Part shown: positions 1 through 64,000 of the stretch, piece after piece | How the letters are laid out: every line of letters begins with the position of its first letter | Numbering within the stretch: the stretch's first letter is position 1 | Source: a virus | IMG/VR virus record: IMGVR_UViG_3300017750_000004 | Length of the DNA: 64,000 nucleotides | Reading direction: 5' to 3' (one strand) | Translations under genes and position numbers: made by a program | Notes under the pieces: generated by a model | The model's database searches: none | The model's input: the letters and a program-made list of their open reading frames with translations, nothing else | What the model was told of the DNA's origin: nothing

Positions 1-637
1 GAATATCACCTTTAATATGCAAATTATTCCAAGCATTGGAACTACTTCCTAAATTTTTTGTGAGACCAGTGCGTGGAGCTAAATCTACACTCAAACTTTG
101 TAGCTCTGTCTGTACCCAATTACTGTGTACAAAATACTGGCTATTATCCCCTAAGGGGATAGCTACTCCTCCACTTAACTGTATAGGGCCTAAAAAAGTA
201 CCCCCCGATATTGACATTTTACTAGCAACTGCACTATTTGCTGTAGTGCCAGCAGCATTTGCAGCTCCTTGAGCAGTTCCTATCTTTACATCTAAGTCGT
301 GTGCAAAATATTTTAGCTCTTTTTCAAGACCTACAAGACCTTTCTTAAGAGAAGTAAAATTTGTATCAATTTCAGGTATTGTAAGCAGTTCTTCGTTCGG
401 TTTATGAGGAACTGCTGTAGTTTGATTATTTTCATGCTCGTACGACTGGTCAGTAACTTTTGTAACAACAGTTACATTTTTACTAACTTGTGCCTCCCAC
501 TCGCCCGTACCAAATGCCCCGCCCTGTTTATCATAGATATACTGAATTCCATTCCGGAGGACCGGAATGGAGTATTGATCAGCAGGATCTGCGTAAGCAG
601 GTACTGGCAATGAGGGAGATGTACGAGAATGAGCCAT
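1..637 (-). CDS. Tail fibre / virion protein, partial (runs off left edge)
   Basis: Hand-translated open frame from ATG 637 (MAHSRTSPSLPVPAY...KPNEELLTIPEIDTNFTSLK...) to the window edge with no stop. The LT-x-x-E-x-D-x-NF motif is typical of fibre N-termini; lies in the tail cluster. Confidence 0.65.
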   Translation of the reverse strand, partial: MAHSRTSPSLPVPAYADPADQYSIPVLRNGIQYIYDKQGGAFGTGEWEAQVSKNVTVVTKVTDQSYEHENNQTTAVPHKPNEELLTIPEIDTNFTSLKKGLVGLEKELKYFAHDLDVKIGTAQGAANAAGTTANSAVASKMSISGGTFLGPIQLSGGVAIPLGDNSQYFVHSNWVQTELQSLSVDLAPRTGLTKNLGSSSNAWNNLHIKGDI

Positions 638-642
638 CTAAA

Positions 643-2691
643 TTATATAGTACTGTCCTGTAGCTGTACAGACCAAGTAATTTGCAGAGTATCTGCTGTT
701 GCTTTGTTTACAGGGTCAAAAGTTGTACGGCAAAGCATAGTTTGCGTAATAGGCCCTTGAGTAAAACCGTACGCGTGTGCTGAAATGCTTTTACCTTGAG
801 AAGTCAAAACTCCCTCTACAGGACCAATATTAGTATCTCCATTTGCAGTAAGAGTAAGTTGAGTTCCGCTAGTGGGAGATACTAATGCAGTTCTAGAATC
901 AATATGAGCCAGTTCATTTATAACTGAATCAGTTGGAGTAGTGTACGCGCGGTCGGCAACATCAAAAATACCTAGGTCTGCTCTATGCTTATTAAAGATT
1001 CCTGCCTCAGTAATCGGATAAACTCGATTTTGAGGAGCTCTCGTTACATCATTTGAAGTTTGATGAATCTTTTTATAGTCTACTTCTGGGCGAGGGTTAT
1101 TCTCTTTAAAAGTAGCAACATATACAATTCTGTCACCATTTTTCTTTGCACCAGCAACAGCATTGGGCGCATAAGAAGCTACAGGATTATACTTTACAAA
1201 ATCTTTTACTGCAGTATTATATCTAGCAATAGCTTCACCTCCTGTTCCAGTTACTGTTAGACCCCCAATTTGACCATAATCATTTTCTTCTTCGGGGTAC
1301 CCTTCTGGTAGTGTGTTTTTGCCGTCTGCAATAATGCTAGAACCTATTAAGGCTCCTTGGAAGATACCGTCTACTGCTGTTCCAAATTGAACAAACTCTG
1401 TTCCTCGTTTAGTTGGATTATTTGTTGTAGATGTTGCTCCAATAACTCCGGTCGTTCCTGAAGGCTTGTCCTCCTCAGCTCCTAAGAAAGGAAATCTTGC
1501 TATAGAAGTTGAGTCAGCTGAAGTAGTTCCATCTAAAACTGCAAAGGCTGCTTCATCTACAGTAGTCACGATACCGGAAGTTCCAAAACCAGTAGTTAGT
1601 GGAAGTCCGTTACCATCTGTATTAAGTAATTCGATATTATACTCGATTTCTCTTTCATAAAAAGCACCAATCTGACCGCGAGTAATACCAAGCAGTCCTT
1701 TTCCATTTTCTTTATAAGGACTTGTTGAGGTAAAAGTATTACCTCGTGCTTGAGCTGCTCCAAAAGGCCCCATAATACCCGGATTGGTTGTAGTAGTAGT
1801 TCCATTAGGTTGAAAAACTGACTTCACACTCTCAGTTGTGGGATGATTTGGCATTAAAGAATTGGTGCTATAAGTAGTCAAAGAAATACGATCTACATAG
1901 TCTATATCAAGATTAACTTTTGTAGAATTACTTGCAGGAGTATGACTACCAGGAAGTGCTCCGTTCAAAGTAATTTTACTCGCTGAAGAGCTTTCTGTAA
2001 TACCTGTTTCAATTGCTTCAATCTTTAAGGGACTAGCAAGCTGAGCCGAAGTAGCATTAGAGTTAGGAGTAGACCCATCACTTGTAGCAGCAATACCACT
2101 AATTTGTAGGCCTACACGAAGCTTACTTAAAGTACTTGGGTTTCCTCCGCTTCCTGTTTCGAATCGAATAACACTTTTTCCGTTTTCTGTTGCATGCATA
2201 GGAACTGCGGCACTATTTGCATCAGTTGCTTGTGCTAGTGCTTGATTTTGTAAAGTAGCATAATCAGTGGCAAGAGTAGTGTCTTTCATTAGTTGAACTC
2301 GAAACCCTCTTTCATCTTGAAGCATTTTATCATAAGATGCGGGAATCGCTGCTCTTTTTCGAGAAGACACTGTAGGAGCAGTACTAACATTGAAACCAGT
2401 ATCTGTTACTCCGGGAATATTGTTCGGCAAAGAATCAAAATCTAATGCTTCGTAAGTATTTTGATCGTTTCGTGCGGCGGCTCCGATTCCGATTGCCATG
2501 TGGCTCATCATTCGGGGCATCTTATGTAAACCTCCACGATCTTGCCCATCATCAATCATTCGACCGATAATATGAGCGATACCTGCACGAGTTACTTTAT
2601 TTCGTATGGTTTTATGTTGCTTTACCTTTCCGTCTGCATCACGAAGGACTAGGTTCACAACACCTTTTAATCGACAATCGTCTAAATACAT
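643..2691 (-). CDS. Tail-associated structural protein (expanded member of a small tail/collar protein family)
   Basis: Motifs LKGVVNLVLRDADG...NKVT, MSHMAIG, YVATF, ITEAGIFN and TMLCRTTF...VNK...DTLQITW, separated by long Ser/Thr/Gly-rich inserts. Confidence 0.6.
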   Translation of the reverse strand: MYLDDCRLKGVVNLVLRDADGKVKQHKTIRNKVTRAGIAHIIGRMIDDGQDRGGLHKMPRMMSHMAIGIGAAARNDQNTYEALDFDSLPNNIPGVTDTGFNVSTAPTVSSRKRAAIPASYDKMLQDERGFRVQLMKDTTLATDYATLQNQALAQATDANSAAVPMHATENGKSVIRFETGSGGNPSTLSKLRVGLQISGIAATSDGSTPNSNATSAQLASPLKIEAIETGITESSSASKITLNGALPGSHTPASNSTKVNLDIDYVDRISLTTYSTNSLMPNHPTTESVKSVFQPNGTTTTTNPGIMGPFGAAQARGNTFTSTSPYKENGKGLLGITRGQIGAFYEREIEYNIELLNTDGNGLPLTTGFGTSGIVTTVDEAAFAVLDGTTSADSTSIARFPFLGAEEDKPSGTTGVIGATSTTNNPTKRGTEFVQFGTAVDGIFQGALIGSSIIADGKNTLPEGYPEEENDYGQIGGLTVTGTGGEAIARYNTAVKDFVKYNPVASYAPNAVAGAKKNGDRIVYVATFKENNPRPEVDYKKIHQTSNDVTRAPQNRVYPITEAGIFNKHRADLGIFDVADRAYTTPTDSVINELAHIDSRTALVSPTSGTQLTLTANGDTNIGPVEGVLTSQGKSISAHAYGFTQGPITQTMLCRTTFDPVNKATADTLQITWSVQLQDSTI

Positions 2692-2703
2692 TTAATTTCT
2701 CCT

Positions 2704-5589
2704 TTAAAATTGGCGTGACCTGCCAGGGGGTATTGCGGCAACATACGGTTGTAAAAAATATGGGCCTTTTGTATATTCTTCATCTCTAATAAAGGCGACT
2801 CCTTTTTCAGAGGATTGAAGAACGTTATCAATACTTCTTCTTGGGAGGTATTTTTTTCGCACTAAATCTTGTGCGGTCAAACCTAGTTCATGTATAATTT
2901 TATTCATGACCCAAGGGTTAAAATCATCATTTGTTGTAAAAGTAGACCTTTTTATAGCAATACTTGCAGGAGCAGTTAAAAAGAAATCTTTTAAATCTCC
3001 AATTGTTTTTAAAGGCTTTTCTAAATCTTTTATAACTTCTTCATCATCTACGGCTATTTTATCGTTTTTAATACCTTTTCCCATTTTAAATGCAAAAATA
3101 ATATCATCTACAAATGCTTTATTTCCTATAATTTTTGCTCTTGCTCTTTGCATTAAAACTTCTTTTGTTGCGGCAGAATCTATTGATAAAGGTTTAGTTA
3201 CATCTTTTACAACTTCTTCATCGTCTACATCTATTTTGTCTTTTCTAAAAGCGGGCTTAAAAGTAAAAAATACATCGCCACTTCCTCCCGCGTCTCTATC
3301 TCTGCTTATTATACCCAGTACTTCTCCATGAATTAAAGAGTTTGCAGTTACTAATGTTATATCTTGTGTACTACTTTTTGATGCATGATGTATAATTTTT
3401 TCAATATCTTTATTAAGTCTGCGAGCATCAAAATCTGCCTTGTCTAGCAGTTCAAACTGTCTAATTATATCTGTAAAACTTTTTAATAAAACTTTATCGC
3501 TTTCTACTCGTGCTTTTGTAGGGTTTACAGTATTTATTCTAAAGGCTCCGTTATCAGTAAATAAAGATTTTATTGAATCAAAAGTTTCTCTATGAGAAAG
3601 ATCTACACCCTCAAATAAAGGTTTAGTTACATCTTTTGCTTCTGTACTTTGTAACAGTACTCTATCTGATTCTACCCTAGATTTAGCTGAAGTAAGTACA
3701 GGATCTTTTAAATCAAATATTTCAAATAAAGCCCTATTCATATTGAAAAACTCTATGTCAGAAAGATCAATACCCTCACGCAGAGGTTTTACAACTTTCT
3801 TTTGTTTTTCTGTGCTAGTCGATACTCGCTCACCTTTAATAATTGTTTCTGCAGGAGAATCAATAAGATGACTAAAGCTTTCAATATTTTCGGACCTTTT
3901 TCCTACTCCTATATCTTTACTATGCCTGTCTAAAAGTTTTACTTTTTGATTCGATAGTGCAGTAGTTATTTTCAATTTTTGCCTGTCAGAACTAAAGAAT
4001 TTTGTAAGTAAAAAAATTACTTTTGGGGTAAGTACGTGTTCTTTTTGTACTAGTAGTTCTAATAGCCCTTTTCCTATTTTATCAGGGTGCTTTTCATCAG
4101 CTACTTTAAATGTTTGGGGGCTTAATGTTATAGACTGGGCAAAAGTTATTACTTCTTCGAAGTCTACTTTTTCTGTTGGTAGAAATTTTCCTTTTGGAAT
4201 AAGAGCCTCTGACAAAACATTTAATAATTCTTTGGGCCTTTGGAAAGACCGTTTCTTTATTTCTTTTATTTCAGAAACTATTTTTACTAGTGCTCCTTTA
4301 AAATCTTCTGTTTTTGCATTTTCTATATTTGCTAAAACCGGAGTATTTTCTGCTGTAAATGTATATAAAGGGGCATTTAAGTTTTGATTAAACCAAAATC
4401 CTCCGGTTTGTAGAGTACTTCCAGGGCCTTTAGGCAAATTAAGACTTCCTGAATCAAAAACTTCTAAAAATTTTATAGCGCCTACATTAATATCGTCTAA
4501 GGGAGTGCCCGTGTCTTTACTATACTCTAAAGGACTTGCTGCATATATTAAAGGGCCTCTATAAGCACCAAAAGAACCGGTAAAAATTGGGAAATTTTGC
4601 GCAGCAAATACTTTATAGTACCCCGGCATCCACCAATAAACATAAGAACCTGTTATACCAAGCTGGCCGCTGGGGTAAAAATTTTCAAGCTGGTACTTTA
4701 ATTCTGGCATGTACTTATCCCAATCATACCAGTCGTTTGTAAAATTTGACCACCTTGGAGTTAAATAGTTTCCTTGAGTACTGGGCGTATAAAAGTTGTT
4801 AACAGACCTTCCAGCAGGAACAAAATAAGGGCCTAAAGAAAAATAGTTATTTCCATATGGGCCGCTTGAGCTAAAAGTTCCATTACTTCTATATTGATAT
4901 TCCCAGTACTTCCATTTTGTATCATTTAAAGGCCAAGTATTCGCTGTATATCCAGTACCAAAATCACCTCTTGGTTTCAATCCTTGTTGTAAATTATTTA
5001 CGCCTCCCTGAGTTACTGGGTGAGACATTGCAATTGCTATGTCTGCTAAAGGGTATCGTACGATTCCCCCTGTCCCTCTATGCATAATTAACTTTTGTTC
5101 TTTAGCAACATGGTTAATTGCATTTATAATCTCTTTAAAGTTTCTATTTTGCAAATATATAACATCGTCTACATTATCACTAATTTTAAATATATCTGCT
5201 ATTGCTTTTTCTTGTTCGATTGTAAACCTTGAAATAGCCTCTATTGATTCTTGTCTAAGAGTAGAAAGCTTTGTATCTAATAAGTCTTTTATACTTACAA
5301 AATTTACTAGTCTTTTTGAGTGTAATATATCTACAACATCTGCTAGAGTTACGGTATTTGCAATTTCTTCTTGAAGAATTATAAAAATATCTATTGCAAT
5401 ATCAAATAAACTTGGAGTATTTGACTGTACATTAAATAAAAGAGGCGCTTTGCCTCCATCTACTCCTGAAACTATCGGATCATTTGATAGGGCTGTGGAA
5501 CCCATTCTCAAACCATTTGTAGTAATTTTTTGAAATCTAGGATCGTCTTTTGCTTCCGCCAATAATACTTTTATATCGAAATCAGCCAT
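2704..5589 (-). CDS. Large tail-associated protein with internal repeats
   Basis: 961 aa ORF with repeats (KPLxEGxDLS twice, DKIxVDDEEVxKDxxKPL twice) and an aromatic-rich internal domain; tail cluster context. Confidence 0.55.
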   Translation of the reverse strand: MADFDIKVLLAEAKDDPRFQKITTNGLRMGSTALSNDPIVSGVDGGKAPLLFNVQSNTPSLFDIAIDIFIILQEEIANTVTLADVVDILHSKRLVNFVSIKDLLDTKLSTLRQESIEAISRFTIEQEKAIADIFKISDNVDDVIYLQNRNFKEIINAINHVAKEQKLIMHRGTGGIVRYPLADIAIAMSHPVTQGGVNNLQQGLKPRGDFGTGYTANTWPLNDTKWKYWEYQYRSNGTFSSSGPYGNNYFSLGPYFVPAGRSVNNFYTPSTQGNYLTPRWSNFTNDWYDWDKYMPELKYQLENFYPSGQLGITGSYVYWWMPGYYKVFAAQNFPIFTGSFGAYRGPLIYAASPLEYSKDTGTPLDDINVGAIKFLEVFDSGSLNLPKGPGSTLQTGGFWFNQNLNAPLYTFTAENTPVLANIENAKTEDFKGALVKIVSEIKEIKKRSFQRPKELLNVLSEALIPKGKFLPTEKVDFEEVITFAQSITLSPQTFKVADEKHPDKIGKGLLELLVQKEHVLTPKVIFLLTKFFSSDRQKLKITTALSNQKVKLLDRHSKDIGVGKRSENIESFSHLIDSPAETIIKGERVSTSTEKQKKVVKPLREGIDLSDIEFFNMNRALFEIFDLKDPVLTSAKSRVESDRVLLQSTEAKDVTKPLFEGVDLSHRETFDSIKSLFTDNGAFRINTVNPTKARVESDKVLLKSFTDIIRQFELLDKADFDARRLNKDIEKIIHHASKSSTQDITLVTANSLIHGEVLGIISRDRDAGGSGDVFFTFKPAFRKDKIDVDDEEVVKDVTKPLSIDSAATKEVLMQRARAKIIGNKAFVDDIIFAFKMGKGIKNDKIAVDDEEVIKDLEKPLKTIGDLKDFFLTAPASIAIKRSTFTTNDDFNPWVMNKIIHELGLTAQDLVRKKYLPRRSIDNVLQSSEKGVAFIRDEEYTKGPYFLQPYVAAIPPGRSRQF

Positions 5590-5772
5590 TTAGATCACTA
5601 TATTTATTTGATTGGACCCCACCTCTTTTAGTTTAGGAGAATCTTCTATCAAAGAAAAGAATACCGCAGTATTAGTTTTTCGAGTTGCTAAGTCTGGAGT
5701 TGTTAAAGTTGTTTTTTTCAGTACAGGAGTATTTCCTGCATTTGCTCCAAACAGTATTAAATTCTTTTTCAC
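5590..5772 (-). CDS. Hypothetical protein
   Basis: 60 aa ORF overlapping the upstream stop (GTGA-type overlap) and abutting the downstream ATG. Confidence 0.5.
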   Translation of the reverse strand: MKKNLILFGANAGNTPVLKKTTLTTPDLATRKTNTAVFFSLIEDSPKLKEVGSNQINIVI

Positions 5773-6116
5773 GATCCAAAATCGTCTCTGACTTTTATAT
5801 CAATTAACTCAAAAACACTCATTACCTCTCCATTTGCAAGAGTAAATTCAATTTCTGCTTCATAAAACCCTTCTTCTGGCCCCGTGCCGCTCGAGGGCGC
5901 CAAGAAACTAGAAAGAGGAAAGACCAAAAGTCCTGCTGCTAGATTAGAAGTAACGGTATCTAAAGGAATAGTTGCTAGTATTGAAGTCGTAGCTTTTTTA
6001 CGGATACGTAAATTTATGGTGCCAGACCCTACGAAAGCCTCTCCAGTATCTGATCGAGTTACAGTCGCCTTTAGCTGCGGTCCTGTATCTCCTTTTACTA
6101 CTTGAATTATATCCAT
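5769..6116 (-). CDS. Fibre-attachment / collar protein (BppU-N or T5 p132-like)
   Basis: MDIIQVVKGDTGPQLKATVT...YEAEIEFT...FELIDIKVRDDF resembles Ig-like baseplate/collar adaptors; first gene after a promoter, with RBS AGGAG. Confidence 0.55.
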   Translation of the reverse strand: MDIIQVVKGDTGPQLKATVTRSDTGEAFVGSGTINLRIRKKATTSILATIPLDTVTSNLAAGLLVFPLSSFLAPSSGTGPEEGFYEAEIEFTLANGEVMSVFELIDIKVRDDFGS

Positions 6117-6163
6117 TTACTTTAACGTACTCCTAGAGGAGGCTTTTATTACAAGTTAAAATG

Positions 6164-6192
6164 ATTATATCAATCCTCACATGAAATGTCAA
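6164..6192 (-). promoter_or_regulatory. Sigma70-type promoter
   Basis: TTGACA-17 bp-TATAAT on the minus strand. Confidence 0.85.
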
Positions 6193-6209
6193 GAGTTATT
6201 TTTTAGTGG

Positions 6210-6779
6210 TTATATGAAATCTGGACCGGAGTACCATTGTACTAAAGAGTATCTAACACCTTTTGTAACTGTAAATACTTTATGTTTTAGTGAAGACCCA
6301 AAAACTATTATTGTGCCTTGTACTTTTGCTCCAGAGTGCCAGCTAAAAATTTCATTTTCATTCCAGTAGTCTCTAATATGAAAATTTCCTCCTTCATAAG
6401 AAGTAGGATCAGAAAGTTGAACAGTAACAGAAAGTTTTCTCTGAAGGGAGTGCGCTGCATCACAATCTCTGTGCCAGTCGTAATGTTCATCTTTTTCGTA
6501 GATAGTAAACTGAGGGGCCTCTCTACTTGTTAATTGAAAAAACCAATTATTTAACATATTTGCTCTATATACATAATTAAATAAAAGATTATCTATCCAG
6601 CCATTTTTAGCTAACCAAGCAATATTTCCCTTTCTCATGTTTTCATCTATAGTTTCATTGTTATTTATCGTTCCTTGTGTTTTAGTCTGGGCCAGACCTT
6701 CAGTTATAATTGCATTACAAATATCTAAAGATAACTCTCCTTCCCATAAAGAGAAGGGAGTATTTATTAATTGTTTCAT
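6210..6779 (-). CDS. 2OG-Fe(II) oxygenase (prolyl-4-hydroxylase-like)
   Basis: HxD motif (YDWHRD), RKLSVTVQLSDP..YEGG, distal His and Arg (LKHKV...GVRYSLVQW). Confidence 0.9.
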   Translation of the reverse strand: MKQLINTPFSLWEGELSLDICNAIITEGLAQTKTQGTINNNETIDENMRKGNIAWLAKNGWIDNLLFNYVYRANMLNNWFFQLTSREAPQFTIYEKDEHYDWHRDCDAAHSLQRKLSVTVQLSDPTSYEGGNFHIRDYWNENEIFSWHSGAKVQGTIIVFGSSLKHKVFTVTKGVRYSLVQWYSGPDFI

Positions 6780-6782
6780 TAA

Positions 6783-9700
6783 TTAAAGTCTTCCAAGTAT
6801 TACACGAATCCTACTCGAATCTCTTATAAGTATTCGAGGCCCTGTTCCGCTAGGTCCTGAACTGCCGTCCATAAAAATAGAACTTGCAGTATTCGAATTG
6901 TCTGCGGAAATTTGTAGCTGAGTGGCACCGATTGCATTTGCAAATAATACATCTGCATTAATTAAAGACTGGCCAATCCATTGCGAAGAAGAACCATTAA
7001 ATCTAAAAGCTCTTTGTTCATTATTATTATTTTGAACAATTGCAACAGCTCCGTCCACATATGTTCCTGTAGGAATTGTACTAGAAGCAGGAGTACTACT
7101 ATTACTTTGAACTATGTATAAGAACCCGCCTGCGCCGTCTGCTCCTTGAGTTCCAGCAGATCCCGGGGGTCCTTGAGGCCCCGTACTACCTGGAGGGCCT
7201 GACTGTCCCGGAGGTCCCATAGCTCCTGGTGTTCCCGGACTTCCCGGTACACCATCTTGTCCTGCAGGTCCTGTTGCCCCATCCTGACCATCCTGACCAT
7301 CCTGACCATCCTGACCATCCTGACCATTCTGACCATCCTGACCATTCTGACCATCGTTACCATCCTGACCATCGTTACCATCGTTACCATCGTTACCATC
7401 GTTACCATCGTTACCATCAGTACCATCAGTACCATCATTGCCCGGAGGTCCAGTAAGCTGAATACTTGGAGCTACAAGTGAGATTGTTCCTGCGCTGGCA
7501 TCAAATTTAAAGTAATTAGTACTGTTTCCAACTACAAAATCGCCTGAGCCATCCATATAAAAACCAGCATCATTATCACTAAAACTAGTTTTATTTATAC
7601 TGTTTATTTTTCCAGATGCAGGAGATGATGAAGTTCCAACAGTTATTCTTTCTCCTGCTCTTATCGCATTACTAATAGTTGTATTCGCAGCTAGCGTATT
7701 AGCAGAAAGGGTACCAGTTACAATTGCACTTCCATCAATAAACTCAGTTACTACCGAACTGAAACTAGAGGCGCTCACGGGGCCATTAGTGCCACTATTA
7801 TTTGTTCTGGAGCCTGTATAAACTCGTGTTGCTGCGTAAGGCGGGGAGCTTAGTGTGACTCTATCGTTAGGAGAAATGTGCCCATCTGTGGAGCTACCAA
7901 TTACCAATCCTGCAGCAGCTTGAGCCGCGGAGGCTGTTAAAGTTCCTGCCCAAGCCGATGCAGTTGTTGTTCCTACTGAGCCGAAAGTAAAGGTTGCTCC
8001 GTCTCGAACTGATTGTTTAACTTTTGAAAATCTTAAAATATGAGTTTCAATTAATGAGTCATTATCCCCTAAGTCTCTAATTTCTACCGTTAAGGAAGCC
8101 GTAGTCACAGAAGCAGAAGTAAGAATTGTAGAACTAGTACTGCTAATAGTAACTATTCCTGTACTACTAACTGATCCCACACAGTTCACAGGATTAGTAA
8201 GAGTTATAGAAAATTTCGTATCGTTAGCGCCTCCAGTTGTAGCATAAGTATAAGAGGTGCCTCCTTTAGTTACAGAAAAACCAGTTGAAAAATTATTATT
8301 ATTACTGCTAACAATTCCATTTTCATTTGCAATAAATAAATGAGAAGAATTTGTGCCTGCTACATTATAAGCATCCTCTCCGGGCGAAGCTGGGGTAGCA
8401 TTTATTCCGGGTTTGTTTTTGAACAAAGATTGTTGAACGTTAGTAGTGAGAGTCGTTGAGGCAGAATCCGCGCCGGTTATGGTCCAAGTGATTGTTTCGG
8501 AATTGTTAAGACCATTTCCACCAGTATTAAAACTAGCATCAGCAATAGTAATAATTTGATTACCATTTGTTCCTCCCCCATATGAAATATTACCTGCTGT
8601 TAAATCGGAATCAGAAGATTGTACGTTCGAAATATACCACTCACCAGGATTTAAATTAATAGCACTATTATTTTTATTTGCTGTACCATCATTTGTACCT
8701 ACATACTTTCCTACTTGGTTTCCTATGAATACTTCCATTGTACCACCAGAGCCGGAAAGAGTAGAGGTTGAAATAGTCCCATCACTTGCAGAGTCGATTG
8801 GGTAAGTATTATTTGGAAAGTTTACATTTAGCCCAGTTGAATTATCTGTTATGTAAAGAATAGGAGTACTATCAGTTGCGGAAACAACTCGTGGATTTAT
8901 ATCAAGAGACGCTTCTGCTTCTACATATTTTGGTCTAAAATCTGTGCCGGAGGGTCGTCCGTCTCCGTATCCAAGATTTGTGGCTGTTCCATTAATTACT
9001 ATTGATGAGCTCGAGTTTAAAGTATAGGTAGCTACTCCATCAGTATTTATGGCTGTCCAATCTTGTAAAATATTTCCATTATGATCTTTAAATCTAATGT
9101 AGGCTCCGTCATCGTCAGTTGTCGGAGCAGGAAAATTAAAAGCAGTAGCAGTAAATACTATTGAGCTTGGGTCCGGATTTGCATTTGAACTATCGTATCT
9201 TACTGAGCTATCATCTCCTAAAATAGATACAGTTCTGCCTTCTGTGCCAGAAGCTCCATCCTTTACACCAAAAATTTTAATTGTTTGAGTTACTTGCTTC
9301 GCCGCATTATCAGGATCAAATTTTTCACGAACAATTACTGAAAATTCTAAAGGGAGAGAAGAAAATGCGGGTACTTCATCTGAATCTGAAGAAGCACCTG
9401 CTATTTGTTTCGTAAATTGTCCGGTGGCAAAATTAGTAACATCAGCAAATGCAGTATCTTCACTATACGTTGAATTTGGTAAAAAGTTCCCTGTTACTTT
9501 AAATTGAGGGGCTTCAAAACCAATTGCTACACCAGTTAAAGTAAGATCTGTGTAAGGACTTTGCAATTCATTGGTTATAGTTCCTCCACTAGCTCCTACA
9601 GTATTATAGTTAAGAGTAGAAAAATTAGAGTCAAGAACAACTGCTCTTGGCCTGCCAATATCCGGGTCTAAAGTACAGTAATTAGTGAATGAGCCTGTGT

Positions 9701-12700
9701 TAGTAATTATTCCTATTAAAAAATCTCGAGAATAATCTACACTTAGTTCATCCTTAAAGTGGTTTGAATAAACAGCATCGTTTCCAGTTTTTCCATTTCC
9801 AATAGCAGTAGTTGCGTTAGCGCCTGTATTTACTGCTGAAGACCCAGTAAGAGACTGGCCATTAGAACCAAGTCGTGGTCGCGTTTCAAAGTAGCCATTA
9901 GTTGTTAAACTTCCTGCATCATTATATTGGTTATGCTGTACTGCAACGATTTTAAACTTTGAATGATGAGTTGTCTGATCTGAGTTAAAATCAGAGTTGC
10001 TCATGCCTTCAATGGTTACATAATCTCCTACAACAAAATCATGTCCCGGTGCTATATACTTAACATTTCCGACATTTCCACTTGTTAGAACCTCCGCAGA
10101 AGTTATTGAATGAGTTTTAAAAGTAAATACTCTATCAATATATAGGCATCTATCATCTTCTACATAGGCTACTTTTGCCGCCATGCCATCATTGAATTTT
10201 ATTACATTTGTGGGAGAGTATGCAGTCAAGAAATTACAGGTGGTGCCTGCTCCTGTAACTTTAGGAGACCCGCTTTCTAGTGTGACTTTCCCATTTTGCT
10301 GATCCCATATATCAGGACTACCAGGAAAATGATTAAAAACTTCATTATCGTTATAATGTTTTTGGGTGGCTAAAGATTGATCATACCAATAATCTAGTCC
10401 TAAGGCACTGTCTTGCACATAATTTATTAGTCGAAGATTAGGTGTTGTTTTATAATTACGTAGAAATACATACGCTTCAGTTTTGTCAGTCTGCGCCTCA
10501 CCGAACCAAGTGGAGCCGGTAAAATTTCCTAATATACTATAGTCGAGTCCAGTACCCCCTATATTAAGTTCTTTTCCGGTACCGGTAGAGGAAGTGTCAT
10601 TATTAGAGAGAATATATAAAGGATCTTGTTCAAATCTAAATTTTTGATTTATGGGAGTTGATGTCAGATCATTAGTAACTACCGAGGGTGCGCTAACCTT
10701 TCCCCCTTTTAAAATGTACTTATATCTTTCTGCTGTTCCTCCATATACATCATATACAAAAAAAGTAATTGAAGTAGGTCGAGATTTTTTGCCTGTTGCA
10801 GAATACGCTTGTATAGAAACAGTATATTTTCCATCAGGAACTTTACTAAATTCTTTATAGGTTTCTGCTGTGGTTTCTTCTTCTAATATTCCTGGAATGT
10901 TACAAGAGATAGAATATCCTGATACAGTTTCTGCATACTCCCCCGCAGGGGGCTCCCATTTTATAACTAGCTCTTCTCCCGGGTCTGCAGCTCGAGGAGA
11001 ACGAAATACTCGAAGACCTCTAGGCGCGGGCAAGACGCTATCAGGATCTTCGACTGGGAATAAAGGGTCAGGAACAGCAGTAGTAAAGTTTGTTTCAATT
11101 ATATCAAATTTTGTATCAAAATATTCTACTGCAGTAATTGCATAACTATTGTCATCTTCATGAACAATATTTAAAACTTTATATGTTTTATAAGAAGCTG
11201 TTGTTTCATTCTCATCTTTGAGAGCCCAAATACCCCCTTGAACAACTCTATCTGCCTCTGCTTGGCTTCCAAATACAGGAACACCAGCAGGATTTTGTAT
11301 TGTTAAAACATTTCCGTTAGGATCATTTGCTGTGCAAGTTACATCTTGTATTCTATGTGCGTCTGCGTATTCTAAATGTAAAGGAACTGGCTCGTCTTCG
11401 CCAGCAGGTACATTAGTCGGAGCAGTCCAAGAATCTGCTGTATACTGTTCAAATTGATCATTGCTCCAACCACTAGGTTGATCGACTTCTATTTGAGTAG
11501 TGCCATTCCACCATTTAGTTACAACGTCTCCTTTCTTGAAATTTTTATATGCTGCTGGAGTAGTACTACTATCCCAAATTTTACAGTCTTTTGCTGCAAC
11601 AACTTTTCTTTCTGCTACCAAAAGTGCAAGAGTATAAGTCCCTGCACTTCCTATATTTGTATGGCTTCCCGACTCTGGATCTACAGAAATATCTCGATCA
11701 AGAGTTATAGTGGTATTTCCGGAAGAATAACTTGCATTAGAAATTCTGCCTCCAAAAGCAAAGCCATAGTCATGATTATCTTGAATATTTACAATATCGC
11801 CAGGAGCAATAAAAGCTGCATTTAATGCGCTTTTAAAAGAAACTATTTCTGTTTGATTGAGTGCAGTCCATAGTTTCCACCTCCCATAGCGAATAGCTTG
11901 TCCTTCTGAGGTACAGCCAAATGCTACAGATTCTGATTTTACAATTTGTCCTGTTTTGATGATATTTTCTCTATCTTCTACAAATAGAGGTTCTAATTTA
12001 TAGTCGTTCTCCGGATTATTCCATTGAACTACAACTTGATTTGTTCTTGTTTTAGTACCTGTTTGCTCATAGCTAAAAGCTCCATCTACTACATTGGATC
12101 TATTAAAAGTATATGTAGGAGCTTTTGCTTCGTCAATTACAGGAGTAAGTTGGCCATCCATCCAATAAAGCATACCTCTAAAAATGGTAGCCATATCTTT
12201 TAGTACTTTGTAAACATCGGTAGCTTTTTGAATATATAAGTTTGCCCTAAACCGAGGCTCTACTCCTCCTTTTCCGTCAGAAACAAGCTCATCACAATAC
12301 CGTGCAATCTTATATAAAGAATAAATATCAATATCTGAAGTTTGTACAAATTCTCCAACTCCATATCTATTGTTTGTAAGAATATCGTAAAAAATCCATG
12401 CAGGATTATCTGTCCATACTTTTTCTTCTCGAAATTGACCTGTAAAAAGTCCGCTATATAATCTATGAGGCGAAGGTAGACTTCCAACTTTTTCTAAAGT
12501 TCCTGGAGCAGGAGTTACTACCAATCCAGTTTCTTCTCGTGTGGTATAATTTGACGGCACTTTTACGAGCATGCCAAAACAGTCATACATTCGAGTAGGA
12601 ACACTATCAAACTGTCTGCTACTAAAAGTTACATTTGCTAAAGCCGTATAAGGAAAATTAAGTTTTTCTTTTATGATTCCAAAAGCACCACTAATTCCAC

Positions 12701-14321
12701 CTGCTTGAATAGCCTGCCACTTATCTACGTCTGAGCCTCTATATCCTAGCTTTGTTCTTGAGTCTCGATTTCCCCAAGTATGTGCACGACCAAAAGCATC
12801 GTCTGTAGTATTTTGACTCGCTGTAATTCTGCAAACTTTTAGTCTAAAACCGCTAAAAGGCTGAAAGGGCTCTAAATTTATTGTATGTGTAAAACTTACA
12901 GGGCCAACATGTTTTCCTCCATGTCCAAAAATAGGAGTACCTTCTAGTAACAAATTTGTATTTGGTCCTGATGGGCCATCAAATTTTACTCCTGAACTTG
13001 AATTTTCAGGCCCTCCTAAAGTCACAGGAGAGCCTGAGTCTCCTCCGCTAACCCCATCATACCCATTTATTAATTGATTTGCTAAACTATACTCTCCTGT
13101 GGTCATTGTCATATTGCCATCAAGGAATCCTTGATCGTCCCAAGAAATAACCCCCTGAGCATTAACAGAGCCCTGAGTTTCTAGTTTAATTACATATCCT
13201 GCGCCTGCATTTTCTTTATCTCCGCTTTCAGTATTTATTGTGTATAATCCGCTATTATACCTAAAGAGAAGCTGTATTTCGTCGATTTCTCCCGCTTGAG
13301 CTCCGGTATGTGTTATAGTTTGCACTACTCCTAGTTCTAGCGATGGCAGTCCTGGAAGCGCTACAGTACTTGACCCCGGGCTATCCGCTAGAGTTTTTAA
13401 AGGCTGTTGGTCTTTTGTTCCGGGAACAAATTGAAAGGTAGAGGATCGTACTTTACGATTATAAGAATTTGCAGAGGAACCATCTTTATACTGAGGCTTA
13501 GTAAAACTAAATCGACATTTTTCAAAAATTCCAATTTGTCCTGTTAAAGTAATCTCATTCCCATTAATTGAACTAATTTTAACAAAAACAGAAAGACTTA
13601 TTATTATTTTATTGTTTCCATTTGCATCTGTTTCGTTAAGCCATTGATGGTTGTCTAAATTTGGAAGCAATACTTTAACAGTTAATTGATCTTTATTACC
13701 ATTAATATTAGTAGCATATCCAGTTAATTTTCTGTCTGAAGAAGGATCTTTAATTGTTACAAGACCATCATTATTCTGAATATTTTGTAATGTAAAATGA
13801 TGTTTGTCTACTATAGCTCCGTCAGGAAATAAAGAAAAATCCCCGTCAATTATTATATTAAATCCTGCAGGTTGCTGCCATGCTTGGTGGCCTCCTACAG
13901 CAGCACTGCTTGAGTTAATACTAAATGTGCTATTTGTGGCCCCGACTCCGGTGACTCCATCACCAAACTCTCGAAAATTATGAATGCAAATAAATCTTGT
14001 TAAAGTATTTAACTCGTCTTGCGAAGGGCTCCAGTTAAAACTTTGTTTCTCAAAATCATTTATAACTATATTAGGCCCAGATCCAGAAGCATGGTCAGAA
14101 CTAGCGGTAAGTCCTACGGTTGACGCAAATACAGTTTCTTCATCAGTAAATAGAGAGTCATTATTTAAGTAAATACTCCCCCCTCCCTTTGCAAGTCCTG
14201 CAATGGGCCCTTCTGAAATTATATCCGTAATACCAATTACTTGCTCAGTACTGGAAGCTCCTTCTATACTACCTTGAGCTACCCAGTTAGGGCCCTTCCA
14301 ATCTATTGAAGGCATTACCAT
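6783..14321 (-). CDS. Central tail fibre / tail tip protein (lambda J-like) with C-terminal collagen-like region
   Basis: J-family motifs WTDNPAWIFYDILTNNRYGVG and YCDELVSDGKGGVEPRF, FN3-like segments; follows I/K/L/M genes; 2512 aa. Confidence 0.88.
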   Translation of the reverse strand: MVMPSIDWKGPNWVAQGSIEGASSTEQVIGITDIISEGPIAGLAKGGGSIYLNNDSLFTDEETVFASTVGLTASSDHASGSGPNIVINDFEKQSFNWSPSQDELNTLTRFICIHNFREFGDGVTGVGATNSTFSINSSSAAVGGHQAWQQPAGFNIIIDGDFSLFPDGAIVDKHHFTLQNIQNNDGLVTIKDPSSDRKLTGYATNINGNKDQLTVKVLLPNLDNHQWLNETDANGNNKIIISLSVFVKISSINGNEITLTGQIGIFEKCRFSFTKPQYKDGSSANSYNRKVRSSTFQFVPGTKDQQPLKTLADSPGSSTVALPGLPSLELGVVQTITHTGAQAGEIDEIQLLFRYNSGLYTINTESGDKENAGAGYVIKLETQGSVNAQGVISWDDQGFLDGNMTMTTGEYSLANQLINGYDGVSGGDSGSPVTLGGPENSSSGVKFDGPSGPNTNLLLEGTPIFGHGGKHVGPVSFTHTINLEPFQPFSGFRLKVCRITASQNTTDDAFGRAHTWGNRDSRTKLGYRGSDVDKWQAIQAGGISGAFGIIKEKLNFPYTALANVTFSSRQFDSVPTRMYDCFGMLVKVPSNYTTREETGLVVTPAPGTLEKVGSLPSPHRLYSGLFTGQFREEKVWTDNPAWIFYDILTNNRYGVGEFVQTSDIDIYSLYKIARYCDELVSDGKGGVEPRFRANLYIQKATDVYKVLKDMATIFRGMLYWMDGQLTPVIDEAKAPTYTFNRSNVVDGAFSYEQTGTKTRTNQVVVQWNNPENDYKLEPLFVEDRENIIKTGQIVKSESVAFGCTSEGQAIRYGRWKLWTALNQTEIVSFKSALNAAFIAPGDIVNIQDNHDYGFAFGGRISNASYSSGNTTITLDRDISVDPESGSHTNIGSAGTYTLALLVAERKVVAAKDCKIWDSSTTPAAYKNFKKGDVVTKWWNGTTQIEVDQPSGWSNDQFEQYTADSWTAPTNVPAGEDEPVPLHLEYADAHRIQDVTCTANDPNGNVLTIQNPAGVPVFGSQAEADRVVQGGIWALKDENETTASYKTYKVLNIVHEDDNSYAITAVEYFDTKFDIIETNFTTAVPDPLFPVEDPDSVLPAPRGLRVFRSPRAADPGEELVIKWEPPAGEYAETVSGYSISCNIPGILEEETTAETYKEFSKVPDGKYTVSIQAYSATGKKSRPTSITFFVYDVYGGTAERYKYILKGGKVSAPSVVTNDLTSTPINQKFRFEQDPLYILSNNDTSSTGTGKELNIGGTGLDYSILGNFTGSTWFGEAQTDKTEAYVFLRNYKTTPNLRLINYVQDSALGLDYWYDQSLATQKHYNDNEVFNHFPGSPDIWDQQNGKVTLESGSPKVTGAGTTCNFLTAYSPTNVIKFNDGMAAKVAYVEDDRCLYIDRVFTFKTHSITSAEVLTSGNVGNVKYIAPGHDFVVGDYVTIEGMSNSDFNSDQTTHHSKFKIVAVQHNQYNDAGSLTTNGYFETRPRLGSNGQSLTGSSAVNTGANATTAIGNGKTGNDAVYSNHFKDELSVDYSRDFLIGIITNTGSFTNYCTLDPDIGRPRAVVLDSNFSTLNYNTVGASGGTITNELQSPYTDLTLTGVAIGFEAPQFKVTGNFLPNSTYSEDTAFADVTNFATGQFTKQIAGASSDSDEVPAFSSLPLEFSVIVREKFDPDNAAKQVTQTIKIFGVKDGASGTEGRTVSILGDDSSVRYDSSNANPDPSSIVFTATAFNFPAPTTDDDGAYIRFKDHNGNILQDWTAINTDGVATYTLNSSSSIVINGTATNLGYGDGRPSGTDFRPKYVEAEASLDINPRVVSATDSTPILYITDNSTGLNVNFPNNTYPIDSASDGTISTSTLSGSGGTMEVFIGNQVGKYVGTNDGTANKNNSAINLNPGEWYISNVQSSDSDLTAGNISYGGGTNGNQIITIADASFNTGGNGLNNSETITWTITGADSASTTLTTNVQQSLFKNKPGINATPASPGEDAYNVAGTNSSHLFIANENGIVSSNNNNFSTGFSVTKGGTSYTYATTGGANDTKFSITLTNPVNCVGSVSSTGIVTISSTSSTILTSASVTTASLTVEIRDLGDNDSLIETHILRFSKVKQSVRDGATFTFGSVGTTTASAWAGTLTASAAQAAAGLVIGSSTDGHISPNDRVTLSSPPYAATRVYTGSRTNNSGTNGPVSASSFSSVVTEFIDGSAIVTGTLSANTLAANTTISNAIRAGERITVGTSSSPASGKINSINKTSFSDNDAGFYMDGSGDFVVGNSTNYFKFDASAGTISLVAPSIQLTGPPGNDGTDGTDGNDGNDGNDGNDGNDGQDGNDGQNGQDGQNGQDGQDGQDGQDGQDGATGPAGQDGVPGSPGTPGAMGPPGQSGPPGSTGPQGPPGSAGTQGADGAGGFLYIVQSNSSTPASSTIPTGTYVDGAVAIVQNNNNEQRAFRFNGSSSQWIGQSLINADVLFANAIGATQLQISADNSNTASSIFMDGSSGPSGTGPRILIRDSSRIRVILGRL
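7128..7451 (-). repeat. Collagen-like (Gly-X-Y)36 coding repeat containing a 9-bp tandem array
   Basis: Units such as CCATCCTGA and CCATCGTTA in tandem encode GQD/GND/GTD, followed by GVP GSP GTP GPP triplets. Confidence 0.95.
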
Positions 14322-14322
14322 T

Positions 14323-15081
14323 TTATGTCTCCGAAAATCTTACAAAATTAAAGTCTTTAGAAGTTTTTAGAACGCTATATGTAGCGCCACCGACACTTTC
14401 TCCGTCCGCTCCCATTATTCCGTATCCTTGAGTCGCTGACTCTCCAATTATTTCAAAACTTATTGGCTGTCCGGGTACTTTTAGTCTACCATAAAGCACT
14501 GGGACAGGATCTCCAGATTGAATATTTTGTTGTGCCCCATTAAAAAGGTAGGCTTCATCGTTTGATTGTGTATCTACAGAGGGGTCTGGTGCCATCATTT
14601 CTTGTACACCCGCTATTGCTAGATTAGCTGCAAAACCAATTGCCATCATTGTATAAGTGCCACCTAATGCCATGCCCAAACTTGCTACAGCTGCAAAATT
14701 TCCTGCTGCTGTTGCAGAGATTGCTGCACTAAGCCCTGCAGTACCTCCATAGTATAAATAAGGAGCATAAATAGCAATAGCTACAATAGCAATAGCGGCT
14801 AAAATTTTTCCTACACCTTTAGAGCCTGCTGGGACAGGAGTTATAATTATATCTCCTTCTTTTATATCCATCAATAATTCTTCAGCGTACTCTAGCTCTA
14901 CTCCTGCTACTTCTATATGGTATCCTACACCTTCATCTGCTTTTTGCATAAAGTAGTCTGTAAAATCAGGATAATTTGCTTTTAAGCACTTGAATACGTC
15001 CGCAGGAGTATCACAGTCAATTTCAAAGTGAGGTACAAACTTATCCCCGAGTTCTCCGTGTAAGTAAGCGTTACGCAACAT
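14323..15081 (-). CDS. Tail assembly protein I (lambda gpI-like)
   Basis: N-terminal LHGELG...TPADVFKCL, ITPVPAGSKG, Gly/Ala-rich middle, and YLFNGAQQNIQSGDPVPVLYG. Confidence 0.88.
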   Translation of the reverse strand: MLRNAYLHGELGDKFVPHFEIDCDTPADVFKCLKANYPDFTDYFMQKADEGVGYHIEVAGVELEYAEELLMDIKEGDIIITPVPAGSKGVGKILAAIAIVAIAIYAPYLYYGGTAGLSAAISATAAGNFAAVASLGMALGGTYTMMAIGFAANLAIAGVQEMMAPDPSVDTQSNDEAYLFNGAQQNIQSGDPVPVLYGRLKVPGQPISFEIIGESATQGYGIMGADGESVGGATYSVLKTSKDFNFVRFSET

Positions 15082-15775
15082 ATCTATATGCTCTGTCTAT
15101 ATACTTTATCCAGAAAGGATATAAATTTTCTCTGCAGGAGAGTCGTCCTACTGCATGGTGATAAAAAGATTCTGCCCCTAAATATACTCCGCAATGATTT
15201 GCAACATTTGATTGCACACAGAACGTAAGAACATCATTTTTTTGTAGTTCGTCTAAAGAAATTTCTTGTCCTCCCCATTCTTTTATTACATCAGGACAAA
15301 AGTAATCTAAATCTTTATTAAACCAATTATCTTCAAAAGGAATTCTAGCAGGAATTTCTATATTTTGTGTTTTTAAATAATCCCTCATTGCTTCAAAACA
15401 ATCTGCAACTCCAAAAGAATACTCCCTACCATATAGCTCTGTTACATTCTTTTCGGGGGTAAGAACATTAAGATCCATTTCTGGGTAAGAAAATATATAG
15501 TAAGGTACTCCTAGCGCATTGCAGTTTTTAATATCAAAATCACTTGGCTCTGGACTCGCATCTGGGTGATTATGTACAATTCCTATAATATCGGAAGTTA
15601 AAGAAATTTTAAGATACTCTTTTGAGTCAAATAAAAAATCATCATCGTCTTCAGCTATATTTGTACAAGGAATCCATTTAGCTTTTCCTTTTTGTACTGC
15701 TAAAACTCCACAAGCTTCTTTTGGGTATTCTCTAAAAAAATGAGATTCTATTTCATGTATAAAGTCTTGAATCAT
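15071..15775 (-). CDS. Tail assembly protein K (JAB/MPN plus NlpC/P60)
   Basis: YPKEACG, VHNHP...PS..D JAB motif; YSFGVADCF and NHCGVY..FYHH NlpC/P60 motifs. Confidence 0.9.
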   Translation of the reverse strand: MIQDFIHEIESHFFREYPKEACGVLAVQKGKAKWIPCTNIAEDDDDFLFDSKEYLKISLTSDIIGIVHNHPDASPEPSDFDIKNCNALGVPYYIFSYPEMDLNVLTPEKNVTELYGREYSFGVADCFEAMRDYLKTQNIEIPARIPFEDNWFNKDLDYFCPDVIKEWGGQEISLDELQKNDVLTFCVQSNVANHCGVYLGAESFYHHAVGRLSCRENLYPFWIKYIDRAYRYVA

Positions 15776-16995
15776 CTAAAGCTTCGAGTTCCAGGGAACC
15801 CTCCAAAAGGTAAAGTTATTGCTGTATTAAATTTTGCTGTAGCCATTCCGTGTTTTATACCTGGGCTCGTTCCTATAGTAGTAAACGCTAGAATACTAGC
15901 TCCGTTGTTACCTCCTCCACTAGAAATATTTGTAGCTTGGTAACGAGCTTTACAAGAAGACAATAGCTTTCCACAAACATCTGCTTGTACCCAGAACCCG
16001 GGATTTTGTGAAGGTTGTTTATTAGTGTGATCTCTTACACATCGAAAAACAACAGGAACATTATTATTTATTAATTCTACTGCATAATCACTTTTTCTTC
16101 CATCTGTAGAATTTGTCTCATAAGGAGTTGCAACATTATACGTTCTATATGTTCTTACAACTCTCCAGTGAGCGCTGTTGTCACTCGGCGTATTACCTAC
16201 ATTGTCATCAGAAAAAGACTGCCATTTAAGATTATCATGAGTAATAACTGAATCTAGTGAGTATGTGGTGTTTGCATTCCAAGCAGACAAATTTGTAGAA
16301 GATATTACATTTTCATGCACCAAAGGTTCGTCGTCTATTGTAAAAAATAAGTGTATATCTGTTACTTCATTCCCATTTACATCTAATCCACTTACTTTCG
16401 TACTCCAGTGGCATGCACTTCTTACATCAGTATTCCCAAGAGTCCATCCTTTATACACCCAAGGGCAATATTTTCCAGTTACAACTCTACTAGGAACTTT
16501 AACATTTACTAATTCAAATGGGCTTGCTAGTTCTAATGTCAAAGAAAGCGCAGTCTTTTGTGCAATTCTATCAATTACATATTCGGCTTTTGGAAATTCA
16601 AAAGGACTTTGATTCGTATTTGTTCCTTGGCTAACATATTTAGAAAGTGTTTTTCTAATTGTTATTCTTTTACCTAATAAATCTTCTGCGAGAAAAGAAT
16701 TTTGATTTGCTACTCCATCTGTATCAAATTTTGAACCTGACTTAAATAAACTTTCAACATTTGGCATTATTAATGTGGGCCTAGCAGAGGCTCCATCTGC
16801 GTGTTTTTCAATGCCCTCTACGATCATAGGAAAAGCTTCATATGCATTAGTATTCCAATAAATATCTTCATGCGTATTTTCTGCATGAAAATATAAAACA
16901 GTACCAAATCCAGAAAACTCAAATAAACTTACAATAGCCTCGTCAGAGGCAAGTTGTAATGCTTGTGCTTCTTTTGCAATTATATTCTGGCTCAT
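15772..16995 (-). CDS. Minor tail protein L (Fe-S-binding gpL-like)
   Basis: ELASPFEL..VKVPSRVV, four Cys (YCPW, SACH, DVCG, SSCK), C-terminal PFGGFPG. Confidence 0.88.
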   Translation of the reverse strand: MSQNIIAKEAQALQLASDEAIVSLFEFSGFGTVLYFHAENTHEDIYWNTNAYEAFPMIVEGIEKHADGASARPTLIMPNVESLFKSGSKFDTDGVANQNSFLAEDLLGKRITIRKTLSKYVSQGTNTNQSPFEFPKAEYVIDRIAQKTALSLTLELASPFELVNVKVPSRVVTGKYCPWVYKGWTLGNTDVRSACHWSTKVSGLDVNGNEVTDIHLFFTIDDEPLVHENVISSTNLSAWNANTTYSLDSVITHDNLKWQSFSDDNVGNTPSDNSAHWRVVRTYRTYNVATPYETNSTDGRKSDYAVELINNNVPVVFRCVRDHTNKQPSQNPGFWVQADVCGKLLSSCKARYQATNISSGGGNNGASILAFTTIGTSPGIKHGMATAKFNTAITLPFGGFPGTRSFR

Positions 16996-17483
16996 GCTTC
17001 ATATACTCTTGAGAGGTCTGCACTAATTGACTGTACATCATCGTGGCCAACCATTACAGAATAGGTGTCAAGTACAACTTTAAAGTTTTCTCTTTCCATA
17101 TTTATTTGAAAGCTTTGAGGATGAATTACATCAAAAAATGAAGAAATTAATGCAATTTCTTGCCAAATTCTATTTGATAAAGTTACGCTAAACTTATCAA
17201 CTTTTGTGTTTATACCGTCTCTAACTCTTTGCTGATAGCCATCTCCAAAACTTGCAGTAAGAACTCTATGAGTTGATTCTCTTGAAAATCCTCTGTCAAA
17301 AGTTATTTCTCGACTAGAGATACCGCTGGGATATAGCTTTTCCAGTATAGTATGATACCCTTCGGAATCCGGGGTACTCGTATCCAGCTGAGGGTATTTT
17401 GCTGTCAAGTCTGTAAGAAGTCTTCCTGGAATCCCTACAGTTCCTTGAGGCTTATCTATGTTAAATCCAAATGCTCTTGACAT
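16992..17483 (-). CDS. Minor tail protein M (distal tail protein)
   Basis: VLTASFGDGYQQRVRDGIN motif of gpM-like proteins; follows the tape measure gene. Confidence 0.85.
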   Translation of the reverse strand: MSRAFGFNIDKPQGTVGIPGRLLTDLTAKYPQLDTSTPDSEGYHTILEKLYPSGISSREITFDRGFSRESTHRVLTASFGDGYQQRVRDGINTKVDKFSVTLSNRIWQEIALISSFFDVIHPQSFQINMERENFKVVLDTYSVMVGHDDVQSISADLSRVYEA

Positions 17484-20400
17484 TATGCTACTCCGTACGG
17501 ATTAAGTATTCCGCCCGATCTTTTTTGATTTTGTAATTCTTTTTGTACTGCGGCTGCGACGAGATTACCAACATTAGCCCCCTCTTGAGAACTAGCTGAA
17601 GTACTAGATTGAGCATTTCCTTGATTATCAATACTTACATTTACAGTAACATTATTTTGTTGTCCACCGCCGCCCTGCATAGCAACCGGTATAGTTTTTC
17701 CATCAGGCAAAGGAACTACAGCTTCATTTCCATGCAGCATCGCAGGGTATCCGCTTCGCGGTCCTTTTGCTATTCCTCCTGCAGAATATCCGCTAATCTT
17801 TTTCGTGTATCCTCCATCTGCAAAACCTAATAGTCCGCCCAGGGCTCCTCCTACTGCACCCCCAATAGGGCCAAACATACTACCAATTGCGGAGCCGAGC
17901 ATGCCACCGAAGCCGCCTCCTCCTCCTCCTGTAAGAGCTCCAAAGATATTTGAAAACATATTTGGTAAAGAGTCAAATAAAGACGAGAATAAACCTCCTC
18001 CGCTTTCAAATGCAATACCTAATTTTTCCATAAATCCGCCCTCAGCATTCTTATCAAATATATCTCCAAAAGAGCCAAGAAAATTATTAAACGAACCTTT
18101 CAATCCTTTTATAGCAGGAGCTCTTACAACTACTTCTTCCATTGGGCCTGCAGGATCAGATGCCTTTACAATTTGAGCACCTCCTCCAGAGCTTTCAGTT
18201 GTTACAGCACCGGGGCCTTGAGCGCCAACACCTCCTCCTAAAGCTTCATTTACTGCTTGGCTTGGATTTTCTGCTATAGAAGTAGGATCGGGAGGAGGCG
18301 GAGTAGACTCATCACCGCAGCACTTTAAATGTATTCCACTATTTAATGCTTCTATTATAGCAGTTTTAAGCTGAGTTGCCCCTGTAGAGAAAGTAGTTTT
18401 CATATTATTGTTCGCAGTATTTAGTGCCTGCTTTTGATTACTAGTAGCTGTAGAACTGGCTGTGCTAATAGCACTTGCAATTGCTGTAGCTCCATTTGTA
18501 TGAGCGGCTGCAACGGCAGTTGGGCCATTCTTATCTTCCCCAAGCAATCCATCAATTAATGGATCTACTATCATTCTCTGTGTAATTTCTTTTTGAATTG
18601 TTTGCAACATAGACTTTGCTGCATCTTTAAGAGCTTCTCCAACAGTTTTTGTGCCGTCTGCCAAAGCAGTGAAAGCTCCATTTATGCCGTCAGTAAGTCC
18701 GGTTCTAAATGCGTCCGCAGATGCTTCCATTACTTGTTGTATTGGGTCTAATGCTTTTAGGGTTAGTTCTGCATCTGTTATTGCATTTTGTAAATTAGTT
18801 TGTTCTGCTGCAGTTTTTGCTTCGACTAAGTCTCTTTTAAAATCTAGTGAAATGTTTGCGGCTGATGCTCTAGTTTTTCCTATTTGATCACTTACTCTTC
18901 CTAGCAAATCGTCATACTTACCATTTTCATTCGCAAATTCTATTTGAGCAGCTAATAGCTCTAGCTGAAGCGCTACTCCTTCTCGTTGCATCTTTAACAT
19001 TTCTTCTTCTAGATCAATGGCAGCAAGCTGTGCGTTTTTTTCTTGATCAAGAATTTTTCCTTTTTCTACTGCCATTTTTTGTGCAAATGCAAGATTTTTT
19101 TCTGCTAAAAATCTTTCTTCGTTAAAGAAGGGATTTTCTTGCTTTTTTATTCTTGCTTCTAATTCAAAAGATTTCTTTTCTTGATCTAGTACGAGATCTA
19201 AGATTTGCGATCGCGCTTTTATTTCATCTTGAAGCTGCTTATTAATTTGTTGTTGTGCACTGACTAATGCTGTATCAGCAGACAGTGCAAACTGCTTTTC
19301 TTGAATAGGCAAGAGTGCTCGTTGTAAAGCAGCGTTATCTTGTTCAATTTTTAATTGAGTGTTTGCTTCTGAAGTTGCAAGTTTATCTAACTCTAACTGT
19401 CGTTGTAATCTTGGTATTGATTGCTGTGCTAAATCGTTCTCGGTATCTGCTACGGCTCGGTTTAAGGCTTCTTGTGTTACTCTCTGTGAAGCAAGTATTT
19501 TGTCTCTTTTTACTTCTGATGCCAGTACGCCTGCAGTAACATTGTTTAGCTTACCTTGTAAAGTTAAACCTGCATTTCTTAACGAATTCGATTTTAATTG
19601 TTTTGTATTTGCCTTATCAAATGCTTCTTTCTCAGTTGCAATAGATTCTTGAATTAATGTATTAAACGCTTGTATTTCGTCATTCCTGGCTTGTTGCGCC
19701 TCTAAACGTCTGCCATCTTTTTTAATTGCAGCTTCGAGAGCTGCAATTTCTGTCTGTAAAGCCGCAGAGGCAGCTTTAGCGCCCCTACGCTGCTGCTGGC
19801 CCCTTCTTCCTACTTGTCCTGCTTTCGCTTTTTTCTGCAAAACAGCTAATCTTTCTCGGTCTGCAGTTAGTAGTTCTTTTTCTATCCCGAGGGCTGCTTC
19901 TGCACCTGCTACAATGGCTGCACTTTTTTCTGCTTGAGCTTGTGTAGCTCTTCCAAGAGCAGATATTGAAGTTACCTCTTGAGTAGCTTCTGCAAGTTTA
20001 GTGATTTCTCGTGTTACCGCTTCTGTTGCTGCTGGAAGTGTTTTTACTGCTTGACCTGACTCAATTAACTTTTCGGTATAATTTTTTAGTTTTTTACCTG
20101 CCTCTTCTTGAGTGTCCCCTCCTTCTGCATATGCTTTTGATAATCTTCCCAACTCAGGAGATAGTTCAGATATTTCACTTAGCAAAGAGTTAAATGCTTC
20201 TGTTGTTGCTGCCGTATTTGCATCGGTACCTTTACTGGCAGCCTCTAGCATTGTGAAATCGTCTATCAAAGCTTTTAAGTCTGCAGAATTTGCAGCATTA
20301 CCTAATATTACAACTTTATCTATTAAATTGACTTTGTCAGAACGCAGAGCATCCCCCATACGATCAATTTCAGACGCTAAAGTTTCAAACTTATCTGTTG

Positions 20401-21991
20401 TCGAGTCGAGCTCAGATTGCAATCTTTTCATTTCCTCTGAAGCAGGAAAAAGAGCATTATAAAGCTCTTGTCCAAGTGAAAAAACCATTGAGATAAGACC
20501 CAGGATACCTGCCGCCATAAATGCAGCATTTATTCCTCTGGCAATATTTTTTGCTGCGGTAGTCATAAACCTACCCATGCGCCCAGATCTTGCTTTAGTC
20601 TCTGCTTCTTTTTTCTTCTCCATCAGTTCTATTTTTTCTGCTTCAGTAAGTAGTCCAATATTTTGCTCTTCTATGATGGCCATTCTTAAGTTATAAGAAG
20701 CCCTCATGTCAGTAAGCTGCTGAGCATTCATCTTTCTTAAAATACTTGTTCTTTTATCCGCACTTAACTTGAGTTGTGCCTCTGCATTATCAAGAATTTT
20801 CTTTGCATTTGCAGCAGCTACTCGGTCTTGTTTTCCTTGGCCAGTAAGGAACATCATACCGCTTTGCTCGCCTCTAGTCATTTTGGTTTTAGACTCTTTA
20901 ACTGCTCTTGTTGCTGCTGCAGCGGTTTCTCTTTCGAAATCTTGTTGGGTCTTTGATGCTTTTTTCAGATCAATTTCATATGATTTTATTTGATCATTTA
21001 ATTCTTTTAATCCCTTTTGCTGGTTATCAAATGTTTTTGTAGCTGTCTCTTCCCATGCTTTAAAGTTTGGAAGTATTGTTCTTAATATAGGCAATGCAAA
21101 AAGAGTCAAAGCACCTACAAGAGCTGCAGTATTCTCAGATAAAAAATCGAAAACAGGTCTTAAATTATCAATAAGACCTACTTTTAGTGTATTAATAAGA
21201 TTGTCAAAACTATTTATAAATCTATTCAAGGAAGCAACCGAAGGATCTAATATTTCTTCGACGGCGCCAAACTTATCTTCTGCCTGTGACAATACTTCAT
21301 TTGCTACAGCTTGGCTTCTTTGGAAGGCAGACAGCTCGTTTACAGCTACGCCTATTGAGTCTGCGTATTTGCCTAAAGCAGTGTCCAATCTAAGAACAAT
21401 ACCTAATTCATCCAGCAGTTCTGGCTCTGCTTTTGTAGTACCTCGCACCAAACGGTTAAAGGAGTCTGTAAGATCTCGTCCCAAAGTTATTGAAGCATTT
21501 TTTGCTGCTTTTGCCAATCCTTCGAGCTGTGTTGGACTTAGACCAGAAGCCATACCAATTGCAGTAGCTCTAGATGCTTCTGCAAATGAAAGCTGCCCCA
21601 ATGTTGCATCTCTTACAGATTGTGTTATAGTTTGATAAGCTACGCCTGTTACAGCGCCAAGAGCTTTTTGACCAGCAATTAGATTCGATACGTCACTTGC
21701 ATCTTTTAAGAATTGAAAAGCGGCAGATACAGCAAAGACCTGGGCAGCAATTGTAGCATATACACCTACAATGCCTCCCATTCCTTGTTGCATTTTTGAA
21801 AATTCTTTTGTAGTATTTGAAGTTCGCTTACTTAGTCCCTGCATGTTTCGACTAGTATCACGAGATGATTTAGATACATCAGTTTGTGCATTATCTATTG
21901 CATCTAACTGTTTGCGTAGCTTTTTTGCAGACATTGTAACTTTCTGCATTTTGCCGTTGACTTCAATATCAATTTGAATTTTTTTCGCCAT
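17483..21991 (-). CDS. Tape measure protein
   Basis: 1502 aa Ala/Glu/Lys-rich helical protein; N-terminus like T5 pb2 (LGRDLTDSFNRLVRGTTKAEPELLDELGI); C-terminal GGI..GP.SGYPAMLHGNEAVVPL. Confidence 0.92.
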   Translation of the reverse strand: MAKKIQIDIEVNGKMQKVTMSAKKLRKQLDAIDNAQTDVSKSSRDTSRNMQGLSKRTSNTTKEFSKMQQGMGGIVGVYATIAAQVFAVSAAFQFLKDASDVSNLIAGQKALGAVTGVAYQTITQSVRDATLGQLSFAEASRATAIGMASGLSPTQLEGLAKAAKNASITLGRDLTDSFNRLVRGTTKAEPELLDELGIVLRLDTALGKYADSIGVAVNELSAFQRSQAVANEVLSQAEDKFGAVEEILDPSVASLNRFINSFDNLINTLKVGLIDNLRPVFDFLSENTAALVGALTLFALPILRTILPNFKAWEETATKTFDNQQKGLKELNDQIKSYEIDLKKASKTQQDFERETAAAATRAVKESKTKMTRGEQSGMMFLTGQGKQDRVAAANAKKILDNAEAQLKLSADKRTSILRKMNAQQLTDMRASYNLRMAIIEEQNIGLLTEAEKIELMEKKKEAETKARSGRMGRFMTTAAKNIARGINAAFMAAGILGLISMVFSLGQELYNALFPASEEMKRLQSELDSTTDKFETLASEIDRMGDALRSDKVNLIDKVVILGNAANSADLKALIDDFTMLEAASKGTDANTAATTEAFNSLLSEISELSPELGRLSKAYAEGGDTQEEAGKKLKNYTEKLIESGQAVKTLPAATEAVTREITKLAEATQEVTSISALGRATQAQAEKSAAIVAGAEAALGIEKELLTADRERLAVLQKKAKAGQVGRRGQQQRRGAKAASAALQTEIAALEAAIKKDGRRLEAQQARNDEIQAFNTLIQESIATEKEAFDKANTKQLKSNSLRNAGLTLQGKLNNVTAGVLASEVKRDKILASQRVTQEALNRAVADTENDLAQQSIPRLQRQLELDKLATSEANTQLKIEQDNAALQRALLPIQEKQFALSADTALVSAQQQINKQLQDEIKARSQILDLVLDQEKKSFELEARIKKQENPFFNEERFLAEKNLAFAQKMAVEKGKILDQEKNAQLAAIDLEEEMLKMQREGVALQLELLAAQIEFANENGKYDDLLGRVSDQIGKTRASAANISLDFKRDLVEAKTAAEQTNLQNAITDAELTLKALDPIQQVMEASADAFRTGLTDGINGAFTALADGTKTVGEALKDAAKSMLQTIQKEITQRMIVDPLIDGLLGEDKNGPTAVAAAHTNGATAIASAISTASSTATSNQKQALNTANNNMKTTFSTGATQLKTAIIEALNSGIHLKCCGDESTPPPPDPTSIAENPSQAVNEALGGGVGAQGPGAVTTESSGGGAQIVKASDPAGPMEEVVVRAPAIKGLKGSFNNFLGSFGDIFDKNAEGGFMEKLGIAFESGGGLFSSLFDSLPNMFSNIFGALTGGGGGGFGGMLGSAIGSMFGPIGGAVGGALGGLLGFADGGYTKKISGYSAGGIAKGPRSGYPAMLHGNEAVVPLPDGKTIPVAMQGGGGQQNNVTVNVSIDNQGNAQSSTSASSQEGANVGNLVAAAVQKELQNQKRSGGILNPYGVA

Positions 21992-22826
21992 TAGCCTTTT
22001 ACATTATGGGTGTAATGTTTTCCACCGCCTTTTGCTTTTCGTGCTTCGTTTTTACGTTTTATTTCTGCTTGTTCTGCTCTGTAGTTTACTAGTTTACTTT
22101 CGTAAAGTTTCATTATATAAAGTATTGTTTTTCTATCGTCTACTTCATACAAGTTAAAAAAGTATTCTATTCCGTCCCAATACTTTCCCATATATGTTCC
22201 ACTCATTCCTTCCCAGTGTTCCGGGAGAAGGCTAAACATAAAAAATGCCACTTGAACCTCTTCTGGAAAATCAGAAGGGTTGAGCGGCATTTTGGAGGGA
22301 TCAGGTTCTTGCCCTAATTGTTCACAGACAGCTAAATATTTTTCAACATCTAGTTTAGAATCTGCTTCCCGAATAAATCTTTCTAGTAAAGACTCTATTC
22401 GGGCGATTTGTTCCCAGTAAAATTTTCAAGATCTCCTACGGCCTCCGTAACCCAACTGTCAAATACATTTGAGTTTTTCATCAAAAGCTCGGCATTGTCT
22501 TGTGTATATGGAAGCGTGTCCTCGGGGTCAAGGTCTCCTACATCTACCAAAAGAAGCTCTTCTAGGTAACGATATTTTAAGCCTGACCATCCTTTAATAA
22601 CAGCTTTACAGTATTCTACAATAAATTTTTCTTCGTCTAAAGATTCTTCTGGCTGGCGAGTTTTCTTGTCAAACTTTGTGGTAACACAACGTTTTCGAAG
22701 TTTTAGCAGCTCTTCTCTAGCTAGATAGCAGAGAGAGACTTGTGTGCCATTATAGCCAGGAAAATCAATAGCTACGGTTTTACTTGCAGTCATAAGACTG
22801 GCGAGCGATACTGGTGAATCGGACAT
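21991..22826 (-). CDS. Tail assembly chaperone GT (programmed -1 frameshift product)
   Basis: The -1 frame from A-AAT-TTT (22425-22419) is open (YWEQIARIESLLERF...) and joins the 21991..22290 ORF. Confidence 0.8.
22395..22826 (-). CDS. Tail assembly chaperone G
   Basis: 143 aa acidic ORF between tail tube and tape measure genes, with its own promoter and RBS. Confidence 0.85.
   Translation of the reverse strand: MSDSPVSLASLMTASKTVAIDFPGYNGTQVSLCYLAREELLKLRKRCVTTKFDKKTRQPEESLDEEKFIVEYCKAVIKGWSGLKYRYLEELLLVDVGDLDPEDTLPYTQDNAELLMKNSNVFDSWVTEAVGDLENFTGNKSPE
22419..22425 (-). other. Slippery heptamer A AAT TTT
   Basis: X XXY YYZ pattern in frame, ending 7 codons before the G stop. Confidence 0.78.
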
Positions 22827-22862
22827 TTTTTGGTTCCTTTTTAAATAAATTTATATTTTGTA

Positions 22863-22891
22863 ATTATAAGGGAGGAGAGCTAAAAAGTCAA
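22863..22891 (-). promoter_or_regulatory. Sigma70-type promoter
   Basis: TTGACT-17 bp-TATAAT. Confidence 0.82.
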
Positions 22892-22915
22892 GAACTTTTT
22901 TTGAAAGGATAAAAG

Positions 22916-22939
22916 AAAAACCCGCCGAAGCGGGTTTTT
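22916..22939 (-). terminator. Intrinsic terminator after tail tube gene
   Basis: AAAAACCCGC-TTCG-GCGGGTTTTT on the minus strand. Confidence 0.88.
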
Positions 22940-22954
22940 GTCAAAAGTATAACT

Positions 22955-24625
22955 TTACAGCTTATTAGCGGTGTCTCCATGGTAAGCCAACTGAACTTCA
23001 TTAGCCACGTTAAAGTCCGTAGTATATGCACCAAAGTTAGTCTCAACTGAAATAACATCTTCAATAGAGTGAGTTGGTACGTCAATGTGACACTTAGGAA
23101 TTTTAACATCAAGTCTTGGAGTTCCTGCAACATTACCACCAATTTGGAAAGTTACATCAAAGTCGTTTACAACTTTATCCAAGCCGCCACCTGTAGTTGT
23201 CATATCATTAAACAGTTCTACAGAAGTTCCATTATTACCTGAATCGGTATCGAGGGTCAAGTAACAAGTAAAGCTTCCATTCGCTGTACGACCACCTGTT
23301 ACGTGCTCAATTGGAACGTTTACAGAACCTAGCTCTTCTGGCACCAAGTATGAAATATTATTTGAAATAGTAACATTTCCACCTGTCAACGTAAGATTGT
23401 AAGAGCCAGAAGGGAATTCATTTGTGTCAGCAGTAACACAAAGAAGCTGAGTCAAACGATTTCGAATAAAGGTAGTTGTTGCAGTTACACCCTTGTCAAA
23501 AGACTCTACTGCTTCTGTCGCTGCTGTAGCGCCAGATGCGGGTGCAGCAACTTCACCGCCATCTCCATCGTTTCCTAGATATAGCCGAAAGCCGTCCGCA
23601 GAGTTTAGAGCTACTCCCTTATGCTTGAGAGCAGTAGCCGCTCCGAATACGCCTGAAGCAGTTTTTGTACTTGTATTTACTACTTGTACAAAACCTTTTG
23701 ACTGAAGGTCAATAACCTGCTTTGCAAACCCAGACCAGTTAATAGTTGCAATACCATCTACCTCAAAATCAATGGAGGCTTCGTTAAATGCTGCTGCTTC
23801 GAGCTTATAAACCATTGGGTTTGAAGTACTTGTTTCCATTACAAAGTAAAGATTACAAGTTGCAAGTACCGCTCGGTTAGACTGGCCAAAGTTAATAAGA
23901 GATCCAACTGTAGTAGAAGAAGGTTCCATTACTGCAGGACCAAAAGTAGAGTTTTTATCTGAGTTTACACTTCTATAAAAACTTGCACCTGCTGTGTTAG
24001 TTACTGCATCTGCGGTAAGAACTACATTACCTCCTCCACCAATAAGAGCGGACGGAATAGTAACGGTTTCATTTGCTGTCCAGCTTGCGCCGCCAGAAAT
24101 TACTGTAACTGCTCCTACAGCACTTGCGGTCATTACAATATCTACTTCCCAACCTTGAGGATTGGGGGCAGAGCCTCCACTATATGTAAGGCCTGCCATA
24201 CCGCTATTAATAGTATAGGTGCCTGCAGTAGCTCCACTGATGCTTGAAGCTGCAGCGACAGTAGTATTGCTGCCTCCTGCACCTTCGACTAAACCACCGC
24301 CTGCGCTAGAAATAATATGCTTATCTGCTCCAGCCATTACTGCCCAGAGAGCTTCTTCTACTGCATGGTGTTCGTTAGTTGTGTTGTTCGTATAAGGTCG
24401 AACATAAGTACTAAAGGACCACTCTGCGGGTGCCAGAGAGTCTGTAAATACCCTATTACCTCGTCGGCTCAATCCGTCGAAACCTTGCATTTCTGAAAGA
24501 GAAATTTCCGACTGATTGGTAGACTGTGAGAAACTGAAACCATCTAGTACGGGAATTTCCCATAATTGATCATCAAATTCGATGTAAAGTTTCGAGTCTC
24601 TGCTAAAATATAATTGTTCTGCCAT
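22955..24625 (-). CDS. Major tail (tube) protein, T5 pb6-like
   Basis: RGNRVFTDSLAPAEWSFSTYVRPY matches the pb6 N-terminus (RGSKRFNDSLNAAEWSFSTY); C-terminal IDVPTHSIEDVISVETNF; Gly/Ala-rich inserts. Confidence 0.9.
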   Translation of the reverse strand: MAEQLYFSRDSKLYIEFDDQLWEIPVLDGFSFSQSTNQSEISLSEMQGFDGLSRRGNRVFTDSLAPAEWSFSTYVRPYTNNTTNEHHAVEEALWAVMAGADKHIISSAGGGLVEGAGGSNTTVAAASSISGATAGTYTINSGMAGLTYSGGSAPNPQGWEVDIVMTASAVGAVTVISGGASWTANETVTIPSALIGGGGNVVLTADAVTNTAGASFYRSVNSDKNSTFGPAVMEPSSTTVGSLINFGQSNRAVLATCNLYFVMETSTSNPMVYKLEAAAFNEASIDFEVDGIATINWSGFAKQVIDLQSKGFVQVVNTSTKTASGVFGAATALKHKGVALNSADGFRLYLGNDGDGGEVAAPASGATAATEAVESFDKGVTATTTFIRNRLTQLLCVTADTNEFPSGSYNLTLTGGNVTISNNISYLVPEELGSVNVPIEHVTGGRTANGSFTCYLTLDTDSGNNGTSVELFNDMTTTGGGLDKVVNDFDVTFQIGGNVAGTPRLDVKIPKCHIDVPTHSIEDVISVETNFGAYTTDFNVANEVQLAYHGDTANKL

Positions 24626-24685
24626 AGCATGTCTCCTAGAGATTGAAAGGGCTAGGACGTGAGCCTTTGCTCCTGCCTGCCGTTT

Positions 24686-25138
24686 CTAGTATTGAACCTG
24701 AAGCTGCATCTCCGCTACACCAAAAGGTTCAAGAACTCCTTCATCAGTATCAATACTGAGAATAATAATATCGTGAGTTGTTTGTGTTACTCCTTGCCTA
24801 TCAATATAAGCTAATCTGCCATTGCTCTCTACCACAGTTTCTACATCTTCCAAAAGCTGGTCTAAAGCAGTAACAGCATCCGTTTCTTTTACATAACAGC
24901 GGATAGTAATGTTTAAAAACCTATCTTTGTATCCACCACCTTGATATTCTCTTGTTTCTGATCCTGCATTTAAGTGTATTGCAGGAAAAGTATCTACTTC
25001 ATCCCAGAACTTTAAGCGCGGATGTACATTATCATATACATCACTTAAAAATGCTCCGGTTTGATTTATTTTCTTTAATTCTACAACTAGTGCATCTACG
25101 ATAGCGGACCTACGTGTTGTATATGTTCTTGCCGCCAT
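24686..25138 (-). CDS. Tail terminator protein (T5 p142-like)
   Basis: Position in the head-tail block; LKFWDEVDTFPAIH and IDTDEGVL.PFGVAE motifs. Confidence 0.75.
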   Translation of the reverse strand: MAARTYTTRRSAIVDALVVELKKINQTGAFLSDVYDNVHPRLKFWDEVDTFPAIHLNAGSETREYQGGGYKDRFLNITIRCYVKETDAVTALDQLLEDVETVVESNGRLAYIDRQGVTQTTHDIIILSIDTDEGVLEPFGVAEMQLQVQY

Positions 25139-26553
25139 TATACTCTCCTAGTATAGAATCTTCCTATTGCAAAACTTGCTGCTACTTCCCGGATTGACAT
25201 ATCTATCAATTTTCTAGGATCATAGTCCGGCGAGCCTTGTGTACCTCCAACCTCAAATGTGTCGTAGGGTCTTTTTTGATAAGTATACCCAATACTAGGA
25301 AAGCCACCTTGAGTTCTCGTAATCTCTGTTGCTCTTACGGATCTTGAAAAACGACCAGATACATTTGATAGTCTTGGCGGCCCCATGTTCCCTGCTACTA
25401 TTGAAGGAAGCTGAGAATTTAAAACACCTAAAAGCTTTTGTAAGTGTACACTTGAACTTTTGACTCCGGCTCTTCTTCGTGCACCTTGAGAGCTTTTTGC
25501 TCCCATTGCTACTGTTGATTTATCCACAAAAGGTTTTACGTTATTAATTTTTCTTTCACGAGTTCTGCTTCTTGCAGTAACTGGTTTATTTTTAATTTTT
25601 TGTCTTTTAAAATTAGATCGAGTAGATTTTCGTGTTTTTCCGTCTTCTGGAGCAAATAAGTTTAGTGACTTTTTAGCTACAATTTCTATAGGAGAGTCTG
25701 ATCCTTCTTGATTTGGCCAGTCTGTTCTATCTACAATTTCCTCTAGTGCTTTTTGTATGCTACCTGATTTTTCTAGCGTTGCTTTTGATGCGTTTACACT
25801 TGTTGCTTCTAATTCTACTCGAACTTCATGAATTAGATCGCCTTTTTCGTTTTCAACCGGTATCTTTACTATTTTAATACCGTATTTTTTTAATATTTTC
25901 TTTAAATGAACTCTTGCAAAACTATCGGCCTTTTGATTATCAAATTGAAAAAGAACATCATTAAAAGCTCGAGCTCTTTCTTCTGCGATTGCTCCGCCTT
26001 CCATGTGTCCTACATCTAATAATACTGCTTTTGGATTAAATTTATACGGCTTATCCTTTCTACCTGCTTTTCCGGGCTTTGGCTTTGAAAAAGTTCCTTC
26101 TCTTTCTTTATCGGGACTATTTAAATTTTTAATCTCTTTATCTAGTGCTTCCGCTAGAGGCTTTTGCGCATCTCCTTTCTTTTTCTTTAAATAGTTATAA
26201 ATTGAGACGGAGCCTCCGGTATTCCTTTGTTCAATTATTGCAACAAAATCCACAGAAGTTGATGCTGCTTGAAAAGTTACTTTAATTGAGGGGGTATCTG
26301 TTAAAGTAGAGTGAAGCTCTGTAACTAATTTAGGAACTTCTTCTCTTATAATCTTTTTTATACTTTCAGGTATTTTTTCTTTAATAAAAGTTCTTTTCTT
26401 TAACTGGCGAATAACTTGTCTGTTTACGCTTTTCACACTGCAGGCGAGATAGTGAGTTCTAGTATCTGATACTTGTTCTCTGAATGCTCTATTATCTTTT
26501 TTAAGTTGATCTAAGAGTTCATCAGCTAACTTTTCTAAATCTTTTTTTGCCAT
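25138..26553 (-). CDS. Tail completion protein (T5 p143-like, extended)
   Basis: C-terminal GPPRLSNVSGRF...YTYQKRPYDTFE...YDPRKLI matches the T5-family completion protein; synteny. Confidence 0.7.
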   Translation of the reverse strand: MAKKDLEKLADELLDQLKKDNRAFREQVSDTRTHYLACSVKSVNRQVIRQLKKRTFIKEKIPESIKKIIREEVPKLVTELHSTLTDTPSIKVTFQAASTSVDFVAIIEQRNTGGSVSIYNYLKKKKGDAQKPLAEALDKEIKNLNSPDKEREGTFSKPKPGKAGRKDKPYKFNPKAVLLDVGHMEGGAIAEERARAFNDVLFQFDNQKADSFARVHLKKILKKYGIKIVKIPVENEKGDLIHEVRVELEATSVNASKATLEKSGSIQKALEEIVDRTDWPNQEGSDSPIEIVAKKSLNLFAPEDGKTRKSTRSNFKRQKIKNKPVTARSRTRERKINNVKPFVDKSTVAMGAKSSQGARRRAGVKSSSVHLQKLLGVLNSQLPSIVAGNMGPPRLSNVSGRFSRSVRATEITRTQGGFPSIGYTYQKRPYDTFEVGGTQGSPDYDPRKLIDMSIREVAASFAIGRFYTRRV

Positions 26554-27125
26554 TAGAAATTTTTGTACATATCCAAGACTCTCTTAATATGATCGGGGAA
26601 TCCTCTGCCTTCTCCACTAGGAGCATTTTCCATTGTTGCTCCGGAGAGTGTTCGTCGTGTCTTATGTTCATCTTTGAAATAGTAGTTAATTAAATCAATA
26701 ACTGCTATTTGTAAATCTAACGGAGTGGAAGAATACCCAGCAGTATATGTAATTTTTACCGATCCAACTCCTCGAGGCCAATTAGAAAAAGCAGTACCAT
26801 TAATAGAAACTACAGAATCTGTTGCTGTTTCTAAGTACCACTTATCAGTGGGCAAAATAGTATATGCAAAAGTTGGTTGATCTCTAGTTTCTACAGAAAC
26901 AATAGTATTCACAGGGCTTTCTGTTAATTGAACAATATAACTGTCCCAATTCATGCTAAAAACTTCTACTTTATTTGTAGAGTAGAAGTCTACAAAAGTG
27001 TTTGCACAATAAGTTTTTACTAATTCACTCACAGAATCAATAATGCGAGTAATCTTATAGTCATCCTTTGGGCTTTGGATGCCTTCTGCGTCTTTAAACT
27101 GCTTTAAAGTTATAAGATTTGCCAT
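26553..27125 (-). CDS. Head completion / head-tail connector protein
   Basis: LITLKQFKDAEGI..., ITYTAGYSSTPLDLQIAVIDL, gp6-like; directly after the capsid gene. Confidence 0.8.
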   Translation of the reverse strand: MANLITLKQFKDAEGIQSPKDDYKITRIIDSVSELVKTYCANTFVDFYSTNKVEVFSMNWDSYIVQLTESPVNTIVSVETRDQPTFAYTILPTDKWYLETATDSVVSINGTAFSNWPRGVGSVKITYTAGYSSTPLDLQIAVIDLINYYFKDEHKTRRTLSGATMENAPSGEGRGFPDHIKRVLDMYKNF

Positions 27126-27137
27126 AAGTCAATTAGT

Positions 27138-27168
27138 AAAAACTTGGGGTGGCGAACCACCCCAGTTT
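27138..27168 (-). terminator. Intrinsic terminator after capsid gene
   Basis: TGGGGTGG-TTCG-CCACCCCA followed by AGTTTTT on the minus strand. Confidence 0.88.
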
Positions 27169-27181
27169 AATAGCTTAGCTA

Positions 27182-29230
27182 TTAGCTGTTAGCGTATCGG
27201 CACATTGCGACAGGCAGACCGACAGTGGCGGCATCACCTGCGAAGAGCTCTTCGAAGCCAACAGATTGGCTAGCAACGATTGCTGTACGCTGGTTACCAA
27301 CTTGGTACTCGGTTTCCAGGCTTACGCCCTTCATTCGAGGAATAATGTAGTTGGGAACATTTACAAGGATTGCGCAAGGCTCAGTTGCAGGGTTCACAGT
27401 CTTATCGACTGCAAGAGCTGCATCATCAGCTACGACTACTGGAATTGCAAAGATTGAACCTACAACACCAGTTCGCTTGATAGCGAGATCGCTGCCAACT
27501 TCCGTTACGTCTTGGAAGTTGATGTCTGAGAGCAGATCATTGTATGCAGTGTAAGAAACAACGAGCATAAGATCTGCAGGGTTCAAGCCATACTTCTTCA
27601 TAGTTGAACGCATACGAAGAATGTCTTGACCAATCAGTGAGTCTGCACCAGCACCAGATTGAGTGAGACCAGCAGTAGCAGTACCAGTAACAAGCAGTGA
27701 GTTACTGAAAGTACCAAATGCACCAATCAAACCAGTACCAGCTTGACCTGCAGCACCTGAGTGACCAGAAATACACATCTTGTCCATAGCACGAGCGTGT
27801 GCACGAACCATGCCTTCACGAATCATAGGAAGAAGGGCAACAAGAGTGCTTTCTTCGGTATCATTCGTGATGTATGACGTAGAAGTCATACGAGCAGCAG
27901 TAATAGTCTTCTGCAGCGCATTGAAAGTAGCTCCACCTTGTGCAGTACCATTTGCATTACCCTGGAGGGTTGCAGGAGAGTTAGTTTCATCTGCCTCAGA
28001 ACCACTACCGAAGGTAGCTGTTACAGAGTCAGGCATCAAGGGCAGTACAGTCTTAGTGCTATTTACTGCAATTTCACGGAAAGCACTAGCAACCTTCAAC
28101 TCAAGAAGAAGCTCCCGCTCAAATTGAGTGGCAGTTTCAATATCAAGAAGAGGAGCAATGTTACTTGCAGAAGCAACACCTACACCATACTTGTTAATTA
28201 CGCCTTGGGCAAAATCAGTTTCCCAACCCTTACGAGTCAAGTTACCAAGAATTTTTGCTTCAAGGATTTCGCGGCCACCTGCTGAAAGGTCGCCCGGCTG
28301 AGAACGATCAGAGAACTGACGCTTGCTGTTATGCATAGCTTCAAGTTCAACTGACTTTTCTTCCAGCTCAGCTTTATACTTTTCAAGAATTTCTGCGGTG
28401 TTAGCTTGCTCCGCTTGGAATTCTTTACGCAGATCTTCTGCGAGCTTCTCAGTGCCTGACTCGATGCCAGTACGGATTGAGCTCTCGACTTTTTCTTGCT
28501 GCTCTACGGCAGCCTTTTCAGCATCTGCTTGATCGGCAGCCTTTTGAGCTTCGGCGTCTGCAGTAGCTTTTGCTTCAGCTTCTACTGAGGCTTTTTCTTC
28601 GGCCTGACGAATTGCAATCTTAGCAGCAGTTTCTTCCGCTACCTTCTTAGCAAAAGCGTCTAGGTCGATTTCGGGAGCTTTTGTTTCTTCCGACATATCT
28701 GTCTCCATTAAAGAGGAATCTTCCTCGCTTTTAAAAGTTTTCTTGAAGTCTTTATAATCCTGCTCAGAATCGAATGACTTCGACAAAGAAAAAGTAGCTG
28801 CTTGATTGCAAGGTACTGTAACAACAGATACTTCAAACAACTCAGCGTCCTTAATCATTAATCCATCGGTTTCCTCAAGGTAATCGGCATCCTTGACTTT
28901 GAAACCGACAGAAAACGCTCCAAGGACACCGTCTTTGATTAAATTAGCACAGTCAGCATGTTTACTAATCTTTGCTTCCATGTGCAAGCCGTCCGCTGTG
29001 GGAGTAACTTTTGTTGCTCGTCCAATCGGTCGGTTATAATCGTGATTAAATAGTATAATAGGGTTCTTTTCAAAATTACCAAGACCCCCTTTAGTCCATG
29101 CTTCTGAAGAAATTGAGTCTCCAGCACGATCAAACGCATTTGTGCTGGCCATTCCACGAACCATGATAGAGCCGTCTTCTTGTGGCTCGCTCTTAAAAGT
29201 AGATGTTAAGTTAAATGTTTTATTCGTCAT
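27182..29230 (-). CDS. Prohead protease - scaffold - HK97-fold major capsid protein fusion
   Basis: N-terminal HK97-type protease (LFNHDYNRPIG, AFSVGF, ELFEVSVVTVPCN), Glu/Ala-rich coiled-coil, then capsid; a single 682 aa ORF. Confidence 0.88.
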   Translation of the reverse strand: MTNKTFNLTSTFKSEPQEDGSIMVRGMASTNAFDRAGDSISSEAWTKGGLGNFEKNPIILFNHDYNRPIGRATKVTPTADGLHMEAKISKHADCANLIKDGVLGAFSVGFKVKDADYLEETDGLMIKDAELFEVSVVTVPCNQAATFSLSKSFDSEQDYKDFKKTFKSEEDSSLMETDMSEETKAPEIDLDAFAKKVAEETAAKIAIRQAEEKASVEAEAKATADAEAQKAADQADAEKAAVEQQEKVESSIRTGIESGTEKLAEDLRKEFQAEQANTAEILEKYKAELEEKSVELEAMHNSKRQFSDRSQPGDLSAGGREILEAKILGNLTRKGWETDFAQGVINKYGVGVASASNIAPLLDIETATQFERELLLELKVASAFREIAVNSTKTVLPLMPDSVTATFGSGSEADETNSPATLQGNANGTAQGGATFNALQKTITAARMTSTSYITNDTEESTLVALLPMIREGMVRAHARAMDKMCISGHSGAAGQAGTGLIGAFGTFSNSLLVTGTATAGLTQSGAGADSLIGQDILRMRSTMKKYGLNPADLMLVVSYTAYNDLLSDINFQDVTEVGSDLAIKRTGVVGSIFAIPVVVADDAALAVDKTVNPATEPCAILVNVPNYIIPRMKGVSLETEYQVGNQRTAIVASQSVGFEELFAGDAATVGLPVAMCRYANS
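28694..28706 (-). promoter_or_regulatory. Internal RBS and start for capsid-only product (MSEETK..., 504 aa)
   Basis: GGAG-ACAGAT-ATG in frame at 28696, at the protease/scaffold boundary. Confidence 0.7.
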
Positions 29231-29510
29231 TCTTCTTTACCTTTGCCTTTGGGGCGGGCTTAGGCTTTGGGGCAACCTTTGGTGCAGGTTTAGCAGCAGA
29301 TTCAAGATCCACAAAAATTGTGGGGTCTACTCTTCTAACCCAATCTAAAGCCATATCGTAACTTTTAAACCATTTCATTAAATAAGTTGTTGCAATAGGA
29401 GCATCCGCCGCATTAAGATACTCTTGAAGAGTAAGTGCTTTGCCTTTAGTTCTAAAGTAGGCAGCGAGCTGACGAGCTCCTAAAACTGCATGATTCTTTC
29501 GTACTCCCAT
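29220..29510 (-). CDS. Hypothetical protein between portal and protease
   Basis: 96 aa ORF with RBS GGAG and Pro/Lys-rich C-terminus. Confidence 0.6.
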   Translation of the reverse strand: MGVRKNHAVLGARQLAAYFRTKGKALTLQEYLNAADAPIATTYLMKWFKSYDMALDWVRRVDPTIFVDLESAAKPAPKVAPKPKPAPKAKVKKNDE

Positions 29511-29511
29511 A

Positions 29512-30699
29512 TTAGTCTCCTTCTGATTCTGGGGGCCTTCCGCCTTCGTCGGGATTTGCTGCGCTACCTGCTATGTTTTGAGGGACTCGAATTTCATCTT
29601 GTCCTTCTATTGTTTCATAGCCTAATTGATCCCGAGCTTCGTTAATTGTTATAATTCCTCCATTTACTAATGCTGTATAGTAAGCTGCAGCATCTCTAAG
29701 CTCGGGCTGCAGTGCAGGAATATCAGTTACATTTTCTGTAATATTAAATCCAAAGTATCGTGATAGTGCAAAATTAAGTTTTCGTACAATAGGTAAGATT
29801 GTTTCAAGATAGTACAATCTCATGTTTGGACGAAGATTTGCATTATTTCCAGAATCAAGAAGTATTGGAGGCACCCCTAACGATTTTAGAATTACTTTTT
29901 CATGTTCTAAAATTGCGTTCTGAAAATCTAATTCTTTAAAATTAGTAGTAGAGTAACTATCTATTTCTAATCCACCATCAAGAATTAAAGGCCGTCTGCC
30001 TCCTGAGTCTGGACGATAGCGCAGAGTCCAAGATTGAATCATGCGCTCTTTAATTTTTTCTGATAAAGTATTTGGAGATTTTAGTACCAATCCAGGAACT
30101 GCACCGTTCCTAAAAAAGTTATCTTGAAAGTCCCTCATATCTCTTACAAGCTGCATAGTTCTGGTCGCAGGCTTGAGTCTAGAAACTCCTCTATAAATTG
30201 AGTGAAAAGAGTTTTCTTTAATATGAATTATTTCGCTTACTTTATAATCAATATCTTGTAGAGTATACTTTTCTACAAAAGTGGAAGGATCTGCTTGTAC
30301 ACGTACTTTATCCGCAGGTAGATGGTAGAGGTGAGCACCATCAAAATAAATAAAAATATTTCCGTCAAGAAGATAATCAGTAATTAAGTTTCTTTTAAAA
30401 CTGCTAATATCTTGAAAAGGATTGGGAGTTCGATTTAGTAGTTCTTCTACCTTTCCTCGTTTTATTCCAGTTACGACACCCCTATAGGCGCCTTGAGTAC
30501 TAATTGTTGCAGGAATTTCTGCCGTGTCATCAACAATCATATTGACGCCACGATTTACTACTTCGAGCTGCTCATAAAAGCGCTCATATTGAGTAGTAAA
30601 CTCACGAGAACTTTCTGACTTACCCGTGTCTAGTATTTGACCAGGATTAAGTTTTTCCTCTATGTTCTCGGGCTGTTTCCAAAAATTATACCATGCCAT
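29512..30699 (-). CDS. Portal protein (HK97-type, T5 pb7-like)
   Basis: LLDGNIFIY, HIKENSFHSIYRGVSRL, FFRNGAVPGLVL, GVPPILL, ITINEARDQLGY. Confidence 0.93.
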   Translation of the reverse strand: MAWYNFWKQPENIEEKLNPGQILDTGKSESSREFTTQYERFYEQLEVVNRGVNMIVDDTAEIPATISTQGAYRGVVTGIKRGKVEELLNRTPNPFQDISSFKRNLITDYLLDGNIFIYFDGAHLYHLPADKVRVQADPSTFVEKYTLQDIDYKVSEIIHIKENSFHSIYRGVSRLKPATRTMQLVRDMRDFQDNFFRNGAVPGLVLKSPNTLSEKIKERMIQSWTLRYRPDSGGRRPLILDGGLEIDSYSTTNFKELDFQNAILEHEKVILKSLGVPPILLDSGNNANLRPNMRLYYLETILPIVRKLNFALSRYFGFNITENVTDIPALQPELRDAAAYYTALVNGGIITINEARDQLGYETIEGQDEIRVPQNIAGSAANPDEGGRPPESEGD

Positions 30700-31069
30700 G
30701 CTTTTCTCTTTGAATATCTACCCAGCGCATTTGTTTTGCCGCTGTACCAAGTCCTGGATTTCGTCCGTAAATTTTATGCAACTCTCTATGATGTGCATGA
30801 CATATAGTGACTGTGTGATCGTATAGCTCTGCCCAGTTATCCTCTATAAATTCATCTCTCCAAATAACTATATACTCATTTGTATAGTGCTCTGGCCTTT
30901 CTTGTGTTTTCTTCTTTAGCCATAAACGTAGAAGAGGGGCAAGAGAGTAAAAGTGGTGGAAGTCTAATTCTTTTTCTGTTCCACAGATGTAACACTCATT
31001 GTCTTTTTTGTACTTTGATTTTGCTCGGTCCCTTATGTACTTCACAGGGTCTCTTTTGAGCTTTTTCAT
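30686..31069 (-). CDS. HNH nicking endonuclease (T5 sci-like)
   Basis: RDRAKSKYKKDNECYICGT..ELDFHHF...TVTICHAHHRELHKIY. Start placed at ATG 31069 because the ORF-track TTG is the -35 box. Confidence 0.82.
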   Translation of the reverse strand: MKKLKRDPVKYIRDRAKSKYKKDNECYICGTEKELDFHHFYSLAPLLRLWLKKKTQERPEHYTNEYIVIWRDEFIEDNWAELYDHTVTICHAHHRELHKIYGRNPGLGTAAKQMRWVDIQREKHGMV

Positions 31070-31076
31070 ACTTTGC

Positions 31077-31105
31077 ATTATAGCCTCTGCAAGATAAATT
31101 GTCAA
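31077..31105 (-). promoter_or_regulatory. Sigma70 promoter, leaderless transcript
   Basis: TTGACA-17-TATAAT-7 nt-ATG. Confidence 0.8.
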
Positions 31106-31128
31106 ACATTATTTTTGGCTAGGGGTTG

Positions 31129-32433
31129 TTAGAAGCCGCTCTGACTTGTTTCAAACGAATACAATGCATAACGAAGCGCATCCGCCATATGAGATGCTTT
31201 ATTGTGCTTTGGTTTTTCTTTTGCTAAATTAGGGTTAGGATCCCACTGATATTGATCTAAGCATGACAAGGTTTCAGCGCATCGTTGATCGACAAATAAT
31301 TTGTCATTGTCTACAATCGCAGCTACATGTGCAATACCGTCCAGCACAGATTTCTTAGCGTTGCTTGTTGAAATATCGTATTGTAAAGCGAAGTCATATC
31401 GAGTTTGCTGTGCTGCGGAATCAATATAAATAAAATCGATATCCCATTTCTGCATTAATGTTTGTATTTCAGCGGCATGTTGTTCCGTTGTTTTTTCTGC
31501 ATCAAGATACTCATCTAATACATAGTACTGTTCTTCATCCCAATCATAACCAATTACACAAAAAGCAGTAGGATCACGGTAACCGACATCAAGGCCAGCA
31601 AATACATCCATATTAGTGGTATCCAATGCCTCATTGTTAGCGATACATTTTTCGTGGTCAAAATTCCAAATTTGTCCTTCATAAGTATTAAAATCTGCTT
31701 CATATTCTTGTCGAAATTCTGCTTCCGACATACTTTTACGTGCTTCGCTGATATCTAACTCACTCATGCGCGGGTTATCTCGATATGTTGCTCGTATTGA
31801 ACACCACTCAGCAAACTCATCATTAAACCCTCTATCAAAAAACTCGGCAAACCAGTTGTTCCTGCCCCTAGGGGTTGAGATAAAAATTGCTTTCGAATTA
31901 TCTTTATCCAATGTAGGTCGAAGTGCTACATTAAACGCATCACGTCCGTCTGCCAACGCCGCTTCGTCAAATATAATCAAATCGTAGCTACGACCTACAC
32001 AGGAATCAACTTGGTTTACTGAGCCCATTCTCACCGTTGAACCATTGCTCAACTCAATAACTTTATCTTTTGCATTGTCCTTTACTACTTCTAAATCAAA
32101 ATGCTTAATAAGATTTCTTTGTAAATCAAAAGAAATCTGAGACAGCGAATAGTTAGGAGACATTATAAGAATGTTTGAATTCGGAACTAGGGAGACTAGT
32201 TGGCCGATTATGTTTGCGATGTATGTCTTACCTTGTCTACGACTCACTGCGGCACATACAAATCTATATTTAGGATTATTAATCGCATTTATTATTGCTA
32301 CCTGAGAAGGTAGCGGAGTGATGCCGAGTAGCTCCAAATAGGGGTCTACTGGAAGTTTGAGGAAGCGTGTCTCAGATTGTAAATTATGCAGGACTTCGCC
32401 AGTGATATCAGCCCTGCTTATTTGTATTGTCAT
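31129..32433 (-). CDS. terL: Terminase large subunit
   Basis: Walker A SRRQGKT, Walker B LIIFDEA, ISTPRG, nuclease GLDVGYRDPTA and HMADALRYA. Confidence 0.95.
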   Translation of the reverse strand: MTIQISRADITGEVLHNLQSETRFLKLPVDPYLELLGITPLPSQVAIINAINNPKYRFVCAAVSRRQGKTYIANIIGQLVSLVPNSNILIMSPNYSLSQISFDLQRNLIKHFDLEVVKDNAKDKVIELSNGSTVRMGSVNQVDSCVGRSYDLIIFDEAALADGRDAFNVALRPTLDKDNSKAIFISTPRGRNNWFAEFFDRGFNDEFAEWCSIRATYRDNPRMSELDISEARKSMSEAEFRQEYEADFNTYEGQIWNFDHEKCIANNEALDTTNMDVFAGLDVGYRDPTAFCVIGYDWDEEQYYVLDEYLDAEKTTEQHAAEIQTLMQKWDIDFIYIDSAAQQTRYDFALQYDISTSNAKKSVLDGIAHVAAIVDNDKLFVDQRCAETLSCLDQYQWDPNPNLAKEKPKHNKASHMADALRYALYSFETSQSGF

Positions 32434-32435
32434 GT

Positions 32436-32807
32436 TTACTGCTCTACTTTTGTTGCATCTCGATAGTAGATAATTATTTCTTTCTGCTGGCGTATATACC
32501 TACGAAGTTCTTGTAAATTAAATGCCATATTTTCATAGTCTTGAGGAGTTAATCCAAAGATTACAAAGGTTCCGTCCTGCATTTTACTTATACGAGCAAT
32601 CTGCTCTTCTAAATTTTTTTCTGTGACTACAAAAAATTCTACATCCTGTAAATCTATTTTTCTAGGAAGTTGAGGCTGATAGATATCCAGTGTTTTATAT
32701 TCTGTTACAGTTTTTATGACCGGCTCGGGGATTGGTAGAGGGTCATTTTTCAAAAAAGAACACCCAGATAAAAATAGTATAGCTAAAAAACTAGTTAATA
32801 TCCGCAT
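32436..32807 (-). CDS. Outer-membrane spanin (lipoprotein)
   Basis: Lipobox LFLSGC after a hydrophobic signal; overlaps the i-spanin gene. Confidence 0.75.
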   Translation of the reverse strand: MRILTSFLAILFLSGCSFLKNDPLPIPEPVIKTVTEYKTLDIYQPQLPRKIDLQDVEFFVVTEKNLEEQIARISKMQDGTFVIFGLTPQDYENMAFNLQELRRYIRQQKEIIIYYRDATKVEQ

Positions 32808-33213
32808 TTTGCACCTCTTCACTATCTTTTTCTATCTGTTCAAAAACTTTTTTTGTGCCGTTGTTAATACGCGGTTCCACCATCCCGGGCTTTGCTCGGG
32901 CGAGTCTAGTGAGATCATGCCTTTTGAAGATAGACAAGTAGTCATCCATCTCTGCCTGCATTTCATTATTTGCTTCAGTAAGTTTTCCAACGGCTTCTAA
33001 TTGTACTCTTAAATTATTTTCTGCTTGTTCTCTTGAAGCGGTTTCTGTTTCCAAGGCTGTTTCTAGCTTTGATGTATTTTCTTTTAAGGTTACATTATTT
33101 GCTTCAAGCTGTGCGATTGTTGCTTCTGCCTTACTCACAGTTGTAGTATGGTATGCATATGCACCTCCAGCTACAACTAACATAAGCGGCATGGCTTTTA
33201 TTAGTCCTAACAT
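32791..33213 (-). CDS. Inner-membrane spanin
   Basis: N-terminal TM followed by a long coiled-coil; LARAKPGMVEPRINNGT motif. Confidence 0.75.
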   Translation of the reverse strand: MLGLIKAMPLMLVVAGGAYAYHTTTVSKAEATIAQLEANNVTLKENTSKLETALETETASREQAENNLRVQLEAVGKLTEANNEMQAEMDDYLSIFKRHDLTRLARAKPGMVEPRINNGTKKVFEQIEKDSEEVQNADIN

Positions 33214-33512
33214 TAGTATATTTTCCTTAAATCATAGCCCACAGGATTTACAACTTTTATTTCATGTTTTACACCGAGCAAATCTACAAAAATTATATGA
33301 GTAGTAGAAATCTTTTTCAACTCCTTTGCTCTGTAAGTTTTAGGGGCTCCGGTTTCTATTCGCGAACCGTCCTCTAAAAATTTTACCTCTCCAGGAAAGA
33401 AAACTGTTAATTCCCATTCTTCCCGTATAAGTGTACGCCACCAATGTTTAATTTTTGCCCAAAGGCCAACAGTTACTAATTCTTCTTCTTGCTTTTGTTC
33501 AATATTAGTCAT
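33213..33512 (-). CDS. Hypothetical protein
   Basis: 99 aa from ATG 33512, coupled to its neighbours. Confidence 0.55.
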   Translation of the reverse strand: MTNIEQKQEEELVTVGLWAKIKHWWRTLIREEWELTVFFPGEVKFLEDGSRIETGAPKTYRAKELKKISTTHIIFVDLLGVKHEIKVVNPVGYDLRKIY

Positions 33513-34065
33513 TTTTTCTATGCCTATTCCAAGCGAGGAACCCACATAGTCCTAACGACCAGTAGGCCAAATAATTTAATACTTTGAATCCGTTCTGCTC
33601 TATACAAATATCTCGAAAAAGAATATCCATTTCTTTTTGTGTTTTTGCTACAGTTTCCTTGTTTTTTGATTTTACCAGTTCAGCGTACTTATACCCATAA
33701 TCGTGAACAAGACCACCCATAAGCAAGACTCCAACGGGCGAAAGCCACATTGCAAGAAACTTAGGTACTGATGCACCATCGAATTCAAAACCCTTTTCAA
33801 TAACATACTCTTCTCCGTTTAGGAAGAAGTAGAAATCTTCTACAGTTTCCCATCGTCGAGTTCCAGTCAGCCATAGCCAAATTGAACCCCAGAATTTTTT
33901 AGTTGCAGTATCAATTAGTATAGGTCTCATGATTGGCATTTCTGTATACTTAAAGTTTACACGAGACTCTCCTTGTCCGTCAAAAATACTAATCACAAAA
34001 CCTATAAGAATAATGGCAGCCACAACTACTGGCTGCCAGAATGTTACCATCAGATCAAGAATCAC
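33505..34065 (-). CDS. DUF1353-like protein
   Basis: IEKGFEFDGASVPKF...GLVHDYGY...KEMDILF motif. Confidence 0.75.
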   Translation of the reverse strand: MILDLMVTFWQPVVVAAIILIGFVISIFDGQGESRVNFKYTEMPIMRPILIDTATKKFWGSIWLWLTGTRRWETVEDFYFFLNGEEYVIEKGFEFDGASVPKFLAMWLSPVGVLLMGGLVHDYGYKYAELVKSKNKETVAKTQKEMDILFRDICIEQNGFKVLNYLAYWSLGLCGFLAWNRHRKND

Positions 34066-34397
34066 TTTTTACTCCAAGCAGTAGCTCCGAAGAATGCTGC
34101 AACAAGACCCGCTACAGCCACAAAATAGGTCGGGGCCATGTCTCCAAGGACATCAGCGGCATGCTCATATCCAGCAACTTGAGCACCAACAACAGCGAAA
34201 GGATATACCAACATGCCAAGCAAAGCAAACCAAGCCATGTTTCTTTGGGCGTCTCGCATTGCATCGGCATCTTCTAGCTCCCTTCGTCGAAACTCTAGTT
34301 CCATTTCGTATTCTTCTTTGGACAAATGACCATCACCATTGATGTCCATTCTTTTAATAACTTCTTTATCCGCTGTTACTACTTCTTCATCTGCCAT
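34062..34397 (-). CDS. EF-hand-containing two-TM membrane protein (holin candidate)
   Basis: Canonical loop DINGDGHLSKEE; two hydrophobic helices at the C-terminus. Confidence 0.6.
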   Translation of the reverse strand: MADEEVVTADKEVIKRMDINGDGHLSKEEYEMELEFRRRELEDADAMRDAQRNMAWFALLGMLVYPFAVVGAQVAGYEHAADVLGDMAPTYFVAVAGLVAAFFGATAWSKK

Positions 34398-34406
34398 GGT
34401 ATATCT

Positions 34407-34808
34407 CTATAGAGAGCAGACACTCCCCTCTTCGGATGAGTCGAATCGATTATCGCCACATCCATATTTTCCATCATTATCAGTATCACACGCCTGTTGC
34501 CATGTAATCATGTCAAAGGTCAAACCTTCGCTCCAAGGAACATAGGCTTTACACCATTCATGAGACCCAGGTTGAAAAGGATCTTGTGGTTCTGGTACGT
34601 AGTCTCTAGATGTCCAAGGCTTTTGTACACGAAAAAACGTGTCCTTGTTTTTCATTAGCTGTCTTTTAAACAGCGCACTGCGAGTATTACTGATATAGAT
34701 TTCTTGCCCTTCCTTAAGCGTGTACGTTGATCCATCATCGTAGTTAATAACGGTTTCTGCTGCTACAGTGGTTGAGATAATAGCTAGCAGAGCTAAAAAA
34801 TATTTCAT
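34407..34808 (-). CDS. Secreted / periplasmic hypothetical protein
   Basis: Signal peptide MKYFLALLAIISTTVAA; four Cys; RBS GGAG. Confidence 0.6.
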   Translation of the reverse strand: MKYFLALLAIISTTVAAETVINYDDGSTYTLKEGQEIYISNTRSALFKRQLMKNKDTFFRVQKPWTSRDYVPEPQDPFQPGSHEWCKAYVPWSEGLTFDMITWQQACDTDNDGKYGCGDNRFDSSEEGSVCSL

Positions 34809-34816
34809 AGTATCTC

Positions 34817-35122
34817 CTACCATTTTACTTTATTTGCCCAGTATGCCGCACTCATCTTGCCTCGAGCAATGTTTCTGCGGTGTCGGGCTTTGAATGAAGC
34901 ACGCTTCTTTTTCATGCGTGCACTTTCTCCCCTTTTAGGCTTCCCTGCAGTTTTGGCTCCTTGCTGGCCAAAACGAATAGTCTTGACCTTACTTCCTACT
35001 TTAGCCACAACAATGTGTGACTTTTTCGGATGGCTAGGAGTACGCTTTGGCTTGTTGTAGCCTGCTACTCCTGCCCTCTTTAATCTTGAGTCTCTTTTTT
35101 TACCTTTCCTTTTTGCGGCCAT
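34817..35122 (-). CDS. Small highly basic protein
   Basis: 101 aa K/R-rich; KVKTIRFGQQGA...SAAYWANKVKW. Confidence 0.7.
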   Translation of the reverse strand: MAAKRKGKKRDSRLKRAGVAGYNKPKRTPSHPKKSHIVVAKVGSKVKTIRFGQQGAKTAGKPKRGESARMKKKRASFKARHRRNIARGKMSAAYWANKVKW

Positions 35123-35310
35123 TATGCTATATAATCCAAATACCGAATATTAGTAAATACATCTAATTTTCCGGCCCTGTCATAAGTAGTTACAGTATAA
35201 ATTGTATCTGTTATTTTATACTTATTGTCCTCTACCTTAGCAACTGTTTGAGTTGAATACTCTTTTGAAAAAGAAGTAGGAATTGCACTAATAGCAGAAA
35301 CTTCGCTCAC
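35122..35310 (-). CDS. Hypothetical protein
   Basis: 62 aa ORF coupled to both neighbours. Confidence 0.55.
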   Translation of the reverse strand: MSEVSAISAIPTSFSKEYSTQTVAKVEDNKYKITDTIYTVTTYDRAGKLDVFTNIRYLDYIA

Positions 35311-35588
35311 TTTTTTCTACCTTTTCTTTTACCCTTTTTAGCAAAAGTTCGTACCATAGTTGGTTTTCCGCGTACTCCTTGAGCCTTTGATCTTTTTCGG
35401 CGAACAGCAGAACGAATCTGTGATTTTGACATGCTTGCTGCTTTAGAAGCAGGAACGCACTTAGGATACCCCTTGCGTCCTTTTTTAGCTTTTTTACGGC
35501 CACATTTTGCATAGCCCCCGCTCTTCTTTGGACGACTAATATCTACCCAGCTCTCTTTGAACCATTTTGTAAGTCCACCTTTAGCCAC
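35307..35588 (-). CDS. Small highly basic protein
   Basis: GLTKWFKESWVDI...CGRK...YPKCVP; GTG start. Confidence 0.7.
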   Translation of the reverse strand: MAKGGLTKWFKESWVDISRPKKSGGYAKCGRKKAKKGRKGYPKCVPASKAASMSKSQIRSAVRRKRSKAQGVRGKPTMVRTFAKKGKRKGRKK

Positions 35589-35760
35589 GACGGTATCTCC
35601 CTCCTGCTTTTTTATACTCTCGTACTAAATAAGCATTTGCATATGCGCTCGGATAAACTGCAAACTTTCTTTTAGTTTTTGCTTTTATTCTGGCGTATAG
35701 TTTTTTATTTGTAGGAATATTTTTAGTTTTTCTAGCTGCCTTTTTTCGTCTAGCTGCCAT
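35581..35760 (-). CDS. Small highly basic protein (59 aa, below ORF-track cutoff)
   Basis: MAARRKKAARKTKNIPTNKKLYARIKAKTKRKFAVYPSAYANAYLVREYKKAGGRYRRG; RBS AAGG. Confidence 0.7.
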   Translation of the reverse strand: MAARRKKAARKTKNIPTNKKLYARIKAKTKRKFAVYPSAYANAYLVREYKKAGGRYRRG

Positions 35761-35860
35761 CCTTATTCTCTTCAGCTAAAGAAGGAAGCAAGTGCTTCCA
35801 CTTAGCCCACGCCACATGAGCGAACCACCCAATTACACCTCCTATTGCTAAATCAATCAC
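35750..35860 (-). CDS. 36 aa membrane peptide
   Basis: GAGG RBS, GTG start: MIDLAIGGVIGWFAHVAWAKWKHLLPSLAEENKDGS. Confidence 0.5.
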   Translation of the reverse strand: MIDLAIGGVIGWFAHVAWAKWKHLLPSLAEENKDGS

Positions 35861-36018
35861 TTTTTACCTCGCTTTTTCTTCTTCATAAGTGCAGCTCTTA
35901 GTGCGGGAGGAAGTTTCTTTTGCTTGGCAGATAAACCCTTGCCCATAGCCTTTTTCTTTTTTCCTTTTTTGGCGGGTCGTCCTCTTTTCTTTCCGTAAGT
36001 ACCTTTTCCTGATGGCAT
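35857..36018 (-). CDS. Small highly basic protein (53 aa)
   Basis: MPSGKGTYGKKRGRPAKKGKKKKAMGKGLSAKQKKLPPALRAALMKKKKRGKK. Confidence 0.65.
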   Translation of the reverse strand: MPSGKGTYGKKRGRPAKKGKKKKAMGKGLSAKQKKLPPALRAALMKKKKRGKK

Positions 36019-36042
36019 TAGTTTTCTCATGCGCTTTTGCGG

Positions 36043-36252
36043 CTATGGAAGATATGAATAATTGTCCTTCCAATTTTGTAGTTCATCAAAATAACAATCA
36101 TGCTGTTGACTTTTTGCCCAGCATAGTTCTTGAATGATACGATTGTACCATTGTTTATCGTAATCATCATGAGCATTTTCCTGGTCTTGTTTAAGCTGGG
36201 CAATTCTCATGTTAATATACTTTTCAAAATCTGGGCTTCGTCCTCTTTTCAT
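36043..36252 (-). CDS. Hypothetical protein
   Basis: 69 aa ORF overlapping the upstream stop. Confidence 0.55.
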   Translation of the reverse strand: MKRGRSPDFEKYINMRIAQLKQDQENAHDDYDKQWYNRIIQELCWAKSQQHDCYFDELQNWKDNYSYLP

Positions 36253-36455
36253 TACATTACCTGTGCTACTATTAACCCTAATAAAAACATTATAATTATT
36301 CCGGAGGCTGCAATAATTCTACCTTCCATTCGAGCAAGTGTATCTTCTACGCTTTCCATTCTCTCAAATATGGTTTTCCATCTTTCTTCACACTGAGTGG
36401 CATGAACTTGTAGCTCGTTCTCAATATGATTAACTTGCTTTTCTAATTCATTCAT
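36252..36455 (-). CDS. Coiled-coil plus C-terminal TM protein (XhlA/holin-like)
   Basis: MNELEKQVNHIE...HATQCEERWK...IIAASGIIIMFLLGLIV. Confidence 0.55.
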   Translation of the reverse strand: MNELEKQVNHIENELQVHATQCEERWKTIFERMESVEDTLARMEGRIIAASGIIIMFLLGLIVAQVM

Positions 36456-36877
36456 TTTAGTATAGTCAATATGAGAAATAGTGCGGGCACAAAAACAACT
36501 AAACCGCACACAAAGTAAAAACAATACAATAAAGTTTGCATCAATTCTTCGTGGGCTTCTCTAGCTTCTTTTTCTGCTTTGGCTCTTTCTTCTTTGGCTT
36601 GTTTTTGAAAGGCTAGCCAGTCATCCCACATTCCTGGGCGACCTGCCCAGATCATTTGTTGTTTTAGGTGGTCCTCCATTTCCTTGATCTTCTCAAGTTC
36701 CATGAAGGCTTCCATATCGCTTTTATATCCGTTTTTATTAGACTTTTTTTGAAGCGAAGTTTTACTATCAAAAAACTGTGATACAACTCCTGCAACATCA
36801 TAAAGCTCTTTACCGTTGCCGATAGCTTCTTTAAGTACACCAAAAGCAGCATTTGCAATCGCAATTTCTGCAAGCAT
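36452..36877 (-). CDS. Hypothetical membrane-anchored protein
   Basis: 141 aa, coiled-coil and C-terminal TM. Confidence 0.6.
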   Translation of the reverse strand: MLAEIAIANAAFGVLKEAIGNGKELYDVAGVVSQFFDSKTSLQKKSNKNGYKSDMEAFMELEKIKEMEDHLKQQMIWAGRPGMWDDWLAFQKQAKEERAKAEKEAREAHEELMQTLLYCFYFVCGLVVFVPALFLILTILK

Positions 36878-36892
36878 GGAGCTTTCTCTAGG

Positions 36893-37354
36893 TTATCCCT
36901 CCTTGAGAAGTTTCTCCATCAGCTTTCCATAGTTTCCTTGGCCGAAGGGTAAACTCTCGTTATTAATTTGTACGTTATTTTGAGTTTTTATGTTTGTGGT
37001 CTCTGCTTTAGTCAGTTCAGCTTGTGCTTTAATTTCATCCATTCTCATTCGGTGAGCCATCTGCAGTAGATCAGCCAAGTCTTTATTAGAGTACACTCCT
37101 GTTTCTTGTGCTTCTTCAAGCTTACTTTGTATCATTTCATCAAGAACAGTAGCAATGTTGTTTTTGTTACGATACCCCATATCAAGATATACAGTATCAA
37201 TATACTTTTTTACTTCACGTTTATTTAAAAGTTCAACTACTTTTTCTTCGGCAACTTGCATCATTTCACATACTGCTCGAATATTTCCAAATTGCAAATA
37301 ACAGTTTGCTACTTCAAGTCCCTCAGGGGATATTGTGGTTACTTCTTTGCCCAT
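36893..37354 (-). CDS. terS: Terminase small subunit (T5-type)
   Basis: SPEGLEVANCYLQ...EVKKYIDTVYLDMGYRN...LDEMIQSKLEEAQETG..SNKDLADLLQMAHRMRMDE parallels T5 TerS. Confidence 0.88.
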   Translation of the reverse strand: MGKEVTTISPEGLEVANCYLQFGNIRAVCEMMQVAEEKVVELLNKREVKKYIDTVYLDMGYRNKNNIATVLDEMIQSKLEEAQETGVYSNKDLADLLQMAHRMRMDEIKAQAELTKAETTNIKTQNNVQINNESLPFGQGNYGKLMEKLLKEG

Positions 37355-37360
37355 TCTCGT

Positions 37361-37389
37361 ATTCTACTTTAAAAGGGTTGTAATGTCAA
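37361..37389 (-). promoter_or_regulatory. Sigma70 promoter, leaderless terS transcript
   Basis: TTGACA-17-TAGAAT-6 nt-ATG. Confidence 0.8.
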
Positions 37390-37419
37390 GATATATTTTT
37401 GCGAGGTGTCGAAAAATAT

Positions 37420-37932
37420 TTAAAAAACCAATATTTCTAAAATTGTGCCGTCAGGAAGTGCAGGCCACTCGATATCTTCTAAAGACCTAATTGTTGGATC
37501 AGGAGTTTGAAAATGAATTGGAAAATTTCGAAGGGAATTTCTGTAATTTCTCCAAGAAGCTTTTACGGTTTCTTCCATTGGATTATCAAGAGTTTGAGTC
37601 CAATCACACATATGAAGTCTATGATTTCTTTCCTCTCTTAATTCTGCTAAAAATGTATTCCAATTTTGCTGCCACTCTTCTTCTTGTATATTCCATTCAT
37701 AATACTTAGTTGGAGGAGCCCCTCTATGTACCCAAGCTCCCTCTTTTCGATAAAACTCTTCGTGTATAGTTAGAGTGTTGTCGTAATTACGCCAATCTTC
37801 TGTCCGAAGATGAATTGTTTCTATTCCGTCAGCAATACCCTCAGGAGGTATATGCCCGGGAGCAAACCCTATAGACTGTATCTGTCCCGTAGCAACATCT
37901 ACCTTTGCTATATATTTTACAATTAGTTCCAT
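37420..37932 (-). CDS. Tail fibre assembly chaperone-like protein
   Basis: LREERNHRLHMCDWTQ..D......WRNYRNSLRNFP motif. Confidence 0.78.
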   Translation of the reverse strand: MELIVKYIAKVDVATGQIQSIGFAPGHIPPEGIADGIETIHLRTEDWRNYDNTLTIHEEFYRKEGAWVHRGAPPTKYYEWNIQEEEWQQNWNTFLAELREERNHRLHMCDWTQTLDNPMEETVKASWRNYRNSLRNFPIHFQTPDPTIRSLEDIEWPALPDGTILEILVF

Positions 37933-37933
37933 A

Positions 37934-38545
37934 TTACCCCCTTAATTTTATTACTGCTAGTGTTCCCATATTTGGAAGAACGTAATCCCAGTTGAACTGA
38001 CCCGTAGCAAAAAGTCTTCCCCTATAACTTATCCCACCCGTACTAAAAGTATATCCATTCATATAATTATTTGCTCCTCCATAAAACATAAAATCAATAC
38101 TTACATATACGTTTGAAGGTGACCCAGCCCAAACAGAATTTGTAGAATTATTTGTCCTTAAGTCTCCTTTATCATATATTGCTTGAAAATCCACAGTACT
38201 TGCTGCTTTCCTTGTAGAAAACATTAACCCCCCTGAGCCGCTAAAAATTTCTAATCCATACGTTCCTGCGTTAGTTATATTACTTGTACTTGAACTTGTA
38301 AATTCTGCAGATACATAAGAAATTGTTTGTCCAGACCTATTCGTAAGTACCCCGTTGCTAGTATTTCCAAATAAATTTCCAGTGTTTACTCGGCCGAAAG
38401 TAACAGTGTTATTAGGAGGGGTAAAAGTACCATTATTAGATATCGTGCCAGATCCTGTAATAACTAAAGTTTGGCCTCCATCAAAGTTATCAGTATCGAA
38501 TATCAACTGATTATTAGCCCCGTAAAACTCTAATCCATATGCCAT
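37934..38545 (-). CDS. Tail-tip / receptor-binding-associated protein
   Basis: Two YGLE(F/I) repeats, as in RBP-adjacent tail proteins. Confidence 0.55.
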   Translation of the reverse strand: MAYGLEFYGANNQLIFDTDNFDGGQTLVITGSGTISNNGTFTPPNNTVTFGRVNTGNLFGNTSNGVLTNRSGQTISYVSAEFTSSSTSNITNAGTYGLEIFSGSGGLMFSTRKAASTVDFQAIYDKGDLRTNNSTNSVWAGSPSNVYVSIDFMFYGGANNYMNGYTFSTGGISYRGRLFATGQFNWDYVLPNMGTLAVIKLRG

Positions 38546-38547
38546 AG

Positions 38548-41500
38548 TTAATACCTTATTAAATGTACTGCAATTGTGCCGTATCGTCCAGTAGAATTTG
38601 ATGAGTTTACTGTTAAAGTTATGCCATTACTACTTCTTGTTATCCAAGGAGATAGCCACTGATATCCAGTCCAGCCTGTAAGAAATATACCTGTTGTTGA
38701 TTTACTACTGCAGTCGAATCCATTAAACATAGTAGTAGTAGTCGAACTCGCAGTAAATGTATGGGAGTCAAAAGCAAGAAAAGTACCCAGCCTAGAAATA
38801 TCGTTAATAATTAGAGTACCACTGGGATTGTATATCTCTAACCCATAATCACTAGCCGTTCCGGAATTAAGATTAGTACCACTGCCCGAACCTGCTGTAG
38901 AAGTATCTGCAATAGATACAGAAGCACTTGGCGTCCCTGTTGAAGTTTGGGCACTATCAGTGTTTGCTAAAGTTAGGGTGGCGGTTTTTGGCCCGTCTGT
39001 TAAATTATCATTTGCGAGTGTAATAACTGTAGTTGCTGTACCACTTCCTGAATTAATGCTAAAGCTTCCAGTGAGAGCTCCTGAAGATATATCAAGGTCC
39101 TGAATTCCTTCAATAGTATAATTAACTGTTCGAGAGCTAGAAATATTCGAGTAAGTTACTGTAAATGTAGTTGATTGTCCTTCATTAATTGACGTAGGGT
39201 TAGCAGAAACGCTATAAGGAGTTCCTGTGCCAAGTCTTTTAATACGTATTGTTGTTCCACTATTTACAGTTTGCCAACTTCCGCTACCTCCGGTAGTTGG
39301 AGGCCTTCTACCTGAAAAGCTATAAACATATGTACTTCCTGCAGGGGGTAAAGCTCCGCTCTGAGTAGTAACAAGACTAAATGTTCCAGAGGCTCCAACA
39401 TTGGCACTTTCTGGCCACTGACTCGTTGTGTCATTAAGAACTCGGTACTGATCATAAGTTCCTCCGTCGGTAAAAGGAATACCTATAATATCGGCGGCGG
39501 CTGTTCCATAGGAGGAAGGTATTTCATATACTCCGTTAACTAAATTTAAATCAGTTCCGTTTTTATCAGTAGGAGTATCAATTGTAATTGAAGAGTCGCT
39601 AAGAGGAATATACGGAGCTGTTGAAGTAAAAGGAGTACTGACTACATTGGCACTTCTTCGAACCCAAAAATAGTAAGTAACCCCTCTTACATAAGCATTT
39701 CCATATGCATCAATAGTTAGTGTTGTAGGAGAAGTCTGATTAAGGTCCGTTACCCAAGCACCATTTGAAGAACTAGGAAGTGAATTCGTTGTACTTCCTA
39801 TAACTGCTGGGTTACCTGAGGTACCACCACTGCCCCCACTCCAAGATACTGTTGGATTTGAATTTGCAGTATTAGTACTTGACCAAGTGACTCCACTTAT
39901 TGTATCTGCAGTAGGAGTTGTACTAGCCCCTGTAATAGTGAATGTATCGGAAATGCTAAGGTCGTTGTAAGAATTGAAGATATTAGTAACGTATAGCTTT
40001 ATTGTTGCAGTTTCTGAAGCGTCTGAATCACTATCTGTTGAAGGAGTTACAGTAAAACTTCCTGAAGACCACCCTGTTCCCGAACCCACTTGACCACTAG
40101 AAGTTGAAAAATCTCCGCCACTTGTTGTAGTAGCCTGCCAATAGATAGGGCCTAGGCCATTTGTAGAAGCTACAGTAAAAGTTCCAGTCTGCCCCTCTTG
40201 TATAGAATTCGGAACCGTAGTAAAAGAATAATCAGGAAGAGTTATAGGAGAAGAAGTACTGCTGTAGTCGTAATTTGCTCCATTATCTACAGTTGCTCGA
40301 GCTTGAACCGTCCAAGATGTACCTCTCCATGATGTACCAACTGCTGCATTTTCTCCTAAATTATTTATTTCCGCTGTCCACGGAAAAGTATGGACAGTGT
40401 TGCCATTAGACCCGGAGCCACCGCCCTGTACTTTCCATTGATATTGAATTGTTCCAGCCGTTGTACCTGATGGATTTGACCACATTTGAAATCCATTGGT
40501 AATAATTGTTTTATAGGGGCTAATAGAAGGAGCTTGAGCTTGTGGCGTTACTGTATATTGAGTGTCCCCTGTAGTTAGTCTTATACTGTTTTGACCGTTT
40601 CCATTTGCAGCATAAAGATAAAAAGTGGCAGTGGCCGAAGTAGGTAAACCATTTGAAATTACTCCACTACCTTGCACTGTTTCAAAAGGTCGAGAGTTAT
40701 TACCACTATTACTGTTCCAAGTTCTTGCTATATAGTTAGAGCTCGCTGCGGCGATATTACTACCGTTCGCAAGGTTTGATGTATCTAAAATGTAGTAAAT
40801 AGTATTAGTTCCCCCCTGCGTCATACTAAGGGAGTAATTACTTGCACCACTAAGTATATTGACAGAGGTCGAGTTTAGAGTAATATTAGTGTCTAAGGCA
40901 GCGGGGTTGGTTACATTAAAAGAAATAGAATCTATTAGGTGGTCTGCTGTTCCTGTTTGCCCATTGTAATCGTAATGATATAGGTGTACCCAATGAACCC
41001 CTGCATTAGAACTTAGCGTGGGACTAAGTGTGATTTCGTCGAGATCAGTGGGCGAAGTCAATACACCACTGCCAGTAGTAAATCCATAAGCAGTACTGTG
41101 GCCGGTTTGAGACTGTGAAACTCTCCAAAAAAATCTTTCATCTTTGGCCTGTTCCCAGCTTTGAAGAGTATCACCGCTATCGGTACCACTACCCGTTAAA
41201 TAGCTTTGAAAAGCAGTGGGAATAGAAAGTTTAACTGTTCCGTTAAAACCTTTCTGAATACTAGCCGAAACCGAGCCCCAGCCAACGGTACTAGGAATTA
41301 CTAAAATTCTTACAGATTTTTGTGCATTTGGACTAGTGTATCCGTATGTATCAGTGGTATACCAGTACCAACGAGTATGATAATCATTGTCAGAAAAACT
41401 ACTCGTAGTCCAAGTTCTGTTCAATAATGACCCTGAAGGAGTTGGGTCAGGGTTATTAACGGTGGAGGATCCATTCGGCTGGGATATGTAATTTATTTGG

Positions 41501-41649
41501 TAAGCAAGGGCGACACTGCCAGTGTATTGAGTTGTTAGCTGTACTGTATCCGAAGATTTTATAACCGCAGTGTATCTAGATAAACTAGAGTAGGGCTGTA
41601 CCCCATACCCGGGTGTATACAAAGACTCTGTCCAAGACCAAGTAGCCAT
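38548..41649 (-). CDS. Receptor-binding / adhesin-like virion protein with Calx-beta-like domains (T5 pb5 position)
   Basis: 1033 aa S/T/G-rich; two Calx-beta-like units (SINEGQSTTFTV...DNLTDGPKTATLTL; SIQEGQTGTFTV); C-terminal DYGLEIYN; next to terS like oad. Confidence 0.6.
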   Translation of the reverse strand: MATWSWTESLYTPGYGVQPYSSLSRYTAVIKSSDTVQLTTQYTGSVALAYQINYISQPNGSSTVNNPDPTPSGSLLNRTWTTSSFSDNDYHTRWYWYTTDTYGYTSPNAQKSVRILVIPSTVGWGSVSASIQKGFNGTVKLSIPTAFQSYLTGSGTDSGDTLQSWEQAKDERFFWRVSQSQTGHSTAYGFTTGSGVLTSPTDLDEITLSPTLSSNAGVHWVHLYHYDYNGQTGTADHLIDSISFNVTNPAALDTNITLNSTSVNILSGASNYSLSMTQGGTNTIYYILDTSNLANGSNIAAASSNYIARTWNSNSGNNSRPFETVQGSGVISNGLPTSATATFYLYAANGNGQNSIRLTTGDTQYTVTPQAQAPSISPYKTIITNGFQMWSNPSGTTAGTIQYQWKVQGGGSGSNGNTVHTFPWTAEINNLGENAAVGTSWRGTSWTVQARATVDNGANYDYSSTSSPITLPDYSFTTVPNSIQEGQTGTFTVASTNGLGPIYWQATTTSGGDFSTSSGQVGSGTGWSSGSFTVTPSTDSDSDASETATIKLYVTNIFNSYNDLSISDTFTITGASTTPTADTISGVTWSSTNTANSNPTVSWSGGSGGTSGNPAVIGSTTNSLPSSSNGAWVTDLNQTSPTTLTIDAYGNAYVRGVTYYFWVRRSANVVSTPFTSTAPYIPLSDSSITIDTPTDKNGTDLNLVNGVYEIPSSYGTAAADIIGIPFTDGGTYDQYRVLNDTTSQWPESANVGASGTFSLVTTQSGALPPAGSTYVYSFSGRRPPTTGGSGSWQTVNSGTTIRIKRLGTGTPYSVSANPTSINEGQSTTFTVTYSNISSSRTVNYTIEGIQDLDISSGALTGSFSINSGSGTATTVITLANDNLTDGPKTATLTLANTDSAQTSTGTPSASVSIADTSTAGSGSGTNLNSGTASDYGLEIYNPSGTLIINDISRLGTFLAFDSHTFTASSTTTTMFNGFDCSSKSTTGIFLTGWTGYQWLSPWITRSSNGITLTVNSSNSTGRYGTIAVHLIRY

Positions 41650-41976
41650 TTAGATACCGCTTTCCGTCCAAGGTCTTCCACTACCGTGCGTAGGATTTAG
41701 CAAGCCATTTAACTCTTCGTTTAGCTCCCTCTCAATGATTTCTAAGCCTGAAGTTCCTAAAGCATCTCTGAGCCAAATTAAAGCTTTTTCTTCTGTTATA
41801 TCTTCAAAAGGAATAAAATCTTCTCCAGGGGCGTGAAGTTTAACAGTTGAGTGCCTTCCTGCCCCAATACCTCCTTCCGTCTTTTCTGCACTCCACTCTA
41901 TACTTTCTACAGTATTGTACCTAAGAGTTTGTTGGTCGTGCAATAAATAATTTAAGTTTAAAATAGTTAAGTTCAT
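41650..41976 (-). CDS. Hypothetical tail-associated protein
   Basis: FIPFEDITEEKALIWLRDALG...LNPTHGSGRPW motif, seen next to fibre genes. Confidence 0.6.
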   Translation of the reverse strand: MNLTILNLNYLLHDQQTLRYNTVESIEWSAEKTEGGIGAGRHSTVKLHAPGEDFIPFEDITEEKALIWLRDALGTSGLEIIERELNEELNGLLNPTHGSGRPWTESGI

Positions 41977-41977
41977 A

Positions 41978-42571
41978 TTATCCCCATTGTAGTGCCATTG
42001 CGGCTGCTATACCAAAAAATGTGACACTTCGTTCTTTTCCTTGACCTCCACCAAATTTATCATAACCAGTGTCACCTTGGTTACTCCATCGAGGTTTTCC
42101 ATCTACATACCGAGGTTCTATAACTTCGGTAGGTTCTAAGGGTGCCAAGCCCCTCAGCCACAAACCAGTTTTCTTTGAAGCGTCTTCTCCGTAATTATAT
42201 GGCTGGACATATTGGGGCTTTGGCATAAAATCGAGGCGGGTGTTGATACAACCCACCGGGTTTTCAATACACAGCTTTTCTACTGGCGCTTCCCAGATGG
42301 CTGTGATAAAATTAAGGGCTTCTTCGGTTTTCTGAGCTCTTCCTTCAATTTTCTTATTCCAATGTAACCCAGAAGCAGCAAGATAAGTGCAGGGAGGGTG
42401 AGCAATAATAAGATCCCAGCTAGGGTCATAAAGTATATCAAGAATATCTCCTTGAATATGTGGTCCTCGTGCTTCAGTAGGAAGAAGATCGCATGAAATT
42501 GCATCATGGCCCATTGCTATAAAGCAGTCCCGGACGGTTCCGCTAAATTCACACGCTACTAAAACTTTCAT
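41978..42571 (-). CDS. DNA cytosine methyltransferase-like protein
   Basis: MKVLVACEFSG..R..F, SCDL.P, WDLIIAHPPCT, ENPVG, KKTGLWL, RS.TF.GIA.AMA.QW. Confidence 0.78.
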   Translation of the reverse strand: MKVLVACEFSGTVRDCFIAMGHDAISCDLLPTEARGPHIQGDILDILYDPSWDLIIAHPPCTYLAASGLHWNKKIEGRAQKTEEALNFITAIWEAPVEKLCIENPVGCINTRLDFMPKPQYVQPYNYGEDASKKTGLWLRGLAPLEPTEVIEPRYVDGKPRWSNQGDTGYDKFGGGQGKERSVTFFGIAAAMALQWG

Positions 42572-42594
42572 TACGCTTTCCTTAATTTTAGATA

Positions 42595-42623
42595 ATTATA
42601 CTCGAAGGGAGCATCAAAGTCAA
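42595..42623 (-). promoter_or_regulatory. Sigma70 promoter
   Basis: TTGACT-17-TATAAT. Confidence 0.82.
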
Positions 42624-42643
42624 GCGTTATTTTTGGCAGGTTC

Positions 42644-42672
42644 AAAAAATCCCCAAGTAGTACGTGTTGGGG
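42644..42672 (-). terminator. Intrinsic terminator
   Basis: CCCCAA-10 nt-TTGGGG-ATTTTTT on the minus strand. Confidence 0.6.
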
Positions 42673-42687
42673 TGCGCGCGAGCGCTA

Positions 42688-42706
42688 AATGAGAATGAGT
42701 CTCATT
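42688..42706. promoter_or_regulatory. Fur-box-like 9-1-9 palindrome
   Basis: AATGAGAAT-G-AGTCTCATT (one mismatch to a perfect inverted repeat). Confidence 0.5.
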
Positions 42707-42728
42707 ACCGCCCCCCCCCCCGGCCCGG

Positions 42729-42757
42729 AGGGTAACACATCCCCGGCCTGGGGTCAA
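42729..42757 (-). promoter_or_regulatory. Leftward promoter
   Basis: A-tract, then TTGACC-17-TACCCT. Confidence 0.5.
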
Positions 42758-42874
42758 GCGATTTTTTTGTGACATATTACCATAAAAAAGCCTGTACTTT
42801 TGGGCGGCAACTGGGTTATAATGCTTGCATCGGCTGGGGGATTGGCTCTCGGCTAAAACCAAAGGTAGCACTTT

Positions 42875-43168
42875 ATGTCTAACTATACTGATAAAATGGT
42901 TGCGGCGATTCGCGCGGCGGCTCCTCTCAATCTCGCAAAGGCAAAGCAACTCGCCTCTGATTTCGGGAGCGTATCACATCGCTCGGTCATTAGCAAGGCT
43001 CAATCCCTTGGGGTTGAGTATGTTAAGGCGGCTCCCGCCGCTCGCGTTTCTCGCGGCCCTACCAAGGCCGACATTCTCGCGGAGATCCGCACCGCGCTGG
43101 CGATGCCTGCCCGCGAAGGCGACTTCACCAAGGGCGAGCTGTCCAACATCCTGAGCAACATCGGATGA
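42875..43168 (+). CDS. A2: T5 A2-like DNA-binding protein
   Basis: NYT..M...LA..FG.VS.RSVISK...LG..Y.K pattern shared with T5 A2 and two paralogues; first pre-early gene. Confidence 0.65.
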   Translation: MSNYTDKMVAAIRAAAPLNLAKAKQLASDFGSVSHRSVISKAQSLGVEYVKAAPAARVSRGPTKADILAEIRTALAMPAREGDFTKGELSNILSNIG

Positions 43169-43362
43169 TAGCGGTTATCGGCTGGTGCGGAGCGGGGGCT
43201 ATGGCCCTCGCCCCTTTCGCAATCGATACCGACGCGGGCAAGCTGGCCGCTATCGGTGGGTTGGTATTATTAACGGTTCAAGCGCTTGACATTCGGGCTT
43301 ACAATCTGGTATTCTTGAATCTGGCTGGAATTATAGGTTACTCTTATGCACTTTATTTTTGA
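43165..43362 (+). CDS. Small multi-TM membrane protein
   Basis: 65 aa hydrophobic ORF, ATGA-coupled. Confidence 0.6.
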   Translation: MIAVIGWCGAGAMALAPFAIDTDAGKLAAIGGLVLLTVQALDIRAYNLVFLNLAGIIGYSYALYF

Positions 43363-43819
43363 TCTTGACCATACGGTTATCGACAGCTCACACCGACAGA
43401 TCACGCGGCCCGATGGCTCGCTTGATCTTGCGGCATGGCGTCAGAACAACACCCGCGCAAACATCATGCGTGACACCCTGCTACCCCTCGCGGCACAATG
43501 GCGACGGCTGGCAAAAAAGAATGTCACCATCGTGATCTGCACTGCCCGCGTTATGGGGGAACATGATTACGAATATCTACGGGAGCATGGCTTGCGCTGG
43601 GATGCTTGCCTATCGCGGCGAGAGGGGGACGCCACACCTGACGCGGATCTAAAAGAAAAGATGATCCGAAACTATGCTCGCACCCGCCCGATGGGATGGG
43701 GTAAATTTTGCGCGACTGCGGTATTTTATGATGACAATAAATCCGTTTTGAAAATGCTTGACCGCATCGGCATAAAAGCGTATGATTCAATTTCACTTAA
43801 CGAGAGGCTTTCAGCATGA
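43346..43819 (+). CDS. dmp: HAD-family deoxynucleoside-5'-monophosphatase (T5 Dmp-like)
   Basis: FDLDHTVIDSSHR...DGSLDL...IMRDTLLPL...ICTAR.M...DY.YLR..GL...YDD matches T5 Dmp. Confidence 0.82.
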   Translation: MHFIFDLDHTVIDSSHRQITRPDGSLDLAAWRQNNTRANIMRDTLLPLAAQWRRLAKKNVTIVICTARVMGEHDYEYLREHGLRWDACLSRREGDATPDADLKEKMIRNYARTRPMGWGKFCATAVFYDDNKSVLKMLDRIGIKAYDSISLNERLSA

Positions 43820-44319
43820 TATTACGATCAACAGATACAGCACCTGAGATCACCCCCATCTCTGGTATGGCTTGGCACTACGTTTGGGAACTGCTAGAAT
43901 TTGGCGTTTTCAAAAACGGGTATGCCCGACACGCTTACGCGAACGGGCGACACGGTGGTATCGAGCGCGTGACTTGGTGCTTGCGGGATGTTGAGGACGC
44001 TTTCGGCTACAATCGCGGGGAGCTTCACGCTCGCGTATGGCGAATGAAGCTGGGCGATAACGAGCAGGTGCTTGCCGCCGAGCAATTTGTTCACGCTCGC
44101 AACAAAGATGACAAGGCGATGCTATATGACAAGCGTTGGCTTGAGGTTGGCGGCAAATCAGAATTTTATTTCTGCTCTGCCAAAACCGCGATGGCTCGCT
44201 TCACTAACAGCTATCGCCAATCTAACTTGCAGATTGGCGAGGGTATTGTTGCCCACAAGCGAGCGAAGGGTATACACGGTTGTCCTCTGCCGGTAGACTA
44301 TGCTGAGGTGACGGCGTGA
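43816..44319 (+). CDS. Hypothetical pre-early protein
   Basis: 167 aa ORF coupled by ATGA. Confidence 0.6.
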   Translation: MILRSTDTAPEITPISGMAWHYVWELLEFGVFKNGYARHAYANGRHGGIERVTWCLRDVEDAFGYNRGELHARVWRMKLGDNEQVLAAEQFVHARNKDDKAMLYDKRWLEVGGKSEFYFCSAKTAMARFTNSYRQSNLQIGEGIVAHKRAKGIHGCPLPVDYAEVTA

Positions 44320-44423
44320 GATTTGGCGCGGCACTCGCCGCCCTCTATTTCCTCTATAGCGTGATTACCGATCTCGCTATATGGGGAGCCGCAATTTACT
44401 ACTGGTTTAATGGGGGATTCTGA
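44316..44423 (+). CDS. 35 aa membrane peptide
   Basis: GAGG RBS, GTGA/TGATG coupling: MRFGAALAALYFLYSVITDLAIWGAAIYYWFNGGF. Confidence 0.55.
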   Translation: MRFGAALAALYFLYSVITDLAIWGAAIYYWFNGGF

Positions 44424-45022
44424 TGAAAAAATTGCAAGCTAATCTGAACCGGCTCGCGGAGAATCTCTCCGCTCCGGTTGCGGTAATTTTAGAGGGGCGC
44501 GACACTGCGGGCAAATCCTCTACCATTCGAGAATTGACCCACTACCTACCGCCGGATCTTTACAGCGTTTGCCTATCGCACAAACCGACAAAACAAGCGA
44601 TGGCAAGCTGGCTCCCCTATTGGGAAACCAAACTGCCGCGACAAAATCGCATCGTGTTTTTTGACCGAAGCTGGTACAGCCGGGGCATGGTGCAACATTT
44701 GAATGGCTGGTGCACTCCGCGACAATACAAAAATTTTATGCGGCGTCATAAAAACTGGGAAGCTAACCAGCCGGTGCGCTTTATTAAATTTTGGCTTTCG
44801 ATTTCGGAACAAGAACAGCAACGCCGAATTATAGCTCGCAAGCATTCGCCCCTGACCTATTGGAAATTTTCTGCTAATGATGAAAACGCACTTTCGCATT
44901 ATGACCGCATGAGCATATTAAAAGAGCGCGTTATTGATTCCGACTGGCACACTGTAGATTATGCCGACAAAAAACGCGGGATCAAAAATTTGCTGGCTAC
45001 TTTATGCGAACGGCTCGCATAA
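44423..45022 (+). CDS. ppk2: Polyphosphate kinase 2 (single domain)
   Basis: Walker A EGRDTAGKS, Walker B FDRSWY, KFWLSIS..EQ.RR, lid WKFSAND. Confidence 0.9.
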   Translation: MKKLQANLNRLAENLSAPVAVILEGRDTAGKSSTIRELTHYLPPDLYSVCLSHKPTKQAMASWLPYWETKLPRQNRIVFFDRSWYSRGMVQHLNGWCTPRQYKNFMRRHKNWEANQPVRFIKFWLSISEQEQQRRIIARKHSPLTYWKFSANDENALSHYDRMSILKERVIDSDWHTVDYADKKRGIKNLLATLCERLA

Positions 45023-45038
45023 GGTTCCACGTGGAACA
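45023..45038. promoter_or_regulatory. parS: Chromosomal-type parS (ParB-binding) site
   Basis: GGTTCCACGTGGAACA (reverse complement TGTTCCACGTGGAACC); fits the bacterial parS consensus TGTTNCACGTGNAACA. Confidence 0.75.
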
Positions 45039-45121
45039 CAACCCCTTGATTTATAACGATTTTTGGCGCGCGGGCGCCAGTGCGAAAGTGAAGTTTCGAT
45101 TCGATTGGTGTTACCTGCGCC

Positions 45122-45334
45122 AGAATACGTGCAAAAGCGACGATTGTCAAGTCTTTTTTGCGGGTATGGGCAAAATTTTTTTAAGAACGTGCAGTCTTTG
45201 TGCCAGACCCCGTGCCCACCCTGGTAGTATACGCGCAAAGCCCGGGATTGTCAAGAACTTTTTACGGCAATAGGGCAAATTGTTTTAAAAAGCGCGGCGC
45301 GCCAATTATACAGTAGTACACCGACGATTGTCAA
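45122..45334 (-). promoter_or_regulatory. Three tandem leftward sigma70 promoters
   Basis: TTGACA-17-TATTCT (45150-45122), TTGACA-17-TATACT (45254-45226) and TTGACA-18-TATAAT (45334-45305); all share CTTGACAATC. Confidence 0.72.
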
Positions 45335-45538
45335 GTACTTTTTGCACAATTGGTGCAAATAAATCGATTGACAAGTCTCTGCGGGGTAGTGTAAGATGGC
45401 AAATTGTGGCAAACCTGGGGCAAACAGTGTCAAATTTACGAAAATTTTGGCAGATTAAGTGCAAAAAACACTTGACAGCCGCAATTTCGTACGCCGCCCC
45501 CCGGAATAAATTTATGTTGGGGGTATGGCAAAAATTGT

Positions 45539-45567
45539 TTGACATTGAAACCCGGAGCCGGTATAAT
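45539..45567 (+). promoter_or_regulatory. Early promoter
   Basis: TTGACA-17-TATAAT. Confidence 0.85.
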
Positions 45568-45589
45568 ATTTATAAATCGGAGGAACTAT

Positions 45590-45781
45590 ATGAACGATAT
45601 TCAATTTGAAGCCTTTAGCTTGTACGCAGGTATGCGTATGGACGGAGTGCCTAAACTAGACGCTTTTCTCTATACCATACGTTGTTTGTTACCAGACGAA
45701 GAGTACCCCAACGGATACGATGACAGTGCAGTAGAGCTGTACTCTTGGCTGCGGGAGAAGGTAAAGTTAGATGATGTATAA
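45590..45781 (+). CDS. Hypothetical protein
   Basis: GGAGG RBS; MNDIQFEAFSLY... Confidence 0.65.
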   Translation: MNDIQFEAFSLYAGMRMDGVPKLDAFLYTIRCLLPDEEYPNGYDDSAVELYSWLREKVKLDDV

Positions 45782-46199
45782 GTTAAAGGTAAAAGCAAAA
45801 AAAGCATGGTCAATGCCTGAACGATACTTAGCTCGAGCTGCGATCGACTTTGCTATGGGAGAACTTGATCTAGGAATCACTCCTGTGCCTATTACTATAT
45901 ATCTTAAAGGCGAGCACGAAACAGACTTTGGAGATTCTGTAGACCTAGGGCATAAAATTATTCTTCGTATTAATAAAAGTTCTCATTGGCTACGAACTAT
46001 ATTTCATGAGCTAGAGCACGCTCGCCAATACATTTACTGCGAGCTTGAGTTAGAAACCGATCATGCTATGTGGCAAGACGAACTATTTAAAAGAGACATT
46101 GATAACTGGGATGAATATTGGAGTGCTCCGTGGGAGGTAGCTGCAAGGGAAAAAGAAGTAGAATTATTTGCAGCTTTCCAAAAAAATCTCTTGACATAA
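45771..46199 (+). CDS. Zinc metallopeptidase-like protein
   Basis: TIFHELEHARQY (HExxH) and PWEVAA motif. Confidence 0.7.
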   Translation: MMYKLKVKAKKAWSMPERYLARAAIDFAMGELDLGITPVPITIYLKGEHETDFGDSVDLGHKIILRINKSSHWLRTIFHELEHARQYIYCELELETDHAMWQDELFKRDIDNWDEYWSAPWEVAAREKEVELFAAFQKNLLT

Positions 46200-46219
46200 T
46201 CCTCAGAACCTTGTATAAT
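46191..46219 (+). promoter_or_regulatory. Early promoter
   Basis: TTGACA-17-TATAAT with upstream A-tract. Confidence 0.85.
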
Positions 46220-46268
46220 ATATTTTCAAAAGTGGTAATTTACTTAATTTTTTTCGGGAGAAACAAAA

Positions 46269-46589
46269 ATGACTATGACTGCTAACGCCTCTCAGAACTA
46301 CTCTGAGACTATGATTGCCGAGATCACTACAAAGTACTCTGCTGACCCTGTTCGTGCTACTGTCGATGCGCTGGCTGACAAATTTGGTAAGAGCCCTCGC
46401 TCTATCATCGCCAAATTGTCTGCTCTAGGTATCTACCAGAAAGCAGAGCGTGTAACCAAGCGCGGTGAGCCTGTTGTCAAGAAAGAGTTCTTTGTCAACG
46501 CTGTAAACGAGCGACTGGGCCGTGAATTGCCTTCTGTAGGTAAGATGACCAAGGTTGATCTTGAAGCTTTGCTCGAGATCTTGAGCTAA
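46269..46589 (+). CDS. A2-like DNA-binding protein (paralogue 2)
   Basis: NYS..M...VDALADKFGKSPRSIIAKLSALGIYQK. Confidence 0.7.
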   Translation: MTMTANASQNYSETMIAEITTKYSADPVRATVDALADKFGKSPRSIIAKLSALGIYQKAERVTKRGEPVVKKEFFVNAVNERLGRELPSVGKMTKVDLEALLEILS

Positions 46590-46593
46590 ATCC

Positions 46594-46618
46594 CGGGGCC
46601 TAGTGCCCCGCTTTATTT
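46594..46618 (+). terminator. Intrinsic terminator
   Basis: CGGGGC-CTAGT-GCCCCG-CTTTATTT. Confidence 0.65.
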
Positions 46619-46628
46619 AAGTATTTCT

Positions 46629-46838
46629 ATGTATGTAGTTTATATTCGAATTGGTGCAGTAACTCTTTGGCTAAATACTTGGCTAGAGTATTATGACGCC
46701 TATCGAGAAGCGGAGTCCTTAAATAAAGTGGATTACAAGGCGTACTACTTTGTGCGCTATAAGGAGAATTTTGATGGCAAAAACAATGATTTTCGACCAC
46801 GCGACTACACGAAAGTACCGCATGGTCAAGAAATTTAA
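46629..46838 (+). CDS. Hypothetical protein
   Basis: 69 aa ORF. Confidence 0.45.
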   Translation: MYVVYIRIGAVTLWLNTWLEYYDAYREAESLNKVDYKAYYFVRYKENFDGKNNDFRPRDYTKVPHGQEI

Positions 46839-46989
46839 TGGTAAAAAAGTAATGTCGCATGGCGCATATCGTGCGAAGCGTAAGCCTAACTCCCCTATCG
46901 TTAAGAGGGCGGAGGCCGTAAAAGCTGCTGCAAACTTTGGCAAAAGTCCTGAGTTTAAGTTCGCTATCTACGGTATTGTGGCAGAGTAA
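46771..46989 (+). CDS. Hypothetical basic protein
   Basis: AAGGAG RBS before ATG 46771 (MAKTMIFD...). Confidence 0.6.
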   Translation: MMAKTMIFDHATTRKYRMVKKFNGKKVMSHGAYRAKRKPNSPIVKRAEAVKAAANFGKSPEFKFAIYGIVAE

Positions 46990-47180
46990 TGGCTCACATG
47001 GTACGAGAAATTGTAAGGCCCGGGCTATACGTTTTCAAAGTATTTAATCAAAGGGGAGCTTTGATGTATCATGGCTCTAATGAAGACACTGCGATTGCAA
47101 TGAAGACATCGTTGGAAAACCTGGAGGAAAAGCGTGCTAGAGAAGCAAGAAAGATTGGCAGTAGTAGACCGAGCGACTGA
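46989..47180 (+). CDS. Hypothetical protein
   Basis: TAATG-coupled 63 aa ORF. Confidence 0.55.
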   Translation: MAHMVREIVRPGLYVFKVFNQRGALMYHGSNEDTAIAMKTSLENLEEKRAREARKIGSSRPSD

Positions 47181-47364
47181 TACAATAGAAGTAGAAGGTC
47201 AGCGTAGGTCTTTCACAAGCCTGCAAAGAGTAAAAGATGAGCTGTGGCACAACTGGGCGCTTTCAGAGGCCGAGGTTGACAACGTAATTCGTACAATGTA
47301 TCAAGAGGGGGAAATTCGTGAAACCTTTTCTCTTTCTTCCTTTTATCCTTCTACATGGGAGTAA
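47134..47364 (+). CDS. Hypothetical protein
   Basis: GGAGG RBS, GTG start. Confidence 0.55.
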   Translation: MLEKQERLAVVDRATDTIEVEGQRRSFTSLQRVKDELWHNWALSEAEVDNVIRTMYQEGEIRETFSLSSFYPSTWE

Positions 47365-47371
47365 ATAACTA

Positions 47372-47551
47372 ATGGAAATCAAAGAAGTAGACCAAGTGAC
47401 AATTCAATTTGCTACAAATGGGACTGTGCTTGAGTTTAGTGGGCGTATTGACGGAGACTGGACTACTCGGAAAGAGTTGTTTTTAGTAGGAGATGAAGCT
47501 GATTTGTTTGCACGAATTGCTGACCTACAGGTGGTGCATCGTGCAGCTTAA
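47372..47551 (+). CDS. Hypothetical protein (59 aa)
   Basis: Hand-translated MEIKEVDQVTIQFATNG...; GGGAG upstream. Confidence 0.55.
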   Translation: MEIKEVDQVTIQFATNGTVLEFSGRIDGDWTTRKELFLVGDEADLFARIADLQVVHRAA

Positions 47552-47732
47552 AGGGAACGCAGAAAATATAGCGTGGCGTCTACGTACCTTTTGCGTGTAC
47601 GAAGCTGACGTAGAAAAGTTCGAACCTAAACTACATATGAACAGTGATGGGCTAGTTTTGGAGTACAACGAAAAAGGCACTGGACACAAAATGTTTGAAA
47701 AAATTTGTGGGGTAGAGAAAAAAAGTTCTTGA
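47541..47732 (+). CDS. Hypothetical protein
   Basis: GTG start overlapping the previous gene. Confidence 0.5.
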   Translation: MQLKGNAENIAWRLRTFCVYEADVEKFEPKLHMNSDGLVLEYNEKGTGHKMFEKICGVEKKSS

Positions 47733-47758
47733 CTTTTAGTTCAAAAACGGAGTATAAT
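47729..47758 (+). promoter_or_regulatory. Promoter of candidate ncRNA
   Basis: A-tract, then TTGACT-18-TATAAT. Confidence 0.8.
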
Positions 47759-47764
47759 ATCTTC

Positions 47765-48325
47765 TTAAATGGGGGAAGTCAGGGACGCCATAAGTGTGCT
47801 ACCCACTTGCGATAAGACAGTAAAGATCCCGGTAAAAGTTAACTCGGCCTATCCGGAGCCCCAACCTAATTTGTTCCACCCTTGTTGACCCTGCCGTGTA
47901 CAGGTTGAAAGGCATCGAGGAGTAAGGAACAGAGTGCTAATGTGGGATGGCAAAGCACGTTAAAAAGTACCATCTTAGTTTAGTGCCACTTAGCGCACTT
48001 TTCCCTGTTCGAGGTACTATATCGAACCCCCTTGTACACGGGCGGATGTGTACGACCAGTTACGGCTTTGTTGCATTTTCGCATTCTGGTTTAGCAAAAA
48101 CGAAAAAGTGGTGGGTGGTATCTGCAGTACATACCCAGATACGTGTGGAAGGTTGGTGCGTATCACTATAACTATAGGAGGAAGTCCTTTTTATTATTGG
48201 TCTATTATTGCAAAGAGGCGTCGAAACCCTCGACCATAACGAAAGGCACTATATAGCCTAGTGGCAGTTCGCGGCTCTAAACCTAACTGTAAAATCCCTG
48301 CATAGAAATATGTGGGGATTTTTTT
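47765..48325 (+). ncRNA. Large (about 560 nt) structured non-coding RNA candidate
   Basis: Bounded by a promoter and a terminator; no RBS-led ORF; many stems and two loop-distal complementarities (see findings). Confidence 0.68.
48291..48325 (+). terminator. Intrinsic terminator
   Basis: ATCCCTGCAT-AGAAAT-ATGTGGGGAT followed by a T run. Confidence 0.75.
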
Positions 48326-48345
48326 ATGTGTTCTAAAAATTTTTC

Positions 48346-48374
48346 TTGACATTTTTTCTCAGGGGCTGTATAAT
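48346..48374 (+). promoter_or_regulatory. Early promoter
   Basis: TTGACA-17-TATAAT. Confidence 0.85.
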
Positions 48375-48396
48375 ATGTGTTCTATGGGAGAAATTT

Positions 48397-48723
48397 ATGT
48401 CGAATATAATCGAGTTTCCAGAAGAACGCCGTATTAAGTTAAAATTAAATACGACAAAAAATGAGCTAAAAGAGTTGTATGATAGTATGCAATTGTGCTA
48501 TACTACTATAGAAAAGCTAGAAGAGAAAATAGCTGAAGTAGAGCATTACTACGACCTGGTGTTCACTCAATATGTTAAAGCCCGGGGCATGGATAATGTC
48601 GAAGTGGAATATCTAGAGTGGATAAGTGGTGACGTAGTTATAAATCTAGATACAGGAGAAATAAGCTATGCGGGGCAAGAACAGACAGAAGGAGACGATC
48701 CGAAACCCGGTGGCGCGGCATAA
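48397..48723 (+). CDS. Hypothetical coiled-coil protein
   Basis: GGGAG RBS; MSNIIEFP... Confidence 0.65.
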   Translation: MSNIIEFPEERRIKLKLNTTKNELKELYDSMQLCYTTIEKLEEKIAEVEHYYDLVFTQYVKARGMDNVEVEYLEWISGDVVINLDTGEISYAGQEQTEGDDPKPGGAA

Positions 48724-48782
48724 TCACAATCGTGGCGGGGTCCACAAACCGAAGAAAGGTAAAGGAAGTTATAGGAGGGAAC

Positions 48783-49097
48783 GTGTCGAACTACACGGAG
48801 AGTGAAACTGAGTATATGATTGAAAGCTATACTATGTGTCCGAATATGCGTACAGTAGAGTTGCTTGCAGCAGAGCTCAATAGAAGTAAGAAGTCAATAA
48901 TTGGAAAGCTATCACGCGAAGGCGTGTACCGGAGAGAGGTGTATGTTTCAAAAACTGGAGAAAAACCTATCACAAAAATTGAAATCGTTTCGAATATCGC
49001 TGATGCTCTGGAGATCGAGGTGGGAAGTATATCGGGCCTCGAAAAGAGCCCAAAAGAAACTCTCAGAAAACTCCTTGAAGCGGTAGCGGGGTCGTAA
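48783..49097 (+). CDS. A2-like DNA-binding protein (paralogue 3)
   Basis: GGAGG RBS and GTG; SNYTE...VELLAAELNRSKKSIIGKLSREGVY...LEKSPKETL. Confidence 0.7.
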   Translation: MSNYTESETEYMIESYTMCPNMRTVELLAAELNRSKKSIIGKLSREGVYRREVYVSKTGEKPITKIEIVSNIADALEIEVGSISGLEKSPKETLRKLLEAVAGS

Positions 49098-49099
49098 AA

Positions 49100-49249
49100 A
49101 TGCGAGAGATTCTCAGCATGTTATGGTGGATCTACGTATCAATTATGTGCATTCCGATGCTATGGGGATCAAATTTAGAACAATTTTTCATGGTTTTAAT
49201 GGTATGGTTATTGTTTTTAACATTCCCTTTTATGTTTTATAAGCCATAA
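49100..49249 (+). CDS. 49 aa membrane peptide
   Basis: MREILSMLWWIYVSIMCIPMLWG...; hydrophobic. Confidence 0.5.
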   Translation: MREILSMLWWIYVSIMCIPMLWGSNLEQFFMVLMVWLLFLTFPFMFYKP

Positions 49250-49299
49250 AAAAATTGCGAATTGGCGCAAATTTTGAAGGGTTTTGTGTAAGTAGTAGA

Positions 49300-49580
49300 C
49301 GGATTTTCAGTAATAATCGTAGAATGATTATTAGCGGGGTTGTTTGATTGTGAACGAATTATTTGATTATCTTTATTATGAATATTCGTCACAATCAATA
49401 CTTAATTGAAGCACAAAAGTAATCAGAGATTGGTGATCCCGAAATCAGTTTCATTCAGATTTATGGTTAGGGACATTACGGCTTCGCCTTATGCCCCGCC
49501 CAGAATAAATCTAATTCAAACGATTTCGATCTAGTTAGTAAGAATCTGTGATTGACTTGATTGTTCATCAAAATATGTGT
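49300..49580 (-). other. ORF-free region with long imperfect hairpins (origin or sRNA candidate)
   Basis: Inverted repeats 49346-49363/49381-49396 and 49440-49464/49505-49528; GCGAAGC apex on the minus strand. Confidence 0.55.
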
Positions 49581-49582
49581 TT

Positions 49583-49611
49583 ATTTTACCATACTTTTTG
49601 GCATATTACAA
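49583..49611 (-). promoter_or_regulatory. Leftward promoter into hairpin region
   Basis: TTGTAA-17-TAAAAT with TG upstream of the -10. Confidence 0.6.
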
Positions 49612-49691
49612 ATACTATTTTTGCCCTGGTCTTGGATTACAGTACCTGGGCGCTTCTTAGTTAACGAAAAAATATTTTATTGGAGGGATAG

Positions 49692-49772
49692 GTGGAAGAA
49701 ATTTATTGGATAATATATGGAATAGTAGTGTTTTGGTGCTTTTGGAAATTAGGCCACTCAGGATACTTCTAA
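49692..49772 (+). CDS. 26 aa membrane peptide
   Basis: GGAGG RBS; MEEIYWIIYGIVVFWCFWKLGHSGYF. Confidence 0.5.
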   Translation: MEEIYWIIYGIVVFWCFWKLGHSGYF

Positions 49773-49775
49773 ATT

Positions 49776-49798
49776 AAAGGGGCTACGGCCCCTTTTTT
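49776..49798. terminator. Bidirectional intrinsic terminator
   Basis: AAAGGGGC-TACG-GCCCCTTTTTT between convergent units. Confidence 0.8.
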
Positions 49799-49984
49799 AT
49801 ATGACGTACAAATGGAGGACATTTAGCAAGTATAGGAATATAGAAAGTGTAGGTAGTGCTATCCCGAGGATCATGATAATTTTTATACACGCAAACTCCA
49901 GTGGAGACAACTGAATTTCGAGAGTTGTAGATTCCAGTTGCTCCTTCAAGGACGAGGTAGAGCCAAAGAACTTCCAAAGATTTC

Positions 49985-50365
49985 TCACTGGTTTAGAATA
50001 CTCTCTAAATCTGGGGCGAAAAAGCCCGGGCCTTTCATTACCTTGCCATTGTCTGCTTTAATTGGTGTTCCATCTTCACCGAGTTTGCTCATGTTAGAAG
50101 CATGTACTTCAGTAAAACACTCATCAAGGTCAATACCAAATGTATGACCAGCACCGTATACAACATAGAGAATGTCGGTGAGAGCGTCGGCGATTTCGAC
50201 CATATCTTTGTTTGCAATCGCTTCCACCAATTCATCTACTTCTTCTTGTATTAAATCTACCCGTAGTTCACGAGTGCTAAAGTCAGGCCAGGTTGGTTGA
50301 GTTTCTACAGCCTGACCAAAGGCTTCCATAAAATCACCAACTAACTCAAAATTTGTTCCGTCCAT
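49985..50365 (-). CDS. MazG-like NTP pyrophosphohydrolase
   Basis: LIQEEVDEL...EIADALTDILYVVYG...EVHASNMSK. Confidence 0.85.
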   Translation of the reverse strand: MDGTNFELVGDFMEAFGQAVETQPTWPDFSTRELRVDLIQEEVDELVEAIANKDMVEIADALTDILYVVYGAGHTFGIDLDECFTEVHASNMSKLGEDGTPIKADNGKVMKGPGFFAPDLESILNQ

Positions 50366-50543
50366 TATCGTTTCTCTTTCGTTTGAATCTTGCGACTGCA
50401 GCCTGCTTAGCCAGTCGTCGTTTTTCGCTTCGTGGTACATAATATTCCTTCTGTTTATAATCCCATAGTGTTTCTGAACATTTTTTCTTGAAAACTCGTA
50501 GAGCAGCGTCTACGTTATTGTTACGTACTTTAACTTTTGGCAT
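50346..50543 (-). CDS. rpsU: Ribosomal protein bS21
   Basis: MPKVKVRNNNVDAALRVFKKKC...YKQKEYYVPRSEKRRLAKQAAVARF; AAGGAG RBS. Confidence 0.9.
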   Translation of the reverse strand: MPKVKVRNNNVDAALRVFKKKCSETLWDYKQKEYYVPRSEKRRLAKQAAVARFKRKRNDNGRNKF

Positions 50544-50557
50544 GTATCTCCTTCTGC

Positions 50558-50728
50558 CTAAAAACTCCAACCTCTTTTACGTAGGTACGCAACCTGTTTG
50601 CGTATCGAGTTTTCCGTGCGACTAGGTAATACTTTCTCCTGTAACTCTGTTACAGACATCTTGGAGTAGTGCTCTTTCAACATTACTCTTTCGCGTATCG
50701 ACCATGGTTGCTTTTTATATTCTTTCAT
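50558..50728 (-). CDS. Small Myb/HTH-like DNA-binding protein
   Basis: PWSIRERVMLKEHY...LPSRTENSIRKQVAYLRKRG. Confidence 0.6.
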   Translation of the reverse strand: MKEYKKQPWSIRERVMLKEHYSKMSVTELQEKVLPSRTENSIRKQVAYLRKRGWSF

Positions 50729-50735
50729 GACATAT

Positions 50736-50764
50736 ATTATATTCGAAGTGAGATTCGAAGTCAA
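50736..50764 (-). promoter_or_regulatory. Promoter, leaderless transcript
   Basis: TTGACT-17-TATAAT-7 nt-ATG. Confidence 0.8.
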
Positions 50765-50802
50765 GTGTTATTTTTGCGATGTGGTGTTCCAAAAAATATA
50801 TC

Positions 50803-50831
50803 TTGACAGTTGTCGTTCAATTTGATATAAT
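50803..50831 (+). promoter_or_regulatory. Promoter (divergent)
   Basis: TTGACA-17-TATAAT. Confidence 0.85.
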
Positions 50832-50866
50832 ATCTCCATAAATTTGTACAGAAATAGGAGAATCTC

Positions 50867-51019
50867 TTGATCGGACTTTACTTAATACTAGCACTTTGTA
50901 TGTTTGGTTGTGCCGGACACGCATTTTATCTCGGCCGCCGTACAGGGGTTGAGGCTACAGTAAACTATCTAATGGAGAAAGGAATCCTAGAACTAGACGA
51001 AGAGAGTCCATCTCTATAA
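50867..51019 (+). CDS. 50 aa membrane peptide
   Basis: AGGAG RBS and TTG; MIGLYLILALCMFGCAGHAFYLGRRTG... Confidence 0.6.
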   Translation: MIGLYLILALCMFGCAGHAFYLGRRTGVEATVNYLMEKGILELDEESPSL

Positions 51020-51036
51020 CTGGATAACAATAACCC

Positions 51037-51072
51037 GGGCATCGAAAGAGCCCAAGCGTACCGAAAGGACGC
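51037..51072 (+). promoter_or_regulatory. Tandem GAAA-capped bulged hairpins upstream of hsp20
   Basis: GGGC-AT-C(GAAA)G-A-GCCC and GCGT-A-CC(GAAA)GG-ACGC. Confidence 0.55.
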
Positions 51073-51093
51073 AATTCATAAAAGGAGAACTTT

Positions 51094-51516
51094 ATGACTA
51101 ATGCTAAACTAGCAGTGGCAGACCTGCATAAATTTATGTTAGGTTTTGACCGAATGTTTCATGATACCAGTGTTTTTGCCCCCACACTCGATGGTGGGTA
51201 CCCTCGATTCAATATTCTACGCGTAGGCGAGACGGGCCATAGGGTCGAATTAGCTGTGCCAGGCTGGAATAAAGATGATCTTGAGATTAGCCTTCATAAG
51301 GGCTTATTGACAGTATCGGGCACTGTAAAGCAAACAGAATCTAGTAACGAAACTTATGTTTACAAAGGCTTAAGCGGTAAGTGCTTCTCACGCACATTCG
51401 GCGTAAGTGAGCACGTAAAACTAGACAAAGCTTATATGGAACGCGGACTGCTATGTATTGATTTACATGAAGAAATCCCTAATGAACTGCAACCCGTAAA
51501 GGTTACAATTTCATAA
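51094..51516 (+). CDS. Small heat-shock protein Hsp20 (IbpA-like)
   Basis: GFDRMF...YPRFNI...VELAVPG...L.V.G...YVYKGLS...F.R.F.V..HV....A.MERGLL.IDL...IP. Confidence 0.93.
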   Translation: MTNAKLAVADLHKFMLGFDRMFHDTSVFAPTLDGGYPRFNILRVGETGHRVELAVPGWNKDDLEISLHKGLLTVSGTVKQTESSNETYVYKGLSGKCFSRTFGVSEHVKLDKAYMERGLLCIDLHEEIPNELQPVKVTIS

Positions 51517-51524
51517 GGATATAT

Positions 51525-51620
51525 ATGAACTATTTAAAAGTTGAGTGTTGTGGAGAATGCTTTCTTTGCCTTTGGGCAGCAACAGTAGTAATGATGGCTC
51601 TTGCACCACTAATAGTGTAA
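51525..51620 (+). CDS. 31 aa Cys-rich membrane peptide
   Basis: AAGGA RBS; MNYLKVECCGECFLCLWAATVVMMALAPLIV. Confidence 0.5.
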   Translation: MNYLKVECCGECFLCLWAATVVMMALAPLIV

Positions 51621-51660
51621 TACCCTGCGGGGTCTCGGCCCCGCTTCTCAAGGATATAAA

Positions 51661-52155
51661 ATGAACTACTACAACGAAGAAACACACCCAGATCAAATGT
51701 ATTTTTTAAGTGACGAGTGTGAAAATAAATTAAGTAAAATTCATCCTGCTTTAGCAGAAGTGGTAAGACGAGCCCAAGCTATTGCTGATATACAATTAAT
51801 GGTTATACATGGTAAAAGAACTAAGTCAGAGCAGGAAGAATTTTTTCGTAAAGGAGTAACAAACGGAGCAAACTCTCCACATCTTTACGGTACAGCAGTA
51901 GATATACTACCAGTTATTAAAGGTAGAGTATCTCCAGAAGCAGAAGTAGCAGATGAAGTAGCAACTACAATGAGATATGCTGCAGACGATTTAAATGTTC
52001 CTCTGCGCTGGGGAGGCGCGTGGCATGTTAATGATATTACAGAGTATGAAGGACTGATGGAAGATTTATCTACAATGTATCTTGAGCACGCTATAATGGA
52101 AGGTGTTCGTCCTCAATTAGATACGTGGCATTTTGAGATGTCAATAGCAGAATGA
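51661..52155 (+). CDS. Endolysin, peptidase M15 (T5 L-Ala-D-Glu peptidase-like)
   Basis: LSKIHPALAEVVRRA...GKRT..EQ...SPHLYGTAVD...LRWGGAW...HFE. Confidence 0.85.
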   Translation: MNYYNEETHPDQMYFLSDECENKLSKIHPALAEVVRRAQAIADIQLMVIHGKRTKSEQEEFFRKGVTNGANSPHLYGTAVDILPVIKGRVSPEAEVADEVATTMRYAADDLNVPLRWGGAWHVNDITEYEGLMEDLSTMYLEHAIMEGVRPQLDTWHFEMSIAE

Positions 52156-52503
52156 AATTTCCCGTTGAACAAGTGATAGTATGCGTAGCATTTGTATTAA
52201 TTCTAGTATCAATGACTACTTGTACTCCTCAAGAAAAAAACTGTAATGTTATTCATGAGAATGCACCATCTCTTCAAAAATGTGAGGTATGGTAATGGAA
52301 TTAGTAGGAATATTCTGTATAATGATGCTTCCAATGATAGCAGGAGGTTTTACTTTCGTAGTATCACAAAAAGCTGTAGAGGGTAAGTTTTGACACCCGA
52401 AGATTCAATATTTTTATTATTTTTTGTTGTTGCAACTATAGTTATAGCAGGAGGAATGTGGTATGGAGATAAGACTGACAAATCATCTAAAAGAAACAAA
52501 TAA
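52152..52503 (+). CDS. Three coupled membrane peptides (52152-52295, 52295-52393, 52390-52503)
   Basis: Hand-translated 47, 32 and 37 aa ORFs, each with one hydrophobic helix and overlapping stop/start codons. Confidence 0.5.
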
Positions 52504-52645
52504 AGGGTACTTTGAACATTTGTTAGGAGCCTGGAAAGTAGCACTTATACTGCTCGTACACGGGCTTCTACCAAATGTATGGGAAGATAAAGCTAGTAAT
52601 ATTATATGCTCTGAAACAATCAGGGTAGGCCCAGGAAAAAGCTGA
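52463..52645 (+). CDS. Small membrane-associated protein (DUF6356-like)
   Basis: HLKETNKGYFEHLLGAW...LLVHGLLPNVWEDKAS. Confidence 0.55.
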   Translation: MEIRLTNHLKETNKGYFEHLLGAWKVALILLVHGLLPNVWEDKASNIICSETIRVGPGKS

Positions 52646-53025
52646 TGTACTCAGATAAGGTATTAGATCATTATGAAAATCCCAGGAATGTCGGAAAACT
52701 TGACAAGAATGCTCCAGATGTCGGAACAGGCCTCACAGGTGCTCCAGCGTGTGGAGACGTCATGCAACTTCAAATCCGAGTATCGACCGACGGAATTATT
52801 GAAGATGCTAAATTCAAAACTTACGGATGCGGCAGTGCTATTGCTTCTTCATCACTACTCACAGAATGGGTTAGAGGAAAGTCCCTTGACGAAGCGGGAA
52901 AGATCAGCAATGTCCAAATTGCTCAAGAATTATCACTTCCGCCAGTAAAAATACATTGTAGCGTATAAGCGGAAGATGCTATCAAAGCAGCAGTCGCAGA
53001 TTATAGGAGCAAACATGGATCGTGA
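52645..53025 (+). pseudogene. iscU: Fe-S scaffold IscU interrupted by an in-frame TAA at 52966-52968
   Basis: YSDKVLDHYENPRNVG...GAPACGDVM...FKTYGCGSAIASSS...LPPVKIHCSV*AEDAIKAAVADY; homology continues past the stop. Confidence 0.85.
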
Positions 53026-53458
53026 AAGATTATATGAGGAAATTAAAGCAGATGAAGGAGAAGTTCTGGAAGTCTATGATGACCACTTGGGATACCCTAC
53101 TATTGGTATTGGACACTTGGTCACAACAGAAGATGAAGAGTTTGGAAAGCCTGCCGGGACACCCATTACGGCTCAGAGAAGCCGAGAGCTCTTCGATCGA
53201 GATATTGAATGTGCCATTAAGGACTGCGAACGACTATATGGACAGTGGCACAACTGGCCAGAAGAAGTCCAACTGATAATGGTCAACATGGCGTTCAATC
53301 TCGGCGCTACAAGACTTGAGAAGTTTCGGCAGCTGCGATTTCATTTATCCCAGCATAACTGGAAACAAGCTGCGGCAGAGGGCCGAGACTCTTTATGGTA
53401 CCGACAAGTTACAAATCGAGCAGAAAGATTAATGACACGACTAGAAAATGTAACTTGA
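53015..53458 (+). CDS. Lysozyme (GH24 / T4 lysozyme-like)
   Basis: DEGEVLEVYDDHLGYPTIGIGHL, NMAFNLG, S.WY.QV..RA.RL; GGAG RBS. Confidence 0.9.
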   Translation: MDRERLYEEIKADEGEVLEVYDDHLGYPTIGIGHLVTTEDEEFGKPAGTPITAQRSRELFDRDIECAIKDCERLYGQWHNWPEEVQLIMVNMAFNLGATRLEKFRQLRFHLSQHNWKQAAAEGRDSLWYRQVTNRAERLMTRLENVT

Positions 53459-53483
53459 CATTCATTACTAGTTAGTGTATAAT
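53455..53483 (+). promoter_or_regulatory. Promoter
   Basis: TTGACA-17-TATAAT. Confidence 0.85.
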
Positions 53484-53503
53484 ATATACTAACTGGAGGT
53501 AGT

Positions 53504-54100
53504 ATGAATCTTTTTTATCTTGACGAAGATTTAGATGCGTGTGCAGAAGCTCACGTTGACAAACATATTGTAAAAATGCCATTGGAAGTTGCCCAGATAT
53601 GCTGTACCGCTGTCTGGGTAGATGTGCATTTGGGTTTTGTACCCCGGGCTTTGAATAAATCAGAGTCTGACCATCTCAACTCCTTGAAGAAGGAGATTAA
53701 ACACTTACCGCCTGAAAGCAGGCCTCTTACTCCTTACCTGCCTATGATGTACAATCACCCTTGTACTATCTGGGCACGTAGTTCTTTGGATAACTATGAG
53801 TGGACGCACTGCTATGGCAATGCTCTTGGAGAAGAATATCGTTATAGATACGGAAAGCAACATAAGTCAGTCACAGTCATCAACCAACTACCCGATATTG
53901 TCAAAATGGAAAGACTTGGATTTACCACTTTCGGATTGGCAATGCCAGACGTGCTCAAAGACTATGACAATCCTATACAGTCTTATCGTGACTATTATCA
54001 TCTCGACAAGGCTACTTTTGCCGTTTGGTCTCACAGACCCAAACCCAGTTGGTGGGACGATGATCTTGCAGACTACGAGACGAGGATTACAGCGAAATGA
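53504..54100 (+). CDS. Pyrimidine-dimer DNA glycosylase (DenV-like) family protein
   Basis: MNLFYLD...A..HVDKHIVKM.LE.AQ...NHPCTIWARSS..NY.W...EY..RYGK.H. Confidence 0.78.
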   Translation: MNLFYLDEDLDACAEAHVDKHIVKMPLEVAQICCTAVWVDVHLGFVPRALNKSESDHLNSLKKEIKHLPPESRPLTPYLPMMYNHPCTIWARSSLDNYEWTHCYGNALGEEYRYRYGKQHKSVTVINQLPDIVKMERLGFTTFGLAMPDVLKDYDNPIQSYRDYYHLDKATFAVWSHRPKPSWWDDDLADYETRITAK

Positions 54101-54255
54101 AAAATAAGAGTTATAATCATCTAAAACTCGTAGCTACTCAATCTGGTTTATCAAAAGTAGATGAGCAGTATTTAGAGTTGGAAAAGCAACAAGAAGAAAT
54201 CGAAGAGCAAGCAAGATTAATTGCTGAAATGTATGGAGAACCTGACGAAGAATGA
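54097..54255 (+). CDS. Hypothetical protein (52 aa)
   Basis: Coupled ORF MKNKSYNHLKLV... Confidence 0.5.
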   Translation: MKNKSYNHLKLVATQSGLSKVDEQYLELEKQQEEIEEQARLIAEMYGEPDEE

Positions 54256-54587
54256 AAAAATTAGGCTTTTGGGTGTACGACACCTATAATTTCTTTTTTA
54301 GTCTTAAAATGAACCCTTTAAGACTTATACCAAATGCGTTTACACAGTACATACTGATGTTTTATCTATCAGTTATGTGGACAGTTGTATTTACGCTTTG
54401 GACTGGCTATAGTATTTACTTTGGTCTTGGAAGTGTAGGTGGACATTTATTAGTAATTAGTGCATTTTTTATTACTGCTCTTACATTTCAAGATGCAGAA
54501 AAGAATGGTCATTTGTGGGTACAGCGAGTTAAGCTTACCCCCGTAGAGAACAGGAGAGGTGTGTGGAACTTGGAGAACGAGGGATAA
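54252..54587 (+). CDS. Hypothetical membrane protein
   Basis: 111 aa with two hydrophobic segments. Confidence 0.65.
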   Translation: MKKLGFWVYDTYNFFFSLKMNPLRLIPNAFTQYILMFYLSVMWTVVFTLWTGYSIYFGLGSVGGHLLVISAFFITALTFQDAEKNGHLWVQRVKLTPVENRRGVWNLENEG

Positions 54588-54763
54588 GTACATATGAGAT
54601 TGTAGAAGTATTCTACGCTCAAAATGAAAGAGTATATAGAGTAGTAGAAAAGAAGGCCGACGGAAAAATTCAAGACGTAGCACGACTTACTAGTAGAGAG
54701 AAAGCTCAATACTATGTAGACGCGCGTACACAACAGGAAGCACCGGAGCATAATCAATGGTAG
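54563..54763 (+). CDS. Hypothetical protein
   Basis: 66 aa ORF; start uncertain. Confidence 0.45.
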   Translation: MELGERGISTYEIVEVFYAQNERVYRVVEKKADGKIQDVARLTSREKAQYYVDARTQQEAPEHNQW

Positions 54764-55131
54764 GCAAGTTTAAAAGTAAACTATTTAATGTATATCATCC
54801 TCCTCACTACAAAGCACACCCTAGTGGGGTGGAGTGTATTCAAATTACAGAACATATGAGTTTCTGTCTTGGAAATGCTGTAAAATATATCTGGAGAGCA
54901 GGAATAAAAACTCACGATCCTGTACATGATTTAAGCAAAGCAGTATGGTATCTAAATAGGGAGATAGCAAAAATTGAGAAGAATCAAGAAGAAAGAGTCC
55001 GAGAACTTGTCCGATACGAATATACGGAAAGTACTCGATCTTCTGAGTGGCAACAGTCCTATAACAAAGAAGGAAGCCTGTGGTATCCTGAATATAGCAT
55101 ACAATACAACCAGGCTTCAGAGAATAATTGA
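54757..55131 (+). CDS. DUF3310 (SaV-like) protein
   Basis: HPPHY...VECIQI...FCLGNAVKYIWRAG.K...DL.KA.WYL.REI. Confidence 0.85.
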   Translation: MVGKFKSKLFNVYHPPHYKAHPSGVECIQITEHMSFCLGNAVKYIWRAGIKTHDPVHDLSKAVWYLNREIAKIEKNQEERVRELVRYEYTESTRSSEWQQSYNKEGSLWYPEYSIQYNQASENN

Positions 55132-55666
55132 TGAATTTGAAGAGACGCAGGCGTATCGTTCAAAAAGAAAAACTCAAAACAAAGGGAAAGCAGCCACAAA
55201 AGATGAAGTGGCAGATGCGGTTACTCGATTTTTATCCGGCGACGCCATCTCAGAAATCGCAGCGGGGTTGTACAGATCCTCAGGATTTGTCAAAGCCATC
55301 ATCGAACGTACAGGAGTTCCCCAAAAAGGAGAAGGAACCTACGACTACTTGCCGGACGAGTGCGTTGCAGAAGATTTTGCTGATGGAGAGATAGTATGGT
55401 CGGCCAAGTATCACGGCCCTGCCATAATTAAATATGAATTGTCTATAGATTATCAGGCAGAAAAACCCGGAATGAAAGATGTAAACTACGAAAAGAAATA
55501 TGGTAGTAAAGCATACAACATCTGGGTAATTGAAAAAATTGATGATGATTACAGTGATCGTTGGACTACTGCACAAGGCGGTGGTTTTACCGCTTCAGCT
55601 CTCGCATATGATTTAGGTAAGCTATCCCACCTTGAAGAATACGGAGTAGACTTATCACGTATCTAA
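54974..55666 (+). CDS. Conserved T5-family protein upstream of D3
   Basis: TKKEACGIL...FLSGDAISEIA..LYRS..FVK...E.F..GE.VW...Y parallels the T5 gene in the same position. Confidence 0.72.
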   Translation: MRRIKKKESENLSDTNIRKVLDLLSGNSPITKKEACGILNIAYNTTRLQRIIDEFEETQAYRSKRKTQNKGKAATKDEVADAVTRFLSGDAISEIAAGLYRSSGFVKAIIERTGVPQKGEGTYDYLPDECVAEDFADGEIVWSAKYHGPAIIKYELSIDYQAEKPGMKDVNYEKKYGSKAYNIWVIEKIDDDYSDRWTTAQGGGFTASALAYDLGKLSHLEEYGVDLSRI

Positions 55667-55675
55667 AAAAATTTC

Positions 55676-55704
55676 TTGACTTTCACTTCATATGCAGGTA
55701 TAAT
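55676..55704 (+). promoter_or_regulatory. Promoter
   Basis: TTGACT-17-TATAAT. Confidence 0.85.
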
Positions 55705-55733
55705 ATCTGTATAAATTGATAGGAGACTTACAA

Positions 55734-55820
55734 ATGGAATTTCTAGCAGGGTACTTCCTGTTTCTTACGCTCTCGCTTATTTCATTCTTATGGATTGAGC
55801 AGATTCAGAGTGGGCGATAG
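55734..55820 (+). CDS. 28 aa membrane peptide
   Basis: AGGAG RBS; MEFLAGYFLFLTLSLISFLWIEQIQSGR. Confidence 0.5.
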   Translation: MEFLAGYFLFLTLSLISFLWIEQIQSGR

Positions 55821-55896
55821 GTTCTATCACCAACAATTAGCGGCCACGGGAAACTGTCCCGGGGCTACCATTTCACAACGTAGAAGGAAACGAAGA

Positions 55897-56262
55897 ATGG
55901 CATGGGATGACGAAAAGAAAGCAGCAGTAATTGAACAATACGAAGCTGCAAATCCAACTCCAGAGAACAGCATGGAGATCGTCGCGGAGCTTGCGGAAGA
56001 ATTTGAAGAGTCACCAAACGGTGTTCGTATGATTCTTACTAAAGCAGGCGTGTATGTAAAGAAAGCCCCCGCTTCTGGTGGAGCCAAAAGCACAGCCTCG
56101 AATGGTGGTAGTGGCGGGCGTGTATCAAAAGCTGCCGCCATTGAAAGTTTGTCTGCTGCAATCTCTGATGCAGGTCAAGAAGTTGACCAAGAGATTCTTG
56201 ACAAGCTAACTGGCAAAGCTGCTGTATACTTTACAGGTGTTATTTCCGCAATTAATTCATAA
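55897..56262 (+). CDS. D3: T5 D3-like DNA-binding protein
   Basis: SMEIVAELAEEFEESPNGVRMILTKAGVYVKKA...SKA...ILDKLTGKAA closely matches T5 D3. Confidence 0.85.
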   Translation: MAWDDEKKAAVIEQYEAANPTPENSMEIVAELAEEFEESPNGVRMILTKAGVYVKKAPASGGAKSTASNGGSGGRVSKAAAIESLSAAISDAGQEVDQEILDKLTGKAAVYFTGVISAINS

Positions 56263-56326
56263 AGTTTTGCTTCTAAGATGATGAGGACGGTAGAAAATTC
56301 TGCCAACCCGCTTCTTAGGAGCATTT

Positions 56327-56593
56327 GTGAAAAAAGAAGAACTAGCACGACTCGTAAATGAGTATGGTGACGCGGTAATAAGTTACCGAAGTGAAAATAG
56401 TGGTAAACTCAAATATAATGTTTGCACGCTAGACTTCTCAACACCTTATATCCAAGACAAAAGAAATCGGGCAAAAGAGTCTGACAGCACTCTTTTGCTT
56501 TTTTGTTGGGATACTGACTCATATAGACTGTTAAAACCAAATAATGTAACTAGTGTTGTTCCTTTGGCTTCCGTTTTGAAGAACGGAGACTGA
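56327..56593 (+). CDS. Conserved T5-family hypothetical protein
   Basis: Syntenic with the gene after T5 D3; LF.WDTDSYRL..PN.V..V..L.S.L. Confidence 0.7.
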   Translation: MKKEELARLVNEYGDAVISYRSENSGKLKYNVCTLDFSTPYIQDKRNRAKESDSTLLLFCWDTDSYRLLKPNNVTSVVPLASVLKNGD

Positions 56594-56594
56594 T

Positions 56595-56897
56595 ATGGAA
56601 CTGTATGAATCTCCAGAAATGTATGAAAAAATTGTACATTATGACGAAGAAAAAGAAGTTCAGATACGATTGACGGTAAGTACGTTTCGTGGAATAGAAT
56701 ATCTACACCTTCGTAAGTATTATTTGAGTTTTGACGAAGAGTGGTGCCCTACTCCAGAAGGAGTAGCCTTTCCACTAGATTTCAATAATAGTAGAGAACT
56801 TTTTGCAGGATTAGTCGAGATACTAAGCCTGGCGGAAAGTAAAGAAATTATTGAAGAGAATTTTTCCGATCTTATCCAGGACTTATACATAAAATAG
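56595..56897 (+). CDS. PC4-like ssDNA-binding / transcription coactivator protein
   Basis: IRLTVSTFRGIEYLHLRKYY...EEW.PT..GV.F. Confidence 0.8.
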   Translation: MELYESPEMYEKIVHYDEEKEVQIRLTVSTFRGIEYLHLRKYYLSFDEEWCPTPEGVAFPLDFNNSRELFAGLVEILSLAESKEIIEENFSDLIQDLYIK

Positions 56898-56900
56898 TTC

Positions 56901-56929
56901 TTGACTTTTCTTTCTTCTTTCTGTATAAT
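56901..56929 (+). promoter_or_regulatory. Promoter
   Basis: TTGACT-17-TATAAT. Confidence 0.85.
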
Positions 56930-56952
56930 ATATGGTCTGAGTGAGGAAATAT

Positions 56953-57897
56953 ATGAAAGATTTTTTTGAAAAATGTGAAGCCGCGTACTTCTCGGGCTAC
57001 CCGATAATCTCGGACGAAGAGTATGACGCGCTTGTAGCAAAGTGGAATCACCAATCTGTAGGCCATACGGTCACAGACGGTGTTCCGCATTTGTACAAGA
57101 TGTATTCTCTGCAAAAATATTTTGATCTTGCTGAAGCCCCCAATACTTCAGAGTATGTTTGTACTCCGAAGCTAGACGGGGCTGCTGTGTCTTTACTGTA
57201 TGTAAATGGACACTTTGCACTCGGATTGACACGAGGCGATGGTAACTTAGGCCGAGACGTTACCATAAAGCTAGAAGAGCTAGTACCTGTTACTATTCCT
57301 ATGAAGGGTAGTGTGCAGATTACTGGAGAGGTAGTTTTGCCCTCGTTTGTCCCCAATGCTCGCAATGCTGCGGCGGGGTTGTTAAATGTCAAAGACATAC
57401 AAGAGTTTCGAGAGCGATCTCAAGACTTGGTTTTTGTCGCTTACGACCTCCAGTTTGAAAAAGACTACTCAGACTATAAGTCAGCAATGTATGCATTGGC
57501 CCATGAAGGTTTCAATGTCGTAACAGACTTCGACGCTACTGATTATCCTACGGATGGTTTAGTATACCGCCTGCGCGATCAGAGAGCCTTTCAAAAAATG
57601 GGACATACAGCCCACCACCCTCGTGGCGCTTTTGCTCTCAAAGAGCAGAAAGAGGGGAAGATTACAGAATTGCTCGATGTTGTGTGGCAAGTAGGTAAAT
57701 CGGGCGTAGTCAGCCCTGTTGCTTTACTTGATCCAGTCGAAGTAGAAGGTGCTCTTGTGGGCAGGGCAACTCTACACAACATCGAGTACATTCGCTCTTT
57801 GGACCTGGAAATCGGTTGCAAAGTAGAGGTAATACGTAGTGGAGACATTATTCCGCGAATTGTTCGCAGAGCAGACCTTCAGAAAAATAGTTCTTGA
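56953..57897 (+). CDS. ligA: NAD-dependent DNA ligase subunit A
   Basis: ISDEEYD, MYSL.K, PKLDG (KxDG), LTRGDG..G.DVT, TDGLV, WQVGKSG.V.PVA, ATLHN, RSGDIIP. Confidence 0.93.
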   Translation: MKDFFEKCEAAYFSGYPIISDEEYDALVAKWNHQSVGHTVTDGVPHLYKMYSLQKYFDLAEAPNTSEYVCTPKLDGAAVSLLYVNGHFALGLTRGDGNLGRDVTIKLEELVPVTIPMKGSVQITGEVVLPSFVPNARNAAAGLLNVKDIQEFRERSQDLVFVAYDLQFEKDYSDYKSAMYALAHEGFNVVTDFDATDYPTDGLVYRLRDQRAFQKMGHTAHHPRGAFALKEQKEGKITELLDVVWQVGKSGVVSPVALLDPVEVEGALVGRATLHNIEYIRSLDLEIGCKVEVIRSGDIIPRIVRRADLQKNSS

Positions 57898-57922
57898 CTT
57901 TTACCTCAGTTTTTCGTATAAT
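57894..57922 (+). promoter_or_regulatory. Promoter
   Basis: TTGACT-17-TATAAT. Confidence 0.85.
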
Positions 57923-57949
57923 ATATTCTACATTTTCGGAGTTATCTAA

Positions 57950-58738
57950 ATGCTAAAAAAGATCCTACCGCCAACGGAATGTCCGTCTTGTGGTGGCGAC
58001 CTTACTTCGGTCAATGATTTGTTCTACTGTTACAGTAGTAACTGTTCAGCACAGAAACAAAAAAAGATCGAGCATTTTGCAAAAACTCTGAAGATTAAGG
58101 GGCTTGGCCCCGCAACAATAGAGAAGCTAGAAATAGATGACTTCGATCAAGTTTATCTATATGATGAATTTTTACTATGTGATAGGCTGGGCGAGAAGCT
58201 CGGTACAAAGTTACACGCAGAAATTCAAAACTCTATTTCGGCTCCTCTTGATTTGGTATTACCTGCTTTTGGTATTCCACTGATCGGAAAAACGGCAACG
58301 AAGAAGCTGTCTGAGACTGTCCAATCTATTACTGAAATTACACCAGACACTTGTGAGCGTGCCGGATTAGGCCCAAAAGCAACTGAGAATCTATGTAACT
58401 GGTTAGATGAAGAGTTCTATTGTTTTTATGATGGTACTCTACCGTTTGACTTAAAGTTTACACCCCCAAGTGTATTACCTGCAGAAATGAATCGGGGTAT
58501 TGTCTGTATAACCGGAAAGCTTAAGAGTTTTAAGACGAAGGCTCAGGCAGGCACAGCACTCGTTAGTCGTGGCTATGTAGTAAAGTCAAGTCTAACAAAA
58601 GATGTAACGATTCTCGTAAATGAAAGCGGTATTGAATCGGCAAAAACTAAACAGGCCAGAGAATCTGGCATTGAAATAATTACGGATTTACAATCCTATT
58701 TGGAGAAAAAATATGGCACTTCCCAAGTGGACGGATGA
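57950..58738 (+). CDS. ligB: NAD-dependent DNA ligase subunit B
   Basis: Zn finger CPSCG...C...C, HhH (IKGLGPAT; IPLIGKT), BRCT (VCITGKL...SSLTK.VT.LV). Confidence 0.9.
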   Translation: MLKKILPPTECPSCGGDLTSVNDLFYCYSSNCSAQKQKKIEHFAKTLKIKGLGPATIEKLEIDDFDQVYLYDEFLLCDRLGEKLGTKLHAEIQNSISAPLDLVLPAFGIPLIGKTATKKLSETVQSITEITPDTCERAGLGPKATENLCNWLDEEFYCFYDGTLPFDLKFTPPSVLPAEMNRGIVCITGKLKSFKTKAQAGTALVSRGYVVKSSLTKDVTILVNESGIESAKTKQARESGIEIITDLQSYLEKKYGTSQVDG

Positions 58739-59432
58739 GCGTACTGAAGCGCTCACTACCTTTGTTGGGGGCGAAAGCCCCGTATCTCAAGCTACTGTTG
58801 CAGAAGCAGCAGACCAGCTTGAAACTTCTACTCGTTCTATCTCTAGCAAGCTGCGAAAGATGGGTTACGAGGTAGAGCTTGCTTCTGCTGCTTCTGGTAA
58901 GTCTTTTACCGAAGCCCAAGAAGCTACCCTCCGCGCCTTTGTTACTGACAACTCTGGTCAGTACACTTATGCTCAAATCGCTGAGCATTTCGAAGGCGGT
59001 TCTTTCTCACCCAAGTCTATTCAGGGCAAGATCCTGAGTATGGAGCTGACTGACCATGTCAAGCCTGCTCCTAAGGTAGAAAGCGTACGTACCTACACTC
59101 CTGAAGAAGAGACAACTTTTGTTTCTATGGTTAACGACGGTGCCTTTGTAGAGGCTATCGCTGACGCTCTTGGCCGTTCGGTCAACAGCATTCGTGGCAA
59201 GGCTCTGAGCCTTCTGCGCTCTGGCGATATCGATGCTATCCCCCGTCAGGAGAGCACTAAAGGTGCTTCAAATGCAGATCCTCTAGCAGACGTAGACGTT
59301 GCGTCTATGACTGTAGAAGCTATCGCTGAAGCGATTGGCAAGACTGCTCGTGGCGTTAAGACTATGCTTACTCGTCGCGGTCTGACTGCAGCCGACTATG
59401 ATGGTGCCGCTAAGGCAGCTAAGGCTCAGTAA
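58713..59432 (+). CDS. D5: T5 D5-like transcription factor / DNA-binding protein
   Basis: RSISSKLRK.G, GQYTYAQIA, QGKILS.E.T, IRGKALSLLR, RGVKTML.RRGL.A.DYDGAAK match T5 D5. Confidence 0.92.
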   Translation: MALPKWTDERTEALTTFVGGESPVSQATVAEAADQLETSTRSISSKLRKMGYEVELASAASGKSFTEAQEATLRAFVTDNSGQYTYAQIAEHFEGGSFSPKSIQGKILSMELTDHVKPAPKVESVRTYTPEEETTFVSMVNDGAFVEAIADALGRSVNSIRGKALSLLRSGDIDAIPRQESTKGASNADPLADVDVASMTVEAIAEAIGKTARGVKTMLTRRGLTAADYDGAAKAAKAQ

Positions 59433-59448
59433 AATTTTTGATGTGGGC

Positions 59449-59477
59449 GGCTGACTCCTTCGGGAGTCGGCCTTTTT
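59449..59477 (+). terminator. Intrinsic terminator
   Basis: GGCTGACTCC-TTCG-GGAGTCGGCC-TTTTT. Confidence 0.9.
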
Positions 59478-59493
59478 CTGTTCGGGGGAACGA

Positions 59494-60843
59494 TTGAATA
59501 TTTCCAGTGCTTTAATAAAGCAATGTGTTGCTGTGGGCGACTTTGAGACGTGGACTTACCTGCGTAAAGAGTACTTGCCTACAGAATATCATTTGCTTTA
59601 TGACCACATTGACAAGCATTGTGAAAAACATCATGATTTCCCTTCGTTCGACGATCTTAAATTAAGTATTCGCCACGGCTTAACCCGGGATAAAGTATTT
59701 GCAATAGAAAATATCTCAGTAGATATTGATGCAGTTACTTTATTAGAATATCTCAAGAATGAATATGCACAGAGAGAGATATTAAACTCTCTTGACAAGT
59801 ATATTGATAACTCAGTATTGTTCGCAGACGCACAAGAGTCTGTAAATGAACTGCATCAGATTGTCCTTGACGTAGAAGAAAAGGTTGATCTCGAACCTCC
59901 ACAAGAGAGTATGCAACATATTGAGTTGTTCGAGAATGAAGAAGATATTGCAAAGTATCTTCCACTTGGTCTTAACGGTGCATATGACAGTGAGATTACT
60001 TTTAGCCCAAGAGATTTGGTTCTCATCGGCGGAAAGCGGGGTCAAGGCAAGTCCTTAACTTGTGCTAATATTGCAAACAATGTTGTCGAATCTGGCCGTT
60101 CAGCTATCTATTTTACCATTGAAATGGACAGTCGTGCAATACTGCAACGGTGTTGCGGGATCGCTACTGGCATACCTCAAAATCGTTTACGTTCAAAGAA
60201 CTTGACCGTAGATGAGTGGGAACGAGTAAGCGCATGGTGGGCTGCTCGATATGATAGAGGCCTGGAAAGGTTGGAAGAATACAAAGAACACCGTAATTTT
60301 AGCGACTTACACCATAAGTTACGTACCGAGCATGAGCTTCTCCCGACTCAACAGCTCGACGTAGTTTATGACCCAGGTCTAACTCTTGCCCGTATTCGTG
60401 CAGAGTTGGATAAGAAAGTTGGTAAAATTAATGCTGGTGTAATCATTGTAGATTATATCAACCAAGTACGTAGGTCACATCTTCCTTCACGAGGTGGACA
60501 GTACGATTGGACGGAACAGATCGAAGTGAGTAAAGCACTCAAGTCTATGGCACAAGAGTATGATTGTACAGTAGTATCTCCCTATCAAACTGATGCTACT
60601 GGAGAGGCAAGATTCGCAAAAGGCATTCTCGATGCAGCAGATGCTGCTTTTGCTCTCGAAAGCTGGGAACAAGAAGATAACTGTTTAACATTTAATTGTG
60701 TTAAAATGAGATCTGCCAGCATGGAGAGTTTTACTTCTACTATGAATTGGGAGACTTTGAAGATAGGGCCTGAGTCAGAACTCACTCCCAAAGAACGAGA
60801 TGCAGCTTCCGAGAAAAGCGACGAAGACATTCACGACCTCTGA
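59494..60843 (+). CDS. DnaB-like replicative helicase (T5 D6-like)
   Basis: Walker A GGKRGQGKS, FTIEMD, IIVDYINQV, SPYQ, ARFAKGILDAAD, CVKMR. Confidence 0.88.
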   Translation: MNISSALIKQCVAVGDFETWTYLRKEYLPTEYHLLYDHIDKHCEKHHDFPSFDDLKLSIRHGLTRDKVFAIENISVDIDAVTLLEYLKNEYAQREILNSLDKYIDNSVLFADAQESVNELHQIVLDVEEKVDLEPPQESMQHIELFENEEDIAKYLPLGLNGAYDSEITFSPRDLVLIGGKRGQGKSLTCANIANNVVESGRSAIYFTIEMDSRAILQRCCGIATGIPQNRLRSKNLTVDEWERVSAWWAARYDRGLERLEEYKEHRNFSDLHHKLRTEHELLPTQQLDVVYDPGLTLARIRAELDKKVGKINAGVIIVDYINQVRRSHLPSRGGQYDWTEQIEVSKALKSMAQEYDCTVVSPYQTDATGEARFAKGILDAADAAFALESWEQEDNCLTFNCVKMRSASMESFTSTMNWETLKIGPESELTPKERDAASEKSDEDIHDL

Positions 60844-60855
60844 TAAAAATATTCC

Positions 60856-60884
60856 TTGACACTCCTGTCATTTTCATGTATAAT
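60856..60884 (+). promoter_or_regulatory. Promoter
   Basis: TTGACA-17-TATAAT. Confidence 0.85.
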
Positions 60885-60915
60885 ATATCTTGAAATTGAT
60901 GGGAGTTTTTTATAT

Positions 60916-61212
60916 ATGGGGATGGTATATGGATCGTTACGCTATGATGTCACGGGAAGAAAGAAGCGTAGTTATGCGCGAAAAACTAAGGTTAGCACGA
61001 GAGGGGGTATTCATGAGCCTCAACGAGTTAATTACCGCAGGTGTATGCCTGAGTACCCCTCAGCTCCCGACACAACTGGAGTTGCCGCTAGGGTGGAAAG
61101 CCTGCAATATACGGGAACCCTCGTTAAGGGTATCGGAACCATGCATAAATCTAATGCGATACCAATTATCAACGAAGAAGAAATGAAAGATTTAGCGAGG
61201 ATGAGAAGATAA
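60916..61212 (+). CDS. Hypothetical basic protein
   Basis: GGGAG RBS; ...YTGTLVKGIGTMHKSNAIPII... Confidence 0.65.
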   Translation: MGMVYGSLRYDVTGRKKRSYARKTKVSTRGGIHEPQRVNYRRCMPEYPSAPDTTGVAARVESLQYTGTLVKGIGTMHKSNAIPIINEEEMKDLARMRR

Positions 61213-61445
61213 TGCACGACGCACTTATGGAACATTGGAATACTCGTGATACTTGCCCTAACTGTGGAGAAACTTTAGAAGGGGACGGATATAGCAATGG
61301 CAATCCTGTACGATGTCCTAATGCTCTAGAAGAAGACTGGTGGTACTCCGAGCCAGACAGCGGACCGTGGCTGTGTAGTATTGATGAAGATTATGACGAG
61401 CCTACCGAAATGGATGAGTGGGCATCTTTTGATCCGGACTGTTAA
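61212..61445 (+). CDS. Small zinc-ribbon protein
   Basis: CPNCGETLEGDGYSNGNPVRCP; acidic tail. Confidence 0.6.
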   Translation: MHDALMEHWNTRDTCPNCGETLEGDGYSNGNPVRCPNALEEDWWYSEPDSGPWLCSIDEDYDEPTEMDEWASFDPDC

Positions 61446-62278
61446 TGAACGTAGAAGATTTACTTAGCACTAAAGATATTCCTTTCATACCAAAGGGGAA
61501 AGACTTTGTTGTTCGTTGTTTGAACCCTGAACACGATGATCGCAACCCTAGTATGAGAGTGGATCAAATCACAGGCATTTTTAACTGTTTTTCCTGCGGC
61601 TATAAAGGTAGCATCTTTAAGCACTTCGGAGAAAAAGCAGATAAAATGGAATTACGGCGGCAGCTTTTGAAAAAGAAAATACAAGAAAAAAGATTAGAAG
61701 GAGTAGGACTCTCTATGCCAGAGGGTTATGCTCCGTACGTAGGAAACTGGCGAAACATTCGTCCAGAAACTTATAAAGATTTCGAAGCCTTTATACATTC
61801 AGGTAAAGACTTCAACGGTAGAATCTGTTTCCCAATACGAGACAGATCGGGTAGAGTTATTGCATTTCAATCAAGAACAACAACAGATCAAACACCAAAA
61901 TATTTGTTCAGTCCTCCAGGGGTAAAGTTGCCCTTGTTCCCTGTAGTAGAACCAATACACGACACCATTGTACTGGTAGAGGGAATCTTTGATGTTATAA
62001 ATTTACACGACAAAGGACTGACAAATGCGGTATGCTGCTTTGGAGTAAAGAATGTAACTACAGAAAAGTTACAAGTATTATCTGTACAGGGCATACAAAG
62101 AATAGATGTATTTTTAGACAATGATGAAGCAGGACAGAAAGGCTCAGAAGCAATAAGAAAACTATGTGAAGAAGTAGATATAAGTACAAGAAACATTGCT
62201 TTTGGAGATAAATATGCAGATGCAGGATCGTTGTCACAAACACAAGTTGATAAATTAAGGAATAAACTATATGGCTAA
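61445..62278 (+). CDS. DNA primase
   Basis: Zn finger CLNPEHDD.NPS...CFSCG, KYLFSP, Toprim LVEGIFD and FLDNDEAG. Confidence 0.92.
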   Translation: MNVEDLLSTKDIPFIPKGKDFVVRCLNPEHDDRNPSMRVDQITGIFNCFSCGYKGSIFKHFGEKADKMELRRQLLKKKIQEKRLEGVGLSMPEGYAPYVGNWRNIRPETYKDFEAFIHSGKDFNGRICFPIRDRSGRVIAFQSRTTTDQTPKYLFSPPGVKLPLFPVVEPIHDTIVLVEGIFDVINLHDKGLTNAVCCFGVKNVTTEKLQVLSVQGIQRIDVFLDNDEAGQKGSEAIRKLCEEVDISTRNIAFGDKYADAGSLSQTQVDKLRNKLYG

Positions 62279-64000
62279 GGTAGCTATTGTTGAGAAACAA
62301 CCTAGCAAAATTAAGTATGGACAATACTTTGATTTTGACTTTGACCAATATCAGTTGTGTTCAGACCCGACAATTAAAAGAATCTTAAAGCGGGATACTG
62401 ATATTGAAATAGATATAGATTCTTATGACTGGCTAGTCCTCGTTGGCTCTGAGCCAGTGAAACATTTTACTACTGTAAATTCAGTTCAAGAATACTCAGG
62501 TAAAAAGGTAGATAAGAAATTCCTGCCTGTTATTAGTCCTGCTATGCTTGCATTTAAACCCGAAGCAAAGAAAGCTTGGGACGAAAGTGTAGAAAGTATT
62601 CATGGATATATCTCAGGCGAATTAGAGGATGCAGTTATTGATGATAGTATCGCCTTTGGTATTCAAGATACGGAGGAGGCAAATGAATTTATTCGTCGTG
62701 CCATCAAAGATCCATGCAGATACGTTGCTCTCGACTCTGAGACTACTGGGCTATACCCTAGAGATGGCTATATGTTGGGGATTAGTCTTAGTTATAATGG
62801 CAAGTGCGGGGCTTATATTGATACCGACTGCTTTGATGACAGCACTGAGTCACTTTTACAAACTTTATTTAATCAAAAAACCGTAGTATTTCACAATGCC
62901 AAGTTTGATATGGCATTCTTTGAGTATCACTTTCACTTTAAGTTTCCTCAGTTTGAAGATACTATGTTACTACACTATCTTGTGGATGAAAACCCAGGTG
63001 GTCACGGTCTAAAGCAGCTCGCAATCAAGCATACTAAGTACGGAGACTATGAGAAGCCAATGTATGATTGGATTGCTCAGTACAGAAAAGAGCATGGAGT
63101 TCTCAAGGATCAATTTACTTGGGATAGTATTCCTTTTGAAGTTATGAAAACTTATGCAGCTATGGATGCTGTAGTTACTTTCTTGCTATATGAAAAGTTG
63201 CTCGTTGTAAAAACTAATAAAAAACTAAAGAGTGTATATGATAATATCTTAATTCCTGGAACTAGATTCTTAATTGATACTCAGGATAATGGTGTTCCAT
63301 TTGATAGAACTAGACTGTTGTTTGCCCAAGAAGCAATGCAGACAGACATTGATAATGCTATCTCTACGCTTTATGAGAATGATAAAATACGGAGGTTTGA
63401 AGAATTAAATGGAAAATCTTTTAATCCTAACTCTACCGTTCAGCTTCGTGGTCTTATGTTTGATTATTTGGGCCTCAAACCGACTGGAAAAAAGACTGGC
63501 ACGGGCGCAGACTCTACTGACGCGGAAGTGCTCAAGGAACTCAGCCTTCAATCACCTGTACCGCAACTTATCTTGGACATACGACAAAAATCTAAAATCA
63601 AAAATACTTATCTTGACAAGATCATACCTCAATTGGATAGAGATTCTCACCTTCGTACAGGCTTTAATCTGCATGGTACTACTAGTGGTCGTCTCAGTTC
63701 TTCTGGTAAGTTAAATATGCAGCAGTTGCCTAGGGATAATCCTACTGTTAAGGGATGTATTAAAGCATCGGCAGGCCATAAAATAGTTGCCATGGATTTG
63801 ACTACGGCTGAAGTATACGTGGCTGCAGTGCTAGCAAAAGACGAAGCTCTAATGGATGTATTTCGTAGTGGAGGAAACTTTCACAGTACAATTGCACATA
63901 AAGTATTTAGACTGCCCTGCGCTGTAGAAGAAGTAGCAGAACTATATGCGGATCGAAGACAAGCAGCAAAGGCTGTTACCTTTGGTATTATGTATGGTGC
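62271..64000 (+). CDS. pol: Family A DNA polymerase (T5-like), partial
   Basis: MAKVAIVEKQP... with 3'-5' exonuclease motifs DSETTG, FHNAKFD and YAAMDA; TTSGRLSSSGKLN.QQLPR, motif A DLTTAEV, motif B RQAAKAVTFGIMYG; open to the window end. Confidence 0.95.
   Translation, partial: MAKVAIVEKQPSKIKYGQYFDFDFDQYQLCSDPTIKRILKRDTDIEIDIDSYDWLVLVGSEPVKHFTTVNSVQEYSGKKVDKKFLPVISPAMLAFKPEAKKAWDESVESIHGYISGELEDAVIDDSIAFGIQDTEEANEFIRRAIKDPCRYVALDSETTGLYPRDGYMLGISLSYNGKCGAYIDTDCFDDSTESLLQTLFNQKTVVFHNAKFDMAFFEYHFHFKFPQFEDTMLLHYLVDENPGGHGLKQLAIKHTKYGDYEKPMYDWIAQYRKEHGVLKDQFTWDSIPFEVMKTYAAMDAVVTFLLYEKLLVVKTNKKLKSVYDNILIPGTRFLIDTQDNGVPFDRTRLLFAQEAMQTDIDNAISTLYENDKIRRFEELNGKSFNPNSTVQLRGLMFDYLGLKPTGKKTGTGADSTDAEVLKELSLQSPVPQLILDIRQKSKIKNTYLDKIIPQLDRDSHLRTGFNLHGTTSGRLSSSGKLNMQQLPRDNPTVKGCIKASAGHKIVAMDLTTAEVYVAAVLAKDEALMDVFRSGGNFHSTIAHKVFRLPCAVEEVAELYADRRQAAKAVTFGIMYG

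What the first reader, a model, noticed from the sequence alone, without database searches (positions are those of the whole stretch)
45002..45038. Perfect host-type parS site at the end of the pre-early (first-injected) segment of a lytic T5-like phage
Seen: GGTTCCACGTGGAACA (45023-45038) starts on the base after the ppk2 stop. It has a perfect 14-bp palindromic core, is intergenic, and abuts a second palindrome (TTATGCGA-ACGGC-TCGCATAA, 45002-45022). It was the only such site I noticed in the window. A specified 14-mer is expected about 64000/4^14, roughly 2e-4 times, by chance. Known: this is the chromosomal parS consensus (TGTTCCACGTGGAAC[A/C] in Pseudomonas), where ParB CTPase clamps load, spread and recruit SMC/ParA. 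T5-like phages inject in two steps and pause at an injection-stop signal near the end of the pre-early DNA. No parA/parB gene is visible in this window. Inference: the phage may load host ParB/SMC onto the first-entering DNA, to anchor or pull the rest of the genome in, to position replication, or to titrate ParB from the host chromosome. I know of no described example, and it could be an unrecognised host-hijack system.
Basis: partly seen in the sequence, partly recalled or inferred. Interest (0 to 1): 0.88.

Follow-up and report, generated by a model that had tools for sequence, protein, structure and literature searches.

The report
Orphan host parS in marine phage
An uncultured marine T5-like phage keeps one perfect copy of the bacterial chromosome "centromere" (parS) but has no partition genes, so it most likely borrows the host's ParB protein, as Bacillus phage phi29 is known to do.

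Summary
GGTTCCACGTGGAACA lies at 45023-45038, one base after the PPK2 stop. It is the only such site in the window and in a 101-kb, near-complete relative.

It is not chance. Of 72 evaluable metagenome relatives, 66 keep a perfect 14-bp core. The flanks are unconserved and the distance to ppk2 varies from 5 to 818 nt. More distant relatives carry GTTTCACGTGAAAC, a symmetric switch between two canonical parS forms.

No ParB, ParA or integrase was found in the complete relative. The site always opens a conserved non-coding hub of promoter-like repeats and GC palindromes.

The "pre-early/injection-stop" framing is only partly supported. A T5 Dmp homologue lies 1.2 kb upstream. However, A1 is absent, the hub has no DnaA-box array, and the genome ends are unmapped.

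"No described example" is wrong. Phi29 has five host-type parS sites used through host Spo0J.

Across IMG/VR the parS 16-mer occurs in at least 119 contigs, against 7 for a reversed control. Only 3 of 100 of those contigs encode a ParB domain. This scan had already noted orphan parS on at least five other phages.

Verdict: a real, selected element and probably a host-ParB loading site; what ParB loading does for the phage is unknown. It is a new variant of a known kind.

The parts
45023..45038 (.). Orphan chromosomal-type parS: 14-bp perfect palindrome at 45024-45037, 15 of 16 to TGTTCCACGTGGAACA
   Evidence: Conserved in relatives. Symmetric C/G to T/A switch in distant relatives.
44423..45022 (+). 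Polyphosphate kinase 2 gene, last gene of the GC-rich block; its stop directly precedes parS
   Evidence: Pfam PPK2 E 2e-38. Used to fetch relatives.
45002..45022 (+). 8-nt-arm palindrome inside the 3' end of ppk2 (includes the stop). A predicted RNA hairpin, not part of parS
   Evidence: RNA fold. It separates from parS in relatives with an inserted ORF.
45039..45589 (.). Conserved non-coding hub whose left edge is parS: GC palindrome, tandem promoter-like repeats and a run of (G/T)GCAAA repeats; ends at the RBS and ATG (45590) of the next + strand gene
   Evidence: Summed contig depth peaks here because co-occurring relatives share it.
45065..45078 (.). GGCGCG-CG-GGCGCC palindrome, first of a family that follows parS by 27 to about 115 nt in all relatives
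45122..45334 (-). Three tandem leftward sigma70-consensus promoter-like sites (45334-45305, 45254-45226, 45150-45122) pointing across parS into ppk2
   Evidence: 12, 11 and 10 of 12 matches. Repeat family D1/D3. Conserved in relatives.
45368..45567 (+). Two rightward promoter-like sites (45368-45397, 45539-45567) leading into the small early genes
43346..43819 (+). HAD phosphatase homologous to T5 pre-early Dmp; the only T5 pre-early marker in the block
   Evidence: BLASTP against T5 Dmp: 34% identity, E 7e-19. PHROG/Pfam PNKP-type HAD.

Best explanation
The site is an orphan, host-type parS: a loading site for the host's chromosomal ParB on the phage genome. What the sequence shows: it is one of the two canonical parS palindromes; it is under purifying selection in a whole clade of marine T5-like phages; the phage encodes no ParB or ParA of its own; and the site always forms the left border of a conserved non-coding promoter and repeat hub. 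What is inferred: host ParB-CTP clamps load here and spread over the neighbouring phage DNA. This would couple the phage genome to the host's ParA and/or SMC machinery, so that it is positioned, compacted or passed to daughter cells, most usefully when the lytic programme is delayed (starved host, carrier state). The inference rests on established ParABS biology and on phi29, where host Spo0J acts on phage parS sites. My estimates: about 0.65 that host ParB binds; about 0.35 that positioning or partition is the purpose.
For: Exact canonical core; consensus as listed in review PMC7022226. Conservation: 66 of 72 evaluable metagenome relatives and most IMG/VR relatives keep a perfect core, while the flanks are unconserved and the offset from ppk2 runs from 5 to 818 nt. 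Only canonical variants occur. Relatives with PPK2 at 62-67% identity carry GTTTCACGTGAAAC. L063 and L011 share a flanking palindrome yet carry different canonical variants at the same position. There is exactly one site in the 101-kb relative G001. G001 has no ParB_N, HTH_ParB, TIGR00180, ParA (AAA_31) or tyrosine integrase. Window-specific ORFs give no ParB hit. The distance from parS to the first GC palindrome varies from 27 to about 115 nt, which suits a loading site with sliding clamps rather than a fixed protein contact. Precedent: phi29 has five parS sites and Spo0J-dependent prespore segregation. Generality: the parS 16-mer is in at least 119 IMG/VR contigs against 7 for the reversed control, and a ParB domain is present in only 3 of 100 of them. 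Host clue: the relative G001 carries an alpha-type permuted tmRNA. From my own knowledge, ParABS is near-universal in Alphaproteobacteria.
Against: There is no binding data, and the host is unidentified, so neither its ParB nor its parS variant could be checked. One relative (L009) has cleanly lost the site, one has a CG-to-TG change, 5 of 72 metagenome relatives lack it, and more distant PPK2-bearing relatives (L013-L019) lack it, so it is dispensable. On linear DNA, sliding clamps can run off a free end. No carrier state or pseudolysogeny is documented for this clade. The constant position at the hub border hints at a local role (regulatory or origin-linked) that simple partition does not explain. 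Cultured Vibrio T5-like phages, whose hosts have ParABS, carry no parS.
Confidence: 0.55

Rival explanations
1. One reading: parS marks the end of a short first-step-transfer segment, and host ParB (or SMC) acts as an injection stop, an anchor or a pulling device for two-step DNA entry.
For: A T5 Dmp homologue lies 1.2 kb upstream. parS borders a conserved untranslated repeat region that superficially resembles the T5 iss region. Davison proposed that host DnaA bound to DnaA boxes arrests T5 injection, which is a conceptual analogue. Contigs identical to the window have about 1.6-2.5 times the depth over about 42.4-45.6 kb in 3 of 4 runs, as a short terminal repeat would give.
Against: A1 is absent, and A2 has only a weak match located in the early region. 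There is no DnaA-box array. The ends are unmapped and contig breaks scatter across the hub. The extra depth can equally come from k-mers shared with co-occurring relatives, and the tool itself warns against reading depth. The three leftward and two rightward promoters resemble the T5 mid-repeat divergent pre-early promoters more than its iss. Natural variants without parS exist, whereas an injection-stop signal should be essential.
Confidence: 0.1
2. Local regulatory role: ParB loaded at parS spreads over the adjacent promoter cluster and modulates it. It could silence or insulate the promoters, or block the three leftward promoters from running antisense into the dmp-ppk2 operon. That would tie early transcription to host cell-cycle or CTP state.
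For: parS always sits at the hub border, 27 to about 115 nt from the first GC palindrome and about 80 nt downstream of the nearest leftward promoter. In P. aeruginosa, ParB at parS3 and parS4 represses adjacent promoters (PMC7022226). A Fur-box-like palindrome occupies the same slot in relatives, which suggests a slot for host-factor sites. Phi29 likewise combines Spo0A boxes with parS.
Against: Chromosomal ParB usually has weak effects on transcription. The spacing is variable. No expression data exist. The promoters are consensus matches only.
Confidence: 0.12
3. Host takeover by titration or mislocalisation: replicating phage DNA carrying parS draws ParB, and in an alphaproteobacterial host its partners MipZ and PopZ, away from the origin. 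This would disturb chromosome segregation or block division.
For: A sliding-clamp loader can load many clamps per site, and phage DNA reaches high copy number (established ParB-CTP biology, my knowledge). The alpha-type tmRNA in relative G001 hints at an alphaproteobacterial host. Such hosts typically couple ParB to division control (my knowledge).
Against: This is entirely inferential. One site per 100 kb is a weak sink early in infection. Phages usually encode protein inhibitors for this purpose. The host is unknown.
Confidence: 0.07
4. The palindrome is the operator of a phage-encoded DNA-binding protein, or an RNA hairpin or terminator, that merely coincides with parS.
For: It follows a stop codon directly and lies in a region rich in other palindromes. 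The phage encodes several DNA-binding proteins.
Against: Only the two canonical host variants are seen across relatives. The same 16-mer is at least 17-fold enriched over a reversed control in unrelated viral contigs. In the RNA fold parS is not in a hairpin, no U-tract follows, and the z-score is -1.18.
Confidence: 0.08
5. Chance occurrence, or a passive remnant of host DNA captured together with ppk2.
For: The 42-46 kb block has 47-50% GC against 38-40% elsewhere. A single 14-mer hit is not rare across a very large scan.
Against: The core is invariant while the flanks diverge. ORFs have been inserted between ppk2 and parS without loss of parS. Related phages without ppk2 next to the site also carry parS, for example L034. 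No bacterial ppk2-parS neighbourhood was found, though that search was shallow.
Confidence: 0.02

Closest known systems
Host-type parS sites of virulent Bacillus phage phi29 (Spo0J-dependent segregation of the phage genome into the prespore; Meijer et al. 2005, as summarised in PMC2731898)
   Same: A virulent phage without parA or parB carries chromosomal-type parS and exploits the host ParB. Binding sites for a second host regulator sit in its control regions (Spo0A boxes there, a Fur-box-like palindrome here).
   Different: Phi29 has five sites in a 19-kb protein-primed podovirus of a spore-former. Here there is one site (two in some relatives) in a roughly 100-kb T5-like siphovirus of a marine, probably Gram-negative and non-sporulating host, so spore entrapment cannot be the purpose. 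Binding is untested here.
Chromosomal ParABS centromere (consensus tGTTNCACGTGAAACa; ParB-CTP clamp loading, ParA activation, SMC recruitment)
   Same: Identical sequence class. Both variants seen in the phage clade are natural chromosomal variants.
   Different: There is no cognate ParB or ParA on the replicon, the site is not next to a chromosomal oriC, and it is a single copy.
T5 injection-stop signal region, and Davison's proposal that host DnaA bound to its DnaA boxes arrests DNA entry (bioRxiv 10.1101/866236)
   Same: A T5-like phage with a conserved untranslated repeat region next to pre-early-type genes, carrying a site for a host origin-region DNA-binding protein.
   Different: There are no paired DnaA boxes and no A1, A2 is not in the block, terminal-repeat boundaries are unknown, and the site is lost in some natural variants.
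Partition cassettes of plasmid-prophages (P1, N15, mycobacteriophage extrachromosomal prophages)
   Same: A phage genome bearing a centromere.
   Different: Those encode their own ParA and ParB with element-specific parS, and they are temperate. Here the centromere is the host's and no lysogeny genes were found.
Plasmid stabilisation by a single chromosomal parS in cis (Lin and Grossman 1998 and later work; cited from my own knowledge, not checked here)
   Same: It shows that one orphan parS is enough for host Soj/Spo0J-dependent inheritance of a foreign replicon.
   Different: That was an engineered plasmid, not a natural lytic phage.

Membership tests
Chromosomal-type parS (ParABS centromere) | 16-bp palindrome matching tGTTNCACGTGNAACa | tested here: met
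   14 of 14 core and 15 of 16 overall. Most relatives have the full 16-mer with the 5' T. Consensus taken from PMC7022226.
Chromosomal-type parS (ParABS centromere) | Under selection: conserved where flanks diverge, and changes keep the dyad and stay within known variants | tested here: met
   66 of 72 metagenome relatives are perfect; flanks are unconserved; symmetric C/G to T/A switch.
Chromosomal-type parS (ParABS centromere) | Specific, CTP-dependent loading of ParB | not testable with these tools
   Needs EMSA, BLI or ChIP-seq with the host ParB, and the host is unknown.
Chromosomal-type parS (ParABS centromere) | Cognate parAB on the same replicon | tested here: not met
   No PF02195, PF17762, TIGR00180 or PF13614 match in the 100%-complete relative G001 or in three partial relatives. 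The site is therefore an orphan.
phi29-type hijack of host ParB by a virulent phage | Virulent phage lacking partition and lysogeny genes but carrying host-type parS | tested here: met
   No ParA, ParB or tyrosine integrase in G001. T5-like gene content.
phi29-type hijack of host ParB by a virulent phage | Host ParB-dependent handling of the phage genome (in phi29, spore entrapment) | not testable with these tools
   No host and no experiments. A sporulating host is unlikely, given sigma70 consensus promoters, a Fur-type box and an alpha-type tmRNA in a relative.
T5 injection-stop signal (iss) | Lies in the large untranslated repeat region at the inner end of the terminal repeat | tested here: inconclusive
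   An untranslated repeat hub is present. Terminal-repeat boundaries are not mappable from contigs, depth gives only a weak hint, and contig breaks scatter.
T5 injection-stop signal (iss) | Paired DnaA boxes in inverted repeats (Davison) | tested here: not met
   One TTWTNCACA box in the hub; 7 in the window against about 7.5 expected.
T5 injection-stop signal (iss) | Pre-early genes A1 and A2 that restart transfer | tested here: not met
   A1 has no match in G001 or G003. A2 matches only at E 9e-4, in the early region. The 97-aa ORF has no similarity to A2. Dmp alone is present.

The most novel reading that the evidence does not exclude
Orphan host centromeres are a widespread, unrecognised phage strategy. 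In this T5-like clade the site is placed at the border of the first-expressed DNA so that host ParB serves as an infection checkpoint. In a probable alphaproteobacterial host, ParB might act together with polar or division partners such as PopZ and MipZ. The checkpoint could anchor or pause the entering genome, block host division, or hold the phage genome at the host origin until conditions allow lysis.
Probability: 0.12. Interest if true: 0.85.

Novelty: new variant of a known kind. Interest (0 to 1): 0.6.

Why it matters
If host ParB really loads on this site, strictly lytic, abundant ocean phages use the bacterial chromosome-segregation machinery without encoding any of it. That gives a concrete, testable handle on several open questions: how lytic phage genomes are positioned in the cell, how they persist in slow-growing cells (pseudolysogeny), and whether they interfere with host division. 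The wider census suggests the phi29 case is the tip of a general phenomenon rather than a curiosity of spore-formers: at least 119 viral contigs carry the parS 16-mer against 7 for a control, and almost none encode ParB. Practically, parS on a phage could also serve as a host-range marker, since it should be absent from phages of ParB-less hosts such as Enterobacteriaceae.

Tried and rejected
1. Own genome search: no genome is held for the window.
2. blastn of 43-47 kb against cultured phages: no match.
3. Terminator or hairpin reading: parS is unpaired in the predicted fold, no U-tract follows, z-score -1.18.
4. Mixed-variant sites as a chance control: abandoned, because the mixed form is itself a natural parS (the B. 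subtilis consensus, from my own knowledge) and also sits in short-ORF contexts. It was replaced by the reversed-pattern control.
5. Host identification through PPK2 in GTDB genomes: gave only a 3-kb, probably mis-binned contig and distant MAGs.
6. Terminus mapping: all 22 runs are kept as contigs; no read starts; contig ends scatter over 45.08-45.76 kb.
7. parS in cultured T5-like phages: none in four Vibrio Pogseptimavirus genomes or in Pectobacterium phage My1.
8. A2-like identity of the 97-aa ORF: rejected.
9. DnaA-box architecture in the hub: rejected.
10. Link to phage ParB-dependent T-dioxygenases (PMC13229309): those use phage-encoded ParB and are not relevant here.
11. Livny et al. 2007 could not be read.

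Full report
**Observation.** The + strand ORF 44423-45022 ends with TAA at 45020-45022 and is followed directly by GGTTCCACGTGGAACA at 45023-45038. The ORF is a polyphosphate kinase 2 (Pfam PPK2, E 2e-38). The 14-bp core is the only exact copy in the window. In an RNA fold it forms a hairpin while parS stays unpaired, no U-tract follows, and the z-score is -1.18. The pair is therefore not a terminator.

**What the window is.** Late genes run on the - strand from 1 to 42571. They include the tape measure, major tail protein, a protease-capsid fusion, portal and TerL. From about 42.8 kb the genes run on the + strand. First come small genes, then lysis genes, a DNA-binding protein, a split NAD ligase, a D5-like regulator, DnaB, primase and DNA polymerase. 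TerL is about 50% identical to Demerecviridae, including My1, Vibrio Pogseptimavirus and T5 relatives. "T5-like" therefore holds, though distantly, and there is no nucleotide match to any cultured phage. The stretch from 42 to 46 kb has 47-50% GC against 38-40% elsewhere. No genome is held for the window. Near-identical DNA occurs in seawater and viral metagenomes from 12 studies.

**Conservation.**
- PPK2 fetched 20 IMG/VR loci. The exact core lies downstream of ppk2 in L001-L005 and L007-L008. L006 has GTTCCATGTGGAAC and L009 has none. Relatives with PPK2 at 62-65% identity (L010-L012) carry GTTTCACGTGAAAC, twice in L010.
- A metagenome scan added 80 loci. Of the 72 that have enough downstream sequence, 60 carry GTTCCACGTGGAAC, 6 carry GTTTCACGTGAAAC, 1 has one mismatch and 5 have none.
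- In an alignment anchored on the site, nothing outside the 16-mer is conserved.
- The offset from the ppk2 stop ranges from 5 to 818 nt, because relatives have inserted small ORFs. parS stays with the non-coding region to its right, nearly always directly after a stop codon.
- L063 (C/G form) and L011/L012 (T/A form) share the same flanking palindrome. The two arms have therefore switched together at one orthologous position.

The site is nevertheless dispensable. L009 shows a clean loss against the otherwise alignable L007, and the more distant PPK2-bearing relatives L013-L019 lack it.

**No partition genes.** The relative G001 (101,258 bp, CheckV 100%) is collinear with the window. It has exactly one parS-like site at up to one mismatch. 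It has no ParB_N, HTH_ParB, TIGR00180, AAA_31-type ParA or tyrosine integrase. About 45 window ORFs scanned against Pfam or PHROGs also give no ParB. The window itself was not searched in six frames with a ParB profile, which is a limitation.

**Surroundings.** parS is the left border of a conserved 550-nt non-coding hub (45039-45589). Three elements follow it.
- A GGCGCG...CGCGCC palindrome lies 27 nt after parS in the window and 27 to about 115 nt after it in relatives.
- There are three tandem leftward promoter-like sites with 12, 11 and 10 of 12 consensus positions, and two rightward ones.
- There is a run of (G/T)GCAAA repeats.

Summed contig depth peaks here because co-occurring relatives share this stretch.

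**Test of the T5 framing.** The HAD phosphatase at 43346-43819 is a true homologue of T5 Dmp (34% identity, E 7e-19). T5 A1 finds nothing in G001 or G003. T5 A2 finds only a weak match (E 9e-4), equivalent to window ORF 55795-56262 in the early region. The 97-aa ORF at 42875-43168 shows no similarity to A2.

The T5 iss is annotated at the inner end of the left terminal repeat, and Davison describes eight paired DnaA boxes there. The hub here has a single DnaA-type box, no more than expected by chance. With three leftward promoters and a rightward one, the hub resembles the T5 mid-repeat divergent pre-early promoter region at least as much as it resembles the iss.

The genome ends could not be mapped. 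All runs are held as contigs and contig ends scatter over the hub. Contigs identical to the window have about 1.6-2.5 times the depth between about 42.4 and 45.6 kb in three of four runs. That would fit a short terminal repeat, but it would equally fit k-mers shared among strains, and the tool warns against reading depth. "End of the first-injected segment" therefore remains an analogy.

**What is known.** Virulent phage phi29 carries five host-type parS sites, and host Spo0J is involved in segregating its genome into the prespore. Spo0A boxes act alongside them in its promoter regions (PMC2731898, citing Meijer et al. 2005). The review PMC7022226 lists the consensus TGTTNCACGTGAAACA and variants such as TGTTCCACGTGGAACG. 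It notes the absence of par genes in Enterobacteriaceae and Pasteurellaceae. It also reports that P. aeruginosa ParB at parS3 and parS4 represses neighbouring promoters. Other literature hits concerned engineered parS tags or phage-encoded ParB.

**Generality.** The same pattern read backwards matches 7. Of the first 100 parS-bearing contigs, 3 have any ParB_N match. Of the 26 rated at least 90% complete, 1 does. The sites sit in short-ORF or intergenic contexts far more often than random positions do: 47% against 12% lie in frames of under 100 codons. Four cultured Vibrio T5-like phages and phage My1 have no parS. This scan's earlier notes record at least five other phages with orphan parS. 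Those notes agree with my census but are not independent proof.

**Host clues.**
- The promoters match the sigma70 consensus.
- A Fur-box-like palindrome (AATGAGAAnnATTCTCATT) occurs at 42688-42706 in the window and at the same place in most relatives. It lies next to parS in L011 and L063, and it takes parS's place in L015, L017 and L019.
- G001 carries a permuted tmRNA of the alphaproteobacterial type (Rfam alpha_tmRNA 92.7 bits; tmRNA_permuted 117 bits). The window has none.

An alphaproteobacterial host is plausible but unproven.

**Reading.** Shown by the sequence: a canonical parS under selection, orphan, at the border of a regulatory hub. Inferred: host ParB-CTP loads there. What follows from loading is open. 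I rank the possibilities as follows:
- positioning, partition or compaction by host ParA or SMC, as in phi29 and in plasmid-stabilisation experiments (about 0.35);
- modulation of the adjacent promoters (about 0.12);
- an injection stop or anchor (about 0.1);
- a phage-encoded binder (about 0.08);
- ParB titration or a division block (about 0.07);
- chance or hitch-hiking (about 0.02).

The variable spacing to the hub elements fits a clamp-loading site better than a fixed architecture.

**Verdict.** This is a new variant of a known kind. It is of moderate to high interest, because the site is so well conserved in an abundant ocean phage clade and because orphan parS appears widespread in viral contigs.

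Noticed in passing
window 42688-42706; L001 4257, L009 4183, L011 3797 and 6665, L015 4091 and 7170, L017 1339 and 1374, L063 1528: A Fur-box-like palindrome (AATGAGAAnnATTCTCATT) is conserved in the divergent intergenic region upstream of the dmp-ppk2 block. In some relatives it sits directly beside parS or in its place. This suggests host Fur (iron status) also acts on this phage region.
   Followed up: partly
window 45122-45334 (- strand) and 45368-45567 (+ strand): Three tandem near-consensus leftward promoter-like sites point antisense across parS into ppk2, with no ORF of their own. Each is followed by a GC palindrome at about the predicted start site. Two rightward promoter-like sites follow. 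The layout recalls the divergent pre-early promoters of T5.
   Followed up: partly
L029 240-666 (G001 100,240-100,666): The complete relative encodes a permuted, alphaproteobacterial-type tmRNA (Rfam alpha_tmRNA 92.7 bits, tmRNA_permuted 117 bits; tag ANDDIYALAA). The window has none. This is a phage-borne tmRNA and a clue to the host class.
   Followed up: partly
IMG/VR loci L030-L148: The perfect parS 16-mer occurs in at least 119 viral contigs against 7 for the reversed control. Only 3 of 100 of these contigs encode a ParB domain. Several small contigs carry 3-5 sites (L037/L066, L067, L046, L065).
   Followed up: partly
L010 7108 and 7132; L241, L242, L245-L247: The T/A-type relatives often carry two parS copies in tandem, 24 bp apart start to start.
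   Followed up: no
window 42000-46000: A GC-shifted block (47-50% against 38-40%) holds the Dmp homologue, PPK2 and the hub. Contigs identical to the window show about 1.6-2.5 times the depth here in three runs. This could be a short terminal repeat or a collapse of shared sequence.
   Followed up: partly
L034 895 and 5624 (contig of 34,445 bp): A different phage that shares a few genes with the window (lysis gene, one late gene) has parS in a long gene-free region upstream of its early genes, plus a second copy 4.7 kb away.
   Followed up: no
window 42709-42722: A run of about 12 C followed by GGCCCGG lies in the divergent promoter region next to the Fur-like box.
   Followed up: no
G001 1-523 and 100754-101258; window 34426-34748: The two ends of the relative's contig are 86% identical over 525 bp, and a similar stretch lies inverted among the window's late genes. 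This may be a duplicated or mobile small gene rather than a true terminal redundancy.
   Followed up: no
window 49985-50440 (-) and 51094-51516 (+): A MazG/PRA-PH-type nucleotide pyrophosphohydrolase and an Hsp20 small heat-shock protein lie among the small early genes.
   Followed up: no

What the first reader, a model, noticed from the sequence alone, without database searches (positions are those of the whole stretch)
47729..48325. About 560-nt promoter-to-terminator unit with no credible ORF: large pseudoknotted ncRNA candidate
Seen: a strong promoter (47729-47758) and an intrinsic terminator (48291-48325) bracket a region with no RBS-led ORF. Stems found by eye: TGTTCC 47872-77/GGAACA 47926-31; AGTGCTAATGTGG 47933-45/CCACTTAGCGCACT 47986-99 enclosing GATGG/CCATC; GTTCGA/TCGAAC 48007-27; GTACAC/GTGTAC 48034-53; GATACG/CGTATC 48138-64; CCTTT..TGGTC 48186-48202/GACCA..AAAGG 48232-46; CAGTT/AACTG 48265-89. 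One contiguous strand, GGAGCC-CCAACCT (47855-67), is complementary to two distant hairpin loops: AGGTTGG (48150-56) and GGCTCT (48273-78). This suggests double pseudoknots. Known: phage-associated giant RNAs (ROOL about 580 nt, GOLLD, OLE-size class) are multi-pseudoknot structures, and T5 keeps its stable RNAs in the early region. Inference: this is a large structured RNA of unknown, possibly new, class. I cannot assign it to a family.
Basis: partly seen in the sequence, partly recalled or inferred. Interest (0 to 1): 0.82.

Follow-up and report, generated by a model that had tools for sequence, protein, structure and literature searches.

The report
New large structured phage RNA gene
A marine T5-like phage carries a stand-alone gene for a roughly 560-base, intricately folded, non-coding RNA that matches no catalogued RNA family, is conserved in about 45 related viral sequences and is found in ocean RNA libraries; its job is unknown.

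Summary
A near-consensus promoter (47729-47758) and an intrinsic terminator (48291-48329) bracket about 560 nt with no conserved ORF.

Homologues from about 45 marine viral or metagenomic contigs show a structured RNA:
- Nearly every helix is kept through compensatory changes, including G-U pairs that work only on the + strand.
- None of the window's ORFs survives outside its closest relatives.
- No Rfam 15 family matches. There is no copy in 185,000 prokaryote genomes or in GenBank phages.
- Metatranscriptomes from several studies hold it; in one, a contig inside the unit has word depth 247 against 2-9 on the flanks.

Seven of his eight stems hold. His long stem 47933-45/47986-99 and both long-range pseudoknots do not.

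What is there instead:
- A universal 94-nt three-way-junction domain (D1, 47770-47863).
- Two local H-type pseudoknots.
- Swappable accessory modules.
- A hairpin whose loop is always self-complementary, though its sequence changes. In OLE and GOLLD that pattern marks a symmetric kissing loop.

Best reading: a new class of large "ornate" phage RNA that acts as RNA and probably self-associates. The function is not shown.

The parts
47729..47758 (+). sigma-70-type promoter (TTGACT, 18-nt spacer, TATAAT). The transcript is predicted to start at about 47765-47767.
   Evidence: 11 of 12 matches. Both hexamers are identical in all homologues. The same promoter drives the alternative RNA in L093.
47765..48329 (+). 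Predicted primary transcript of about 560 nt: the ncRNA gene.
   Evidence: Bounded by the promoter and terminator. No ORF is conserved. RNA-library contigs lie at 47870-48293.
47770..47863 (+). Domain D1, the universal three-way junction. Helices: P1 47770-74/47859-63; P2 47778-80/47816-18; P3 47786-88/47809-11 plus 47793-96/47804-07; P4 47829-32/47853-56. The junction strands are invariant (AGUAAAGAU; GAA opposite AGUA, which looks like a loop-E or sarcin-ricin motif).
   Evidence: 91-97% of cells pair, against 23-49% when the partner is slid. P1, P2 and P4 have compensatory pairs, and 0 of 500 shuffles reach the covariation score. One copy per phage record. It occurs alone at the 3' end of a different RNA in L090/L093. 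No Rfam match.
47872..47931 (+). Domain D2: closing helix P5 47872-77/47926-31, an irregular helix between the invariant CGUUGACC and GGCAUCG strands (47886-90/47911-14), and a variable apical hairpin at 47890-93/47901-04.
   Evidence: 5 of 7 P5 pairs have compensatory changes. (the same shape recurs in 30 sequence variants, some with inserted hairpins).
47934..47976 (+). H-type pseudoknot PK1: S1 47934-38/47954-58 and S2 47944-50/47970-76, with an A-rich third loop.
   Evidence: 100% of 252 cells pair. S2 has two compensatory pairs; S1 is invariant. L092 adds GGGAAGG/CCUUCC. The L012 group carries a different pseudoknot of the same topology at this place.
47982..47999 (+). Hairpin H3 (AGUGC/GCACU).
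Evidence: a hairpin is kept in 22 sequence variants.
48007..48027 (+). Hairpin H4 (GUUCGA/UCGAAC).
   Evidence: 22 variants, for example GCCGA/UCGGC, AUCGA/UCGAU and AGCUGG/CUAGCU.
48032..48055 (+). Hairpin H5 (UUGUACACG/UGUGUACGA). Other subgroups have one or two different hairpins here.
   Evidence: 21 variants.
48054..48106 (+). H-type pseudoknot PK2: S1 48054-59/48086-91 (CCAG/CUGG core) and S2 48076-81/48101-06 (UUUUCG/CGAAAA).
   Evidence: 88% of cells pair, against 32-61% when slid. Pair 24-54 is G-C in 7 sequences and U-A in 7. Pair 3-38 has five pair types. L080 has UUGUUU/AAACAA.
48113..48136 (+). Hairpin H7, with the self-complementary apical loop CUGCAG (48122-48127).
   Evidence: 22 variants with fully compensatory stems. 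Loop palindromes switch among CUGCAG, CGCG, CCAUGG and GUUGCAAC. Members found afterwards have CUCAUGAG, UCUGCAGA and CCAUGG.
48138..48164 (+). Hairpin H8 (GAUACG/CGUAUC) with a conserved purine-rich 15-nt loop (GGAAGGUUGG, or GGAGGUAGG in other members).
   Evidence: 20 variants; L070 has GGUAGG/CCUACC. An H8-like hairpin also precedes D1 in L093.
48183..48250 (+). Accessory long hairpin P9: 48183-90/48242-50, 48198-202/48232-36, 48215-18/48228-31, and the conserved loop CGUCGAAAC. It is absent or replaced in some homologues.
   Evidence: 82-92% of cells pair; the L012 group has a different compensating stem.
48265..48289 (+). Accessory hairpin P10 (CAGUU/AACUG). This module is absent from 16-18 of the 38 homologues.
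   Evidence: 100% paired where present; a single compensatory change..
48291..48329 (+). Intrinsic terminator (14-pair stem, then a U-run).
   Evidence: L022 and L023 have a different, compensating stem.

Best explanation
Shown:
- Window 47765-48329 (+) is a stand-alone gene for a roughly 560-nt structured non-coding RNA. It lies in the early region of a roughly 100-kb marine T5-like phage and has its own consensus promoter and terminator.
- It belongs to a family not catalogued in Rfam.
- Its anatomy is an invariant 94-nt three-way-junction domain (D1), followed in this subgroup by a second domain (D2), two local H-type pseudoknots, several hairpins and exchangeable 3' modules.
- D1 is the only part common to all versions of the locus.

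Inferred:
- The RNA acts as a folded RNA particle, not as a message and not as a cis-acting leader.
- The most likely mechanism (my estimate about 0.35-0.4) has two parts. The molecule self-associates into a dimer or higher oligomer through the self-complementary loop of hairpin H7. It then uses D1, with its invariant junction, to bind a host or phage partner, or possibly for catalysis. This would make it a scaffold or decoy of the same kind as the phage-borne ornate RNAs ROOL and GOLLD.

The confidence figure refers to the shown part.
For: Conservation:
- 38 distinct full-length homologues (27 clusters at 95% identity, down to 59% identity), plus six divergent ones.
- The unit is 83-92% identical in nucleotides where the adjacent gene is 74-79%. 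In one relative it is 95% identical while the neighbouring protein is 61% identical.

Covariation:
- D1 pairs in 91-97% of cells against 23-49% when the partner is slid. It has 7 pairs with compensatory changes, and 0 of 500 shuffles reach its score.
- PK1 pairs in 100% of cells.
- PK2 pairs in 88% of cells, with G-C and U-A split 7 to 7 at one pair.
- In P5, 5 of 7 pairs have compensatory changes.
- Hairpins H3, H4, H5, H7 and H8 are each kept in 20-22 sequence variants.
- G-U pairs are common, so the folded strand is the + strand RNA.

Not coding: the window's ORFs are intact in only 2-5 of 38 homologues.

Not a known family: there is no Rfam hit for the window, for nine homologue loci or for D1 alone.

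Expression:
- 6 RNA runs from 4 studies hold the unit, and 13 RNA runs hold its 5' part.
- In one metatranscriptome a contig at 47987-48293 has depth 247 against 2.4-8.8 on the flanks. In two other runs only the unit is covered.

Self-association:
- The H7 loop is a palindrome in every subgroup, but the palindrome differs among them.
- This held in homologues found afterwards.
- The same signature was used to support symmetric kissing loops in OLE and GOLLD (PMC12286853, read).

Copy number: one copy per phage record, including a 101-kb record rated complete.
Against: - No experiment bears on function, and oligomerisation is inferred from one loop.
- The palindromes are short (4-8 nt). I noticed the pattern after the fact, among about ten loops.
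- The single-sequence folding energy is ordinary (z = -1.1).
- The transcript ends are predicted, not mapped.
- In one RNA run the 5' domain sits on a low-depth contig that also crosses the promoter. The abundant species may therefore be only part of the unit, or a relative's variant.
- Contig depths are poor measures of expression, and DNA can contaminate RNA libraries.
- S1 of PK1, P3a and most of P4 never vary, so they carry no covariation evidence.
Confidence: 0.85

Rival explanations
1. The transcript is a precursor that is cut into several small stable RNAs. Each module (D1, the pseudoknots, the 3' hairpins) would act on its own, as in the stable-RNA clusters of T4 and T5.
For: Modules are swapped, inserted or lost independently among homologues. 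D1 occurs in a different RNA context in L093. In one RNA run, the 5' part has depth 5 and the 3' part has depth 247. Relatives carry a permuted tmRNA, which also needs processing, 3-4 kb downstream.
Against: ARAGORN predicts no tRNA or tmRNA within the unit. Modules abut without spacers. RNA-library contigs span several modules (47891-48244 and 47870-48275). The depth contrast can also come from strain variants that share only part of the sequence.
Confidence: 0.12
2. D1 is a ligand- or protein-sensing aptamer. The unit would then be a cis-regulatory leader that controls read-through of its terminator into the downstream early genes.
For: D1 has the look of an aptamer: a three-way junction with invariant junction strands. 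In L093 it lies directly before the terminator. One oligo-dT library contig runs across the terminator (48117-48557).
Against: The downstream gene has its own perfect-consensus promoter 20 nt after the terminator (48346-48374), and the same is true in L093. In the window, 430 nt of other conserved structure separates D1 from the terminator. P1 varies while the terminator stays unchanged, so no alternative pairing covaries. The read-through contig has low depth and may be DNA.
Confidence: 0.06
3. The conservation acts at the DNA level (for example a replication origin, an injection-stop site or a protein-binding site), or the unit encodes small proteins.
For: Palindromes such as CTGCAG and GTTAAC are present. 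The window has ORFs of 74 and 63 aa.
Against: Helices are kept through G-U pairs, which make sense only in + strand RNA. ORFs are broken by frameshifts and lost start codons in 33-36 of 38 homologues. The ORFs match no protein family. The unit is found in RNA libraries.
Confidence: 0.03

Closest known systems
ROOL RNA (Rfam RF03087)
   Same: Phage-encoded, about 580 nt, with many helices and several pseudoknots. No known protein partner, and a stand-alone gene. Kissing loops build its homo-oligomer (PMC12286853).
   Different: No sequence or structure match to the Rfam model, even at E up to 10. ROOL usually sits near tRNA islands, but this window has no tRNA. The host range and habitat differ (marine T5-like phages). 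Oligomerisation is only inferred here.
GOLLD RNA (Rfam RF01998)
   Same: A large phage RNA with one universally conserved part and one variable part. Palindrome switching in a loop was used as evidence for a symmetric intermolecular kissing loop. Some members come from marine metagenomes.
   Different: No Rfam match. GOLLD is more than 800 nt long and its conserved part is the 3' half. Here the conserved part is a 94-nt domain, at the 5' end in most members and at the 3' end in L093.
OLE RNA
   Same: Large, ornate, and dimerises through a palindromic kissing loop.
   Different: OLE is bacterial (extremophilic Firmicutes), works with the OapA/B/C proteins and is not phage-borne. No Rfam match here.
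tmRNA
   Same: A chain of H-type pseudoknots in a stable RNA of several hundred nt. Relatives of this phage do encode a permuted tmRNA nearby.
   Different: No tRNA-like acceptor end, no tag reading frame, no ARAGORN or Rfam hit, and no sequence similarity to the relatives' tmRNA.
phi29 pRNA
   Same: A phage-encoded RNA with its own early promoter that works as an oligomer held together by loop-loop pairing (my own knowledge, not tested here).
   Different: pRNA is about 120-174 nt, is restricted to phi29-like podoviruses, and pairs two different loops rather than a palindrome. No similarity was found.

Membership tests
ROOL (RF03087) | Match to the family's covariance model (sequence plus consensus structure). 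| tested here: not met
   cmscan found no hit at the gathering score on the window. It also found none at E up to 10 on the unit or at E up to 1 on nine homologue loci.
ROOL / GOLLD (as a kind) | A phage-borne, stand-alone RNA of more than 500 nt with many covarying helices and pseudoknots. | tested here: met
ROOL / GOLLD (as a kind) | Forms an RNA-only homo-oligomer. | not testable with these tools
   There is only an indirect sign: the H7 loop is always a palindrome, and the palindrome switches between subgroups.
ROOL / GOLLD (as a kind) | Lies next to tRNA genes. | tested here: not met
   The 64-kb window has no tRNA. Relatives have a permuted tmRNA 2.8-4.4 kb downstream.
GOLLD (RF01998) | Match to the family's covariance model. 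| tested here: not met
tmRNA | A tRNA-like domain with a CCA end, plus a tag-peptide reading frame. | tested here: not met
   ARAGORN finds none in the window, yet it finds tmRNA in relatives at another place. Rfam finds none.
RNase P RNA | Long-range helix P4 formed between conserved regions CR-I and CR-V, and a match to the Rfam models. | tested here: not met
   There is no Rfam hit. The two GGAAGUC-like motifs resemble CR-I only superficially. The position that would have to pair varies freely (A, G, U or C at column 38 of A1).
Riboswitch or cis-acting leader | An aptamer whose state controls expression of the gene that follows on the same transcript. | tested here: not met
   The downstream gene has its own consensus promoter after the terminator (also in L093). 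No known aptamer matches.
Group I / II intron | Inserted in a host gene, with a match to the intron models. | tested here: not met
   The unit lies between genes and has its own promoter. There is no Rfam hit.

The most novel reading that the evidence does not exclude
This is a fourth class of ornate RNA that works as an RNA-only homo-oligomer, alongside OLE, ROOL and GOLLD. It would be specific to marine and possibly freshwater T5-like phages. The particle would assemble through the palindromic H7 loop. D1 would be a new, autonomous functional motif (a binding site or ribozyme core) that phages recombine with different scaffolds.
Probability: 0.3. Interest if true: 0.9.

Novelty: new variant of a known kind. 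Interest (0 to 1): 0.78.

Why it matters
Very few natural classes of non-coding RNA longer than 500 nt with elaborate conserved structure are known. Three of them (OLE, ROOL, GOLLD) were recently shown to build RNA-only assemblies of unknown purpose, and two of those three (ROOL and GOLLD) are phage-borne.

A further, unrelated class would matter for these reasons:
- It comes from abundant marine phages and is seen in ocean metatranscriptomes.
- Its alignment is already rich in covariation.
- Its possible dimerisation loop is directly testable.
- Its 94-nt core is small enough for structural work.

Together these would give an independent case for asking what phages use such RNAs for. The modular make-up, with one invariant domain joined to exchangeable scaffolds at a fixed locus, is unusual for ncRNA genes. 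It suggests which part carries the function.

Tried and rejected
Ideas tested and dropped:
- RNase P RNA. By eye, GGAAGUC and ACAGUAAAGAUCCCGG resemble CR-I and CR-V. But the required P4 pairing fails, the two motifs lie only 40 nt apart, and there is no Rfam hit.
- tmRNA or a piece of a two-piece tmRNA. There is no ARAGORN or Rfam hit, and no similarity to the relatives' tmRNA.
- A CsrB-like GGA sponge, or a Shine-Dalgarno mimic in the H8 loop and at AUAGGAGGAAG. The motifs are not enriched and are not kept across subgroups.
- Pairing of the H8 loop with the D1 tail, with the C-rich linkers or with the P4 loop. I found no consistent compensation by eye, and one search shows none.
- A riboswitch-like alternative pairing between P1 and the terminator. 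P1 varies while the terminator does not.
- Palindromes in other loops. GUUAAC in the P4 loop and GUAC in H4 are not kept across subgroups.
- A weak second D1-like hit at 56837-56918 (-), 16.5 bits. I take it as chance.

Searches that led nowhere:
- GenBank phages by blastn, megablast and tblastn.
- Prokaryote genomes by two patterns.
- Earlier notes of this scan.
- Supplements of the IMG/VR structured-RNA survey, which are not held.
- Structure-aware MAFFT modes, which are not installed.

The scan for all covarying 4-bp stacks was too noisy to use for long-range pairs.

Full report
**What is in the window.** The scan finds a promoter at 47729-47758 (TTGACT, 18-nt spacer, TATAAT; 11 of 12 consensus positions). 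It also finds a 14-pair terminator hairpin at 48291-48322 followed by a T-run. A second, perfect-consensus promoter (48346-48374) starts 20 nt after the terminator and serves the next gene. The unit is therefore a separate transcription unit of about 560 nt. The longest ORFs inside it are 74, 63, 39 and 37 aa. None matches Pfam or PHROGs. Rfam 15 finds nothing in the whole 64-kb window at gathering scores. At E up to 10 it finds only terminator-driven noise in the unit. ARAGORN finds no tRNA or tmRNA. The folding energy of the single sequence is not unusual on either strand (z about -1.1). On its own, the sequence does not prove structure.

**The phage.** The window encodes terminase, portal, a head protease/capsid fusion, major tail protein, DnaB-like helicase, NAD-dependent ligase, DNA polymerase, primase, PPK2, IscU and lysozyme. 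This is a large tailed phage. The unit lies in a region of small genes with many consensus promoters. A related viral record of 101 kb is rated complete. Neither GenBank phage DNA nor a tblastn with a 1033-aa protein gives a match.

**Homologues.**
- The small gene just upstream (47493-47732) retrieved nine IMG/VR loci. All of them carry the unit.
- An invariant 20-mer found 13 viral contigs and 47 metagenome stretches. Three of those stretches are chance hits.
- Together these give 38 distinct full-length promoter-to-terminator units. They form 27 clusters at 95% identity and fall to 59% pairwise identity.
- Two looser patterns added divergent members: L080/L085, L088, L092 and L090/L093.
- All come from marine or estuarine samples.
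- Two pattern scans of 185,579 prokaryote species genomes found nothing.
- A covariance model of the 5' domain finds exactly one copy in each of four long viral records and one in the window.

**It is conserved as RNA, not as protein or DNA.**
- The neighbourhood is mosaic: the downstream gene is often replaced, yet the unit is always there.
- In several relatives the unit is 83-92% identical in nucleotides while the adjacent gene is 74-79% identical.
- In one relative the unit is 95% identical while the neighbouring protein is 61% identical.
- The four ORFs of the window are intact in only 2-5 of 38 homologues. In 21-25 of them the length difference is not a multiple of three.
- Helices contain many G-U pairs. 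In PK1, G-U alternates with G-C and A-U. G-U pairs would be A-C mismatches on the other strand, so the folded molecule is the + strand RNA.

**Structure supported by covariation.**
- *Domain D1 (47770-47863)* is a three-way junction made of P1, P2-P3 and P4.
  - On an unbiased MAFFT alignment of 29 sequences, 96.9% of cells pair, against 23-49% when the 3' partner is slid by one to three columns.
  - Seven of 19 pairs have changes on both sides, almost none have a change on one side only, and 0 of 500 shuffles reach the covariation score.
  - With the divergent members added (33 sequences), P4 also gains a compensatory pair, with G-C in 31 sequences and A-U in 2.
- *Domain D2* closes with P5. 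Five of its seven pairs have compensatory changes. The same fold recurs in 30 sequence variants, some with inserted hairpins.
- *PK1 (47934-47976)* is a local H-type pseudoknot.
  - All 252 cells pair, and S2 has two compensatory pairs.
  - A third version of S2 (GGGAAGG/CCUUCC) occurs in L092.
  - S1 never varies.
  - The L012 subgroup replaces this module by a different pseudoknot of the same topology, whose second stem also covaries.
- *PK2 (48054-48106)* is a second H-type pseudoknot.
  - 88% of cells pair, against 32-61% when slid.
  - One pair is G-C in 7 sequences and U-A in 7, and another has five pair types.
  - MAFFT misaligns some subgroups there, so the figure is a lower bound.
- *Hairpins H3, H4, H5, H7 and H8* each fold the same way in 20-22 different sequence variants. 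H8 is also supported.
- *The 3' modules P9 and P10* are helical where present. They are absent, replaced or expanded in many homologues.

Seven of his eight stems are right. The long stem 47933-45/47986-99 is not, as it pairs in only 54-81% of cells. Those bases belong to PK1 and to hairpin H3. His two long-range pseudoknots fail:
- CCAACCU/AGGUUGG pairs in 71% of cells, its two central positions are mostly mismatched, and two of its bases belong to P1.
- GGAGCC/GGCUCU is compatible but shows no covariation. Its 3' partner is missing from 16 of 38 homologues, and its 5' strand is already in P1 and P4.

**Modularity.** D1 is the only universal part. In L090/L093 the same promoter and the same flanking genes enclose a different 335-nt RNA. 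There, D1 sits at the 3' end, just before the terminator, preceded by an H8-like hairpin with a purine-rich loop. That RNA has no Rfam match either. D1 alone, searched with the most permissive filters, matches nothing in Rfam. Its junction strands are invariant. The GAA opposite AGUA between P1 and P2 resembles a loop-E or sarcin-ricin motif. That resemblance is my reading of the sequence and is not tested.

**Expression.**
- Six RNA-seq runs from four studies hold part of the unit. Thirteen RNA runs hold its 5' third, including weak traces in freshwater libraries.
- Contigs from four RNA runs, each from a different study, were laid on 46500-49500:
  - In one metatranscriptome, a contig at 47987-48293 has mean word depth 247, while contigs on the flanking genes have 2.4-8.8.
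  - In two other runs, only 47870-48275 is covered.
  - An oligo-dT library covers the flanks evenly at low depth and has one contig that crosses the terminator.
- Caveats:
  - These are assembled contigs, so they do not give transcript ends.
  - Depths sum over relatives, and RNA libraries can contain DNA.
  - In the first run, the 5' domain lies on a depth-5 contig that also crosses the promoter. The abundant species may be a part of the unit, or a variant that shares only its 3' half.

**A hint at mechanism.** The apical loop of H7 contains a self-complementary word in every subgroup, but the word differs: CUGCAG, CGCG, CCAUGG and GUUGCAAC.
- Each has a chance probability of about 0.03-0.23, so the joint probability is about 2e-5 before correcting for having looked at about ten loops.
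- I formed this idea first. The divergent members found afterwards fit it, with CUCAUGAG in L080, UCUGCAGA in L088 and CCAUGG in L092.
- Adjacent bases of a short loop cannot pair with each other. Palindrome switching of this kind was the argument used for symmetric intermolecular kissing loops in OLE and GOLLD (PMC12286853).
- This points to dimerisation or higher assembly. It is an inference from one loop.

**Comparison with known systems.** The closest kinds are ROOL and GOLLD. Both are large, pseudoknotted, phage-borne RNAs of unknown function that form RNA-only cages through kissing loops and A-minor contacts, and both are often found near tRNA genes. This RNA works like that kind as far as can be seen, but it is not a member of either family, because the Rfam models do not match. 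It is not tmRNA, RNase P RNA, an intron or a known riboswitch (see the membership rows). Three literature searches found no description of it. A 2023 survey predicted about 10,000 structured RNAs from IMG/VR and may include pieces of it under an anonymous number. Its supplements are not held, so I could not check.

**Verdict.** This is a real, expressed, strongly structured ncRNA gene of a new family, and the finding is interesting. The mechanism is open. I put about 0.35-0.4 on a self-associating scaffold or decoy that acts through D1, about 0.12 on a precursor of several small RNAs, and about 0.06 on a cis-acting leader. The remainder goes to other ways of acting as RNA. DNA-level or coding explanations get about 0.03.

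Noticed in passing
L036:3677-3995; L012:13327-13780; L015:5227-5680; L018:5586-6039; L088:4472-4927 and others; window junction at about 51003-51036: Many relatives of this phage carry a circularly permuted (two-piece type) tmRNA gene with tag ANDD(I/V)Y(A/T/E/Q)LAA. It lies on the same strand, 2.8-4.4 kb downstream of the RNA unit (Rfam tmRNA_permuted 120 bits; ARAGORN). The window lacks it. By alignment with L018, the cassette would sit at about 51003-51036. The gene that accompanies it there is homologous to window 34412-34760, which lies elsewhere and in the opposite orientation. The tag and the permuted type may point to the host clade.
   Followed up: partly
L093:6368-6703 (- strand), identical in L090: At the same locus, with the same promoter and the same flanking genes, another phage subgroup has a different 335-nt RNA. 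It carries about 200 nt of unrelated sequence with no Rfam match, then an H8-like hairpin, then D1, then the terminator. Only two nearly identical copies were found, so the structure of its 5' part is untested.
   Followed up: partly
window 47493-47732 (probable true start GTG at about 47541): The small gene directly upstream of the RNA promoter stays adjacent in most homologues recovered with their upstream flank (blast-detectable in 22 of 25 loci), including the L093 type. Only its C-terminal roughly 30 residues are conserved (HMNxDGLVxEYN..TGxKxFEKI). It has no family match. Whether it is a partner of the RNA or merely syntenic is unknown.
   Followed up: no
window 56837-56918 (-): A weak match to the D1 covariance model (16.5 bits, rough E of 0.007, GC 0.27). 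Probably chance.
   Followed up: no
L016:11321-11496, L031, L039, L044, L070, L092: Some homologues carry an extra 3' module of about 130 nt before the terminator (GGGUUUAUCUACUCAGACCC ... GGGAGUCAUGCCCC). It has its own predicted hairpins and no Rfam match. Parts of it recur in L080 and L092 in another arrangement.
   Followed up: no
runs X33-X36: Four freshwater metatranscriptomes hold a small share of the sampled words of the 5' third of the unit (47765-47935, which includes D1). The family may therefore extend to freshwater phages.
   Followed up: no
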